64,000 nucleotides of DNA from Klebsormidium nitens (taxonomy: Eukaryota; Plantae; Klebsormidiophyceae). The position numbers and the translations under genes were made by a program. The stretch is taken from contig DF236977.1 in the NCBI GenBank assembly GCA_000708835.1, forward strand, positions 186,001 through 250,000, read 5' to 3'. The notes beneath the pieces were generated by a model. That model had not been told where the DNA came from. It did no database searches and saw only the letters and a list, made by a program, of their open reading frames with translations. Positions 1-64,000 of the stretch are shown piece after piece. How positions within the stretch are numbered: position 1 is the first letter of the stretch; each line of letters begins with the position of its first letter.

Positions 1-3000
1 CGTAAGACTTCCGGAGAGGAGGGTGAATGTTCCCGCGTGGTCAATGTGATAATTGCCTCCATGCCCCGGCCTGCAGCGGAACCCAATGTCAGTCATGCAC
101 CTTACAGCACACGAGTGGTAGCCAACCAATTCTCGAACTGCAGACTCCTCAGAGCGGCAGTATGCCAAGGGAGAGAGTCTCTTGCTGACTCGGATAGCAT
201 ACAGGTGGCTTTGAAAAGAAGAATCAAGGAACGTAAGACGCAACGCTTACTGGTCCCAGTCCCCGCCGCCGTTGGTGAGGACAAACTCGAGAGAGGTCGC
301 CGGTATTTCGAGCATCTGGAGAGAGACGAGATAGTCAATGTGGGTCTTAGACAGTCTTAGGCTCAAACGCTGTGAGAAGCGAAGCCAGAATTCGTCAACC
401 TAGCCGAGCTTGCTTTCAACAGGCTTTGGAGCGAAGTAGCAAATGTCCGACAAGCCCTGCCAATGGTCAAATACGATACGAACGACGCGTCTGCTCAACC
501 CCCATTCCAATCGGTGAGGCGTGAAATGACCACAACGGAATCCTTCAGTCGCTAATGGCTGTATGATTGCTTTCTTACGATTGCCAGCCGGTTGCTTACC
601 TTGACCTGCACCCCTGCCGGGCTGACTGCGTCCGTCATCTGCAAGCCGGGGGGCTCCGTCCAGCTGTAAATGGGCGGGAAAAAAGAGTTCGGGCACTGAG
701 GATCATGAACTTTTCTTAAAGACGTTGTCATCTGCTGTTAGATGCTGGAAGCTCCTTGACCATGAACTCCGGCCGCGCATCAAGTATCAGCAGCCTCTCC
801 AGTTCGGACGCTCAGACTGATATCCAATGAATGCATGCTCGGAACCCAAAGTTCTACGGAGAAGTAGTCAACCGAGACCCGAAAGACGTCCTTTGACCGT
901 CTTCTTACCTCTGACCATCCGCTGAGCAGTGCACATACGCCGTCTCCCACCCAGTCTCGTAGTAGAATGTGATCGTCGGAGTATCCTCCCCTCCTTCACC
1001 ATCACGTTCCGTGCTCGTTTCCACCTGCAGCCCGGGCCCCGCTTCTGGCGCCAACTCCACACCCCCTTTGACGTCATCCTCATCATAAACTTCTTCCGGT
1101 GCTTCCGCTGGTGCAGCCGGTGTTTCCGTTTCTTCTGAGGGAGGCCGCTCTACGCGCGCTGGGGGTTCCGTTTGCGCCGACTCGTCTTCCTCTTCCGGAG
1201 GAGCGACCTCTGTCTCGACAGGGCCCCCAGCCTTTTCTGCCGGTGGCGGCACCTCAACGGGTGCTGCCTGTTTCTCTACCGGTGCTGCCTCGTCCAGCTC
1301 CTCCGTCTCGTACCCGCCGTCAGAACCTTCGGAGTCGTACTCGTCTACATCCGCAGCGGCCCTACCGCCGTTCACCGATGCCCCAACCGCAGAAAGTAGG
1401 CTCTGCTCGACATTCGACCCAGCCCGACCCCCCACTAAGGACCCTCCAACCACCGCTGGGAAGACCGCCCCGTTTGTCGTAATCTCCCCATTGGCAGCGA
1501 CCGCTGCGCCCCACTCTGCAGGGGGACCGCTCGCTCCCCCCTCTTTCGAGATCGACACCAGCAGGTCCGCAATCTTCTTCACCAGCAGCGCAACCTGCCC
1601 CGCCTCCGCCACCTTCATCAGGCTCTTGAGCTCCAAGCGCACCCGCTCTAGTTGCACCACGTCCTCTGCAGCGTCCTGCCGGCCTGACAGGGGCTCAACT
1701 TCCGACTTCGTAAGCGCACTTCCCGGGAGTTGCTGCAAGCACCCCCCGGCCTGACGCTCGCTCTCAGTCAGCGAGCTCTCCAGCATGGCAACCTGGGACG
1801 AAGAAAGAAGTACATCAAAAGCCGTCTCCTGACCAAGCTTTGGTTTCTTGAAATCATCTGCCTTTCTTACAAGTTCGATGATCGAACCCTGACGGAAGGG
1901 AAAGCAGTCACCAATATTCTGACCTAGCAACCCGAATGTGACTTTCTGCTCAAATAGATCCCCATGGAAACAACTTCCAAAATAAAAGACGAGTCACTGA
2001 CAAGCTTCGGAGCACAATCTACCTTTTCCATCCAGCCGCCCAGAGAGGCCACTGCAGCCAAGCGTCTCAAAGAACCAGGAGCAGATTCTCTCGAGGCCGG
2101 AATATACGGTCGTTTATGCAAACACAGAAAAACTTCACACATATCGCTTACAGCCCCCATTAAAGCCACCAAGGGACGTGAGACTCATGCTGATGGAGCC
2201 CCCCCGGCAAACAAGCACGAGCCAGCTATCAGCAGACGCCCTCACCTGCAGCAGCAGAGCCTCCTTCTCCTGCACTGCCCCCGCCATGAACGTGCTCCTC
2301 TCCTCCATGAGCCGCGCCAGCTCCCTTTCCAGCTCCACCGCCCGCACTTGCTCCTGCAGCACCTCCGCACGCCGCGCGTCCACCGTCGCCTCCACTGCCA
2401 CCATCCGTTTTATCGTCGCCTCTAGTTCATCGTTAACTGCCCTTTTCTCCCCCTCCCAAGCGTGCATCCGCTCTTGCAGCTCCTCCTCTCGCCGCTCGAG
2501 AGCGCTGGCAAATTGGCGCACCTCGTTCTGGGCATGAGAAAGTTCTGCTCGGACGGAGTCAACAGCGGATGCAACGGCGCGCTCAACCTCGTCCGTGGTA
2601 ACGCGCTTGGACAGCTCGGCGGTGAGCTTCTTCACGACAACGTCGCGCTCGGCAATCAGGTTGTTGCTGACAACGGTAATCATGGACTCACGCTCGCGCA
2701 CAAAGCCCTCCAGCTCGCGGATGCGCCCGCGCAATTCGGACACAGTGCCCTGCAGCTTCTTCACCTGACGGCAAAGAAGGGTGACGTTAGCACGCGAGGA
2801 TTTAATCGCACCTTCTGATTCAAGAGAATCCGACTAGTTGCATCTGAGGAACAATACGCGCCCTGAGGTTCTGCAAGGATCTAGGAATTCCCAAGGTCGA
2901 ACGTCACCTGTCGAATCACTTGGGACAATCGAGAATGCAGGCAGGCCGTCTCCCCACCTTTCATACACAGTCACTGGGTCCCCGAGTTGCCTTGCTCCTT

Positions 3001-5641
3001 TCGTGGTCCTCAGCCCCACGAATCTGCTTATCGGATCTATTCTCAAGAGAGTGCCACTGTATCCTGTGTACTGTTCCCATCATTTACCAAGAAGACAGTT
3101 GGTGATAGCGCTCACCACTTCGTCGTGGATGCTGAGCGGCACGCTTCTGCTCAGCTCCAGCTCTAGCTGCCGCACTTTGGACTCCAGTTCCTTGATGCGC
3201 ACCCGACCCGTGCTGCTCTCTGCGGACTTGAGCTCTGCTTCCATCCGATGCAGTTCCAGCTTTAGGCGCTCTGACTCCGCTGTTCGAACCTGGAATAAAC
3301 ACCATTTTTGGTCAGGCAGTGGTCAGCAAAAGCGGAAGGACGGAGACACATGCTTTTCCTGTGAATTCGTGATTGTCCATGATTGAGAGTAGAAGGACTT
3401 TTACAGCATGTCGCTCTCATCTTAGAGTCACAGTTTGAACAGCCGGCGAGGAAAGTGTACCCTATTAACCTAAAGTTTGCATCTACAGATCGGGGCACTG
3501 ATAAGGATAGAATTTGGACCCTTCTCTACTGCTGTCTTTGAAGGCTTTGCTACTAAAAACACTCATGAAACCTGCTGATTGGCAGGGCTCACAATCCATG
3601 ATCTCCTCACCTCATCTTCCATTGCCTTGATCTTTTGCTGCCGAATGATCTCTGTCCCCTTCACATATTGCTGGTGCTTCCAGCTTTCGCTGCCGCTGGT
3701 GCTGGCAGAGTAGGAGCTCTCCGCCCGCACATTCTCTGAGGGCCCCAGGTCAAACTCCGCCTTCCGACGATCCGCCAGACCTGTGTCCAAGATGCTCTCT
3801 CCACTCCAGGCCCAATCCTGCATAAGCACGTCGAGTATCGACCAACGACAAGCCGCGACCAATGAATCTCTTGAAGCCGAGTTCCACATGAAAGAAAGTT
3901 TGGCTACACCTGCAGAGAACAATCTCGATCCTCCTTGGCGGCCCTTGCCAACTGCGTGCTTAGGGTATTTAGGGTATAACATAGACTGGCTTCAGACTGC
4001 TGTACAGCTCCATCCCAGCTTGTTTCGCTCCATCCCAGCTTCTTAACAAAGGTGCTCTTCTGGTTTCCGGAATGACCTGGAACGAAGTAGGCTACCGCCA
4101 GCAATCCTAGGCTGCTGAGGGAAGTGCAAACAAGACAACAAAGTTGTTTCTCGACATAGTCATCCCTGTGAAGAGGGTGTTCTTTCTTGCACATCTAACA
4201 GGAGTGCTTCAAGGAAGACTCTCCCAAGCATGCTACACTCACATCTTGTTCTGTCCATGGTTGCCTTTGTTCTGATGGGGCTTGCACAGTGCCTGCTGGC
4301 ATCACTGGGCCCATGCTGCGGTCGACCTTCACGGGAGCCGGCAGCTCCAACTTGGAGGAAAGCTGCTCAATGACACGGCGCTCAATCTCCTTCCGGAATG
4401 CAGCCAGCGGAGAGGCCCCCTGCAAGCGGACCATCATGCTCACAATAGGGTATAGACCAAGACTTTCCAACAGAGACGATGGGAAGTATTAGGATAAGTT
4501 GCAACCACGAACACTAACTGCTGATGCTGCATTCCGCAATTGTTCTCACCCCTTTTCACATTGGCTGACAGTGAAGGCCTCACAAAATCCAGGACATGAC
4601 TTAACTAGACAATGGTGCAATGCAGGAAAAGAACTCAATATTGACTCGACCATGGGGCAGATCAGAAGAGCAGTCCAATTGGCCAGCACAATTGAGGCAA
4701 GCTGCCAGGTAATCCAGTATGAGGCGAAAACCACAGCATCCATCAGACACATCAAGATCTCTCACCTTGCCAGCAGGTGCGCTGACAGCATACTCGGAAC
4801 CCTCAACTGATCTGCTAGAAGAGGACTGGCTATCTGGACTCCTATGGAAGCCCCCTTCCTCCTCGCCCTGTCCCCCCTTAACAGCCTCATGCTGCACTTC
4901 CTGCGATCTAGTTGTCTGCAGCTTTCTGCGATTGTTCACAGCCACCACTGGCAGCGGGGCCTTTGACGGGAAGGACGACGGCACGAGGCTGCCAGGGGAA
5001 CCCCTGCTCCGGGTGACAGTTGCACCAGAGTCGTTTGCTAACCTGACGATGTTCTCAAGAGAGCCCAGCTCGCGGGACAGGGCTCTCATGGTTGCTACGA
5101 CTTGGACGGGCAATTCCCCATCTGGCCATGAGTGCTGCTCTGCAAAGTGCTGTAGACTGACCAACCTATGTAGCAGCCCCTCGCTTTTCTCCCTCACTTC
5201 CGTGCTTGGCTGATTCCCAGCGTCCCCATTCTGACCCCAGCCAAGCCTGACCTGGCTGATGCGGCTAATGAGAGCGCGGATCTGCGCGTGCGCATCATCA
5301 CCTTCAGACTCCTTAGACTTCTTGTCTTGAGCTGTGCTCACACCTTTACTGCTCTTTCTGACGGGTGGGCCACCAATCCGCGGCTGAACTTGCGATGCTA
5401 GCGTTGCTGAATGGGGCCCGCTGCTTCGGGCCCGCACTCTTGGGAACGTTCCCGTCAGCTCCGTTTGTTTGAGGCGATACCCAGAAAGGGCATCCTTCTG
5501 CGGTCTGAGCACAGACGATGGGGGCTTGGATGTGCCACAAGCTATCCCTGGAGCCTGCAGAACTTGCACTGAAGGGCTAATCTTGAAAGAGACGTGCTCA
5601 TTCAAAGCAGAGCAACAGTGAGCTCGTCGCATGGTCTCCAT
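1..5641 (-). CDS. Predicted plastid-targeted coiled-coil protein with C-terminal CBM25/CBM26-like starch-binding module (3' end outside window)
   Basis: Exons read by hand: 5641-4766, 4419-4243, ~3909-3609 (this junction is not phase-resolved), ~3288-3112, 2764-2246, 1792-909, 663-600, 315-251, 70-<1. The last four junctions are in phase and give TITFYYETGWETAYVHCSADGQSWTEPPGLQM...MLEIPATSLEFVLTNGGGDWDQPGHGGNYHIDHAGTFTLLSGSL, which fits the CBM25/26 pattern (YY-x2-W, WT-x2-PG-x2-M, LEFV-x-NG-x2-WD, GNY). Heptad-rich EERE/LE segments lie at 3288-1600. The N-terminus is Ser/Arg-rich and acid-poor, like a transit peptide. Confidence 0.75.
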
Positions 5642-7066
5642 TGCCTAACCCAAAGCCGAAAGCTCTACAAATCTACTGCAAAAGGCTGGTGCCCCAGATA
5701 TCAAGAAGTTTGGCGAAAAAAGAGTTTGACTCGGCACCACAAGGTTGACACTGGGAGACCCAATTCATCCAATCATGTAGCTCCTTTTTTCTCTGCTGCA
5801 TGGCAAGAAAATGGAACTCAGTCAGCTGCAAATGAGCCCTGGGAACTAGTAACAACTTTGATGCGGCAGCGATTTTCAAATTGTGCCCATTTTGATAACT
5901 CTTAGCCTATATCACAACGGAATGAACAACCGAACGGAAAATGCGGGTAGATTATTGAAATGCACTTAGTGACAGTTGCGACTTGACCGGCGCTTGTCAG
6001 ATCCGGCCAGTAAAGTTCCCTGATATACCACTCGTATGAGAATGCACAAAAGGGCAAGTGCTGGAAGAAGTATGCAGATGTCTCACCAGATTGCTGATGC
6101 TCTGCTCGCGTTCGGCAATCAGGAGTTGACTTGCAATGGACTGTGCCATCTGCATAGAAACGTCCATCCTACATTCCAACAAACTCAGGTACTCGCATTT
6201 CTACGCATTGAAAAGTCGTGTCAATCACACTCTGCACTTTTGAACCTGCCCCCACAACGTGATGCTCTTTGGAGACTTTATTCAAGTTTGCCACCTGCAT
6301 GCTCCTCATTTCCGCACCAATCCATTGCCACCATGCAGGTTGCCGTCTACTAGTTGGGCCCTAATAAAGGTGACCTCCCTGCCTTGCAATGGCTCCACAC
6401 ATCACTCTGACCTAAGAATCCCTATGTAGGATAGCAACCGCCCTCTCACCATGTGGTGAGCTGTACACAGAGAGAGACGGTTTCAACTTTCAAGCATGCG
6501 ATGTTCTGATTCTTCCCTTAAATCTCCCTGCAGAAGCTTCCACGGTTACGATGGAAGTTGACAATATCTACGGCCATTTCACATCAAGGCGCCAAAATTG
6601 ATAGGCTGTGGTTGGTCGAGCATGCCGACGTGTCAAGAAGTTCAGCAATTTTTGTGCGACGGCAATGCTCCAGCACTGGCAGCATCTCAATTCTCAGCAA
6701 TTGGTGGTGGCATCGCTCTAGTTGATTTTGCAACGAGCTAGCTAGCTAGCTGGAATGGCTGCTGGGCAGCTGGCCTAATGTGCCAATCAATGCAGTGGGT
6801 CCGTCTTCGGGTCTTCCAACTTGCGCCTGGTCCCCTTTCCGTCGGTCTCTGTGGCGCAGTGGCTTCATTTAGGTACTTCTTTACTTGGGGGTGACAAATG
6901 GGGTCAAGCATCACCTGAGCTGTGTTTACTGGGGCCGTAATGTTTAATCAGACGTTCAATCAGCTTATGATCCTCCTCGTCTGGAGAACTTGACAGCAGG
7001 AGTGAGTCAGTGCAACCTCAACATGTGATCAACACCAGGCACTCTGCTGTGGCAATCACGTGGGCA

Positions 7067-10000
7067 ATGGGGTTCCGAAGCTGTGAGCAGGCAGCCCCAC
7101 TGCATCGGTCCAGCCGGCAGGACCCGGCTTTTGCAGACTCTGCCCCCTCCTTTGTGGAGTTCAATGAGCACCAGACTGCCTCACTCGACTCCCTCGTCCC
7201 TCATTCTAACGAGCCAACCGCCCGTTACATTGAAACCCCGCACCTCCCTCCTGCGTCTCTCGACATTCACCTTGGAGCGCGCCGCTACCGGGCAACCTCG
7301 TCCCAAATGCTGCATCTGCCTCTGGAGATCACCACCGATGTCGCTCCCGGGCGAAACTTTGCAATGCCGTCCCCAACGAATGTCAGCCTGCTGAACAATT
7401 TCCCGTTCGCCTCGCCCGACATCAACGAGCCCGGGAGCCCTCTGGGGTACGACCTCAATTCTGGCATTCTGGACTCGAACCTGGAGAACTTCTCCAACAG
7501 CCTGCTCGATATCAACGCGGACGCCAACGGCCTCAACTTCTCGCCCTCCTCGGACCTCAACCTTTCGCCGCAGGAGTCGCCCATTTTCCAACTTTTCACG
7601 GGACCGTCACTGGAGCTCGGTCTGCCCAGCAACCCTGACAAACCCGTCCAAGATACCCCGTCCAAAGACAGTGACACCCTCCCTCCAGCGTCCCTCACGC
7701 TACAAGGGACCCCTCTCATGACACAGCCTGCGGAGAGCTCCCCCCGACGAGACTCCTACGCGGATTTGAGTGTCGCAAGCATCGTTCAACAGAAGCGAGA
7801 TGACATCTTCTGGGCCGCCTGGTTCTTCTTCTCGCACTACTTTGAGCCGGTGCTGACACAGGGGGCTAAAGACTTGAGCATGCCTTTGGACCAGGGCCCT
7901 CTCAACATGGGACAGCAGATCGATCGCCAGGTGTTTGTTGTGCAGAACGACCTTGAGAACAGCTATATGTGGTACCTCAGCGCGCGTCCCGCCAATATGC
8001 TTGGTGAGTGTCAGCCTTTGATTACCACCAGCTTTGGTTCTCATATGAGATTATATAGTTCCGCGCAGGGCGACTTGGGGAGCTTTTGTTGGTGACTGTG
8101 AAGTACACAGCGGTTGGCGAGAGGCATTGCTAAGCTGCTTATGCTTGTCGATCGTGCTTCACTTGCCATTCAGGACCTTGCCCTTCTGTCATCATTGCTA
8201 CCTCGTCTTTTATCGTTCGATGCACCCTGTATGCGCTACAGAGTGACATCGGATCAAGTGTCAGCAACTCAATATCGGAGTCTTACCGAGCAGTGAAGAG
8301 CGAAAGTTGACAATGTCTTCGTTTGCAGGTCGAATGCAGCTCCAGAGCTACATCAACGGGCGACACCAAGCCGGCCAGGCTGCCTTCCCTTACAGCATTT
8401 CAAACGGGTTCATTCGCAGTCACAAGCTACAGCGTAAAAAGTACAAGGGCCTGTCGAACCCACAGTGCATCCATGGGGTTCAACCGGTGGACGCCTCGAC
8501 CTTCTCTGGTGCGACGCCTGAGCAAAAGCGGCGGTTTGAGGAGCTGACAAGCCGGTAAGCCACTTTGACCTCGTACAGTCTTCGGTACAATCGATCGACT
8601 GGGTCTCTTCCGAATTCAGGCAGCTTGTTGAGAGTTTAACCTGAGGAGGAAGCCACTTTGTGAAAGTTGTGTTGTGGTGCCACAAACGATCTGCTCAATT
8701 TGTCTAGATTCATATTGCCGTCGTGTTGGGCTCTCGGTAGAAGGGGAATCACTGCGCGGCTTGTTCACGCAGCAAGAACTTGATAGTCGCTCTCCTTACT
8801 GAACGCTGGGTGTGAGCCCTTGAGGCGAGGGGGGCTCGAATCGCATGTACCAACACGCTACCAGCTCGTCGTTTGTACTGATTGCTCCTCGCCTATGCAG
8901 GCCGCTCGGGACCCCCCTCCCCCCAGAGGCAGCTGACTATAACGCCTGGCGAAAAGTCCCTGAGCGCTCTGAGGCTTCTCCCTCTGTTGACACCACTGCC
9001 GCAGCCGAGCCGCTGAGCCAGACCATCCAGTTTCTTCCTGGGCAGGAAAGCCAGGAACCACCTCCAAAACCTCCGGCTTCGTCCCCGGAACCCTTAGGTA
9101 ACAAAGTCGGGGGCAGAGCCGCCAAGAAGAGAAAGAAGGGAAGTGGGCCGAAAAGTTGCGCAGCAAACGAGGGGCCGCCAAGTGGCCCGACTGGTGAGCG
9201 GGGGATGTTCGGAGGGGGCGGAGCGGAAGAGCTGCTCTTGAGAGGGGGCGCTGGGAATAGCCCAGAGGTTCAAGGGTCCGAGAGAGAAGGGGCTGGGGTT
9301 GGCGATAGAATGACGAGACTGCGGGAGAGCTTGACGAACGGGGGTCGCACGACACAACGGACCCCGGTCACGGATCTGACGCTGCAATGGCAGGCGGAGA
9401 TTGAGCAGGGGCGCAGTCACTTGTGGGGGCCTTCTTCCAACGGCGCGCACGCTTCGGCAGCAGCGAAACTTCGAGCCGCCGAGCAGCGCTCTCAATTGAC
9501 AGTGCCTGACTCAGCAGCGACTGATGTGCGAAGAGAGCCGTTCAGGAGCGGGCGGGTCTTGACTTCGGAGAACGCTCCGACGGTTGGTACGACTTGTAAC
9601 GGAACGGAGGGGCTGGAGTCTCGGCTGGCCGGGCCTGCGTTCGGACAGTCCGGCGAGGGCGCGGCAGCTCAATCGCGGCTCCGTGACGCCCAACTGCACC
9701 CTTCAAACACCGACACTCGCCAGCGGAGGGGCAGCATGCAAGCAAACAGCGGCCAAGCCGTGAGCGAACTCCATCGGTGGGGGGGTGGAGGGCCAGCAGA
9801 GACGGTGTCTGAGGACTGCCCCCCTGCGGAGCTGACGGGTTCTCTTGACGGAACAGAGGTGTCGGGCCCCAGTCGGCGTCCCTTCCCTTCCCCGCAAGCC
9901 CAGCGGCAGCCGGCGCCCGCCGGTGCGCAACTTGGCAGCGTTCCATTGGCCGTGCAGGATCTATCCCGGGCGCAACTAGGGGCGGGGGTAATGCCGAGAG

Positions 10001-10731
10001 CGGCGCCGGAGGCCTTGTACGAGGACGAAGCCGGGTACCTGCTGTTTGTGAGTCTGCCGTTCACCGACCTGAAGCAGGTTCGGGTGACGTGGCGCAACGT
10101 GGGGGAGACGGGCATCGTCAAAGTTGACGGGGTGGGGCCGGCCCGGGGGCTCGCTCGCGGCAGCCGGGTGCTGCGGCTGTCGAGCTGGGGCCGGGCCGGA
10201 GGAGACGCGGCACGGGAGATCATGCTACCGTGAGCATGCCAACTTACCTTCGTTCTTTTTGGAGGATAGTAAGATTCAAGTGAAGCCGAAGGGGTGTTCG
10301 TGAAGAGCCCGTCTCGGAGTCGAAATCGAGTGACGTCGTGCTGGCCTCAAATTGGTTCCTCATATCCGCTCGTGGTCTTTGTTGCGGGTGACGCTTCTTC
10401 TTGATTGAGCAAACAGACCTGTGGTGGATCACGAAGCGCATTTGATGACGAATGCCTTACATCTGCCATGATTACGAGTTCCGCCATTCACCTTCCCATC
10501 CGCTCATGCCAGAATTTGGTTCGCGTAGTTTTGAGGTTTTAATATGGCAGTCCAGATAGGCTCGTTTCTAATTGCAGGACCCGGATACCTGATGACGCCT
10601 CCATCGAGGCACACTTTTCTGCTGAATGTGCGGGTCTAGAGATCTCTGTGCCAAAGCATGCGGCTTGCACCGAGGAGAGACCTGTGCGGTTGTTCCTGCC
10701 GGAGCAACGTCAGCTTCCAAGGGGGTCTTAA
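7067..10731 (+). CDS. FYD/At3g12570-like plant protein with C-terminal HSP20/alpha-crystallin-like domain
   Basis: Exons 7067-8003, 8329-8553, 8901-10230, 10578-10731; all GT-AG and in phase, 882 codons; the start ATG is tentative. Family motifs: IFWAAWFFFSHYFEPVL, QNDLENSYMW, GRMQLQSYING, GFIRSHKLQRKKYKGLSNPQCIHG, YEDEAGYLLFVSLPF, REIMLPTRIPDDA. Confidence 0.85.
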
Positions 10732-11335
10732 ACGGTGGATTCTGTTGTAATCAAAATGAAGTTCGTCGAGTGAGCAACTCGGTGGATCTTGTGCGAGATC
10801 ATGTGCGAGACTTTTCGATGGTTAGGTGAGACGGTCAATGAGAAGCCTATGTTCCAGTGGGCTACCGTCGGCTCTGTAATAAGGGAAAGAGAAGATCATG
10901 CAGGCCGTGCAACTGGCAAGCCCAATTCGATAGCAGGCCCACCCGCATGTTTACCAGTGAATGGTGTGAGACTCGGGCTCACATATGGGGAGTCGATGAT
11001 GCGCGCGCCACAAGTTCAGTGCATCATTCGAGAGCGCGTGCTCATGTACTGCATGGTCTACCGTCTGCATGTGGAACTTAGTACCGACAATTTAATGCAT
11101 TCCGTTATGGATCATGCGTGCGTATACTTTCGCTACCATCTATAGCTTGTACTTTTAGTGCATCTGTCAGCTCCTCGCGTCAGGATCATTTGCACGATGA
11201 TGAGGGTGTCGCAAATTGGCCATTGCATGCTAGACAAAGCCGGTTCAATTTTCTTATGGACATTAAGATTAGAGAATTTAATCCCACACAACTTCGATCG
11301 ATAATGATAACAGCATAATGATGATCCGGTAGCGA

Positions 11336-14043
11336 CTACTCTAGATAATGGTTGTGATGTGTCCGCTGTAATTGGAAGAGCTCCGCAGGTCGTTTTACTG
11401 GATAAGGATATTGCAGAGAAGGAGGGATCCTTGACGAGGTATAGAACATGAAAGTAGACTCCATCTGATCTGGCCCAAAGCCGCAGTCCTCGAAGAAAGG
11501 CCTGCAAAAGCGGCAATGCATCTCTGGATAAGTGCTCGAGGCAAAGAGGGTCCGTGGGACGAAATACGGGTAAAGACGCATCAATCACGTAGGGCAACAT
11601 CGAGAGGAGTAAAGTGCTTCAGATTTTAGATGCACGATCCCGAGTGAATGAAACATAGTAACTGGGAAGAGTCTTCAGCTTACCTCAGGTCCGAGTTCGA
11701 CAGAATGGCAATATCGTCGATGCCCCGCTTAGTCAGCTCCCTGCGAAAGGAGGGCCGTCTGAGGTTTTTTTAAAGAAATCGGGGGGAGAAGTCCATGCCC
11801 CATGACTCGATCTACCACGACGACAGCTCGAATGACTCCCTGTGGGAAAGCCAGTCACTTTTTGAGTAGCTTACAAGCCGTTACTGGACATTTGGTGGGA
11901 AGACCTCAAAGATCGCCGACTCAGCTACGTTCCCTACCCTTGAGATGCTTCTGGATTCAGGCACTTCGAGTTGAAGCGACGCTGATAGCGGCCATTATTG
12001 AAACGGTAAAACGAATAATACTAGCACAAAAATGTCTGTCAGTGGACCGACACAACAAGAAACGAACCTGTCTTCGACCACGAGTCCCACCGGTTGATTG
12101 AATACTCAGACAAAGCAAGTCAAACTTTCTTGCTAGTAAAGGAGTGAAGGGGGAGAGCCGGCTTTGACCCTTTCGATGCATTCGTAAGGTGCCCTTCAAT
12201 CACCTGGGAATCGACAAGTTGCTTCAAAATGTGAAGGTGCATCGGAGGCTTACCTGACCGCCACCTTCACCAGTTTCTTCCCGATGCCCTGCCCACGCGC
12301 GCAAGGAGCCACCTGCAAGCCAAAGTGCTTTTGTCTCTGGATTGAACTTGGACTTGCTCTCGCAGCCGTCCAAACAATCCGTCTGCCCTTGCCCGTCCCC
12401 ACGACTTTGTAAAAGCACTCGGCAGCTCAAGAGGCGAAGGATGCTGTCTCTTTCTCCAAAAACGCCTTTCTTGACGGCCTTTGACTTGCTACACATTCAG
12501 AACCTGACCAATTTCCATGGTACATTTTCACGGATTCGTCCATTCCACGACCTGGAGTCGACAGAAATCAACCAGACACAGAACCAGTCCTCAACATTTT
12601 GTCGAAGCACTCACTGCAATGTCGTGGACTGCGCCCACCAGGGAGCAGTCCGACGTCGTCCTTGCAAAGCCCACCAGCTTGGCTGGCCCCAGGAATCGCG
12701 TTTGTTGGTCGTCCCACCAGTCCGAAAAGCCACCCCCCGTTTGGTCGGCCAACGCTGTGAACAGGCTGCTTTGGGCGGGGCTTGGAGCAAGCCGCTGGGG
12801 CATGTAGTCGTCTTTCAAGTGGTCACGGGTGAAAGCGGCAATCACCGATGTGCTGCCGTTGGAACCACCAAGTCAACTATCAGAAACGGTTTGTAAGCGA
12901 AAGCGTAGGATTCAAGTGATCAAGTGGGTAGGATTTGGGCACATCAACAGAAATATCTTTCATTTCTGGACATAAGGTCGCTTTTGAAGACAGGTCTGGG
13001 CAGAAACATATGCTTATTCAGCCAATAGCCAGGGAGCCTGCGCCCTGGAGTGTGTTCGTTGAAAGCTATCTTGGGGGTTTTCTGGTCCATACAGCTCGTA
13101 GCTGTCATGACAATGTATTAGAGCTTCTGCTGTCTGTTCGTCGGACAGAAAGCCAAACCAATGTCGAAGTTGACCAATTTTCGCAAGCTTCCTGTGGGAA
13201 CTTTCTGACAGTGGTGCAATCTCGCACGCCCTTTGTCAACTGCGCACCTGTAGTCCACTGCTCGCTGCAGCTTCTCCAGGTTCCACCTAGTGGCGCTCAT
13301 CTCCTTGTCCAGGAGCCCCGTCGACAAACCCCCGGCCGCCAGCAGGAAACTCAGCTCCCGTACGTCGACCTTTCGCCGATCAAGACTGCACACAGTGAAT
13401 GGTGCCCATCGAAGGGCAATAAGCTATGCCTGGTTACAATAGGCCTAAAGAAGCATCTTCCAACTGCGTCAAACAAGTCTACGTTTTCGGTCACTAGCGC
13501 CTAGACCTTTTTTCCACTAAGAAGCTAAGCATCCACCGCCACACGCAGCTTGAAAGTTCGAAGAACGTAACCCATCCTTGGCTGCCTGTACGTATAAGAA
13601 ACCCCTCTGTGATGGGCTAAGCCACTGCTTGAACTGGTGGCAGTCCATTGCCAGGATTGGGCAGCCAAAGCACCGGTCGTGAGGGCAATGCATGATTGAA
13701 AATGGAGCCGGCAAGCTCACCTGAATGTTACAGCAAGTGTTGCGTTCCTAAGTCCCTGCTTCCGCTCAAGAACCTTCGGTCGTGAAGCAACACCACGTGC
13801 TTCATTGAGTGCTTCATTCGAAGCAGCTCGTAATGCTTTCCTGGATTTTTTCTTTTGAGGTCTTGAAGCAAGATGGTTTGGGGGCCTTCTCAATTGAAGT
13901 GGTTGCCCGGGCCTTCGCATCAGACAGCCGGGACAGAAAGGGAGTTCTGGTATCATAGAAGGTTCTGCGATGAGGGAGTTTTGCCGAATCGGTCTCAATG
14001 CACTTGCAGCATTTCTCGCGCAGACGACGGCTGCGCCTTCCAT
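11336..14043 (-). CDS. GNAT-family N-acetyltransferase, plant plastid GNAT3 (At4g19985)-like
   Basis: Exons 14043-13721, 13385-13248, 12852-12615, 12312-12254, 11740-11684, 11501-11336; all in phase, 326 aa. The spliced product reads LVGFARTTSDCSLVGAVHDIA|VAPCARGQGIGKKLVKVAVR|ELTKRGIDDIAILSNSDLR|PFFEDCGFGPDQMESTFM. This contains the acetyl-CoA motif A (R/Q-x-x-G-x-G) and the GNAT3-type tail. Confidence 0.85.
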
Positions 14044-14506
14044 GACGGTGGGAGGCCAGCCCCAATGCTGCGACACCACACACACTGTAGTCTGCCGTGC
14101 TGAACAGAGTCGGTCCGACAGTCTGTGAGTTAAACTTTGAGTTCTGACAGACTCTCTGACAGAGCAGGCAAGGTTTCGTCCTTCTGGCTGGACTTTTCCT
14201 TGCAGCCTGAGGCTGCAGGATAGCTGAGCTGAGCGCTCCTTTGTAGCGCCCTAACCCAAGTTTTTTAACCCTCCTATGTCCGAGCTACTCGGGGCTGGCG
14301 AGTGTAGGTAACTGCTTGATCCTACATAGTTGACGGGCAAAGAAGAAAGACGGGCAAAGCAGAAAGGAAGCACTGAAAGAAGGGGCGACAAGCAGAGCTG
14401 ACAGTGAAGTGAACGCCACCAGATGGCACGGCTCTGAGCTTGGCCCGAGTGCACACGTGGCCGTGGTCCCCATCCTAAGCAACAGCCATTTCTGAGGACA
14501 AAAGCA
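14044..14506. promoter_or_regulatory. Short divergent (head-to-head) intergenic region between the GNAT and PPT genes
   Basis: The start codons at 14043 (-) and 14507 (+) are 463 bp apart. Bidirectional promoter activity is inferred from geometry only. Confidence 0.4.
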
Positions 14507-17500
14507 ATGGGTTCCAGCTTGGTTGAAAAGGTGGTGGTCGTTTTGTTGCTTTTTGTTGGACTGGCAGCCAGCGTGAGGGTTACGAGCGAAGCGGACTCTG
14601 CTGCTCTGCCCTTTGTGATACTCCATGGTGAGCAGTACAAAACATGCCCGGAACTTGCAAGTTACACTGTCAATTGCGTCAAAGAGCTTGTATGGGCACC
14701 GATGAGTGCTGGGACACTCTGAAAAGCTGTGATGAAATTGAGTAGCAGCTGGAGCTGTCCTCTCACAGCCACAAATGAAGTGTGCACCTCAGAAAGTTTC
14801 CACAGAAAGTGGTGCAACTTGGTTCCTGCTCCACTGGCTGTCCGCCTTGGCCGCAACGTGATGCTAGTGTGTGTGGTGGCTGTGCAGGTATTGGTGATCA
14901 GTGCTCGAATCCAGGACTTGCCTCACTCACAAAAAGCCTGTCAAAATCGGCCGGCATAGAGGGCACTTGCATGTGCGTAAGTTCAATACCTGCTTTGCAG
15001 ATGGATGTAGATGTTGTGCCACCACCTATTTTGCAGTGCAAATCATCAGTTACGTCTGTCTGGAGCTGGGGCGTTTCCTGCTCTTCTCTTGGGGCTTCCT
15101 TTCAAGGTTCTGCTGACTGAATCAGTCAAACCTTCGCTTTGCAGAGAGATAGGAGACGGCGTTTCCTCCTCCTGGTTGATGCCACTATATCAACAGGTGA
15201 GTACAGACCGCAGTTCCTGAAGTTTGGGCGGCTCTGAACCTATCACTTGTTAGCCTTACCAGATTCTTCTTGTTGTGCGAGTCCTGGGCTTCTCGCAGCG
15301 ATGTGGGCAGAAAGCCTTGTCCATTGGCGAGCTCTAGTATCAGCGCAACTGAACGTAAGAAGTTGTGAGAAGCTTCTTGCGCGTACTAAGGTTTGGAGTT
15401 GCTTTATCAAACGCGATTGTTGGACACCGCTGTCTCCATCTATTATACTGGCTTAATTTCGACGCCTATGAAAGGGTAAAGCGGGTGGAATATAGTCCCT
15501 GTATTTAAAGACGGATTTAAAAGTCTTTACTTTGCCCAACCTGAGTTACAGACCATATTTTCTTTGTTGTGACCTGTGTAACTTTCGTTGCAGGTCAAAG
15601 AGGTTTGTACAAAGGTGAAAGCGCTGCCCCACCTGCAAGCTGGGTTCAATCTGGTGGGCTTTTCACAGGTAAGACTGAAACTAGCTGAGCACGGTCCCGG
15701 TATTCGAAGCGACGTTGCGCTGGAAGCGACATTCGGATGCTGCAGAGGTTTACCAGCTGAGCAGATAAACAAAGCTCTTTGTTAGGAAAGACTCTCTCTT
15801 TTCAACGTGTGCGGTTCTGAATGACGCTTACCTGTGCAGGGGAACGTCATTGGAAGAGGTTACATCGAGTGGTGTGAAGGTGGACCGCCGGCAAGTGCCG
15901 ATACACCTGCTCTCGCTCCTCCCTTTGCTACAGAAAGGGCTTCGAGCATGCATGGGGTCGAGTCAGACCTAAAGCTTCCATTCCACCAAGTAGAAAGTTG
16001 TGGAAGCAAGGAAGATTTCGAATCTTTCGTTTGAGGACGTTGCCATCGTTCAAAAGTTGACTGGTCGGCAGGAGCTCGCTCGAGATGCTACCCTTTCGTC
16101 GCCTTGACGAGTGAGCACCGATTGAGATTTGTCGTTCTGTTGGGAGCTATTTGAGTGACTCCTTTGTCTTACCCTGGCAGGTGCATAACTTCGTCTCTGT
16201 TGGAGGCCCCCACGCAGGGACGGCTGCTGTTCCTCTTTGCTATGTAAGCTCCTTTGCTGTGCTCGAGCACCTCATTGCTTGGCCGCAGTCCGTTGACATT
16301 TCTCCACCCAGCAGTTTATTATGGTAGGATTTCTCACAACTTGAACTGCGAGGTCCTTCTTATTGAGAGTCCATAGTTCGTCATCCTCGAGGCTTATGAG
16401 AATCCTTGTTTTATATCCCTGCGTTTTGACTTTCGCGACCTACTCAATGAGGAGGATGTAAGGCATCGTTTGGGATACTGTGACATCTCGATTCTCGATT
16501 GAAGTCTGCATCCGACAGCTCGTGATCTTGTTCGCTTCTGTGCAGTACTACTCTATTTGTCGACTTATCAATGACGTCATCGAGATTGGAATCTACAGCC
16601 ACTTCGTACAGACGCACATCGCCCCGACTGGATACGTCAAGATCCCAACGGTGAGCCCTTGCTGCCTTCTGAGTGATCATGCGGTTGTATGGCGTTGAAA
16701 AGTGGCGCTCTCATGTATTCCTGCGATCTTCACGCTATGACGCCCACGTCTGACTTCAGCTTCGCTGTTCTAGGACGTCCGCGGTTACTTGTCCGGATGC
16801 GAGTTCCTGCCATATCTCAACAACGAGCTGCCAAGCCACCGCAACTCGACGTACAAGGAGCGCTTCTCGGCCATCAACAAGCTCGTGCTAGTCATGGTAG
16901 GAACCGTCAACATTTCCTGAAAGTTGAGGACGCTGTTGCAGTCTTCTCTATGATCAATTGATGAAACGTTGGCACCTTCTTGCCATGCATTCATTTGCGG
17001 AATGAAGGAACCCCAAAAAGGGGAAAGGTCGCTTAACTTCACAAGATTTCTCACGCTGTAATAGTTCGCATGTAAACGAAAAGCAACTCAGAATCTTTGA
17101 GGCACTTTGCACTTGGGCTGAAGATCGATTATCCAACTTTTTCCTCTGTTCGCAGTTTGAATTAGATTCAGTCATCATCCCTAGAGAGTCTGCCTGGTTC
17201 GGGTTCTATCCAGAAGACGACATGCGGAAGGTACTAAAACCTCAGGAGGTACGAATCATCACTCGCCGCAGATCTTACTACTTGCCTGCTGGAAGGTGCT
17301 CTTTCAATTGCTTGATTCCGCCCACATCTTTTGGCTTGCATCTCATTTGCTACTCAAGGAAGCGGATTTGTGCTGACATACGTCGCCCACTTGGTTGGGT
17401 CGGCGTCATTCTCTGATTGTTCCTAAGGACCTTTGTCGGATTGCGGATCTTGGAAGATTGACACGAGCAAAAACTCATTTTGGTTTTGCTGTTGTTGCAG

Positions 17501-17755
17501 ACTGACTTGTACAAAGAGGACTGGATAGGTTTGAGGACCTTGGACGAAGCCGGCAAGGTCAGCTACGTCAGTACCCCGGGCATTCATATGCACGTGACCA
17601 GGGGTCTCGTCGATAAGTACATACTTCCGAACATTGTCCCGCCGGGTAGACGTACAACGTCAGTAGGATTTCTTAAAAGGTTGGCCTCTCTCTTGGAGAC
17701 ACAAGCTGATGAGAACGAGGTCGTGTACAGTCCCCCTGTAAAGGCAAGCCTGTAA
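14507..17755 (+). CDS. PPT1: Palmitoyl-protein thioesterase 1-like alpha/beta hydrolase with signal peptide
   Basis: Ten exons: 14507-14627, 14888-14972, 15145-15196, 15594-15668, 15840-15890, 16181-16243, 16546-16650, 16774-16896, 17156-17248, 17501-17755 (340 aa). Motifs: LPFVILHGIGDQC, nucleophile GFSQG, NFVSVGGPHAG, Asp in FELDSVIIPRESAWFGFY, LYKEDWIGLRTLDEAGK, His in PGIHM. The N-terminus is hydrophobic. Confidence 0.95.
15891..16180 (+). other. Non-canonical GC-AG intron in PPT1
   Basis: The donor is CCG|GCAAGT and the acceptor is GGCAG|GTG. Splicing here restores the conserved EGGPP|VHNFVSVGG, and no GT donor is present at that codon boundary. Confidence 0.85.
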
Positions 17756-19485
17756 GATGTCGAGGTCTATCGAGGTTAAGGAGAGAGTTTAGAACCTGCA
17801 TTTGATTAAATATTTCCGTACAAATTCGAGTGTATACTTTAATCCTGAGCTTGGAAGTCTCGATCTTTCATTCTTCGAAGCAAGTCACCAGGCTGCATGA
17901 TCGTTAGGGCTGGGCATGCAGATGCACCTTTCAAGGGTTCAAAAGCTGAAGGCGGTGAGTCTTTGATTCAGGCGTTCAAAATAGCAGCGAAAGCAACGCG
18001 TTACGTAGCGGTTGCACTGCGGTCTTTGCATCAGCGGTCCTTGAATCCATATGAAATGGGGTCAACTAAGACCCCAATCTCGAATAGACTGTGGCTTGAT
18101 TTTGACGGTCATCACGGGCTGCCAAGCTGTGCCCATCATGGGGGCCTCAATCTGCATGAGCAAAGACCCTTGTAATGGTCGAGACTCGAGGCGGCAGCAG
18201 CAGTGCAGATTGCACATGTGGGTTCTGGTGTAAATCGATTGAATTGCTTTACAGAGTGATGCACTACATGTGAAAGGTTATGCAAGACCAGATGCGTAGT
18301 TATAGTATGATCCCTCAAAACTTATGTTGACTCGCTGCCAATTGCCGCGCATGCCGGGTTAAATATAATTGCAATGGTTGGAATTGCGATTTAGGCACTG
18401 GCTCCCTGGCATGTGGTTCGATCAATGCAGATCCCATTGCGCGCTTAATTAAACCGTAGGTTGTTTCAATGCAACAATAATCCGTGGGCCTCGAAGCGTT
18501 GGGTCGGCTAACGGGCCTGAACATGTCAACCTCCATACGAGAAGACTCACCACTCTAGCCATGATCAGCTCACTTAAAAGCGATCGAAGATCGTCCAGAC
18601 TAAGGCTCAGCTGCAAATTTCCGATATCGACTCCTGTAGTCTGTTCGATGCAACGCACAGTTGTCTGGTGCCATGTGACACAGCGTTCAGTTTGAGGAAC
18701 TTTGAACAGCCTCCGAGTGCCGACATGCATGGCGCGCCAAAACTGAGCGCTTCGATTGGATAATCTTAAAAGAGACGACCTCAGTTGCGCGGCGAAGACA
18801 AGCAGACGCGAAGAGCGCTCAATAAGAATAATGTCGTCGAAGTCCGTTACGTCATTTGCTACTGCGATCCTCCCGCACCTTGCAAGACGGATAGGAAGGC
18901 GTCCTTAGAGGACTGGGAGGATTCGGGTCGCCGGCATGCAGGTCCTCCTATTGTAACGATCTTTGACGAAGTTAGCCTGAGCCCTTCAGATGCCCAGCGA
19001 CGACTTCTCCAATCGGCATTTCAGGAGCGAGACAGCGCTGGTGTTTGGCCACCATCAGGAGCTTCAGGTCGGATTCTGGTTTCAATTGGGGTCTCGGTTG
19101 GGTAAGGAAGCAAGGGAACAGGAGAGGACGAATTTCAGGAACTTGGCTTTGCTTGCGCAAAGAAGGGAGTCCGCAAAGGCGACGCAACGGTGAGTTAAAA
19201 GGTTTCTGCTTCTTCTACAACAAAGCCTCGTCAATAAGTATGATGAACGGCAGGTCAAAAGCTGATGTAAGAATCTCCTCCTCGAGCCATCCCAGGAGGT
19301 ACTTCTACACATCTGCATCCATTGCATATCCTTGTGCTTTCAGAGGATTTGATGGACCATTCTCGTTTAATGCAGCACCATTATCAGGTCAGACAGTCAA
19401 ACAGCCTTGAGAATCAGGAACTACTTCATGTAGCCTGACATTGAGTTTCTATGCTTTTCAGGTGTAAGGTCAAAAGAAGATCATC

Positions 19486-22400
19486 ATGGTTGCTGCACAC
19501 ACTCATGTTCTCGAGGGAATGGAAGCAGGCAAAAGCTCTGAAGAAGACCTCAGAGAGTTGGAGGAGGTCCTGAAGATCTTCAGGCCAGAAAGCATTCGGA
19601 CAAGGCTTCTGCTCTCGAAGGGTCTGCCAAAAGTGGAAGAGAAGACTGATTTAAGCCATTATCTCTCAGAAGAACCGCAGGAGCAGTCTCAAACTGCTGC
19701 ATGCACGTCCTTTGAGGCTGCTATTTCAAGCTTTCCCGATGGAAGATCCGACGCTGATTTGACTGCAGAACTAGCCTTCGAGCCAGTGACACCAGCAGCT
19801 TTAGCTCCACCTCCGTTCATCTTGGGCGACGAGAATCTGCCAGAAGAGCTCGCTGCAGGACAGGTGGAAGCCATTTCTGAGGGTTTGGAAGAGCAGAATT
19901 TGGAGACCCCTAGTCTAAGAAGGCCCTCTCAGACATACTCTCGAGCACAGTTGCAGGCCCTCAAGGACTCCTCAGATGCTGGGAACAACTCAAGGACGAT
20001 CCTGGGCGCGGTGGATAGGGCCAGGCTGGGAAAGTCAAACCACCCTGTGACGCCTGCCTTTATGGAAAGACTCCGGCGCAACGAAGGCGCTAGGTCCAAC
20101 GCTAGCGCGCAGGATCCGCAGGGAGGCTTTGTCAGAGGCAACAGCTTCGAAGCTTCTAGGAGCACTGCTAGCACGCAGATTCTGCAGGGAAGCTTTGGCA
20201 GAGGCAACAGCTTCGAAGTTGCTCGAAGACCGTTCAACAAGAGGGTTGCAGGTACATCTGATGCGCAGCAGGGTTCTTGGCTTCGACGTCCAGAGGAAGC
20301 CATTGGGCAGAACAACGGTGAGACACTCTTCAAATCCAGCCCTTCTGCTTACATGACCTATTTTGCTCAGGTGTTTCTGAAGAAACGAAGTCATTGGCGG
20401 GCAAATCATCTACAGAAGCATAAGTAAGGCGAGGCCTGCAATTTGCTGTCTTGATCGCTCTTTCTGCCGCTTGACTCAGAAGCTCTCACTCACCAGATTT
20501 ATATTCTAATGTTCCGGGAACAGAACTTTTGAAGGATAGAGTGTTCTTCAATTTTGTTGATTTCCATTTGCTTCAAGATATACATGACGTTCAGAATGTT
20601 AGACAAATTTACAATTTAAGTGTACCGCTGTGATCACAAATCCTCGAATCTTTACTGGAGAAGACACCACGGAAAGGCAATTCGTCTCCCCAATGCTGCT
20701 GCTTTCATTTCCTTCGATTCTGCAGCTTTGGTTTAAAATGTGATAAAACGCACAGAATTACGATGCCATGGAGGACATGTCACTTTAGAGAGTGATACAT
20801 GGCTACTGCTATCGGTGTCTGTCCTTCTGCATCTGCCATGGTGCATCTTCACATATCATCTTCGTGTACACGACTTTTGACACGCGGATCCTCCTTCTTG
20901 CAGGCATACTTGGCCTTTCTCCCAGCGATCACTTCAAGCCAGCACGTCTCGACATCCCAAGCCAGCCCACATTCGCGGACGATGACGGAGGAGACTTTGC
21001 CGATCGCGTACGGTACTTGAAGCGACGAAACACCAAGGAAGACAGCGGCCAGTTCAAGACAGGGGGTCCTGCAGTTGGCCAGGGTGTGGACAGCCCCAGC
21101 AAAACCCTAGCCGGCATCGAATTGGGGGCTCTTGACTCTTTCTTGGAGAACGGCGCTGCTCTGATGAACGCCTTTGCGACTCCCCTCTGTCAGTCTCCTC
21201 AAAATTCTGCGCGAGAGGCCCCCGAAGCCATCGGAGGAGACTCTTTCTTGGAAAAGAATACCGGGCAAAGCAGAGCAAGCGGCCAGACCGGTTCGATCGA
21301 TATCTTTCCCCAGAGTGGCTCTGGAAATGCGGCCACCAGGCAGTTCAACTTCCAACCGGAGCAAGGCGCACTTTCTCAGCATTCAAGTTTCTCGGCAGGG
21401 CGGCTCCCGTCCAAAGGCGAAACAGCAAGCGACACAGGGGCAAGCAGCGGTGCCGGAATTGCAGCAGAGCCAGAAACAGGGTTCGGAGTTTCGGAGGAGC
21501 CTGAGGAGCCTGCCGCTGGCGAAGGGGTGCAGAAGCCCGCGGAATCAAACGGCTCAGATGACGCCCTGGAGGAGCTGCTCCGACAGATGGAGAAGAATTG
21601 GAAGACGGAGCGCCCAACGCAGGCAGAGTCTGGCTGCGACCTGGCGCGCGCAGGCAGTCTGTTGGGAGGTCTCGTCCAGGAAGAGACGACGGTTCTCAGC
21701 TTCAAGGCGGTGCGTGCGTCGGCGGTGGGCCGGTCGGTGTCCCCGAGCACCGCCAGTTTTGCGAGCGAGGCGGGCAGCGCAGAGCCGCAGGACTACCTGT
21801 CAGAGCTCGACGTGGGCACTTCGGAGTCCTCTCCAATACGAGGGCAGGAGATCCTGCGCGCTTTTGGCAGCGGAAGCTTCGCGACGGGCTGGGGGCTGGA
21901 GACCCAGGGGGTGACGTCAGAGTCAGAGGTTGAGCCGGAGCCGAACACGCTGGTTGCAGAGGGAAGTGCGTCGAGACCTGAGGGTGCAAGAACCGAGGGC
22001 GACCGGAAGACAGGGATTTTGGCGGTTGAAGAATCACGATCAGAGGAGAGACCAAGATCGAGCCCCCTGAAGCGTCCGAGAAGTCCATCCCCAGAGCGAG
22101 GAGTCGGAGGTATCCGGGCATTTGCGTCCGAGCTTTTGCTCTCGGCTGACACGAACCGCGAGAAGCTGCCGGCAGTTCTTTCCCCCGGAACTTCTCTACC
22201 CGAAGGCCAGGAAACGGAGGAGAAGCCCGTCGGAAAATTGGCTCCAGAAGCCAGGCTTGACAACTCTTTGCCTCAGCCTGTCCAAGCTGCTTTCGGGGGA
22301 AGCTTGACGAGAGAACTCGGAGAGGAGCAAAGAGCAGACGGTCTGCTGGGGGGTTCGGTCATCAAAGAAGCGCCGCCCCCTTTCGTCTTCGGGGAATCAG

Positions 22401-25400
22401 CTGCAACCGGAAAGCAGAGAGAAGGAGCTGAGGGATCGGGGTTGGATTTGACTCTCGCAGCCTGGAAGAAGGATCCGGAAGACCCCCTGTCTTTCCCTGC
22501 TGGTGAGGGGCGGGAAGATGAGTCAGCGCAGGATGCGGAAGAAGACTCCCATGCTGAGAAGGGGTGGGTTTCGACTGGAGAAGGCTCGGCAGCGGGGCCG
22601 GAGGTTGCCCAAGATACAAGTGTCCCGTCTTCCGAAGTTGTGCAGCAAGTCCCGGCTTCACCGAGCAAGCACGTAAAGAGTGCTGTCGAAGCTGTGTCGC
22701 AAGCTGGGGAGTCAGAAGAAGGAGAAGGAGATAGTCGAAACCCAAGTGGCGAGAAGCTCGAGAAGCCGGGGCCAGAAGCAGACCCAAACCCTGCCGTGCC
22801 AGAAGGAAACAAAGGGCCAGCTTTGACTCTGGAAGAAGAATTAAAGCCGACAGAGCAAAAGGAAATCCTAGCTTCCAGCGCAGTCAAGGTTGAAGAAGAG
22901 CAGCTGAAAGAGCCGGGGAGAGCGGAGAAGGCGGGTGACAAGATCGGGGACAAAGGGTTCGCTTCGGCGCGCGCGACTGAGGTGAAGGCGGGTGGAGATG
23001 CTTCTGACGGCCAAGTATCACTTGCCTCCGTTCAGATCAGTGAGGAAGAGAACACAGAAGCCACGGAGGGGGAGGATGAGGCTCAGAAGCAGGTCATAAA
23101 CGGGACAAGTCTGTCGCGGGCGGTGAGAGCGGAAGAAGCGATTGCGGCTGCTGAGGAAGCTGCGGATAAGGCGGATGTGTCTCGTGATCCTGAGATTGAG
23201 GGGCAAGGGTTTGGCGTTAGCAGGAATGCGGAGGAACCAAAACACGTGGCGGAAGACGCTGGGAGCGGAGAGAAGGCGGACGGAAGAGAGGCTGAACTTA
23301 AAGGAACAGAGGAATGCAAGAACAAGGAAGTGTCAGAATGGGAAGACGTGCGAAGCAAAGAGGCGCCTGGCAGCCGAGTCGGTGAGGCGGATAACCCGCC
23401 AGCAGAAGGAGGAGCTCCTGTTCAGACCAATGAGCAGGCGCCAGGTGTCACGGAGGCAGAGCTCAAACCAGGGGAAACGTCGACGGAGTTTGGGGCGCCT
23501 GAAACCGGAGCGGGCTCGGGTGATCATGGTGACGTGGCAGGGGCAGGTTGGGGCGAGCCGGAGAAAACACCTTCTGACCAGCCTGGTGACCAGTGTTCCG
23601 CGGAAGCAGGCAATCCTGTTGAGCCGGAAAAGCCCGCGGAACCGGATGCTGGGCAGCGGAACGAGACGGAACCCGCAGTTGTATACGGAACCGAGGCAGG
23701 CGCGGCGACCGGGTGGGGCGAAGTAGCGGTGGAGGTCGCCGGGCAGCGAGAGGCATCTGTCCCTTCGCCGGTGGAGGAGGCTGGGAGTGGCTGGGAGGGC
23801 GCGCGTGGTGTTTCAGAGACATCTGGCCCGGCGGTGCTGAGGAGCTCAGGACAAATCTCCACCCGTGTCCGACCGGAGAGACCGCTTGACCAGGACGGTC
23901 CGGACACTCAGGTAATCGTCTACTTGCTATGAGAACCTCACTTTGCTAGAAGAACTTCACAAATACAGAGAGGATTCGTTATCAAGGCGTCCGAAAGAGA
24001 TGAGATTACAGTACTTGAAGATTCTCCTAAAAATCTCTGGCCGAGTTTTCAGCTGTTTGTAATTCAAATTTCACCCTTCTGTTTGCTGAAGCCTGTCTGC
24101 AAAATAAAGTTACACAATTGTGTTTTCTCATGTCCAAGTAGATCGTCAATCGAAGTCTTTTAACTCTTAATTTCAACCTTAATGTTGATGTTTTCGAATC
24201 CCTTGTTATCATCGGTTTGGTCTGGGACACTCACTGCAGCACTCAGCAGAAAAAGTTGCCACAATTCGCAATCACGTCTTTCAGATTCGCCGGCTTATGC
24301 TTTCCGATTCGCTTTCAGGCACCCCAGCCCGGTATTTTTGCGGCTTCTGCCATGGGTGAAGACGAGTGGACCATTCCCGTCGAGCCAGAGCCCGTACCCA
24401 CCCGCTCCTCGTTCCGCAAGCGCCCCTCTGAGTGGAAGGCAGAAGTCGACAGCCAGCCCTTCGAGAAGCCCCTGCCGCTGGCCGACGTCGTAAAGGCCGT
24501 CTCCAAGGCCCCGTTCCCGGAGGAGTCCATCATCAGCTCAGAGGGCGGCAATGGCTGGAGCTCGCCAGAGACGTCTCGACTCGACGAAGAACTGGGGAAG
24601 GAGGAGAGACCGGCGCGCACAGAAGGCTTCGCCCAAGATGCAAAAGAGAGACCGGATCCGAGTCTTTCGGAGTGGCAGAACGGCGGTGAGGCAACCCTTT
24701 CGATACTTGGGGTCTTTTGCGGGTTGTATTGCTTCTTTCTCAAGACTTACGGTCTCTTGAGCAGATTTTCTATCTGAGGAGCAGCCTTGACAACTTTGGA
24801 AGAGAACATAAAACAATACATGAAAATTGAAAGATCACGAAGACAGAAAGCTTGTTGATTTCATTGAAGAGGAGACAGATTGAGTAATCTCAGAATTGAT
24901 CAAGTCTGAGACGATATTCGGATCAATAACTTCGGGAAGCTTGTCAGAACCGGTGGTTAAGAGACTGGCTTGCTTGCGGGTCCCTTAATAATATGTCTTG
25001 GCTTTCACCTCCCGAGCCTGCAAACCAAACACACTTGGAAGTCTAATGAGGCTTCAGAAGCGTTTTTAAACCAGCATTAGACAGGTGAGACTCTATTTTC
25101 AAAATTCTGAACCAGTGAGGATCTTCCCCCAGGTACCGATGGAAAGTCTGCAGGCCTCGAGGAAGCTCCCGAAGGTCAAGCTACCGGCTGGAGCGCTTCC
25201 CCGGCATCGCCCCCCTTGCTTCTCAGCTCGGCAACTCCTCCCGGGCTGCAACCACCGGTACCTCCATCCACCCCTGCCTCCTCCGAGACCAGCCAAGTAG
25301 GCGCCCGGGTGGACGGGACCGACCAGCCAACTCTGCCCCCAGTTTCTGTGGCGAAAGAAGCACCGGGAGAGGAGTTCGAGGCCACGGGGTGGGGAGAACC

Positions 25401-28275
25401 AGTCGGGAGTCCGCAAGCGCCGGTCAGCGAGGCGTCCTTCTCCTCTGCAAAGAGCACGCCTTTCTCGGATGAGGCCAGACCCGCGGCGGCATACACCGAG
25501 CCGGCAGAGACCGTGGAAGCGTTCGAAGGCCCTCCGCAAGCGGATGAGGAGGCAGTGGGGTGGGGAGAACCTGCGCCCTCCGCTCGCTCTCGCCCAATGA
25601 TCCCCATTCCGCAGCCCCTCCCTGCGAAGCCGTTTGACTTGGAGAAGTCCACCGGGCTCCCTCCGCCGACGTTCGCCACCAGCCCTGCTCCCGCAGCGCC
25701 AACCGAGGAGATCACCGCCACCGGGTGGGGCGACGCACCGACAGAAGAAGCGGACTCTGACGGGAGGCCAGCGCCAGAGACAGGCTTTGGAGCGAGCGAG
25801 GCGGCTCCGATGGGTTGGGGGGAAGCCCCAGCGGCGACAGGTTTTGGCGACCAGCAGCCCGTGAGCCCACAGCCTCCGTCGCCCATGAGGCCCGTCGGGC
25901 CTGCCCCCGGATTTTCGACAAAGCCGGCCCCCCGCACGCCCCCCGGGTTTGCTTCTAAGCCCCAGTTCAGCACGTCGCAGGCCGCGAAGCCGCTCAAAGC
26001 GAAGCCGACGCTGGACGAGATCTACGCCAAGGTGTCGGTCGTGCCGAAGGTCGAGGGCGCGACAGGCTGGAACGCGTCGACGGACGTGCAGGAAGACGAG
26101 CCCGCTGAGTATGAAGCGCCCGGTTGGCCTGCCCCGGGAAGCCAGAACGCTCCAACGTCCCCGGAGGCTGCCCCAGCTCGGTCGGGTGTGGACAACCGGT
26201 CGGGGAGCTACCAGCGCGAGACCGGCTGGAGCGCGGCTGGCGACTACCGCTCCGTTCAGGCCTCGGATGATGCTCCCCCCCACCACGAAACAGTTGAGAA
26301 CCGGTCTGTTGGCAGCATTCCCCGAGCGTACCAGCCCGAGATGAGACCGGAAAGTCCGCCCCCCCGGTTCGTCCATCACGACGTGCGTGCCCCGCTCCCT
26401 TACAACCCGGTCATGGAGCAGGCGCGGCCGCGTGCCGCCAGACCCGCGCGCGCGACTCTGCCGGAGCTCCCCGCGGGCTGCATCCCGGCTGCCCGGTTCT
26501 TCCCGTCCCCAGTCGACACCGCGGCCGCCCAGAGCGCGCTGGCGTCAGAGCGCGGAGGCGCCTCGCGCATGCTGATGTCAGCGCTCAAGAGCGCGGTGAC
26601 GAACAATAGTGCGGGCAGGCAGGGCGGGACGGGTAGAGAGGAGGGCTTCGCCGGGAGGAGCGGAGCGGTCGGAAGCGGAATCACCGGAAGCGGAATCACA
26701 GGAGGCCCCAGGAAGTATGCGCCACCCTTGAGTACGGATTACCAGCGGCCGACGTCGGCGGAGTCCAGCGAGGGGCGGTGGGTGCACGACAAGTTCATGG
26801 AGATGCATGGGGAAGAGACCGGCAGAAGGGCCCAGGGGAAAGCACCGGGCGCGTACATGCCGTTTGGGAAGGCGCCGGCCAGCCAAGCAAGTGGGCCAGC
26901 AGACGGGCCGCGCACGAGGGGAACGAAGGACGAGGACCCGATTGCTGAGAAGTGGGGCGGCTTTGCGGAGAAGCAGGAGACTGGTGGTCATGACGGGGGC
27001 ATCAAGGTCTGGGACTGGGACAGTGACAGCGACGAGAAGCAGAGGGAGGTGCAGCAGGCGGAGGGCGGGGTTCTGGGAGAGAGACCACGATTTGGTGGTT
27101 GCGAGAGACTCAACATCGAAGGTGAGCCGGAGTGTTATATTGATCGAGTACTGTGAACTCCGTCGTTTTCTGCTGGTCCTCATACGCTGAGACCATGCTC
27201 AGAGCGAAGTGAGTTTCGTGAAGCTTATTGGTGGCTGCAAAAAGTTTGAAGAGCTTCAACTGAATCTACTCAGCAGTATCAAAATTCTGTTGCTTCTGGG
27301 TCCGAGGGCCGCTATGAGACAGAACCAATTTGATGGACCTTCGATTCATTTCATGATGCTCTTGTTCTCACTGTCATTTTCTAAGCCTCAGGACGAATCT
27401 TGCCTTCCACTGATCAATTGTGCTGCAACTTTGCAGGGCTGAAGCCGTACGAGCCAGAAGACGACGACTCCGTGTCCTCCCAGCCCTCCGCTCCCCCGCT
27501 TCCCCAGCAGAAGGCCAGAACCACTTCAAACCCTCAGCAGTCGTCCGGAGCAAGCGCACCGCGGCCGCGCTTCGCGCGCGACAAGAAGGTGGACGAAGCG
27601 CTCGCGGCCTGGCAGGCGTGGGGGGGAGCCGGCAGCGAGCCCGACCCGTTCGCGGAGGCGGAAGCCAAGTACGGACCGGGACCTCCAGCCAGGCAGCCGA
27701 AGCCCGCTCCACCTACCCGGGAGAAGCCAATCGGGCCGAGACGCGCGACCCCACCCGCAGTAACAGAGCCCCCCCCTCCGACCAAGGCCCCGGTGCGCGC
27801 GGTGTACCCCCCCGGGAGCAGCGGCAGCCTCGCCGCGCAGACGCTCAAGCTGCCTGAGAGATCGCCGTCGTCCTCGGTGGTAAGCCCCGAGCCGCGATAC
27901 AAGCGCGACGCGAAAGTGGAAGAGGCGCTGTCCGCGTGGAAGGCTCTGGGAACCGACCCCAACGAACCGGACCCCTTTGAGGAAGCAGCTCGCAAGTACG
28001 GAACAGAGCCCGCCCCAAAGCCGAAGCTCAAGCCGAGCATCGTGCCTGCGCAGCGTCCCGCGCCACCGGCCAGGATCCCCGCTCCCGCAAAACCTGTCCC
28101 TGCGGCGCAACCCCCCCCGGCAAAGAGCACCCCGGTAGCGGCGGCTCCTTCGAATGGACCTGTGCGATTTGGACGAGACCCAAAGGTGGACGAAGCGCTG
28201 GCGGCGTGGAAGAATCTAGGCGGTGCTGATGAGCCAGATCCGTTTGAGGAGATAGAGCGGAGGAATCGATATTGA
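19486..28275 (+). CDS. Very large acidic, low-complexity protein (at least 2,344 aa) with GW/WG repeats, a WxHDKF motif and three C-terminal 36-aa repeats; function unknown
   Basis: In-phase exons 19486-20317, 20904-23911, 24319-24685, 25133-27121, 27437-28275 (7035 nt). Upstream exons near 18800-19470 are possible but unresolved. The protein is rich in E/A/G/P/S, and no folded domain was recognised except the terminal repeats. Confidence 0.8.
20101..20223 (+). repeat. Imperfect in-frame 66-nt tandem duplication (22-aa period; QGGFVRGNSFEA / QGSFGRGNSFEV)
   Basis: 20101-20157 and 20167-20223 share CAGAGGCAACAGCTTCGAAG exactly. Confidence 0.85.
27568..28272 (+). repeat. Three protein-level repeats, consensus R[FY]xRDxKV[DE]EALxAWxx[WL]GxxxxEPDPFxE
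   Basis: Copies at 27568-27675, 27895-28002 and 28165-28272, separated by Pro-rich linkers. Confidence 0.9.
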
Positions 28276-29596
28276 GGCAAGGTGGTCCAGGGTAGTGTGT
28301 AGTGAAGGAGGATGCGAGTAGAGAGAGTCGAGGAGTAGACGGTTACACGCATCTGTTTATGAATGGGAGGTGTGAATCAACTCAGTTTGCGTGTCTGCAT
28401 GATGTACAAGCTTGACCAGGGACTCTTTAGCAGTCTCGCCAATGTCGATCGCTTCTGCATCAAGGTCCTGTAATGGCGCTCAAATGGTAGGTCATGCTCC
28501 GCGATTATCATGAGTTGGTGCTTTATCATGTTGAATCTATAGCCTCACCGCAAAGGTCGTTGCTACTCGCGTCCAGACTGCTTTGGTGTATAACTTGTCT
28601 GCAATAGATGCACTGGCCGATACTCCCATTGTTGGACCGTTTATATCGATGCCAAGGCTACTTCAATCATGACAGGACTGCCAAGCTTGTATGATTGATT
28701 AACGGCTTCGCGGTGCAGACGAGTCAATTCGTCCGCTTCATGACGCCTTCTAGTGTTTGCCATTGTTGGGAGCTTTGCGTTACATGCATCGTCTGCAATA
28801 TGATTCAAATCGACACCTGCAGCGGGCATGACCATATAAATGTTTTGTTTCTGCGTAGTTGTGTGCGTAGGACAGAAGGCCCTGACCCAATCCGAGCCAT
28901 CATCTTGAGAAAAATTCAACGAGTAGCTAAACGGTTGATTGCCTTCACGGTCTGTGCAGCATTCAGCGCAGTGCCAGATTACAGCATGAGTATGTGCATA
29001 TTGAATAAAACATTTCTAAACATGCATTGCAAATTCACACCGTTATTCCTGTCAAGGAGCATTCATAACAGCTTCTACACCGTCCGTTGACAAACGGACG
29101 GAAATGCTGTCTGCACCCAGTAGAATGTACGCGCTGTGGATCATCTCTTTGCTGCCCATGTGTAACACGGACTGCCCAAGTATGTTAAGCGGCCCGCGGG
29201 CGCGATCATGCAAAGGTAAGGCATCCGGATAGGTCATCCAGCGCTCTCGGCACTGTTTGCGTGGGGGCGTACGTCTCCTTGAAGGATTCCGAGCATTCTC
29301 AGAGTTGACATGAAACAACAGCAGAGCGGCTGTCGACGGCAGATGTGTACCGCAGCAAGAGGTGTATATCGCTTGATGTCATACTCTCAAAAGAGTCCAA
29401 CTCTGACTTGAAATGGTAAGTCGGAATACTTGAGCAAGCTCACGCTTGAAAGACGAAAAGAATGACTTGAGCACGGCTACGAATACGCGCAATACGGTTG
29501 TTGCCAAAAGCACTTGGGTTTCTCAACTACCCGCACATCAGTACGCTCGTACTGAAGAGAAGGCGCTGACCTTTTCGATCGCTGAAGCAGAGCCTA

Positions 29597-31655
29597 TTAC
29601 AAGGGCTCGCCGGTCTCGGAGAGCTTCTTATCTGAGCCCCCCGACGATGCCGGCATGTCGGAGTACTTGGGGAGTCCGTCGTGGAGCTGCATCTTCCTCT
29701 CCTTATAGTAGAGGTGCAACTGTGGCTTGAACGGGAAGTCAAGGATCGGCGTGGGTCGCGTGGCCAGAATGTTGCCGCCAACTATGCTGTAGACAGGCTC
29801 GCCGCATTCCCTGCATTAAGAGCATATGGCATGAAAAGCCAAATTTAAAAAGTAGCCACCCATTGACGATTGACGAGATTGATGCAAGCCCCGTAAGTCA
29901 CGGTCAACCTTGTGAGCTGAAAAGAGCAATGGCGATAAGCGTCCCGAGATATGTGCCCTTCACTGCTTCGTCTTTGTATTTAGCTTGGCTTGATGTGCAT
30001 CAGGATGCCTATTCGATTTGGGCACTAAAAGCAGCTTAAAGCAAACGTAAGTAGCCCCTGAGTAGCAAGCATAACAGGAGGACGGGTCAACCAGAGACGA
30101 AGTGTCGACCGACTTTTCCATGTAAGAACAGTGCCAGAGGAAGAGGAAAGAAGACAAAGAAAGCAGACGAGACATGATTCCATTCATGATTCCGCCCAAA
30201 ACTTTGCTTCATTATTCGAGGCTTTAGTGCACTTGGTTGCTGAGTTTGTCACAGCTAAACTGATTGATGGTCTATAGTGTTGTCAATGTGCTTTTCGGAC
30301 GGAAAATTGGGTGACCTTGCATCCGTTACGGACAACGGATGTGTACCGACGAACGTACACGAGATTCTCCTCGTAGAAGCAGTCTCAAGCCGCTATGCAG
30401 GACATTTCAGAATTGGAGCAAACGGCGCACCTGTCCTTGACACAATGCTTGAAGCCCCAAACGATCAAGCATTGCTGTTTACTTAAAAGCTTCATTTACT
30501 GAAATCCACGAAAGCACAGGGGAACAGAAACCCCAACGAGGGACTACAAATGCCCTTTTACCCCCTTTCTTAGGTCTTTCCAGTCTTTATTCCACCAGCC
30601 CAAGTCGAAGAGATTATCAGAGCCGGCGCCACAGCGTCTTGTGCGTCCGAATCTGCGCGCATATCAGCCGCAGGACCAGACAAATCCCACCAGTGACTCA
30701 ACTAACCAAAAAAGACGGTATACTTGGTGGATCTCATCATCTCTTATTGCTTATGCTTGCTAACATCCGCAATCATGACACTTAAGAGAGCAAAAACAGG
30801 GGTCCGAAAAGCCCACCAAGAATCACCGACCATTGGGCTTACCTGCAAAAATAGCGCTGCGTCTTTCCGGAGCTGTCCATAAGCGTTTTAGCCAGCTTGT
30901 CTTCTCCTTGCACGATCTGGAAGACGCTGCCGAGGCCCTCTTGCCACAACACCAGGGGGACAATGGGCAACTTGTAGTATACGCGGCAATCGGAGCAGTG
31001 GCACCAAAGCTGCAGCTGACGATACCTCTGGTCAACAGACCCGGCATATACTGGGTAACAATGGGCGCCTCATTATCAGTGTACCCATGAAGCTAACTGT
31101 AGATGGTCATTCTCATTCCTCATACGCACCAAACTGATCAAAGACTACAAATCTGGCATGCCCCATATTGAGGTCAGATTGCGTTTTTAGTCCTGGCTTT
31201 CTGAATCATGCAGCGACGACACTCACACGTGCGACTGAACCATCAGTGATCAGACTTTGCAAACAGCAACCACATGCAAAAGCGGGGTGTACAGGAACCC
31301 CTTCACCGCATACTGACCCCCGCGTCTTTCCACCTAATATGACCCTTCCCCAGACAACCCACCTCCTTCATGGCCAGACCAGCCCCCCCCCCTTCTCAAT
31401 CGGCAGCCGCCCCTCCCTCGCCCTGCCCTCCCACCGGGCCCCTGACAGTCACCCCAACAACACCTGGAGATTGTGATCATTGCAGGCAAACAGCCCAAAC
31501 AGCCCAAATACAATCCAACGGTGGGCAGTACCTGATGGTTTGGCGGGGGATGTCAGTGAGGAGATTACCTGAACCATTGGTTCTGCGCTGCGGTCCACCG
31601 CGATCTTCACGGTACCGCAACCGCAGCCCCCGGAATAGCGATCTCCGGAAGCCAT
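29597..31655 (-). CDS. GFA (glutathione-dependent formaldehyde-activating enzyme)/CENP-V/Mss4-like zinc protein, 155 aa
   Basis: Exons 31655-31569, 31009-30843, 29810-29597 (GT-AG, in phase) give MASGDRYSGGCGCGTVKIAVDRSAEPMVQ|LWCHCSDCRVYYKLP...GEDKLAKTLMDSSGKTQRYFCR|ECGEPVYSIVGG...PFKPQLHLYYKERKMQLHDGLPKYSDMP. All seven GFA cysteines are present (CxC, CxCxxC, CxxC). Confidence 0.9.
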
Positions 31656-32310
31656 GAGACCGGCTCGCCCACCGTTGGCACAGGCAAAAGCAGAGTAGTT
31701 TACCAGAGGCGAGAGCACGAAGATTGGCCTTTCCACTCACTTTTCCAGAGATCGGCACGCTGGCGCGTTGAGAAGGGACTCAACCACTTGGATGACGGGT
31801 CAAAAGGGGCGCCTGTGTGTAAGCTCCGACCTGAGGGGCTAAATAAAGGCGCTGGCTGCTCGATGCTTCTGCCTCTGAGACTTTTCCCTTGAAATGCTGC
31901 CGAGACATTCGGATGGAGTTCAACCCGAGTTCAAGCATCACATATTGCATCTGAGTGGGGGCCTGTATCTCGCTCTCTAGGCCCTCGACATTATTTTAGC
32001 TATTAGAGGGCAGACTCAAAGAATCCAACTTTTGGACAGTGACTTGAACGCTGTCCAACACAGTGCGTTGTACAGGATTCACAACAGATCATAGGTGTAT
32101 GGATCTCAACGTAATGATATAGAGATTAGTGATCCCCTTGGAGCTTGCAACAGCGTCAATATGACGCTTTTAACATGCAGTTCCGTACATGTCTGACTTC
32201 TAAGAGATATTTTGTCACGCCTACTATCTTGGACCGAGGATGAGTCGAAGCGCTCTGAGTCCTGCCATGCAGGCCGGGCATATGCAGCGGAGCCGACATG
32301 TTTTAACCTA

Positions 32311-32620
32311 CCGTAGTGGAAAGGTACGAAGCCGAAAAAATAAATGATTATTTACCATTCGGCAAGTTACAAGACCTGTTTTTCATTCGGCAAGTGGTTT
32401 TTCGGATTTGGTAAATAATTGCTCAAATGCGGTCGGATTCTCAAAACGTATGGCCGGGCAGCCTTATTGACGCCAGTATGGGGCAAAAAAGCCCTCGGGT
32501 AGAGCTACCGAGCACATTCGGATTCAGGGTCGGATTCTTTAAATAAATCGGTAAAACAGGTCGTATTCGATCAAATAATTACCATTTTGAAGCATTCGGC
32601 TTCATACCTTTCCACTACGG
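32311..32620. mobile_element. 310-bp MITE (Tc1/mariner-type by its TA target-site duplication)
   Basis: 26-bp TIRs: CCGTAGTGGAAAGGTACGAAGCCGAA (32311-32336) and the reverse complement at 32595-32620, with one mismatch. TA flanks both sides (32309-10, 32621-22). The interior is AT-rich and non-coding, with CATTCGGCAAGT repeated at 32356 and 32384. Confidence 0.85.
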
Positions 32621-33502
32621 TACTTGCAAGCGCAGAAGCCTACGCCCGTCCGAGTCGCCTCTCTGGGGTAGCCCTCCGTCGCCTCTCCTGGCAGTACGTA
32701 ATACTGTACGTATAGCTTCATCATGCAATCATTCATTGCTTCTACCATATCAAGCCCCATGCTTCGGTACGGCTAAGGCGTAGGGATTTCCCCTTCACTG
32801 GGTGATGAAATCCCTCGCAAACGCACTACGGGTCATGCCGCGTGCGGGGTAAAAAGGGTGTATAATTCCTCGTAAGTCGAGGTCGTCGCCGCCTCCCAGG
32901 GGCCGCCGTGCGGTTTGGCACCCGCGCTCCGGCGACCATCGCCAGGTATAGGAGTCCCACGTCTCCAGCTGATGAGCGTGGTGTCCTCAGATTGTTCATC
33001 CTTTTTGCTGACGGATAGCCAGGCTACTGGCCCGATACTGGGAACAACGCTGGGAATGAGGCTATACGTTCGGAACTTCGGGCCTTTGGGGCGTTGGATC
33101 ATCTGGAAATGAGAATTTACGGTCGGAAAGTTGGCATTTTATAGGCCCGGACGGGCAGCTCCGGTCGGGACGGTCCGACCACAAAGCCCCGATATTCGTC
33201 CAAGTATACGGGGGAAAACTCCGCAAATTTGACTGCGCTTCCATGTGGTTCAATGTGAGGACACTGAGGAGAGTTTTCTGGGCAGTTGGGTCGCGAACTT
33301 CAACGCGAAGCCAGGCTTGCGTCCACGTATATGTGGCTTTTTGGATTCCAACTGTCCCGCTTGGGAGCGGAGCGGGTCCGGTCGGGACAGAACCCTTAGC
33401 GACTTATCGAGGCCACCGGCCGGGACGGACGGAGGGACACATGGCGGCACGGGAGTGGGCAGTTTTATGCCGGATTTCAGATGGTTAGATGGGGCCAACC
33501 AA

Positions 33503-33522
33503 NNNNNNNNNNNNNNNNNNNN
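33503..33522. other. Assembly gap (20 N)
   Basis: Run of N; the true length is unknown. Confidence 1.
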
Positions 33523-33526
33523 GAGG

Positions 33527-33554
33527 GACCTGGGTTCGATCCCTCGCAAACGCA
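33527..33554 (+). ncRNA. tRNA-like 3' fragment (T-arm plus acceptor strand, resembling tRNA-Gly(UCC)); not an intact tRNA
   Basis: GACCTGGGTTCGATCCCTCGCAAACGCA contains the B-box GGTTCGATCCC and a CAAACGCA end like plant tRNA-Gly(UCC). The T-stem is mispaired. An A-box-like TGGTTAGA lies at 33482-33489, and the rest falls in the N gap. Confidence 0.5.
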
Positions 33555-34684
33555 CTACGGGTCATGCCGCGTGCGGGGTAAAAAGGGTGTATAATTCCTC
33601 GTAAGTCGAGGTCGTCGCCGCCTCCCAGGGGCCGCCGTGCGGTTTGGCACCCGCGCTCCGGCGACCATCGCCAGGTATAGGAGTCCCACGTCTCCAGCTG
33701 ATGAGCGTGGTGTCCTCAGATTGTTCATCCTTTTTTTGCTTCGGTACGGGCTTTATAATGTGATGTATGTATACATTGACCAAGACGGTGAAGTTTGAAC
33801 CATGGAGCATATGGGCCTGATTCCTCAGTTGTAAGTTTCCGCCCGTCAACATGCAGGACGGCGAAGCCAGAACTGAGAAAGCATCATTGACATGACGTCA
33901 TTTTGGCCCCTAAAAGTCAACATGGAATCTCGCATTGCTCGAGTTACCCTGCACAGTGCATTCGCAGCTAGTTCTGCCTTAACCCTTGGGTTATGTCCGT
34001 CAGGATACCCCCGTGAAAAGTCGAGTTGTGGTGTCGGAAGTTGGAACCCCGGCCCGGCCCAATGTACGGTCGCGCTCATGCATGCGGCCGCGCGGTGCCG
34101 GATGGACGGCGACTGCGCCCGCGGGCCGGTTCGGTCCGGGCCACTAGCTCCGCGGCGGGCCCGTGGACGGACGGTCACTATACTCTGTATACTGGCTGCC
34201 AGGCTGCCGCAGGGCCGCAGCAGGCCCCCGGCCTGCCACGTGCCCCTTAACCAAATGAACTCCAATGCGCGTTTGGACTTAAAAGCCAACGGGAAGTCGA
34301 TCGATAGGGATCATCCGTCGAGGGTCGCTCCTATACCTCGAGGAATTGTATCTCACTCCTGGGTTTGGCACACAGTGACACACTTCGAACGAGCATGGTG
34401 GCCGACTTGGCTGCGACGAAATGCATGTACACCACGATACCTGAAGCGGCAAGGTCCTTTTGACAAAGAACGGCAGACAAGCTAAAAGAGAGTAAAGGAG
34501 CGGCAATGTGAGCCGTTATTAGATGGGCCGTACAAGAGCAGGTTTGTCTGACACCACGCTGCAACGGACGAAAAGCATTGAAAACTCATATAGCGTCTGG
34601 AACGTTCTACATGATAAGGTCCGGACGAAGGAGACTGCTAGGTTGAATTCCTAATATGTAACTACCCCGTTCGTTGTTTGACAA

Positions 34685-37600
34685 CTACTCTGGATAACGA
34701 GAGCCCCTGATCAGCTCTGCCACAATCTCACAAGCGCGTTTCATTCTGCCAAATCCTGGTGAAATGGCCGATACGGCCTTGGTTACGACTTTCTCCAGGT
34801 CATTGCGCTTGGTGTCGGGATCAGCATATTGAACGGTTGACTTGAAGGGCAGGCTTCCAAAGGGGTACGTGGTGCAGTCGGTTTGGGACAGGGACAAGGC
34901 TAGCGTCAGCATGACAGCCTGGTGGTCCGTGAAGCGCAGCTGCAGTATGCCGGGGCCTGCAAATACGAGGTCGAGGCACTCAGGGCCGTGTTTCCTCAGA
35001 GCAACTCTTCCAAAAGGATGAGCAGACGACTTTCAACAGGGCTGGGGAAGCTAAAGTGGCAAGAACGTCGCAAGTCCGTATTTCAAGCATTCTCTTGTAC
35101 ACTTATCCACAGAAAGCTCTGGTCGCTATAGACAAAGGCGAGTGAGCAAGTTTGGAGAGGCCTCTTTGATGACGACAAGATAAATCGAGTCATGTCTGGA
35201 AAAGATCGAAAGGTGTGACTGACCTTCTGTTTCCGAGTAGGCTGCAGACGACAGCTCCTCAAAGTCGGAGCAGCAGTCGTTCAGCTCTTCCAGGAGGTCA
35301 AAGACGCGGCCGATCCTCAAGCTCGCCTTCTGCAAAGCACGTGTCGAACCAATACGTGAGCTCAACCCCGTAATGTTAGAATACGAAACGATTCTTGTCG
35401 CCTTACTACAGACCTCGAAGGGCCACCGATGTCACCATTGGTGACGCATGTGCTGGAAGCGCTGCTCTCCCCAGCGTGACCAGTCGAGTCCAAGCTCCAT
35501 AAATCGACGGAGAGCGGGAAGAACATCCTCTTATCTGGTAATTGAATTTCCTTGGCAGAAGTTACTGTCAACAGGTCGTTTCCGAGCATCGACATTCAGG
35601 TAGGGGAAGATCTCACCTGCACTAAGCTACCAATCGTGCGGCCTTCCGAGTTCTTCACTCGTTCTCCGACCGGGGTCAGCATTGCAGCAGCAAAGCCAGA
35701 GGCACAGCCGATCCGGCCAAACCTCTGCGCAAAGGAATTCGGTGAGTGGTGAGCAAGAGGGTAAGAAAACTGCGATTGAGAGCATGCTATACGATTCGTC
35801 CGTATAAAGCATTGGGCCGCTTCTCAAGCTGCGAAGCCGAATGCTTAAAATCCATGCATGCCTTCCTGGTTCCTCTCAGCAACCTTGGAGAGAGCTATAC
35901 CGAGCCCTTCGTTCCAGAAACAGATCAACTAGCTTCTGCGCTCTTGAGACTACGCAAGCTTTCATATTGAAGAGAAGAAACCAATTACATAGCGGCTTTT
36001 GGTCGACCGAAAGGCACCACGAACGTTCCCGCATCCGCTACCTCACCCCATCGATCGCCGGCCTATCGAGCTGAAGCCGGCTCTCCTCCGGGAACTCGTT
36101 CTTGCCCGTTCTGTAAAAGGCCTGGCTGAACAGCCCGTCGTGGTACCGCAGCTCCAGCACAGCCTCCTTCTCGCTGGCCTCCGCCACACCCGCTGCTTCG
36201 GCGACCGCGCCACTCTCTTGGCCCTGCACGGCGTCGCCTGGCGACGGCCCCCTTCTCTTGGCAGCTCCACTTGAGGCGGCCTTGTCAGAGAGGTCGACGG
36301 CTCCGGCCGCCGTTTCGAGGTTGGGGCAATCCACGGCGAAAGCGGACTCCTCAGGCGAGCTTGCGGCGGCCTGCCATCCCTGTCTGGATAATACCCACCC
36401 CTGCAGGAAGAAACACGATAACCGGTCCGTTCTGAACTGGAACCAGGCAACCACTTAAGTGCGAAAGGGACTGCTCCCTATAGCCTCTCCGGACGATAAG
36501 ATCATATAAGACTTTCTGCCTACTTGTTGAAACATGAGATTAGCCTTCACACACCTTTGGTACGAGGAAGTGGAACGCAAGGATGCAGCTCTAGCTTGGC
36601 TCTCTTTCCGAACCAGAAGCAAGATGCTCAGACCAGAACGACTTCCTGTCCAGCCCCCGACACAACTCCCTCGTTTCGCGCGACAACTTAACGCCCAATC
36701 AAAACGTGTCCCTAGGAGTGGCGCACCTGTGTGGCGACCACAATGTCCAGCTCCTGGGCGAGGTCTTCCTTCCTGGAGTCGCCCTTCTGCCGCAGCTTCT
36801 CCAGCTGGCTCTCGTCCACGGCGATGCGCCCGCCCCCCCGGCCGTCGTCGCCTGCCGCCCCGCTGCTGATGAGAGCGGCACGCGCTTCCGCGCACGAGGC
36901 GTCCAGCAGCCGCAGGCGCTCCAGCAGCCGCTGATGCTCCGCCTCCGCGGACTGCAGCGCACGCATAGTTTGGTAGGAGTTAGTAAAGTGAGGGATAAGG
37001 AGACCGGTTCTGCGGTGCAGTAGACGATTGAAGTTGGTAATGTCACCACGGGATTAAGAAGGACTAAGAGGGAATAAGAGGGACCAAGAAGCGCGGTATA
37101 GGGGGGCACTCTCCGAGCAGGTCAAATTCTTGCTCCACGTTGTCTGAAGATGCAAGTTGTGTCGAGTAAAGCTCTCGGCGGTCTTGAAAAAAGGGAATCT
37201 GAGGGACTTCCAGCGCGTTCGTTAAGGAGCGAACGCTTACAACCTCAAAACAGCGCTCTGCTATCACTTGGACACCTTCCGCAAGCGGACTGAAAATATC
37301 CTCAAAGCCGATGGGAAGAGGGCACACTCTCCTGAATGTAAAACCAGCTGGCCACTTTTGTTGCAAAATTTGGAGAACCACCCCCATGAGGCGAGAATCC
37401 TTGCACTTTGAACCAGTTCCGTCTGCATCGCATGCTCCCGTAAATGCAGGCTCAGGATCCAAGAATCTTCTGTGCACTTTTACCTCTCTCTGCGCCGCCA
37501 TGCTCTCCCGGTAGCGCTCCGCCTCCCTAGCTTGCTGCTCGCGCTCCTCCATCTCGGCTTGCTGCCGCCGCACCTCCTCTGCCAGCCGCACCTTGATGCC

Positions 37601-40600
37601 ACGTGTCTCCTCCTCTCGCTCGCGCGCGGCCTGCAGCTCATCCTCCGCCCGCTGGATGTTCGCCTCAATCTCCGCCTGGAAGTTGCGGACGTCCTGGCGC
37701 AGCGCGTGCAGCTGCTGCCGCTTCTGCTGCACCGCGGCCAGGTCCTCCTGCGCGAAAGACGGATGGAGAGAAGGTGAGCCGGAAGGAATCTCGCAAGGCG
37801 CCAAAAATTACTGCAGATATAATCTATAGCAACATCTAGCATGAGAACACGAGGAGACTCGTAAGAAAGAAATCAAAGGGTCATGAAGTTTACAGCCGGT
37901 CTGGCAAGATCGAGTATCTCTGGAAAAAAATGGCGTACGAGGTCGCATGAAAAGGTGTTACTGATCAGCTGCCCAATCAGGAAAAGGGGCTGGAAGTAGC
38001 AAACAGCTAAGGCGCCACCCGCATTTCACGGTACCGACTCGAGGCTCTTGAATGACAGGGCAGCGTTTCCTTGCGGCTTCTGCACTCGAACTGAAAGCAA
38101 TCGACGAGAGTCAAGGGAGGGCCGTTGGGGCGGCGCGCACCATCAAGTTGCGCTCGTTTTCCTGCAGCCGCTCGCTGGTGTTCTCCTCCAGGCGGAGGCG
38201 CCACTCCAGCCACTGCCGCCGCGCCTCCAGGCGGCACCGCTGCTTCAGGTCCTTCAGCTTCTTCAGCAGGGCCGCGCGCTCGGGGCCCGCCGCAGTCTGA
38301 ATCACCAAGTTTCGACAGTCATGTTTCCCATCATACAGAGAGAACCCGGACCCTCCTTTACGCCACGTTCGCTCCGCACCCTCCTTGGCGTGGTTTAAGA
38401 GAGGTCAGAACGGACAGTGCGCACGTAACGATGGAGAACCGATAAAAAAGCAACGCACTACTTACTCGAAGTATTGGCAAAGCCAACCCTCATGACGAAC
38501 TTCCAACCTCGACACTTAGCAGCACCTAGTTACGGCGAACGCGGACAGTGACGCATGAGCGCAAGTATCTTGTTCGGTGCCCACCCCCGGCTCACCTGTA
38601 CCGCGTGGAAGATGGCGGGGCACATGTCCTGCAGCTTCGCTTCGAAGTGGGCCACGGACGCCTTCTTGGCAGCGATCGACTCGCGCAGCTCGCCACACCC
38701 AAAGTCTAGGATGGTCGTCTGCACGAAGCATGAAGAGTTTTCAGAAACGGCCTAGAATTTGCACCCTCGACATGATGTTCAGGCTGACCTTCATACGCAA
38801 AATTGCGAGAGCTTGCACACACATAAAAGCTCACTCGCAGCCAATGGGCTTGCGCAGAGTCCGGACGCAAGGTGCAGCGCTGAATGGCTGTAAGTGTAAC
38901 AATACGCAAAGTTTGCCAAATACAGAAGCGGTATGCCTTACCTGCGGCTGGTTGAAGCACACGACCTTCAAGCAGTCTGCCAGGCCCTCGGGGGGCGCCA
39001 GGTCGGCCGTAGGGGTCTGCTGACCGAACATGGAAGCGCGGTTCCGGTTGTCGAAGAAGCGGATCTGCACCAGAAAAGCCCGCGTTAGAACCGCTTTGGC
39101 CTCGCTTTCGTACAAAGAAATCAATCACAATGGTCACACAAACGGAGGATGTTTGAAAGGGCTTGAAAAACGAGCTTCGAGAAAGAGGAATTCATCAACG
39201 AGGGAGCCGGAGTAGCACTGCTTTTGTCCTTAGGAATTCTGCACCCGTACCCCTCTTTCGAACATCTATTTCAGGTACTCAACGTCGTCCTTTGGTCGCT
39301 TGGCAACCAAAAAGAGAAACACATCTAACACAAAGTCTAATGAATTGAACCACTTACTGAACCATTGAGCTGGCCCCCGGTCTCGGGGTTGAAGTGTTGA
39401 TAAAACTTCAAGAATAAAGACCGCTACGCTGCTCACCTCGACCTTGTATAGAAACTCTGCAAAGGAGATCCTCCCGGCAATCTTCCCGGTCCCTTCCTCC
39501 TCCCCGTCCAGTTCCGCCGTCGTGTCCTCGTTCCGAGCCGGGCGAACGGAGTGCGGAGCAGCCACAGGCGCGGCCTTGTCCGGAGCCGGCGTCCTAAACT
39601 TGCGGACGGAGCTCAGGCCAAGGATGGGGGTGAACTTCTCCTTGCCTCGGGGCGTGAAGGCCCTTTGGGCAGCGGGGGTGAACGGTTTTACTGGGCCCGC
39701 AGGGGGGAGGCCTTGCCTGACAGGGCCTTGAGTTGGGGGCAGGACGCCCAGGCTCTCACGGCGGAGGTGCATGAGGCCCTGTAGCCGGGCAGGGGGCAGA
39801 GGCAAAGTGGTCTCTGTGACGTCCTCTTCGATGTCGACAGGGCCTTCCACTGCTAATTCAGGCACCGGGGGAAGCTCAGCCTGCTCCTTGACAGGAGGCT
39901 CCGCAGGGTCGGTGGGAAGAATCCCCGCTGGGGGCTCGGCTGTAGCAGTGGGAATAGGCTCCGCCGGCTTCTCGACCGGGGGCTCAGGTGCGCTGGCCAC
40001 AATCTCCAGAGATTGCTCGGTGACAGAAGCCGGTACATTCTCGACAGACGGCTGTCGTTCTGTGGACTCGGCCTGCTGCTCGGGGTTCTGTTCAGCTGCC
40101 AGGGGGGGTTGCGCAGCGGCGGCGAGCGCCGTTTGCATTTTGAGGGTGGACCGGCGGAGCTGGAGGCGGCTGGAGATCGGGAGGGCGTTGGGGCTGGGGG
40201 TCTTGGCGGGAGTGGCTCTCTGCAGAGGCGAACAGGGAGGATTGATTTGAGACTGACTCTGCTTAGCATCCTGGACGACAAAGGAGGACCGAGTGGTTTG
40301 AGCGGCTCTCGAAAAGAATGTTGAAGTCAGATGAAAGAGCGTTTCTGCAAAGTAGAAGACCGATTTAAAGCCTCCTTTTAGCGGGTACTATGCTAACTCA
40401 GATTTACGGTTGGGTCCTTTTGCTTCGCTGCTCAGAGTCAAACAAGAAGTGACAGGGTGAGTTACGGAGATAGGAAGACATTCAGAAAGCAATTTTTAGT
40501 ATGCCAGGAATGTGAAGGGGTTGATCGAAGCAGCTGAGAATGAGACGAAGCACAGTTTTGAAGCTTCGAGGCACGACTTCCAGTGACTCACATTGTTCTG

Positions 40601-43600
40601 CAGGCGCAGCATCTTGTACTCCAGTTCGCTCAGCTCTTTCTCCGTCTCGAACGCGCCCTGACTCCCAATAACCCCACTGTGCTGCGTCGGTATCTCGTCC
40701 TGCGAAACCACGTGGTACTCCTCTCCCTGTGTCTGGTTCTCCACCGTCTCGTCCATTCCCGTCACCGTTTCCTTTGCAGTTTCCCCGTGATCTTGAGTCA
40801 CCTCCTGGGCCGCAGTCTGATCCCCTCTCCCAAACACTGTTCCCTGGGACTCCTCCCTCTCGGCTCCGCTCATCTGCTCAGTGACAGGTGTCAGCACCTG
40901 CAGCCTGCGCTGCCTCTTGACCGCCGGCTTGGGACTGGATTCTGTCTGCAGGCTCGCTTCAGACTGCTCGCCAGCCGGCGCTTGCTGGAGGTCGGATCCC
41001 GCCTCTTCTCGCGGCCGTTTCTTGCTCGGGGCAACCTCCTGGACGGGTTTCGGCGAGGGTGCGGGGATCGACTGGGCAGGCAGTGCCGCCGGTAGAGCTA
41101 GGACGAGCGAAGGCTCCACGGCTTGGACTACGGGGTTAGGGTGGACTGTCTCGATGGCGGCAGGGGGGCGAACTTCCGTTGCCTGCGGGTACAAGGACCT
41201 TTGGTCAGTTAGTGGATTGCATCCAGCCGGACCAAATCATGTGTGGTGATCGGTCCGAAATCGTTAGGTAATTGAGGCTGGCGCTCAGTTGACCACTCTA
41301 TCCTTGTACCGCAAGACAACGAAGTGGAATGGTAGTACAAGGTGGCACTATCACAGGATGGCTCTGACTAAGTTCTTTCGGAAACGGACTGCGACCGGAT
41401 CTGACCCCAGAGCAAGGGAGGACTCTCTTGATAACTTTAAACAAAACTCGACTTTGTGCAAGCATACGATGTTGACGGTTGTCCTAAAGCTCCAGGTGTT
41501 CATCCTTATCACGAATAGTTACAGCCGGCAGCAGAGCTCTTACATACCTTTGCATCATCGCCTGGCAGGTTGGCAGCCTCCACTTTGTTTCCGATCGCAG
41601 CGCTGCTTTCTTGCACTGATGGATTTGTTTCGTCTTGCTCCGCCTCCGGCTTGTCTTTGACCCACCACCGGTCGACAGCGCCCCCCTCCTGCGCTTCCGC
41701 ACTCAGCATGGCCGCCCAGCCGCCTACGCTGGCCCTGCCCCGCACACTGCCCCGACGGTGGGCTGGCCTGAAGCTGCCTGCAAATGGAAAAAGGAGTAGG
41801 CCTGGCTTCAACAGATGTCAGAGTGGCACGTTTTGACAAGATCTGTGTGCACGTCTCCTGGGAAAATTCTAAAGCCTTGCCTTCTTTAGGGGCACAAGTG
41901 CAGCTAGCAGGATTCACATGGGCAACCAAAGGAGCTAACTTAGACTGAGCTGTAAACAGATTACGAGATTGTTGTCTCTTTTGGTGTGACGAGGCGTCTT
42001 GTCTCTTTTGGTGTGACGAGGCGTCGTAATGAGAATTGCAGGCAGCCACTGCAATGATTCCGCACCGTTATTGACGAGAGTGTCCTTTGCTTCATTCCCA
42101 AGAGAATGTGAGGTTGGCTTGCGAAAAAGCATTAGGTCGCTCAATCACTCACGCTTTCAGAAGATCATAGACGAAATCTACCTTTTGTCTCTGATTCTTA
42201 AATGAAGTACCTGAACCTTTCTTCACGGTTACTTGAGACGACACCCGTTGACCTCTCACCTGTGCCCAGGGGCTGCAGAGATGCCCGCCCATGGCTGGGC
42301 CTGGACCCCGCGTTGAACCTCGGCCGCACGCCAAACACCTCCTCCTGCTCATCGCCAGTGAATAGCAACGGAAGGGATGCATTTACGATACCAGCAGCAG
42401 GGGCCGGTGCTGCCTTTGGCTCCTCCCTGGTCTCCGCCTTCTCTTCCTCCGTTTTCAAGGATTCGCCATTTGGCGCACTCTCAGCTTGCGGCTCTGCCCC
42501 GTCAGCGTCAACCAGGTCCGCAAGCCGCGGGACCAGATCGGTCACGTTCTCAATCACGTCGTCCCCCCCTGCCGCAATCTCCATCCCAACTCGCTTCATG
42601 AGCGCCCCGAAATTCAGCAGCTGCGTTGTCTCCCCCTCCTCCGGCGAGCCAATCTCGTTCTCAGCAGTCTCGAAGTTGAACAGGTCTCCGGTCGAACCGT
42701 CTTCTCCCCCCTGCTGTGCCACTTCCGCCTTGGCTGCCCAATCGAGCGTGCTCTCTTTGCTCCCTGCGTCCTGATCCGCCTCCAGCAAGGCTTGCAAGTT
42801 GGGGATGGCGCCAGTGATGCTGCCCCGCCGCTCTCCAGAGGCCCAGATATTGACCCCCTCTGTTGCTTCGACATCCCCTCCCAGGTCCGCCGCAAGGAGG
42901 TCTTGCAGGTGCGGGATGGCGCCAGTGATGCTGCCCCTCCGATTGTCCACCGGGCTCTCGTCACGAAACACAGGCAGCTCCGCTCCTGCTTCGCCTCCCT
43001 CTTCCTCTGACAGCAGATCTCCAAACCTGCGCCTCGCCGGTTTAACCTCCACCCCCCTCCCGCCGTCTTCTGCCAGGACGGCTCCCATGAGCTCTTCCGC
43101 GGCCGGTGCGGGCTCCCCTGTCTGCTGAGATGGCAGACCATTGGCTATCGGAGTCAGTGACATGTCTGAATGGACGGGGCTGACATCAGCAGGTTGTACC
43201 CCCTCTTCGTTTCCCCACTCCTCTCTTCGTGCTGGGATGACAGGCCCCGTTGAGAAGGTGAAGTCCTGCTGCTCCGCCAGGATCTTGGCCAGCTTGGGGA
43301 CCATCGCCGTGATGGAGCCTGTCATGTCTGTGAAGTTGGCCACGTCCTCGACCGGCTCCTTCTCCAGGGGGGACCTCTCCGCAGCATCAAAACCCCCAAA
43401 GGAAGGGCGTGCACCCCCTCCCAGGCTGCTCCGCCTCCGGTAGCTGATGGCGCTGCCAAATGCTTCGTTCTGGGGAGGAAGCAGCTCAAAGTCGGCAGTC
43501 GGGGTGTGCGTGAGCTCCATGCCATCATCGCTGCAAAGACAGGGTGGCACTGCAGTCAATTCGGAGTCCGGAATGTGGCTGCCCCGTCATCCAGCTGATT

Positions 43601-44986
43601 ACTTGTGTGGTGTATTGTTGCACTGTATTGCCTGAAACTATGGAAGTACCTTGCGGTAGTTTTCTGCAAAACGACGTTTTTCGGACGTGCTGGCTGGCTT
43701 GATTGCTATCAGGATATCTGAGTGCTTCAAAGCAGTTGCCCGCAAGTTCCTCAAAACCATCATGTTGGGAGTGAGAAAGTAGCTGTCTAGAAGACGAGTG
43801 CTGAGGCTACAGATGATTTCGACCTGGAACCAGGAAGTTTCCATTTGAAGGTTGTCTTTTTATATCCCATGCTGCTTGACAAGAATGCACAAACCATCTC
43901 CCATTCCAGCGGGGCAGTGTGCCGCACAGCATCTCTTGAGCAGCAAGCAAACATTGCATACTGAGATGAGCTTGTTGCAGATATCACCTGCTGAGAGGTG
44001 AGACGTAGTTGCGTGGAGAAAAGAACTCAGGGCTGGACTCGTTGCCCCCAGGCGTCCCAACGGGCGTGCCATGGTACCCGCCTGCTGCCTGGGGCTGCTG
44101 CATTACTGGTGTGGATTGCTGACCGTCCATTTCTTCCGTCCTTGCGTTCAAAGCGAGTGGCTCTGTGTCAACTCCTATCGAAGCTTCTCTTCCCTGGCTC
44201 CAAGAGATTGGGCCGGTGTTTCCAGCTGGCAGCATCTCGAATTGCAAATTGCTGTCATAAATCTCAGCTGGCCTACCAGGATTGAGCTCCAGTGCAGCAG
44301 GTTGGGGCTGCTCTGTGGAAGCTGGCTTTGCCTCAACATCTAGGGCTGTTTGTGCTGGCGCAGCATTGGTGAAAGACCCTGCCTTCTGCGTCTTAGCGTC
44401 TGGGGGTGTTTCGTACTCTATGTCTTTGACGAAGATTCTGACCGCTGGCTGCTCAGCAAAGCTGACCCTTCTGTTTAGGCTGCGCTTGGACCTCTTCTTG
44501 TTGAAGACAGGGCTCGCCTCTATGCTCTGCCCGTTCACCATTTCAGTCCGTGCAGGGGAGCGGACATCAAAGACATGCAAATCTCCTAGAGCACGCCTCT
44601 GCTCGCCCTTCTTCAGGATCTGTAAGGACGAGCGCAAAACAGTCAAGAAGATTTCATTACTGCAAATATCAGTGACAAGATTGCATAGTTTGAGAATACC
44701 AATCCCTACATTTTTGCACAGTGGAACAAGCTTCTGATGCACTTTGCAAACACTCACTGTCAAGTGCAGAAAGCTGGCCATGGAATATGTACACACGGTG
44801 ACACGCAAGATGTGTGGTCGAAAAGCTCTCCCGGTGGCTTACCGATAGGGGTGACTTTGGGTCTGCATTCTCCTTTTCTATTCCCCCTTTGGATAAGCGT
44901 CTTCGACTTCGTGCAGGCGACTTACCAGCAGGGGATGGCATACCCATGCTCTCCATAGGATCCTCTGCGACTTTGAAGGAAGCCAT
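34685..44986 (-). CDS. KNL1: Kinetochore scaffold KNL1/Spc105/Spc7 (about 1,793 aa)
   Basis: Fifteen in-phase exons: 44986-44843, 44619-43988, 43530-42260, 41777-41548, 41182-40592, 40219-39437, 39064-38942, 38718-38596, 38296-38141, 37747-37484, 36951-36727, 36400-36047, 35724-35617, 35329-35224, 34956-34685 (5382 nt). Motifs: N-terminal S|ILK and RRVSF PP1 motifs, DDGMELT, Spc7-type ISFAEFL...IRFFDN, ARRQWLEWR, a coiled coil, and an RWD-like C-terminus (KASLRIGRVFDLLEEL; LQLRF; YPFGSLP). Confidence 0.92.
41972..42025. repeat. Perfect 27-bp tandem duplication in a KNL1 intron
   Basis: TTGTCTCTTTTGGTGTGACGAGGCGTC x2. Confidence 0.95.
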
Positions 44987-45893
44987 GCTTCCACCTATGC
45001 TGTACATTAGTACTTACGTTTCAACGAAGAGGGCCTCTTCCTTGGAGTCCCTGATCTTTTACCCTCCACTCGTAAAACCGTCGTTTTCGCCAACCTTATC
45101 CAACCCAAGCAATCTTCGTAATCAATCATAGCATCTCTGCAAGCGCAACCATAGAAGTCAGGTCTCCGGCAGACTCCGCTGCCAACGCTACTAGAAGTGG
45201 CAGCGCAAGTCTTTTGCCCATGTGGACCTGAAACAGCAGGCCATGGTGAAAGTCGGGGGTGCTTCAATCGGACAATTTCAAAAGTTCGCAATTCGTCGAG
45301 TACCGTAAGTTTGGACGTCTCGGAGTCCTTGTGCGACTCAATCGAACGGTACTCCTTGCGTGTGCCGTTGACCTCCTTGAACCGGATCGTTGGACCGCTC
45401 CTGAGACGAAGACCATGACAACCGTCCGATATCTTTACAAATTGCACGGCCTGGAATCTTACGCGCGCACGCGCGCCTGGCCGTTCGTCTTGCGTGGCCC
45501 GGCCGCCGGTCGGCCCTTTCTTGCGCGCGCAGAGTGAATTCTGCTTTCTGGTAGCCTGAGCCTGAGGTACCCATCTCCACGCAATGTAATTTGCAGGACA
45601 TATCAGGCTCTTATCTTCTGTACCTTCAAGATTCAACCACTGCCCAGTCCTTGATATGTACTGTAGTTGCACTGTGCATTTGACCTCAACTTCTGGAACA
45701 CGAACCTAGAGAGCACAAGAGCAGCTAAGAAATGCAGGCGATAAGCAGCTCGGACAAGGACCCACAGCTAGGCTAACGCTACGTCAGGGCGACCGTCCCA
45801 GTCCAAGCTCAGCTACGACAATCAGGTACCTTATGAATCGAGTGGTCTTCTGAGCCATTGGTGCCGCACTCAAGCGAGCGGGTTCCAAGCTCA
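44987..45893. promoter_or_regulatory. Divergent intergenic region shared by KNL1 and the DZIP1-like gene
   Basis: The starts are about 0.9 kb apart and head-to-head. A GC-rich core with GCGCGC and GGCC/GGCCC runs lies at 45461-45530. Promoter function is inferred. Confidence 0.4.
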
Positions 45894-48800
45894 ATGGGCC
45901 GCTCTACAGGCGGCGTGACGGGCCAGTGGGATGGCGAGGTGCGGCCCCTTGCTTCGCAGCGTCGGAGCCGGGGCACCACAAAATGGGGCACCAGGAACCC
46001 TAAAAGCATGGGGCAGGTGGATTTCTTGAACGGCACGAGCAAGTCGTTTGGTCGGCAGAAGTCGGGCGTGGAGTTTGGCAACAATATGACCAAGATTCTA
46101 GGGCAGGAAGAAGATGGATGGGTGTCCAGCAGCAGCCCGAGCGATGATGAGCTGGCATATGGCACCAGGCCTAGGAACACCATCCCCAGAGCTACCTCCA
46201 TGCCTGCCCAGCCGGGGACCATGGATTTTGACATGGAGAGCAGGCTGATGGCCACTGTGGCTGGGACGACTGCGCCGTTCATGTTTGAGAAGAGGAGGAC
46301 GCGCATTGACTGGAGGAAGCTGCATGGAATCGATGTTGATAGGGTCATCAGGGAGGCAGGTGAGCTAAAGCAATTTTACCATGTCAAAAAGCAAAGGACA
46401 GCTATCAAAGTATGTACGATCTGCTCGCTCAGCTCCTCAAGAGCAGATGAGCTTTTTTTGCACGGCCCAACTTCGAGCTCACCATCGAAACAGCTGGCAT
46501 TGTTCAACTCCAGGCACAGAAACCATGGTGTTTATTCCAAATATGGCCTCCCTTTCTGCTTGCAGATATCGACACTCTCGAGTCTATCCTCGACACCATT
46601 GCATTTGGGGACATTGAGGCAGAAGACACCCGGAACTTCACAGAGTTCAACTTTGTCAAGATCTTCCGGCTCTCTCAGCTCATGGCAAGTTTACATCCGC
46701 TACTTCAAAGCTCCTGCCTTTCCGTAGCTCCTTAAATTGCCAGTGTTTGATCACATACACACATTCATATCACCACTGCTGCACTCCATCAGCAAAGCTC
46801 ATGGTAAGAAACTTGAACACGGTCAAACAGTGGCAGAAAGTTTTGTTGTATGCATTTGTACTTGAGGCACCACTGGGCACCTGGAGCAGTCTCAGGGCCC
46901 ACTTTAATCCATCTCTTTTTTCGGTGCAGGTTGAGTACTTGCTCCATGTCCAGGAGACGCTGGCCTCGCACAAGAGTCAGCTGGTGGTGGCTGGGGCCAC
47001 TGTCCAGAGAAAGACACAGAAGCTGCACAGCACTGTGTCGTGGCACAGAGATGCGCTGGCAGCCACGCGGCGAGATCTGAAGCAGGCCAAGAAGGTAGGG
47101 AGCTTGACTCAAAGGCCAGTTGATGATCTTTTAAGCATTACGGGCAGCAACATGAAATTGCAGGAGAGGTGGATCTTGATAAACAAAGCTGACTTTTTAA
47201 GTGCGATGAGGAAAGCCGTTAAGATTGAAAGCAAGGAACTTGATAGTGGCAACAAGTGCTCATAGACATGAGGGTGGCTGTTACGAGGACGAGGTACTGG
47301 GCATTGAGTGATTATTGAGATTGAAAAAAGTCGAGGTGCTCAGGGAGTGAGGGATATTGGAAGCTTGTCAATGTGTACCAGCTGTGTGAAGAATTGTAGT
47401 CATGAGCAGTGGCAACTTTCTCAATACTTTAGCCTCATAAAAAGCTTATGCACGGAACCGTCTGACTTTGCCCACTGGTTTGCAGACATTGTCCACCTAC
47501 GAGATCCTGCTCCGCCTGCATGGCCATGGGCAGGGCCCCGCCCCCTCCAGCCAGCAGACCCACAAGTGCCCCACCTGCGACAAGCTCTTTGAGTCTGCCT
47601 ACTACCTGGTGAGTTGCGAGCAAGTTGCCAAGGATCGCTGCAAAAGCATTGACAAAATACCTTGTCAGGGCACTTTGATAGCTGTGGGCTGATCCCTGCA
47701 ATATTGTAAGAACGATCGGTGTTGCTTGCACTGCAAAGAAGCCCAATTGATGACAGATTCAAGCCTCCAATGTTGCCGGTATGGAAAGGCTGGGTTTGAA
47801 GTGCCTTTGTTTGGCGCGCAGGACCTGCACATGGCGCGCAGGCATCCCCGCCCGCCAGAGGAAGACCCGAAGGCCATCCTGGCAGCCGCGGTCGCAAAAG
47901 CAGAGGAGATGACCACCATCAAGGTGCGCAGACTTGAGTGTTGTCAGGAAGACCGCTGTGTAGGTCGTGCAAAAGATGTTGCGGGGGCAAGCTTGTGCTG
48001 ATACCAGGTTCGGGAGCCCCCAACTTTGCTGAAGTCTTTGAGAGTCTCCCAAGACGAAAGGACGTCATGGAACGCCGAAAAATGAAGGGTCAGACTTAGC
48101 TAATATCGGATCGGCCTCAATTCGCAGGTCCGGGCCGAGACGACGGCCCAGCTGCAGGCAGAGTTCCAGGAGGTGCTAGCGCGCACGAGAACAGACTTTG
48201 AGAGGGCGGAGCAAGCAGCCAACACCAAGGTGAGGCACGAGGCTCCCCGCAGCTTTCAGCAACTGGTTGGCGGGTCGCACAAAGCGGCAATGAACCAGGG
48301 CCTGCACCTCAGACCGGGCGGGTTGTTTGAGGACTTGGCTACTATCCTGTAAGCTCATTTTTTACGTCAATAGCAGGAACAAATGCAGGGATTGAGAGGC
48401 CTTCTGAATCTTTTTGTTCTTCTAGAGACGTACATCCCGGCAGTCGTACCATCCGGCCTGTGCAGTGCATTAAGCTCCTGGACCCTGCCATCGTCCTTTT
48501 CAAAGGTGTTGGAAAGAATCTTCTGTCCTGCTCGAAACTAGTCTTATAATGTAGAGAACTGATTCCCAGGTCCTGAAACGTTGTCTCTAAACGTTGCCTG
48601 GCTTCTGCCCTTCTAGGTGGTGTCCCTCCAAGCCGTGCTCGCGAGCCGCGAGCGCGAGATGGAGGACCTCCGCGCACGCATCGAGGAGCTGCAGCGCGCG
48701 GCGGCGCGGCGCACGGGCGCGGGCGCGCGCCTCGAAGAGGACGACCCCGAGGCGGCGCACGCGGCCGGCCTGCGCGTCCGCGAGCTGGAAGGGAAGGTGG

Positions 48801-51800
48801 CCGTGCTGGAGCAGCGGCACCGGCTGATCAGCGAGGAGAAGGAACAGCTCACCATGCAGCTGGAGGCGGCCAAGGCGGAGGTGAGGTTCCGGAAACGAAG
48901 CTACGTACAATTCAACTTATCTCCGACTGTAATTGAACCTATGGAATGCCTTTCTTGACAGGGACAAGGTATAAGAGGCTGCTTCTTTAGCTTACCTATG
49001 CTTCAAAAGTAGCTTTCCAAAGGCTTCCGGGACAACAAGTTGCTTTGGCACGGTACAAAAGTTTCTCACTCGGCAGAATCGCGCCTAGCCTGAAGACTTT
49101 GAAGGTGATGCCCCTGATGACGTGGCACTGGGTCGCAGGTGATGTCACTGAAGGCGGAGCGGCGGCGTCTGACCAACGAGCTGGAGGATGCGCGGAACCA
49201 AGTCGACGACCTGGAGCGTCAGAAGAAGAAGCTCGCCAGCGAGCTGGCAAGGGTGAGCGTCGGTGCCACTTGGCCACCCCTCTTTGACAAATATACGAAG
49301 CTGAATATGCAAAGCCGCTACTCAGAAAGCGTCTTGTGACGCTTCGGATTTGCAATAGCGGATCTCGAATGGAAATCATGCTAAGTCGTTGGAAGAGCTC
49401 CAGACCTGACGGGGCGGAGATAGGCAAGCCATCTGCACCGTATGCTTTGACCATCTTCAGCAATCTCTACTACTGCGTCAAGGACTCTGACGCCCTTGTA
49501 GTGTGCGCACTGGCTCCCACGCCTTCGTTGCTCAAAGCGGTTTTCGACACCTGGAAATAATCGTCGTCCTTCCCAATTTTAAATGCTTGCTTTCTTGCCT
49601 GCAAAGGCGAAGAAGTCGCGGCACCCCACGGGTGAGAAGGTGAAGGTGATGGTCGCCAAGCTGGAGGAGTCGTCCCGAGAGGTGAGCCTCGGTTTGGCTG
49701 CGCTTTTTTCATTCCAGAAATGCTTCTTGGAAATTGAGCTAGTAAGACACCGTGTCTAGCGACAAGGATTGGGTAGTTCGCACGTAGAATTAGGCAAGCT
49801 CCATCTTTGTCGGCCCTCAATTGCTGCAGTTCGAACCTCGACGTCGGAGAGTTGGCGAGTGTTACCCGCGGACGCACACATTATTGTTCCGTGCCGACGT
49901 TGCGTCCGCCCTCGCAGATGAAGCTCACGGATCGAGTTTTCTTTCTGCTGCAGGATCGTGACGCGGATCGCCGCCGATCCGAGGAAGACAGAAGGTGGGT
50001 ACTGAAAGCCATTATCCCTCAATCAGCAGGCCGAAGAAGCGATAGGCATCTCTGCGGGTGTTTGGCAAGTTGTAGATCGAGATACCTAGCAATCCACGCT
50101 GGAGGTTCTTTCACTTTTGTAACTGTCGGTGTCGGGTCTCTAGTCCACAGCTTGGCAGCGTTTTGGAACTAATTTGCGCCCTGCCGTTGTTGACGCTCTC
50201 CACGATTTGGCGCAGACGGCGGCAGGCCCAGAAGGAGCGCGACGACGCCGCCGCGCGCCGGCGATCCGAGGATGAGAGGAGGCGACGAGAGCAGGAGCTG
50301 GAAGAGGTGAGGCCGCGAAGGGCGCTGAGCAGAAGTCTGGTCTGTATTTTCCATTGCTGAGAAGTCTGGCAACCCTGTGCTCCAACTGCAGCTCTTTCGC
50401 TGGTGGCAGGTGCAGAATGCTGGTTTCGGTGCTCTTTGGACCTCCGGAAAAAGCAGGGACGCGCGCGAAAGAGGGGAGCTCTTAGCCCGCCACCAGCATG
50501 ATCAGGAGACAGCCTCGATGATCCCCCATTTCTTAGAGGGCTCATCTTTCTGGCTCGTCACCATTTCCGCTTTTGTTCCGTTTCGCTTCTTACTTTTGGT
50601 CTTGCACCGGCAGCGGAACGCGGCTGCTCGGAAGAAGACGGAAGAGGAGGACGCGGAGGAGGCGCGGCAGAGGGCGGCCGCCGCGGCGGCGGCCGCGCTG
50701 CAGGACCTGGGCGACGAGACGCCCTGGCTGTCCGTGGCGGACAAGGAGAAGTGGCTGCGGGAACACCCGTACGCGCCGGTGCCAGAAAAGTGAGCGGACT
50801 GCTTTGCGGACTAGGTACTCAGACATGGGTGCAGGTTGAGAGCTGTTCTGTTCAACTATAGTCCGTCATGAGCTTTGAACATCTTTAATAGCTTGCCTTC
50901 TAGTGGGCAGACTACTCTACCCGGCCACTTGCTTCTCTATGCAATTTGAGTGAATCCGTTTGCTGAGTACCCAACGGGGCAAAACGAATCGTACCTAAGC
51001 CCGACGCATAGCGGGCGTTATATTGGTCGCTTATTCCAACCGCTGCCTGCAGAATCGTAAGTGCTCCTTGTTACACGCACTATCTTTTTGTTACTTCGGT
51101 TTCAAAACTCCATACAGCGAAACTTGATTAACCCTGCAAGCGGCTGGCCCAAAAAAACCCGTCATCCAACCGTGGTCTTCTTTTCATGCAGGCCCATGGC
51201 GTTGGCCAAGCATCCCCACGACCCGATGCTGTTCCCGGACACCCGGACGGACATCACGCAGGTGAGCGTTCGATCGGTCCGGTCCTTGCGGAGTTAGCGT
51301 CCTCAATAGTCTGCTTCGTCTAGAGCGGGAACTCTAGCCGTTGGGCTAATCTGCCTGCTTGTGGCAGGTTTCTATTCTCGGCATCTCTCTCTCAAAATGC
51401 CAAGTGGAGTAAGGAAGCTTGGCTGCCTGAATGGATGTCAAGTTTGGTAAAGATCATTGCTTTCGCGAATGCAGCACTTTGACGAAGCGCTGGCGGAAGA
51501 GCTGCGCAAGTTCGGCATCACTGCGGGGACCAAGGGCATGAGGTGCGCGTGTGGTCTGGCGCCTCCTTGTTGATCCATTTTTGTTGCTCCTGAAATCATC
51601 CAGGCGCACTTGTGGTCTTATAAAAAAATGTTGACCTCTTCTACCGTTGGTCTTCGCTTTTCGTGCCACTGCTCGTCGAGCTGCCCTTAGCCGTGCTGGA
51701 AACCAACTGCAAAGGTTCCCTTCCAGCAGTGTTTTATACAGATCCATGTACATTTCTCAATTTACGATCTCTCCAACCGGCATCGCCCTTGCAGTGACGA

Positions 51801-54465
51801 GGCATATGCCGAGGCGACGGCCATCCTGGAGCAGCGGCGGACTGTGCGCCTGGCGGAGGCGCCGGCGGCAGAGCGGAAGCAGATGGAGTACGAGCGAGGG
51901 ACCATTCAGTGGCACATCGAGGTGGGCACTCCGCGGACATGGGGAAGCTTTCCGTTATCTTCTCTCCACAGCAGCGGAATAGCGGATGCTTGTTCATGCG
52001 TTCAAGAGATTGGTCTGCAGACGCGTGAAGGAAGACAAGCCTGAAGCGCAGGTGATGATTTGCAGAATTTGCTACACTGCAGCTCTGATCCCAATTAAGA
52101 ATATTCTTACTTAGGGATTGACCTTTTGACCCGCCAAAGAACGCTTAAGCAAGGAGAAGGATTCCAGGATTGGAATTATTCTCCGTTGGTTCCTCCACGT
52201 GCCCAAGCACCCTGAAACCACAAGATCTACCAGCGTCACTTATATCTTCCCCAAATTTTTAATTCCAGAGAGCGGTTCACGCGCGCGACGAGGCTGCCGT
52301 GGAGCGGCGGCTGCGCAGCAGTTTGAACGAGGAGGACGAGCCGGAGGAGCTCACCTTCGAGGAAGCCACCGGAGGAACCCGGGGGGGGGCCAACCGGGGG
52401 AACGAATACCGGGTGAGGCGCCGTATGAAGTTGGACCAGTGAATCCGCCCGGGCCTTTACTTCGTCTGTATCAATACCCCATGAGGACGAGTTTTCTGTT
52501 TGACGAATACTGCACTATCTTGCACCAAGCTCGTCAGTCGGCAGTTGTGCTTACGTAGAGAGTTCATCTCTTTCTGATCGCAAGATAGTCAGTTGTAATC
52601 TTCGCACAGTCTAGCGGGACAGTGTAGACAAAATCAGGCTCCAAAGCATGGGGTTCGCTTAACCGAGAAGATTCTCCCTGATCTTCGGACTGCTCCCCAC
52701 ATTTCAAGCAGATTCCAAGCCTACCATAAAGATTCTTACTGGGGGCTGGTTTCTGCTCCAGGAGGCCTCCAGCGCGGTGGTGAAGCACGTGATCGGCAAC
52801 CCAGCGAGCCTGCGCTCCAGCCTGCGGACGGACTACACCGCATCCGAAGTGTCCGCCGGAAGCGAGCCGGACGCTTCGCCGGACGGAAGACGCCCCAAGA
52901 ATATGGAGCATGACAAGCGAGCCAAATCGGAGGCCAGCGCTTCGGACAGCTCGGCATCGGATGACGTCAGCATGGACAGCGACATCAGCGTGCACGATGA
53001 CGTGGCGTCCGAGGAGGCGTCCGAGGAGATGTCCGAGCCGGAGGTGTATAGCAAGCCCAGCAGCCGGCGCAGCAGTCGGCGGCCGTCCAATACGAACTCG
53101 GACAAGACACGTGGCGCTCGAGAGGAGGAGGCACGTGGCAAGAAGGAGGAGGGCGGAGCCTGGGCCACAGCGAAACCGGCGACCGTCAGTCGGGTGGAAA
53201 CGCGAAACTATGAGGAGAGCGACGAGGAGCGGTCGCCGACAGTGCAGGAGAAGGGGGTGAGTTCCGTCGAGGTGAAGCGGAAGGAAGTGGTTCTGAACGC
53301 AGCGGAAGGACGCGTGGCGGACTCGGAGGCGGTCCACGTGGTGCAGCTGGTCCCCAGCCGCAAGGCGCAGGAGCCGGTGCCGCCCCCGGTACAGACCGTC
53401 AAGATAGGGGCCGCGTTCTCGGACGGGAACCGGGGCGGGGCGCTGGAGTCGAGGAGAGCGTTGTCGCCGCTGAGGCCGAGCAGCGCCAAGGGCAGCCTGG
53501 GGGGAAGGCCCAGAACGGAGGGCGCACACTTCAGGTGAGGACCGGGGGAGAACAGGCGCTCTTGTGCAGATGCTGAGCACGCTTGATTGAAGGGCGGGGC
53601 AGGAACGATAGCTTTTCTCAGTATGATCAGGTCGTCTTTCGGCTTCGGAGTAAGGTAGAGTCTTTGGCTACGACGAAAACCTTGGGTCTGGTTGAAGAAC
53701 TTCAATCTTAGTTGCAGGCTTCTCCTGCAAGCTCGACTTCACACTTGTTGTTAAGCCTAGTCTTCCGCACTTAGCAAGCGCAAGGCAGGAATCCTGCGGC
53801 TTTTCAACGTTGCAGCAACTGTTAGACCGTCGCTTTGAGCGACTCTTGTGACAGGATCCTGTGGACAACATGCATTGGAGACCGCAGCAAGCGACTGATT
53901 ACGCTGACTTTCGAAAGGTGTTGGAAACTTTTCCTTGTCCCTGCTTGCAGAGGTTCAGAGTTGGAGAGCTTGGAGAGCATGACGTCCGTGTATACGTCTG
54001 ATGAGGAAGCCACCTCAAGGCTGCAAGGTAAGGCGGCGATTCTTCCCGCACTCCTTCCACCCGTGGAAGGGACTTGCTCGGCCTTCGTAACAGCAGCTCC
54101 TCACTGCATGTGGTATTATAGTTTTGATGCACTACCAGATCCACCATCAACTTATACCGTCGAGCGGACGTACAGCCTGCCACATCCAACCTTTGCTGGG
54201 CTTGTAGATAGATGTGCGCGCTAGACGAAGCTCAGAGCTACGCTTGCGGCCGTTGTCGAGTACAAGACACTGCAGTCGGTCTGGAGCAACCATTTCCGCT
54301 TACGGTGCAGGTTCGTCTGGCCGCTATGAAAGCCCCGCCGGCAGTGGGCCCGCCAAAAGCTCGACAGGCGCGACGTCGAAAGAGCAGAAGCCTGTCACGA
54401 AGACGGCGCCGAGAGACTACTTGGACGACTTCGAAACGGACGACATCGAAGAGATAAATATCTGA
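45894..54465 (+). CDS. DZIP1: DZIP1/Iguana-like cilium/basal-body protein (Dzip-like N domain, C2H2 finger, coiled coil, acidic tail)
   Basis: About 19 exons, for example 45894-46359, 46566-46684, 46930-47094, 47486-47608, 47822-47923, 48128-48229, 48617-48880, 49139-49252 ... 52762-53534, 53951-54027, ~54311-54465. The N domain reads FMFEKRRTRIDWRKLHGIDVDRVIREA|DIDTLESILDTIAFGDI...FVKIFRLSQLM|VEYLLHVQETL. The finger reads CPTCDKLFESAYYL|DLHMARRH. Confidence 0.88.
46685..46929 (+). other. Non-canonical GC-AG intron in the DZIP1-like gene
   Basis: The donor is ATG|GCAAGT and the acceptor is TGCAG|GTT. Splicing restores the conserved FRLSQLM|VEYLLH. Confidence 0.85.
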
Positions 54466-55585
54466 TTTGACAACTATGTTTCAGAAATTAGTCGATGCGT
54501 CAAGTTGACTGGACAGAACATTCTCGTTGAAAGGCATGCAATAGGTATCCAACAGGACCAGAACGGTTAGAGGCAGACGGAGCATGATTCTCTTAAGACC
54601 ATGCCAAGCTTATGAGAGTGGCCGGATGTGAAAGGTCTACCCGGAGCTCTTGAACAGTGACCCTAGGATGTTGTATCATGTATACGGGCCGAAATGTTGG
54701 CTCGGGTGCTTGTGTTCTACTTTGAGCCAGAGAGGTCCAAAACGCTCTCTCAAGTAGCTGCGCACTCGGAAAGTGCTTTTCCATCTCGATCTATGTAGAT
54801 CAGCTTTTCATCGATTGAACGTGCAGCTCGATGAAAGGGAGTGATGATATACGAGTAAGTCTTCTCCTTTGAGAGAGATTACTAGGATTTGAGGACGCCT
54901 GGTTGAGAATTCAAACGTGATGCTATACTAGCCTTGAGAAAGCAAGGCTTTTCCACTCTCACAAATTTGCTTGTGCCGCCAGCTGAGCAAGATAAGCAAG
55001 CTAAGTGAGGCACGTATGTCGTGAAAACCCCAATCGCTGAAATAACCTATATTGGTCATGACCTATACCTATCTTTTATACACGGTACACTACTGGCACG
55101 TTCGGAGTACTAGATCCTACTTTACACAAAATATTCCGAAGGAACAAGAGCGCAAACCACACTACCTACATGTACATTTCTGATTTAGAATGTCGGAGTA
55201 ACCCAATCGGTCATAAAAGCTAGTTCTACGTCCAGTGTTTCTTTCTTTCGTGCTCGACCTGCGCTTTGTCAGGTTTTCTCGCATGAAATGGCCAACTGTT
55301 CATACGTATGGTGTTACGGCGGCCGACAATCTACTATAGTACGAAACAAACGTCTTGGATCGTAAAGTTTCTGTTGGAAACGTGGATGTGGTATCTCTTG
55401 CAACAGTGCGTTCTGTTAGTGTGGTAAATTTGGTTCTGATGCCTAGAATCGACGTCTATTGCGACCTGGGTCGTTTTTTACAGATGTTGCTCTTTCCGTC
55501 CAGTATTTACACCCTCCTTGAAGCAGACCAAAGGTCGCTCGGAAGCTTCTGCCACGCCGAGGTCCCCTTAAAGCCAAGGCCCCGG

Positions 55586-58500
55586 TCACAGCTGCTCAAC
55601 TATGCGCGCGGGAACCCCCGCCCACGCCGTCCCCTTGCGCATCTCCACGTTGATCGGGGGATGGCTCAGGGGCCTGACCGTCACACCTTCCTTGAACGTG
55701 CAAGGGAAGATGGCGCAGTCGGGCTCCACGCTGCAGCGGGTCCCGATGGTTATGGGGCCATAGCGGATGCGCTCGAGGTCCCAAACGATATGCGGGCTGA
55801 TGGTGGCCCAGCGGTCCACCACAGAGTCGTCTCCGATGGTCACCCAGTCGTGGTCGTAGATGAAGCACTCGTGCAGGAACGCCCACGTGCTGATGCGGGC
55901 ACCCAGGCAGTTGGCGAACCTGCAGAAACAAGGATGGCAGAATGTCATGCTCTTCAAGAGAGATTAGCAGAGGCGATTGGGCAGAATTTTCCATGAAAAG
56001 CTTGCTTACAAAAGGCGGGCGGTGAAGCCGCCAGGGTCTCGCCCGACTCGTTAGCCCCATGAAGCGCCTTCAACGAGGCCGTCGCTTTCAATGTCATACT
56101 TATTCGAAATTGTACAAAGACAGGCTACAGGCTGTCAATCCCAATCGCACACGGTGCAACAGGGACTGTAGTTGTCTATCAGTCCCGCATGCAAACACTA
56201 ATGCGTGTCGAAGCAGGTGTGAGTAAGATGAGGGGCGCGCAACGTACCAATTGCCAAGGGGGGTGCTCTTGAGCGCTCCTCCCGCCAGGACCGGCACGAA
56301 GATGTTGGTGAAGAGCAGGCTCCGCGCCAGCAACTGCGGGGGACCGAGCACACGAGGTCAGCCACTCCTGCCAAGATATGCGTGCAGGACGGATCTTTTC
56401 TCCAAAACCTGACGACAGGACGCCAACCGCAGTTTGGTTAACCGGACCTGGTTTTCCTCCTGACTCTCTCCGTTCTTACCGAAAAGTGATGACTTCTTCG
56501 GTTGATGCCACCGTGTTTGAGGTTCTTTGCAAGCGTTTTGAGATGGTGGAGCAATGGAAATAGCCCGCTCGAGCGAGGATTGGAGGAATCTTTGGCACTC
56601 ACCGGGTTGCGGAAATCGCTCCTCGCCACAACTGAGTAGTTGCGCTGGTTGCCGAGCAGCAGCCACTTGATGAGGATGGCTACCCCGCAGACAGAGATGA
56701 CTATGCACGCGTGGATGCCGATGGCCAAAGCGACCCACAGCACAGCTTGGACAGCCAGAGGCCCGCCTGCAAATCCAGTTGATCTTGCTTGTTAGAAAAA
56801 CGGGGCGCTTTATGCAATTACCTCTTAAAATGAGGGTCGAAGGATAAAGAAAGAAAGCACTGATAGATTCACAGGAGCCTGTACGGACTTATTGTCTCTA
56901 CCAATACAGAGTCGGATGAGAAGCTCAAATCCAGGATTCGAGGCGGCTTGCAAGTTCAGGGAAACCCGAATCGCCGGCTATCACAGGCAGATCAATGATT
57001 TGAGTCACTTCCGAGCAAGCAAATTCAATTGGGCAGAGAAGTTTTGCCGATACGAGTTTGCCATCCCACGGCCGCGTACCCAGTTTGCGCACAGCATGAA
57101 TGGCCAAGACGACGCCGCCGGCGGCGGCTCCGGTGAGGGCCACGACGAGGAGCCAGAGGGAGGAGTCCAGAAGAACCACAGGCCACAGCGGCACGCCCGC
57201 GATCGCGCGGCTGAAGTCAACTGGCGTGGCGCGCGACAGGGTTTTGGCGTCGGGGCCAAGGACGACCTGAAAAATAGCAGACAAGAAGATCAATTTGGGG
57301 CTGGTACTATGATATCGAATAACAAACTTTTTACAAGTGACCATTCTGATACAAAATGCGGCGGCCTTAGCGAATGGGAAGGTACGGGAGTGCATCTGAG
57401 AAACTGGAGTGTTTTCGCAAATGGTCATTCCCAGGAACCGCTGGGCAGAGGTTTAAGCGTCAGATGCGGAGCGGCGACCTTCCCGCGCTGGCTGGAAGGA
57501 TTTGGGAGCGGCCTCCCACCTGCTGACTGCGCACGTGCGTGTTGTCCCGGACGTACGTGAGGAGCCCCACGGACGCCCCGTCCTCGAGGACGGTCCCCGC
57601 GCCCACGTGCGACTTGGTCCCCACGATGCAGCGCGCGCCGATGGAGATGCGGCACAGCTCCTTCAGGGGGCCGGCCTAATGGCAACATGGAAACTTTTTA
57701 TGATCCACCGGGTCTGAGCCGTGCCGGCTGCAGGAGCTGATGGTTTGCTCTATCAAGTAGTTCCAATATTTTTGAAGTGGTAGAAAGGAACTGGAATATC
57801 CGAGCGGTTGAACGCTTCAAGATAGTAAAGTAAGCAGTGCAACCAGGTACATGAGGGCCACTTGGGTGAGGCTTTGAGAGCAGTCGGACTGTTGAAACTT
57901 CAACACTTGCAGGTCGGGAATACTTTGACATTGAGGATTTGACGGCTTCATTAGAGAGGTGTTCGGGTCTGTAGTAGGACACGGCGAGTGACTAGACTCG
58001 CCCTCAACGAACGGCATCAGTCTCTTCCATCGAAAAGAAATCCTTTGAAACAAATCAATCGGTCGGAACCCATCAAATGGCCTTTCAAAACTCTGCCCGA
58101 CTGACCTGTTGAGAGGCTTGGAAATCCAGAACACACCCCCCGCCGCAGACGCTCCCTTCGCCGACTGTGAGCAGGTCCAGGTCGGCGCATGGGTAGACGC
58201 CGGTGCTGACAGTCGCCCTCCGGCTTAGGCGCGCGCCGTACGCGCGCATCAGCCAGGGCCCGAGGAACGTGACGGTGAGGTGCTGGTACACCAGGGAGCT
58301 GGTGACGAACGTGATGAACGCGTCCACGACGTAGCGCCGCGTGGCGAACCAGCCGCCCGAGTGAACTCGCGGGGCGTCACCTGGGCAGGATGGAGGAACG
58401 ACTCAGTGCTCAGAAAAGAAGTTCCCGAGTAGAAAAATTCATCTCTTCGAGTCGGCTGCTTGAGAATTGCACTTTCGATCCGAAGGAGTCGCTGATATGA

Positions 58501-61500
58501 TGTGCAGGAAAGTTGACGAGCGTTCACTCAGTTCTCCAAGTGCAATTCATGGCATTGAGAGAAACTTTTCATGTGAATCTTTAAGGTGGCTCAGAAAAGG
58601 GTGTTTTCTGACATGCTTGCTTCTGAGACGCGACGAAAGGCTTGATTGCCTGATCCGGACTCCCATTCAGACGCTTGTCGCTGCTCTGACCGTCTTCTCT
58701 GGGGCGACTCACCTTTCCGAGCAGCAGCCACTTGACGACGACACTGGAGCTGATCATCATGGTCACGAAGGCGTAGTAAAGGCCCACCAGGAGCACACCC
58801 CACAGCACGGGGTGCACTGAGTAGGGCCACGTGGCAAAGCTGTGCCAGGTTGCCACAACGTGGACGACTTCGATGCACGGCTGGAGGCACACCACTGCTG
58901 ACGCGATCACGACCGCCACGTATGTCACCCAGCGGCCTGCCGCGACGACGAGGGGGACGTGGTAGCCGGATCCGGCACCAACGGGAATGGATACTGCGCA
59001 CGCATGGGGAGCTGATGTAGGACTATCAATCAGAAAGCTTAGACCCGACATGGAAGACCAGCGTCCTACTTTGGAGGCTTTTGTTTAGATTTGGTTTTGG
59101 ATGCCTCTGGTAACGCGAGGCTGTAACAGAACCCGTATACCAGTAGCGGGTCGCGATACAATCACAATAACGAGCGCTCACGGTCTGAGCACAGCTAAAA
59201 TCATGCTTTGGAGCCGTGCGACCACGCATACTAATTCCTTTGGAGTGGGTACCATTGCTTGCTGAAGAAGGCCTATCCATCAGAAATCACAAGCGAACGA
59301 AACCCGTCGCAGCATGAGAAAGACGTGGCCGGACTTACCGTGAGCCGTCTTGCTGACTTCTTGAAAACGCATCCCCACTTCTTCTGCACAGTCCTTGTCT
59401 GGCTCGGCATCAACAACGGTGCCCGCATCGACGGCAGTAAAGGGTGCCACGTGGACACCCTCGCGCAGCTCGCAGCCGCCTCCCAGGACGGCGTTGGTCC
59501 CAACCGTGCAGCGCGCGCGCACGGTGACTGCCCGCAGGATGAGCGTGCCCGGCTCGAAGGAAGCGGCCCGGATCTTGACCCGGCTGTCGAGACGTGAGCC
59601 GTCGCCCACCGAAACGAGGTCCATCTGCGAAAGAATGCTGCGTTACAGTCCGTTCTCAGGAGGTTACACGAGAAGGTGCACGGATTCATAAGCAGAAGCA
59701 ACATCGTTCCTCAAGACTTGGACGGAGCGGTGTGAATGAACATGCAAGGGAATCTAAAATAGGCAAGTCGAAACAGCAAAAGATTGTTAAGAGACTCTCA
59801 ACACGGACTAATGAAGTCCAGAAAACCGGAGGATTTAAAAAATTCCTCGCTTGAGGATGAAGCTGAAGCAAACACGTGTTTGGAGAAAGCTCTTCAAGGA
59901 GGCTAGGTCAGATAGAGATGGCTGGTCTGCAGAATAAGAGATCAGAGTCCTCCAATCTCCAAAAAAGAAATCTGGCATGGATTTGGTCGTCATTTCCAAA
60001 CACTCCAATGCGCAAAACCTCCCTCAGTGCTTCAAGACGAAGCATTAGCAGGGTGCTGACCTCGGACACTGTTTCCAGGGTGAGCCCCGTGACGCCTTTG
60101 CCGATGCGCGCGCCCCCCAGCCCGACGAGGACCTGCTGCCAGCCGGTCATGTTGAGCGTGAAGATGCGGGCCATGGCGACGGTCGTGTAGACACACCACC
60201 ATCGGATATGGTACCAGCCCCATAGGCTATAGCGGCCCGGTTGGTACCGGCCGATGACGAGCCACTTGAAGAGCACCGCCCACAGGCTAAGGCACAGCAC
60301 GTATGCCAGGTACGCGGCAACCAGCAGCAGGGCGTCCCGCAGAGCGACCGGGGAGAAGCCCCGGGGGGCCCGGTGCAGGTGGGCCGCGAAGGTTTGCTTC
60401 ACGATGAAGCCCGCAGGAATGCCCGGTACGGCCAGACCGAGCACGGGAACGATGCTTGCCTGCAAGGAGTGCACGGGATCGTCCGTCTTCTATTAAGTTT
60501 TCCAGAATTGAAATTCGCGCCTTGGACCTTTCATGTCAATCACCCCCATAGTCTTTAGAGCCTTTGTACACTGCATCCAACATTACAGCACCACTTCTAC
60601 ATGGAAAATGACGGGCGAGCCTTTTTCTGACGACTTTGTCGACACGAGAGATCTTTCCCATTGTGAGGGTATTTATTCCAATCGAGAGCTGCCTCATAGA
60701 CCACCTAGATACATGGCAAGCAGATACGAACAGCACGCCTACTGTTGATTTAAAAACAGGGGTCTCAGGGTCTCCGGCCTCTCAGATGGCAGCACTCTGT
60801 TTTTGTAAGCCGACTCCCAAAACAGAGTTCCATTTAAGCTTTGCCGTCTTGCACCGGCAGCGAAATGCTTCAGACTCAGGATTTGGGAAGCAAGTGCAGA
60901 TGTTCGATTCAAAGCGCAACAGACAAAATGAGAAACGCTCACGAGCAACAGGATGACGGGAAGTCGGATCCACTTCGGAAGTGGCCTGTCGACCCGGTCT
61001 TCCAGTGAGGCCTTGTCACTGGCCTTTGGTGCACCATACGCAAAGGAGTCCGTCTTTCCCTGAACATAGATGGTCTCGCTTCAGTTTCTTCTCCCGACAT
61101 GACAGGAGAATGCAATGAGAAATGTAGTGCATGAGTGCGACCGTTGATAGTCAATATTCCAGATAAGGCTTCTCAATCGAAATGTTATGCACAGACCTGG
61201 GTTTATGACTGCAAAAAGGATCAACTGGCAATTCCCGAGACTGAATTTCGTCAGCTTGAGGCAATAAGACCAAACATGAAGCAAGTTCAAGGCTGCGTTC
61301 AGCACAGAACTTTTCGTTCAGCACAAACAGAAAGGAAGCTAGCCTCACCGGGCTAATGCTGCTTCTCTCGGATGGCGGCTTCCCTGCTTCGATGCGCTCC
61401 AGCAGGATGGCCTCCAGCGGCCGACCGTCGGGCAGCACCTCTCCCTGACCCGCCGCCGATTCCAGGAAGAAGTACGCTTTCGCGGCCTCCAACGATGCGG

Positions 61501-63913
61501 CACGTGCCGCCGCCAGGCGCATCTCCACCGTCGGCAGCATCCGGAGCATCGCCAGCTGGCCCTGCCGGAAGTCGACGGACGGCGGGACGGAGTCCGCTGT
61601 TCCGTCCGCTGCATCCGCGGGTCCGATCTGCCCGGCCGAGCGCACCAAGGCGCGGCCACCTCTCGCGGCCGCGTGTCCCTCCTCCTGCGCTGCGTTTGGT
61701 GGTGCGGACTTGGGGGCGCCCGTGAGGGCGACCATCACTGCGTCGGCCAGCGTCTCCGGGGTCGCCCCACCGTCCGCCAGGCCCGCCGTCTCGAAGTCCA
61801 GCTCGATGCCAAATTGTTCGTTGACCGCCTGCAGCGCTTCCGCGGCTTTCAGGGAGTCGAAGCCCAGCTCCACCAGCGGGCTGTGCCAGGCGGCGTCTCC
61901 GTCGACTATTCCCACCAGCCCCGCAATGGCCTCCCGAACTTCGCGGCGCCCACGTGATCCAAAGGATTTGGTTGCTGGATCCGTTCCAGCCGCAACGGTG
62001 TTAACGAGCGCATCCTGGGGCTCGAAATGGCCGGCGCTTTTCAGGCCGGTCCATCCAGGCGTCTGGTCGCCGGCGGTCGCTCTCAGCACTTCCACCGCGA
62101 GGGCGTCCAGCGTGAGGAATCCCTGGTCGAATCCCAGGTCTCCAAGGTCCAACCGCGGCCCCAGATCCGTCTCGATCCTCCCCACCAGCTCCGCTACCGC
62201 CAGCGAGTCCATTCCGGCTTCCGCCAGCGGGCTGCTCCCGTCGAATGGAACGCCGGACTCTTCCAAAGGGGTCATTCGGTACAGCTGGCGGGAGATATTC
62301 TGGAGGCGTTCCGCGGCTCCGGGCGACGGAAGATTTGCACCCACTGCGCTTGCCGCGGTCTTGACCGAGGATCCCTCCCGGGTGGTGGTGGTGAGCTCAA
62401 TGCCTTGCGGACCTTCTGCAGCGTTCCCTTGGACTGGTTCCGGCGCGGTCGTACATTTTGCCTGTACAAAACGCACATCTGTTGGTCAAAAGCGTTGTGA
62501 TCCTGAAAGCTCATACACGTTATCCTCTCGAACCAAAACTTGGATCCATCAGCGGCTTTATGGGTTTCAGCGTTTGCTGGCTCAGAAGTTAAGTAGCCGC
62601 AACAGGTCCTGACTTTTGGCCAGTGAGAAGAACAAGAGAGAAAGTTGGTGGATAGGAATGAAAACTGTCGATCGCGGACGGACTTACAGATGAAAATTCT
62701 GTTCCAAGATCAGTTGTTCGCAGCTTGAGCTGAATGAAACTCGAAGTCTTCCAGTAAAGGCTGGTATCCTATAACATGTCAATCCCAGCCGTTCCTCGAG
62801 CACACGGATCTTGAAACAGCGAGGGTGTGACAACAGTTTTTTCAAGTCGCGTGCCACGAATCGACCGTCCCAGGGAACTGCTTTTCCCCCACATGATTTT
62901 GAATCTGCATTTATTTCTAGCAGCACTTGAGGTTTGTTCCTCTGTTTCCAAAGCTTCGCTTTCGCAGAAGACTAAAGCCCGGATCTCACCTTGGCCAGCG
63001 TGTCTAGCTCGCCCGACGCCCATCGCTGCAGCATGTCGTTTCGGCGGACCTTTCCGCTGGTGGTCTTGGAGAGGGTCTTGGGCGGAAGGATGTATACCCC
63101 GGCCACGGCCACTCCGGCCGTTCCGGCCACGGCGGCGCGGATCCGCCCGGGCAGCTCCGCGGGGCACCGCGCGGGGTCACGCGCCTCCGCAATCAGCAGC
63201 ACGCCCTCGGGCTGGCCCGGCTCACTGGGCGCCTGGGACAGAACGGACAAGGATTGAAGAAGTATCGACTCAATGAAAGGACTGGTCTTAGAGAAGATAG
63301 AAGGGGCCGTTCTGCCTGAGTGCGCCATACGCCAGAAGCTTTCCTGGTAGCTTTACCAGGAAAGGTTAAAAGGAGGATTGAATTCAAGTCATCAGCAAAT
63401 TCAAGTCATCAGCAGATCCTTCTGTGGCAGAAGCTAATGATCTTGTGATTTGCTTGTCAAATCAAAGCTCTGTGACTTCCTGCAAACTCCGAAGTCTTAT
63501 GTGGATGTCAAACCATCCTCGCAAATTTGAAGCGACCATCAAGACATGAAGATGCAAAACTTGACGACATCAAAGCTGTTGAAGAATACCTTTCATTCAG
63601 TAGATCGAGCTTTCAGGTAGAAAGAAGGAAGTCGGAGTTGTTTATTAGGCGCCAACGTGCAAAAACAGGTGTGCAGACTGTGCGACAAAAAGTTTTGCAG
63701 CGCAATCTCATTGTTGTAGACCTCGACCAAGTTCTGCCATTCGGCATCTCACCTGGACCGCAACGATGCCCCCCGGGCGGAGGAAAGTTTCTTCGGCGTC
63801 TTGGACGGCGCGCTCAATGTCTTGTGGGTACACGTTATGTCCTCGCACCACGAGCATGTCCTTGAGGCGTCCCGTCACGAACAATTGGCCTTCCACGATC
63901 TTGCCCAGGTCAC
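55586..63913 (-). CDS. NRPS-like membrane enzyme: FAAL-type adenylation domain (C-terminal part), two ACP/T domains, and three TM + left-handed beta-helix modules (Pls/PosA terminal-domain-like); 5' part outside window
   Basis: Twelve exons: 63913-63753, 63232-62990, 62461-61349, 61059-60943, 60459-60061, 59624-59339, 59011-58691, 58380-58106, 57675-57520, 57266-57080, 56766-56603, 56333-56248, 55919-55586; in phase, with one donor ambiguity. Motifs: GDLG...GRLKDMLVVRGHNVYPQDIE, PKTLSKTTSGKVRR, GMDSL and GFDSL, KWLVIGRYQPGRYSLWGWYHIRWW, GGARIGKGV, KWLLLGK, KWLLLGN, TPLGNWFANCLGARI, hexapeptide-like VTIGDDSVV/ITIGTRCSV, and the end WAGVPAR. Confidence 0.9.
63381..63414. repeat. Perfect 17-bp tandem duplication in an intron
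   Basis: AATTCAAGTCATCAGCA x2. Confidence 0.9.
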
Positions 63914-64000
63914 CTATGCAAAGAAGAAAGCAAGTTAATGTGGCCCTTTAGGATCCCTCAAACGAGCGCTGTAGACACAAGTCACGAGTCTCCGCCGAAT

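Follow-up and report, generated by a model that had tools for sequence, protein, structure and literature searches.

Does the alga Klebsormidium nitens possess a scaffold protein that could hold Argonaute by its tryptophans? To our knowledge no GW182 orthologue exists in the green lineage, and the recruitment of translational repressors by Argonaute in plants and algae is poorly understood. Argonaute (AGO) hooks are tryptophans that lie in disordered sequence and have small or acidic residues as neighbours (PMC2910046), and AGO-hook proteins have been documented in Klebsormidiophyceae (PMC10991848). We analysed a stretch of 64,000 nucleotides of K. nitens DNA (the window), in which an earlier note had flagged the interval 21887-27625 as encoding a giant disordered protein with many Gly-Trp (GW) motifs and had proposed it as a candidate Argonaute-hook scaffold.

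The modules quoted in that note are carried by four long open reading frames of the + strand, and a fifth conserved frame lies upstream of them (19468-20424). A word search with exon 4 identified four orthologous open reading frame products on contigs from metagenome and Logan assemblies (L001 to L004). The gene is syntenic in these four related algal contigs, and five conserved reading-frame blocks occur in identical order in the window and in all four loci. L002 represents a close relative, with 61-85% protein identity, and L001, L003 and L004 a distant clade (the far clade), with 29-54% identity. From GT-AG sites of compatible phase we modelled a gene of five exons on the + strand, running from 19486 to 28275 and comprising about 2,344 codons and a stop, which extends beyond the flagged interval. 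The dN/dS ratio against L002 lies between 0.20 and 0.53 per exon. Judged by these comparisons, this is a real multi-exon gene, conserved in related algae.

Exon 1 (19486-20317; 277 codons and 1 nt) holds no Pfam domain, shares 77% identity with L002 and 37% with the far clade, and ends at a donor, G^GT(G/A)AGA (the caret marks the junction), that aligns across all five loci. Exon 2 (20904-23911; about 1,002 codons), whose acceptor CAG^G is likewise common to the five loci, encodes an acidic disordered region. Its 3' end (donor 23912) and the start of exon 3 are supported by L002 only. For exon 3 (24319-24685) comparison with L002 gave the acceptor TTTCAG^GCA at 24319, and our first choice, 24247, was dropped after this comparison. 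The junction between exons 3 and 4 is conserved, with small shifts between loci. Exon 4 (25133-27121; 662 codons) contains an array of GW motifs and, downstream of it, a series of short conserved motifs; its donor, G^GT(G/A)AG, keeps its position and phase in five of five loci, as does the exon 5 acceptor. Exon 5 (27437-28275) encodes three repeats of about 37 residues in Pro-rich linkers and closes with the stop codon at 28273-28275.

The last 37 or so codons of exon 2 (23800-23911) are nearly identical to L002, with one identical run of 26 residues, and are missing from L001, in contrast to the remainder of the exon, which is only 64% identical to L002; either this tail is under constraint as a motif or the exon truly ends elsewhere. 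A basic K-R-P-R patch in the same exon (22130-22160) resembles a classical nuclear localisation signal, but it is kept in L002 and not in the far clade and therefore says nothing about localisation. Exon 3 contains a block of about 70 residues (24355-24570) that scarcely differs between clades whose identity elsewhere is only 29-50%, with an invariant GW at its end; it matches no known family and probably binds a partner.

The spliced model contains 29 Trp residues, with 14 GW, 9 WG, 7 GWG and 7 TGW. Within 21887-27625 fall 25 of the Trp and all of the GW: five in exon 2 (W codons at 21890, 22565, 23549, 23714 and 23792), one in exon 3 (24556) and eight in the hook array of exon 4 (25186-26229; W at 25189, 25390, 25561, 25726, 25816, 26068, 26125 and 26227). 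Two extra WG have their W at 26953 and 27619. The earlier note had counted 14 GW among about 29 Trp, 7 GWG and two further WG, and the spliced model returns identical figures; the nine versions of a recurring module that it quoted were all located in their places. The excess of GW is not due to chance. At a Gly frequency of 0.10, the number of Trp preceded by Gly has a binomial P of 2e-7, and none of 20,000 shuffles attained the observed GW, GWG or TGW counts. In the other long open reading frames of the window 5 of 41 Trp belong to GW, against 14 of 29 here (Fisher P = 0.001). The background was indeed acidic and poor in aromatics, as first described (D+E 372 against K+R 238; aromatics 4.9%), and G, S, E, A, P, D, T, K, Q and R make up 79% of the residues. 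Small or acidic residues (T, A, G, S, E, D) adjoin the Trp, and the linkers between hooks are rich in E, P and A, not in G, S and N.

Comparison of the orthologues indicated which of these motifs are maintained. Across the five orthologues Trp is conserved better than any other residue type: it scores 0.90 in L002, where residues overall score 0.72, and 0.69 in the far clade, where they score 0.41. The far clade retains 10 of the 14 GW, including those of exon 2 at 21890 and 23714; the motifs lost are at 22565, 23549, 23792 and 26227, with L003 still showing a Trp (D-W-G) at 23792. Around Trp, positions -3 to +1 are identical to the far clade at 0.64, versus 0.35 for the flanks. Their consensus reads [A/T]-T-G-W-G/S, in many cases with an acidic residue after it, and 8-9 of the 10 GW motifs of the far clade are TGW. 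It is thus supported by sequence conservation that the GW motifs behave like selected short linear motifs. In the exon 4 array the far clade retains 7 of the 8 GW. The successive gaps measure 67/57/55/30/84/19/34 residues in the window versus 78/63/53/50/101/22 in the far clade. The order of the hooks and, roughly, their spacing hold across clades, and every gap is at least 19 residues long. The four related loci keep the motif, and the spacing, whose loss in related species the earlier note had named as evidence against its proposal, is approximately preserved.

Three copies of a 38-nt module, 171 and 165 nt apart (DNA repeat family D2), lie in the array, and a fourth lies in exon 2. They look like what is left of a tandem repeat, about 56 residues long, whose decay would have spared the hook core alone, and NRPE1 platforms have been described likewise, as decayed repeats keeping the hook core (PMC4476159). 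Hook residues account for 3.0% of a 1,164-residue span and for 5.5% of 25135-26232, the initial 366 residues of exon 4; both values fall inside the span published for NRPE1 platforms, from <2.5% to >10% (PMC4476159). The hook-rich exon 4 is predicted to be disordered: AlphaFold2, run on the five-sequence alignment, gave a mean pLDDT of 40.3 and a pTM of 0.17, with few short helices only.

A GW/WG predictor, which the earlier note had suggested as a check, gave a divided answer. We used our own implementation of the Karlowski 2010 WG/GW scoring matrix (dec 8.6, threshold 6.99 half-bits); the published criteria are dos >= 6.99 and ics <= 2.14, and the Arabidopsis domains measure 92-654 aa (Karlowski 2010). 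The protein has 13 seeds at dos >= 6.99, against a shuffle maximum of 10, and this was the sole score above the shuffles. No platform of 92-654 aa emerged, but fragments of 3-56 aa only, and the maximum dos of 15.6 lies within the shuffle range (95th percentile 21.8). The E/P/A-rich linkers are penalised by this matrix. The proposal of an Argonaute-hook scaffold is supported in part: by the conserved gene, its predicted disorder, its selected GW motifs and its NRPE1-range hook share, with a divided result under the 2010 matrix.

We tentatively favour, with rather less than even confidence, the reading of this protein as a convergent, domain-free functional analogue of animal GW182/TNRC6, and not as a homologue. 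It would be a scaffold protein confined to Klebsormidium-type algae and disordered over almost its entire length; in it, at least 10 conserved [A/T]-T-G-W-G/S motifs, 19-120 residues apart in acidic flexible sequence, would serve as tryptophan hooks; all of its binding partners are those that we infer from the motifs. The hooks would insert into the Trp pockets of an Argonaute PIWI domain, so that one molecule could hold several Argonautes. Bridging pockets needs a linker of at least about 10 residues between hooks. The PIWI domain has three Trp pockets (PMC12477606), and the hook gaps of at least 19 residues are compatible with bridging them. It counts against the hook reading that the Trp2 pocket of plant AGO may be blocked (PMC12477606).

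Just after the densest hooks, and adjoining them, lies a tandem P-P/A-G-F pair (PPGF/APGF; 25903-25950, + strand) of the PPG-hydrophobic type, which is a GYF-domain ligand; TNRC6 recruits GIGYF-4EHP via PPGL (PMC10187677). The orthologues keep both positions, except that R replaces G at the second in one far-clade taxon. By count the PPG-hydrophobic pattern shows no enrichment, with 2 occurrences against about 0.5 expected. The conserved pair supports a putative GW182-like docking scaffold, in which the tandem PPGF motifs may recruit a GYF-domain translational repressor, and conserved C-terminal motifs together with the three helical repeats of exon 5 may bind additional partners.

We searched for relatives of the protein beyond the four loci, one exon at a time; structure predictions likewise covered single exons, and the joined protein served for the residue and motif counts. 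A profile of exon 4 compared with 1.84 billion representative proteins found two Klebsormidium-like open reading frames and one spurious repetitive protein. Word searches with exon 4, an exon 5 profile and the N-terminus of exon 2 returned the same loci only, and two scans of metagenome contigs gave no further relatives. Pfam searches of all five exons and the orthologues gave nothing beyond a sub-threshold Btz match and a Dicer_dimer match at noise level (E = 0.18, one of five orthologues). UBA and RRM domains were found in no exon by Pfam, nor was any host domain of the known platforms (RNA polymerase core, DeCL, NGN-KOW, SPT6 core, helicase, PHD, BAH; E <= 1-10, five exons), and no orthologue contained a PAM2-like pattern. 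Sequence and profile searches of the PDB gave no meaningful match, and Rfam had none within the 64-kb window. In the ESM Atlas the head of exon 2 retrieved FG-nucleoporin-like disordered look-alikes at a chance-level score of 0.81, and exon 5 retrieved nothing. By these searches the family is restricted to Klebsormidium-like algae and is devoid of any recognisable folded domain. Since its relatives occur only in such algae and no Pfam domain is present, the protein is not GW182, NRPE1, SPT5L, SPT6L, SDE3, NERD, SUO or CASC3, and the exhaustive exon 4 profile search bears out the earlier statement that it has no homology to GW182, NRPE1, SPT5L or SDE3.

The protein nevertheless resembles several of these systems in its organisation. 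Like GW182/TNRC6 it is long, disordered and multivalent, with dispersed GW hooks in small or acidic flanks and a PPG-hydrophobic GYF ligand; it differs in having no sequence homology, UBA, RRM, PAM2 or Q-rich region, and in a C-terminal triple helical repeat that is unique to the algal protein. The taxon also differs, GW182 being an animal family (PMC4615383). With the NRPE1 C-terminal domain, SPT5L, SPT6L, SDE3, NERD and SUO it shares reiterated GW/GWG in disordered sequence and, with NRPE1, the decayed tandem repeat and the hook density. Unlike these plant platforms, it is attached to no host enzyme or chromatin domain, its hooks are sparser, and its linkers are of another composition.

The same restriction to Klebsormidium-like algae and the same lack of folded domains would also be expected of a disordered scaffold outside RNA silencing, whose Trp motifs bind a lineage-specific partner or act as aromatic stickers in a condensate. 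The language-model look-alikes, FG-nucleoporin-like only and at chance level, fit such a protein, and so does the motif itself: the extended form A-T-G-W-G-E-P is unusually specific, whereas most platforms conserve WG/GW only, which could mean a different, specific reader. However, the motif context matches the hook preferences of AGO and NOT, the conserved PPGF pair is a known docking motif of RNA regulators (PMC10187677), and a pure sticker role would not keep T-G-W-G so precisely. We regard a role outside silencing as unlikely, while granting it appreciable weight.

It is improbable, in our estimate, that the Trp motifs are instead effector motifs docking on pockets of CCR4-NOT (CAF40/NOT9, NOT1) or PAN3, the protein then being a scaffold for mRNA decay or repression that is targeted without AGO. 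The enrichment of GW, their conservation and the motif core fit this equally well, and in GW182 the GW repeats serve as effector motifs and bind to CCR4-NOT (PMC2965232, PMC10991848). The PPGF pair and the weak Btz-like motif described below both suggest mRNA-associated partners. On the other hand, Pfam finds an RNA-binding or targeting domain in no exon, and the pockets of AGO and CAF40 are indistinguishable from sequence alone.

The favoured GW182-like scaffold would bind its additional partners through the C-terminal part of the protein. There, K-W-G-G-F and acidic W-D-x-D-S-D motifs (26950-27036, + strand) are conserved in the alignment; K-W-G-G-F resembles a gamma-ear ligand and W-D-W-D-S-D an acidic Trp motif of the COPI or Arp2/3 type. 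The three repeats of exon 5 (about 27562-27675, 27892-28002 and 28159-28272, + strand; DNA repeat family D1) are predicted to form helix-turn-helix units about 37 aa long, and every unit carries an invariant Trp and a D-P-F. The repeats hardly vary among the five orthologues, their helices reach an AlphaFold2 pLDDT of 70-80, and searches of Pfam and the ESM Atlas and the profile word search gave no relatives outside the same loci. Three invariant DPF, one W-G-G-F of the gamma-ear type and one acidic W-D-W-D could be read as ligands of adaptor appendage or COPI domains and the protein as an accessory of vesicle traffic. This reading is weak because NPF, FxDxF and the clathrin box are absent from all orthologues and because all three DPF lie inside the predicted helices of a structured repeat and not in free linker; GW hooks, moreover, are not a known adaptor ligand. 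We consider it very unlikely.

Upstream of these motifs, R-W-V-H-D-K-F/W (26776-26796, + strand) is invariant in the five orthologues and weakly resembles the eIF4A3-binding segment of CASC3/Btz. The Pfam Btz profile (PF09405) matches with E = 0.0025 and 18.4 bits, below the cut-off of 22, over positions 84-114 of 131 and in one of five orthologues. A divergent CASC3/Barentsz-type protein of the exon junction complex, binding an eIF4A3-like helicase through this motif, would share with CASC3/MLN51/Barentsz the mostly disordered sequence and the R-W-x-H-D-K-F motif, but it is hardly credible, given a single short motif that stays under the Pfam threshold, a SELOR domain of which nothing else was found, and PDB profile and sequence searches that gave no CASC3 chain. 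A broader extension of the GW182 analogue is also doubtful: hooks, the GYF-ligand pair and a Btz-like motif binding a DEAD-box helicase would be combined on one all-disordered protein, itself part of a genome-wide T-G-W hook code that would wire RNA-surveillance proteins (ASCC2, SGS3 and a KH protein) to Argonaute.

The protein is a new, lineage-restricted candidate, by its sequence features, for the known functional class of AGO-hook scaffolds. A conserved scaffold consisting of hooks only, with a GYF-ligand pair, would be a compact object on which to test how Argonaute recruits a repressor, in a streptophyte alga that is tractable and stands close to the base of the lineage of land plants. 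What limits its value is the confinement of the family to Klebsormidium-like algae and the putative nature of its partners. Elsewhere in the window, the open reading frame at 45837-46724 has a weak Dzip-like_N match (E = 3e-5, below the cut-off). The upstream neighbour of the five-exon gene, at 17006-17752, encodes a palmitoyl-protein thioesterase (Pfam PF02089, E = 1e-7) and is syntenic in L001 and L002.

Follow-up and report, generated by a model that had tools for sequence, protein, structure and literature searches.

A Pls-type machine normally couples an acyl group that sits on a carrier to a free amine and then exports what it has made, and to our knowledge its terminal domain is known only for the synthesis of cationic poly-amino acids. 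Beta-helix acyltransferases of the LpxA/LpxD type are trimers with active sites at the subunit interfaces and a catalytic His, and LpxA and LpxD use an acyl-ACP donor and form ester or amide bonds. In Pls (Streptomyces albulus, epsilon-poly-L-lysine) and PosA (Acinetobacter baumannii, delta-poly-L-ornithine), a carrier is followed by three copies of a module consisting of a helix pair and a beta-helix, and in the published AlphaFold model of PosA the three beta-helices show three-fold symmetry and are packed on six helices (PMC10522769). FAALs pass the acyl group to holo-ACP and refuse CoA (PMC8460268), and in FAAL-ACP loading units (FadD32/Pks13 type and PRK05691-type N-terminus) a FAAL is followed by carriers (PMC8460268, PMC11837247). 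From plants, fusions of FAAL-like proteins with HemY and catalase or amino-acid-oxidase domains have been reported (Patil et al. 2021, PMC8460268). A search for literature joining FAALs with Pls-type synthetases found none.

The gene described here lies in the window, the 64,000-nucleotide stretch of Klebsormidium nitens DNA that was analyzed. Its spliced model (13 exons and 12 complete introns, positions 63913 to 55586, minus strand) gives an open frame of 1298 codons with no stop, and the protein ends in ...WAGVPARIVEQL, followed by the stop codon at 55588-55586 (Table 1). The 12 complete introns are all GT..AG and 253 to 528 nt long. A further intron begins at 63914-64000, and the gene runs on in the 5′ direction past the end of the window (base 64000). 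The G+C content is 66.0% in exons and 47.7% in introns, an 18-point contrast. The E/F junction (TVSE followed by MDLVSVGD) agrees with the family profile, membrane helix 1 spans the D/E junction, and the G/H junction is placed with a 4-residue uncertainty. Neighboring genes within the window are unrelated and provide no gene-cluster context.

A preliminary description made from the sequence had reported, for this locus, the C-terminus of an adenylation domain, two phosphopantetheine sites, three repeats of a membrane hairpin, KWL(L/V)xG, GARI, and a beta-helix ending in WAGVPAR, at least twelve spliceosomal introns, and no condensation, KS, or TE domain. Profile, motif, and splice-model analysis recovered all of the listed elements on the minus strand at the positions given for them. 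The adenylation C-terminus is the FAAL C-terminal subdomain at 63913-62990, the phosphopantetheine sites are Ser220 and Ser337 in exon C, module 2 has GARL, and the 12 complete introns are accompanied by the start of another. No condensation, KS, or TE match was found in the 10 stop-free stretches scanned with NCBIfam and Pfam profiles.

Table 1. Exons and carrier domains of the gene, listed in the direction of transcription
Feature	Position	Strand	Content
Exon A	63913-63753	minus	With exon B: C-terminal subdomain of FAAL
Exon B	63232-62990	minus	With exon A: C-terminal subdomain of FAAL
Exon C	62461-61349	minus	Two PP-binding carrier domains and low-complexity linkers
Carrier 1	~62296-62078	minus	GMDSL motif, Ser220 at 62206-62204
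Carrier 2	~61951-61730	minus	GFDSL motif, Ser337 at 61855-61853
Exon D	61059-60943	minus	With exon E: membrane helices 1 and 2
Exon E	60459-60061	minus	With exon D: helices 1 and 2; KWLVIG 60267-60250; GARIG 60114-60100
Exon F	59624-59339	minus	Beta-helix module 1
Exon G	59068-58691	minus	With H and I: helices 3 and 4, KWLLLG, GARL, beta-helix module 2
Exon H	58380-58106	minus	Part of G-I unit (helices 3/4, beta-helix module 2)
Exon I	57675-57520	minus	Part of G-I unit (helices 3/4, beta-helix module 2)
Exon J	57266-57080	minus	With K, L, and M: helices 5 and 6, KWLLLG, GARI, module 3
Exon K	56766-56603	minus	Part of J-M unit (helices 5/6, beta-helix module 3)
Exon L	56333-56248	minus	Part of J-M unit (helices 5/6, beta-helix module 3)
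Exon M	55919-55586	minus	End of J-M unit: Asp1212, Asp1218, His1231 (55792-55790), WAGVPAR, stop

The window covers the C-terminal subdomain of the FAAL; the N-terminal two thirds, with the FAAL-specific insertion and the substrate pocket, lie beyond base 64000. The best NCBIfam matches of exons A and B were FAAL families (FadD32-like, 58.7 bits; PRK12476, 51 bits; PRK05850, 49 bits). In the upstream exon of a relative from a related alga (contig L001), FAAL model PRK05850 scored 146 bits, compared to 51 bits for the amino-acid adenylation model TIGR01733 and at most 45 bits for acyl-CoA ligase models, and the Aas-type model NF006386 was a weak match. These scores place the domain nearer to FAAL models than to those for acyl-CoA ligases or amino-acid adenylation and support its assignment as FAAL-like rather than amino-acid-type. 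Pfam PF00550 matched two stretches of exon C (66.4 bits). The two PP-binding domains with their DSL serines, directly downstream of the FAAL and in the same frame, are the putative holo-ACP acceptor. CoA-independent loading is implied, because carrier domains directly follow a FAAL-type adenylation domain.

The remainder of the protein consists of the three repeats, each with two hydrophobic helices, KWL(V/L)xG, GAR(I/L), and a hexapeptide left-handed beta-helix. Hydropathy peaks at residues 540-558, 589-607, 810-841, 860-890, 1072-1098, and 1119-1137 correspond to six helices in three pairs, with peak values of 2.5 and 2.35 for helices 1 and 2 in exons D/E. Pfam Hexapep matched exons F (31.4 bits), I, and M, and TIGR02353 matched exons E, F, and M at 46.5, 28.8, and 35.1 bits when exons were queried singly, against a curated cut-off of 423.1 bits. 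The spliced C-terminal 713 residues gave one hit of 300 bits that covers positions 58-716 of our own 718-position family profile; since they align in one piece at this score, the match is far beyond chance. Typical members score ~900 bits on this profile (median, 902), and fungal members, at 309 to 315, are at about the level of the algal protein. A sub-threshold TIGR02353 score is likely, given the 165 bits that the homologue P0099 reaches on TIGR02353. A blastp comparison of the terminal domain with the family was end-to-end (E, 1e-47). Of the 58 columns most conserved in the family, 36 are retained; these include the three KW..G motifs, DL..IGD, His1231, and W.G.P, the last of which is lacking in module 1. 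The His at position 1231 is shared by 98% of relatives, in module 3 only. On the profile alignments, the terminal domain appears to be complete but divergent and of the Pls/PosA type, the type that the preliminary description had proposed.

Structural comparison placed module 3 among beta-helix acyltransferases. The AlphaFold2 model of exon M is a left-handed parallel beta-helix (pLDDT, 97.3), for which Foldseek returned maltose/galactoside O-acetyltransferases, serine acetyltransferase, and the N-acyltransferase AntD with a probability of 1.00 and TM scores up to 0.85, at sequence identities of only ~15 to 20%. The predicted fold is thereby common to module 3, LpxA/LpxD, and other beta-helix acyltransferases, and modules 1 and 2 matched LpxD/LpxA weakly in sequence. 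In contrast to LpxA/LpxD, the algal modules occur three times in one chain, with a six-helix anchor and a covalently attached carrier. A PDB sequence search found distant beta-helix proteins only and no solved structure of a terminal domain.

Comparison with the described systems shows what is shared and what differs. The order of carrier and three membrane/soluble modules is that of Pls and PosA (PMC10522769), as profiles, blastp, and our own family profile agree; KW..G, GARIG, DL..IGD, and W.G.P are common to all, and condensation and thioesterase domains are absent from all. However, Pls and PosA have an amino-acid-type (TIGR01733) adenylation domain before the carrier, which the algal protein lacks, having a FAAL-type domain instead; they have one carrier, whereas the algal protein has two; and they are bacterial, whereas the algal gene is eukaryotic with at least 12 introns. 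FAAL-ACP loading units share the FAAL followed by carriers, but the algal protein has no KS or condensation acceptor, the Pls-like membrane domain being the one catalytic part that follows the carriers. Aas-type acyl-ACP synthetase/lysophospholipid acyltransferases and bacterial FAAL-LPLAT proteins follow the same logic of fusing an adenylating enzyme to a membrane acyltransferase so that lipids are acylated independently of CoA (PMC8460268, PMC12820801), but their acyltransferase is of another fold family, the PlsC/LPLAT type. Plant FAAL-like multidomain proteins without assigned function, to which the preliminary description referred, are indeed in the literature, and they likewise place FAAL-like domains of Viridiplantae in an unconventional multidomain context; a Pls-like membrane domain is not mentioned in the account of these fusions by Patil et al. 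2021 (PMC8460268).

A search with exon C found only one sequence, ORF P0154 of the relative, on L001. All nine splice sites of exons A to E are kept in this relative, as are 92 to 99% of the residues of exons A and B. The dN/dS ratio was 0.08 in the FAAL, 0.14 in hairpin 1, and 0.20 in the carrier cores, against 0.75 in the exon C linkers, which shows purifying selection on the domains. In a set of 66 full-length proteins related to the terminal domain, 55 matched TIGR01733 at E ≤ 1e-50, and none had a FAAL head (family match at the same threshold). We found only one further FAAL-type fusion, on a contig from a metagenome, and that contig likewise looks eukaryotic. In the tree, the algal terminal domain has a long branch and falls in neither the core bacterial clade nor the fungal one, and no representative protein exceeded 51% identity to exon E. 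When metagenomes were scanned with the FAAL exon of the relative, FAAL matches alone came back (33 to 45% identity), none with a Pls-like domain downstream, and an ESM Atlas search returned generic AMP-binding clusters only.

The nearest source-named relatives of exon E are bacterial (Planctomycetota/Verrucomicrobiota group), as might be expected of a bacterial contaminant or an assembly artefact. This origin, or a dead gene, is extremely improbable given the 12 canonical spliceosomal introns and their 18-point G+C contrast to exons, a spliced RNA contig, intron positions common to a second alga, dN/dS well below 1, and a frame intact over 13 exons. The gene is eukaryotic and functional, and its description as a resident nuclear gene holds. 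The locus might instead comprise two genes, one for the FAAL and its carriers and, downstream, one for a Pls-like membrane protein. RNA coverage is thin (depth, 2 to 4) and most contigs are unspliced, including those over the C/D and D/E borders (61249-61450 and 60397-60639), so that RNA confirms the K/L and L/M junctions only, through one contig of minus sense (56684-56603, 56333-56246, 55917-55711); another contig stops precisely at the exon I donor (57520). However, the end of exon C and the start of exon D are in the same phase with canonical sites kept in L001, neither a stop codon nor a start signal is needed between them, and helix 1 is built over the D/E junction. Moreover, P0099 has a FAAL C-terminus, a carrier, and a Pls-like domain within one uninterrupted ORF, and an adenylating domain is fused in front in all 66 full-length relatives, which makes two genes very unlikely. 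Co-transcription is thereby established by spliced RNA for the last three exons, and for the rest it is supported by intron phase, the exon order of the relative, and P0099. Contamination, a pseudogene, and two genes were rejected on the introns, spliced RNA, conservation in L001, intact frame, and single-ORF homologue. An RNA joint at 59593/60079 was rejected as the E/F splice; it is out of frame, with GT..AG on the plus strand.

The protein could also be a true Pls/PosA, an ordinary synthetase of cationic poly-amino acids, with an adenylation domain that merely resembles a FAAL, and Pls-type homologues are known from fungi and some protists (PMC10522769, PMC7179176). We consider this highly improbable in view of the 146 versus 51 bits of the relative's exon, the FAAL families topping exons A and B, and the grouping of the algal lineage apart from relatives that mostly match TIGR01733. 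A less remote alternative, although still rather unlikely, is an iterative Pls-like polymerase in which the FAAL loads a fatty acid bearing its own nucleophile (hydroxy, amino, or oxylipin-derived), the terminal domain joins such units one after another into a lengthening polyester or polyamide, and this chain is exported through the six helices as a primitive surface polymer of cutin- or estolide-like kind. The full Pls architecture is held under purifying selection, two tandem carriers would fit high-throughput iterative use, and HemY/catalase fusions occur among plant FAAL-like proteins (PMC8460268). Against this, FTIR of the Klebsormidium wall revealed few ester bonds and no cutin-type polymer (PMC4927632), and the Pls-type channel is known for cationic hydrophilic polymers only.

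We judge it somewhat probable that one streptophyte-alga nuclear gene encodes a self-loading membrane acyltransferase, in which acyl transfer from carrier to acceptor would depend on His1231. The FAAL-type domain would adenylate a fatty acid or modified fatty acid, and the acyl group would be loaded onto one of the two tandem carriers and not onto CoA. The carrier would deliver the thioester to the Pls/PosA-type terminal domain, whose three tandem beta-helix modules may pack as a pseudo-trimer on a six-helix membrane bundle. The conserved His of module 3, together with Asp residues close to it, would activate an acceptor amine or hydroxyl for attack on the thioester, and the lipid product would be let go into or across the membrane. 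We infer the donor, acceptor, catalytic residues, topology, and whether transfer is single or repeated. An unsubstituted fatty acid has no nucleophile, so the polymerizing chemistry of Pls is not simply transferable to it. We lean toward one or a few transfers onto an acceptor amine or hydroxyl over the making of long polymers, and the architecture suggests a membrane lipid conjugate or a lipid polymer as the product. A point against the self-loading acyltransferase is that a single transfer leaves the retention of the six-helix, export-like architecture unexplained.

In the hydrophobic layer of Klebsormidium, wall-bound fatty acids are apparently attached through amide bonds and not through ester bonds (Kondo et al. 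2016, PMC4927632). It is a speculative and, in our estimate, doubtful proposition that this enzyme is the missing activity behind the layer, fed by fatty acids and supplying the cell surface with N-acylated amines, N-acylated peptides, or a lipid polymer. If true, this would mean a water-proofing route older than, and distinct from, land-plant cutin. The lipid reading would extend the Pls-type membrane bond-forming machine to lipid chemistry, offers a possible function for the unexplained plant FAAL-like multidomain proteins, and makes this gene a candidate for how the attachment of fatty acids to the wall of Klebsormidium may proceed independently of the cutin pathway.

Frame-by-frame translation of the minus strand from 64000 to 55400 showed a chain of open stretches whose products are, in order, the C-terminal part of a fatty acyl-AMP ligase (FAAL), phosphopantetheine carriers, and a terminal domain of the type found in epsilon-poly-L-lysine synthetase (Pls) and delta-poly-L-ornithine synthetase (PosA). 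Exons were joined manually, guided by canonical splice sites, by reading phase, and by how well the product agreed with homologues. All 12 complete introns of the resulting 13-exon model are GT..AG and 253 to 528 nt long, which bears out the preliminary description's claim of at least twelve introns. The exons are 66.0% G+C, compared to 47.7% for the introns, and the spliced frame is stop-free over 1298 residues, ending in ...WAGVPARIVEQL. Because an acceptor site marks the start of exon A, the gene must extend 5′ past window base 64000. Exon G begins at a tandem acceptor (CCAAAG/TAG/, window 59069-59066), where both choices are in frame and differ by one Val, and the G/H junction carries a four-residue uncertainty that falls within a loop. 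The nearest recognisable neighbour, two adjoining ORFs on the plus strand at 45858-47265 with a Dzip1/Iguana-like ciliary N-terminal domain (Pfam PF13815), has no relation to lipid metabolism.

Exons of the FAAL-carrier-Pls-like gene and matches to the NCBIfam terminal-domain model
Feature	Position in window	Strand	Basis or score
Exon A	63913-63753	-	hand-joined gene model
Exon B	63232-62990	-	hand-joined gene model
Exon C	62461-61349	-	hand-joined gene model
Exon D	61059-60943	-	hand-joined gene model
Exon E	60459-60061	-	hand-joined gene model
Exon F	59624-59339	-	hand-joined gene model
Exon G	59068-58691	-	hand-joined gene model
Exon H	58380-58106	-	hand-joined gene model
Exon I	57675-57520	-	hand-joined gene model
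Exon J	57266-57080	-	hand-joined gene model
Exon K	56766-56603	-	hand-joined gene model
Exon L	56333-56248	-	hand-joined gene model
Exon M	55919-55586	-	hand-joined gene model
TIGR02353 match	60489-59911	-	46.5 bits
TIGR02353 match	59642-59283	-	28.8 bits
TIGR02353 match	55963-55589	-	35.1 bits

The sole database protein closely similar to exon C (P0154, 71% identity) is located on a 4.8-kb Logan contig of a relative (L001, run SRR23617307), which aligns collinearly to window positions 63976 to 60202 with a nucleotide identity of 77-91%. Exons A to E keep all nine of their splice sites at the same positions in L001. Protein identity is 92-99% for exons A, B, D, and E and 74% for exon C; intron identity is 37-65%. 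At a dS of ∼0.3, dN/dS was lowest in the FAAL part (0.08), followed by the first membrane hairpin (0.14) and the two carrier cores (0.20), and reached 0.75 in the linkers. The pattern is that of a working gene, with constraint on both carriers.

Parts of the gene stretch were also present in four public runs, whose RNA label is a guess. A contig of run X1 is spliced (56684-56603, 56333-56246, and 55917-55711), and its gaps read CT..AC on the plus strand, which corresponds to GT..AG introns in an mRNA of the minus strand. Introns K/L and L/M are thereby confirmed, and the X1 run is shown to contain RNA. The end of a second RNA contig coincides with the donor site of exon I (57520). RNA depth on the gene is 2-4 and the remaining contigs are unspliced across exon borders; expression therefore looks weak, and the RNA is no proof of co-transcription of the whole gene. 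The unspliced contigs (window 60397-60639, 61249-61450, 58335-58698, and 57520-57773) suggest much pre-mRNA or DNA carry-over in the libraries, or slow splicing of the gene. Separately, an RNA contig of run X4 (window 59571-60245) joins 59593 to 60079 across a gap with well-formed plus-strand GT..AG sites (GAGACG/GTGAGC ... TGTTTCCAG/GG), a joint that does not keep the frame of the minus-strand gene. The contig may come from a spliced antisense transcript over exons E and F; it was seen in one run at a depth of 2.3 with just 23 nt on one side.

The FAAL portion inside the window is the C-terminal subdomain alone. In NCBIfam, the families that best fit the stretch 63947-63711 were the FAAL start of PRK05691 (59 bits), FadD32-like (58.7 bits), and FadD32 (53.2 bits), along with the FAAL subfamilies PRK12476 (51.1 bits) and PRK05850 (49.0 bits), and the stretch 63352-62975 carries the same families on to their last residues. 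The next upstream exon, read in the relative (L001:2-649), scored 146 bits with FAAL PRK05850 and 129 bits with FadD21; the amino-acid adenylation model TIGR01733 gave 51 bits and acyl-CoA ligase models gave 45 bits at most. By these model scores the activating domain is FAAL-type, the upstream exon being that of the relative and not of the window gene. Downstream of it, the open stretch 62485-61154 (444 residues) encodes two PP-binding domains (Pfam, 66.4 bits), in agreement with the two phosphopantetheine sites noticed earlier.

Three stretches of the terminal region gave matches of 28.8 to 46.5 bits to TIGR02353, the model by which NCBI names Pls/PosA synthetases, and a Pfam scan found the Hexapep repeat in three places. 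Six hydrophobic helices, arranged as three pairs, lie within residues 506-1298, with KWL(V/L)xG directly after the second helix of every pair and GAR(I/L) ∼50 residues on. An exhaustive search with exon E returned 502 relatives, of which the top one scored only 85 bits, with 35% identity across the aligned part. The spliced domain aligned with the terminal domains of relatives over residues 79-787 of 793 (blastp E 1e-47, 24% identity) and gave a single match of 300 bits over positions 58-716 of a 718-position family profile, which was built in this analysis from 42 typical members. On the same profile, seed members scored 444-980 bits (median, 902) and fungal members 309-315 bits. The terminal region aligns from end to end with those of the family despite the low scores of the exon E search; the preliminary description had likewise noted a layout of the Pls/PosA type.

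The algal protein retains 36 of the 58 family columns of at least 80% conservation, among them DL..IGD, the KW..G of each of the three repeats, and the R..W that follows the first. Module 3, the last of the three soluble beta-helix parts, keeps Asp1212, Asp1218, His1231, and W.G.P, and His1231 is 98% conserved in the family. No equivalent of this His was found in modules 1 and 2 by family column comparison, and W.G.P is absent from module 1 in the family profile alignment. The predicted fold of exon M is a confident left-handed beta-helix (pLDDT 97.3, from an alignment of 66 homologous segments), and its top structural matches were hexapeptide O- and N-acyltransferases and gamma-carbonic anhydrases; a search of the PDB copy found no solved Pls-type terminal domain. 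As published, the AlphaFold model of PosA places three beta-helices on six bent membrane helices, packed with three-fold symmetry (PMC10522769).

A tree built from 99 terminal domains, in which its placement is unsure, gives the algal protein a long branch and groups it, without resolution, with P0099, P0031, and P0055. This group lies outside the core bacterial clade and is distinct from the clade of the fungal proteins. Of the 66 relatives whose N-terminal part was complete, 55 have heads that matched TIGR01733 at E ≤ 1e-50, 7 matched a FadD7-like acyl-CoA ligase model, and none matched a FAAL model at that level. The sole other FAAL-type fusion found was P0099 (PRK12476, 114 bits; TIGR02353, 165 bits; one carrier), in which the FAAL C-terminus, carrier, and Pls-like domain lie within one unbroken ORF. 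Its locus (L002:7601-13278, a 65% G+C metagenome contig, ENA ERZ25067524) has a eukaryote-style acceptor site at ∼9230, between the FAAL N-terminal ORF and the remainder, and is probably from a eukaryote; no catalase or FAD domain was found upstream of P0099 on this contig. The FadD7-like heads mean that non-amino-acid heads on a Pls-like membrane domain are not confined to the alga. One of them, P0069, was confirmed individually; it belongs to a separate clade of terminal domains (P0040, P0048, P0063, P0069, P0087, P0103, P0115, and P0147) that includes Trametes and Ophiocordyceps proteins. Elsewhere in the family, P0003 and its relatives P0164-P0169 (Planctomycetota-type Pls/PosA) carry a C-terminal fused 4′-phosphopantetheinyl transferase domain, a self-priming arrangement.

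No link between FAALs and Pls-type synthetases or TIGR02353 turned up in the searchable literature. Homologues of the PosA type are on published record for fungi, Amoebozoa, Metazoa, and Alveolata but for no green plant or alga, and solely as poly-amino-acid synthetases (PMC10522769). A 2026 survey gives "FAAL-NRPS" arrangements in Chlorophyta with no detail (PMC12820801). Every part was known already; the combination and its host are not described in the literature searched.

The beta-helix acyltransferases LpxA and LpxD take the acyl group from acyl-ACP and have a catalytic His at the subunit interface. FAALs load fatty acids onto holo-ACP and reject CoA (PMC8460268), and the Pls/PosA terminal domain links the acyl group held by the carrier to a free amine, with the product freed outside the cell (PMC10522769). 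Taken together, these precedents make a self-loading, CoA-independent membrane acyltransferase the most economical reading of the enzyme. A fatty acid would be adenylated and carried as a thioester on either of the two carriers; an amine or hydroxyl of the acceptor, activated by His1231, would then attack the thioester, and the product would be let go into or through the membrane. A donor with its own nucleophile, a matter of the substrate and of the gene's 5′ part, would permit polymer growth.

Fusions of FAAL-like proteins to HemY and catalase domains have been recorded in plants as unexplained (PMC8460268). In Klebsormidium, Kondo et al. found wall fatty acids with few ester bonds and proposed that they are amide-linked to wall proteins (PMC4927632). 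Given that proposal, a Pls-type enzyme that is fed with fatty acids and forms amides would be an attractive, if unproven, candidate for the putative amide linkage.
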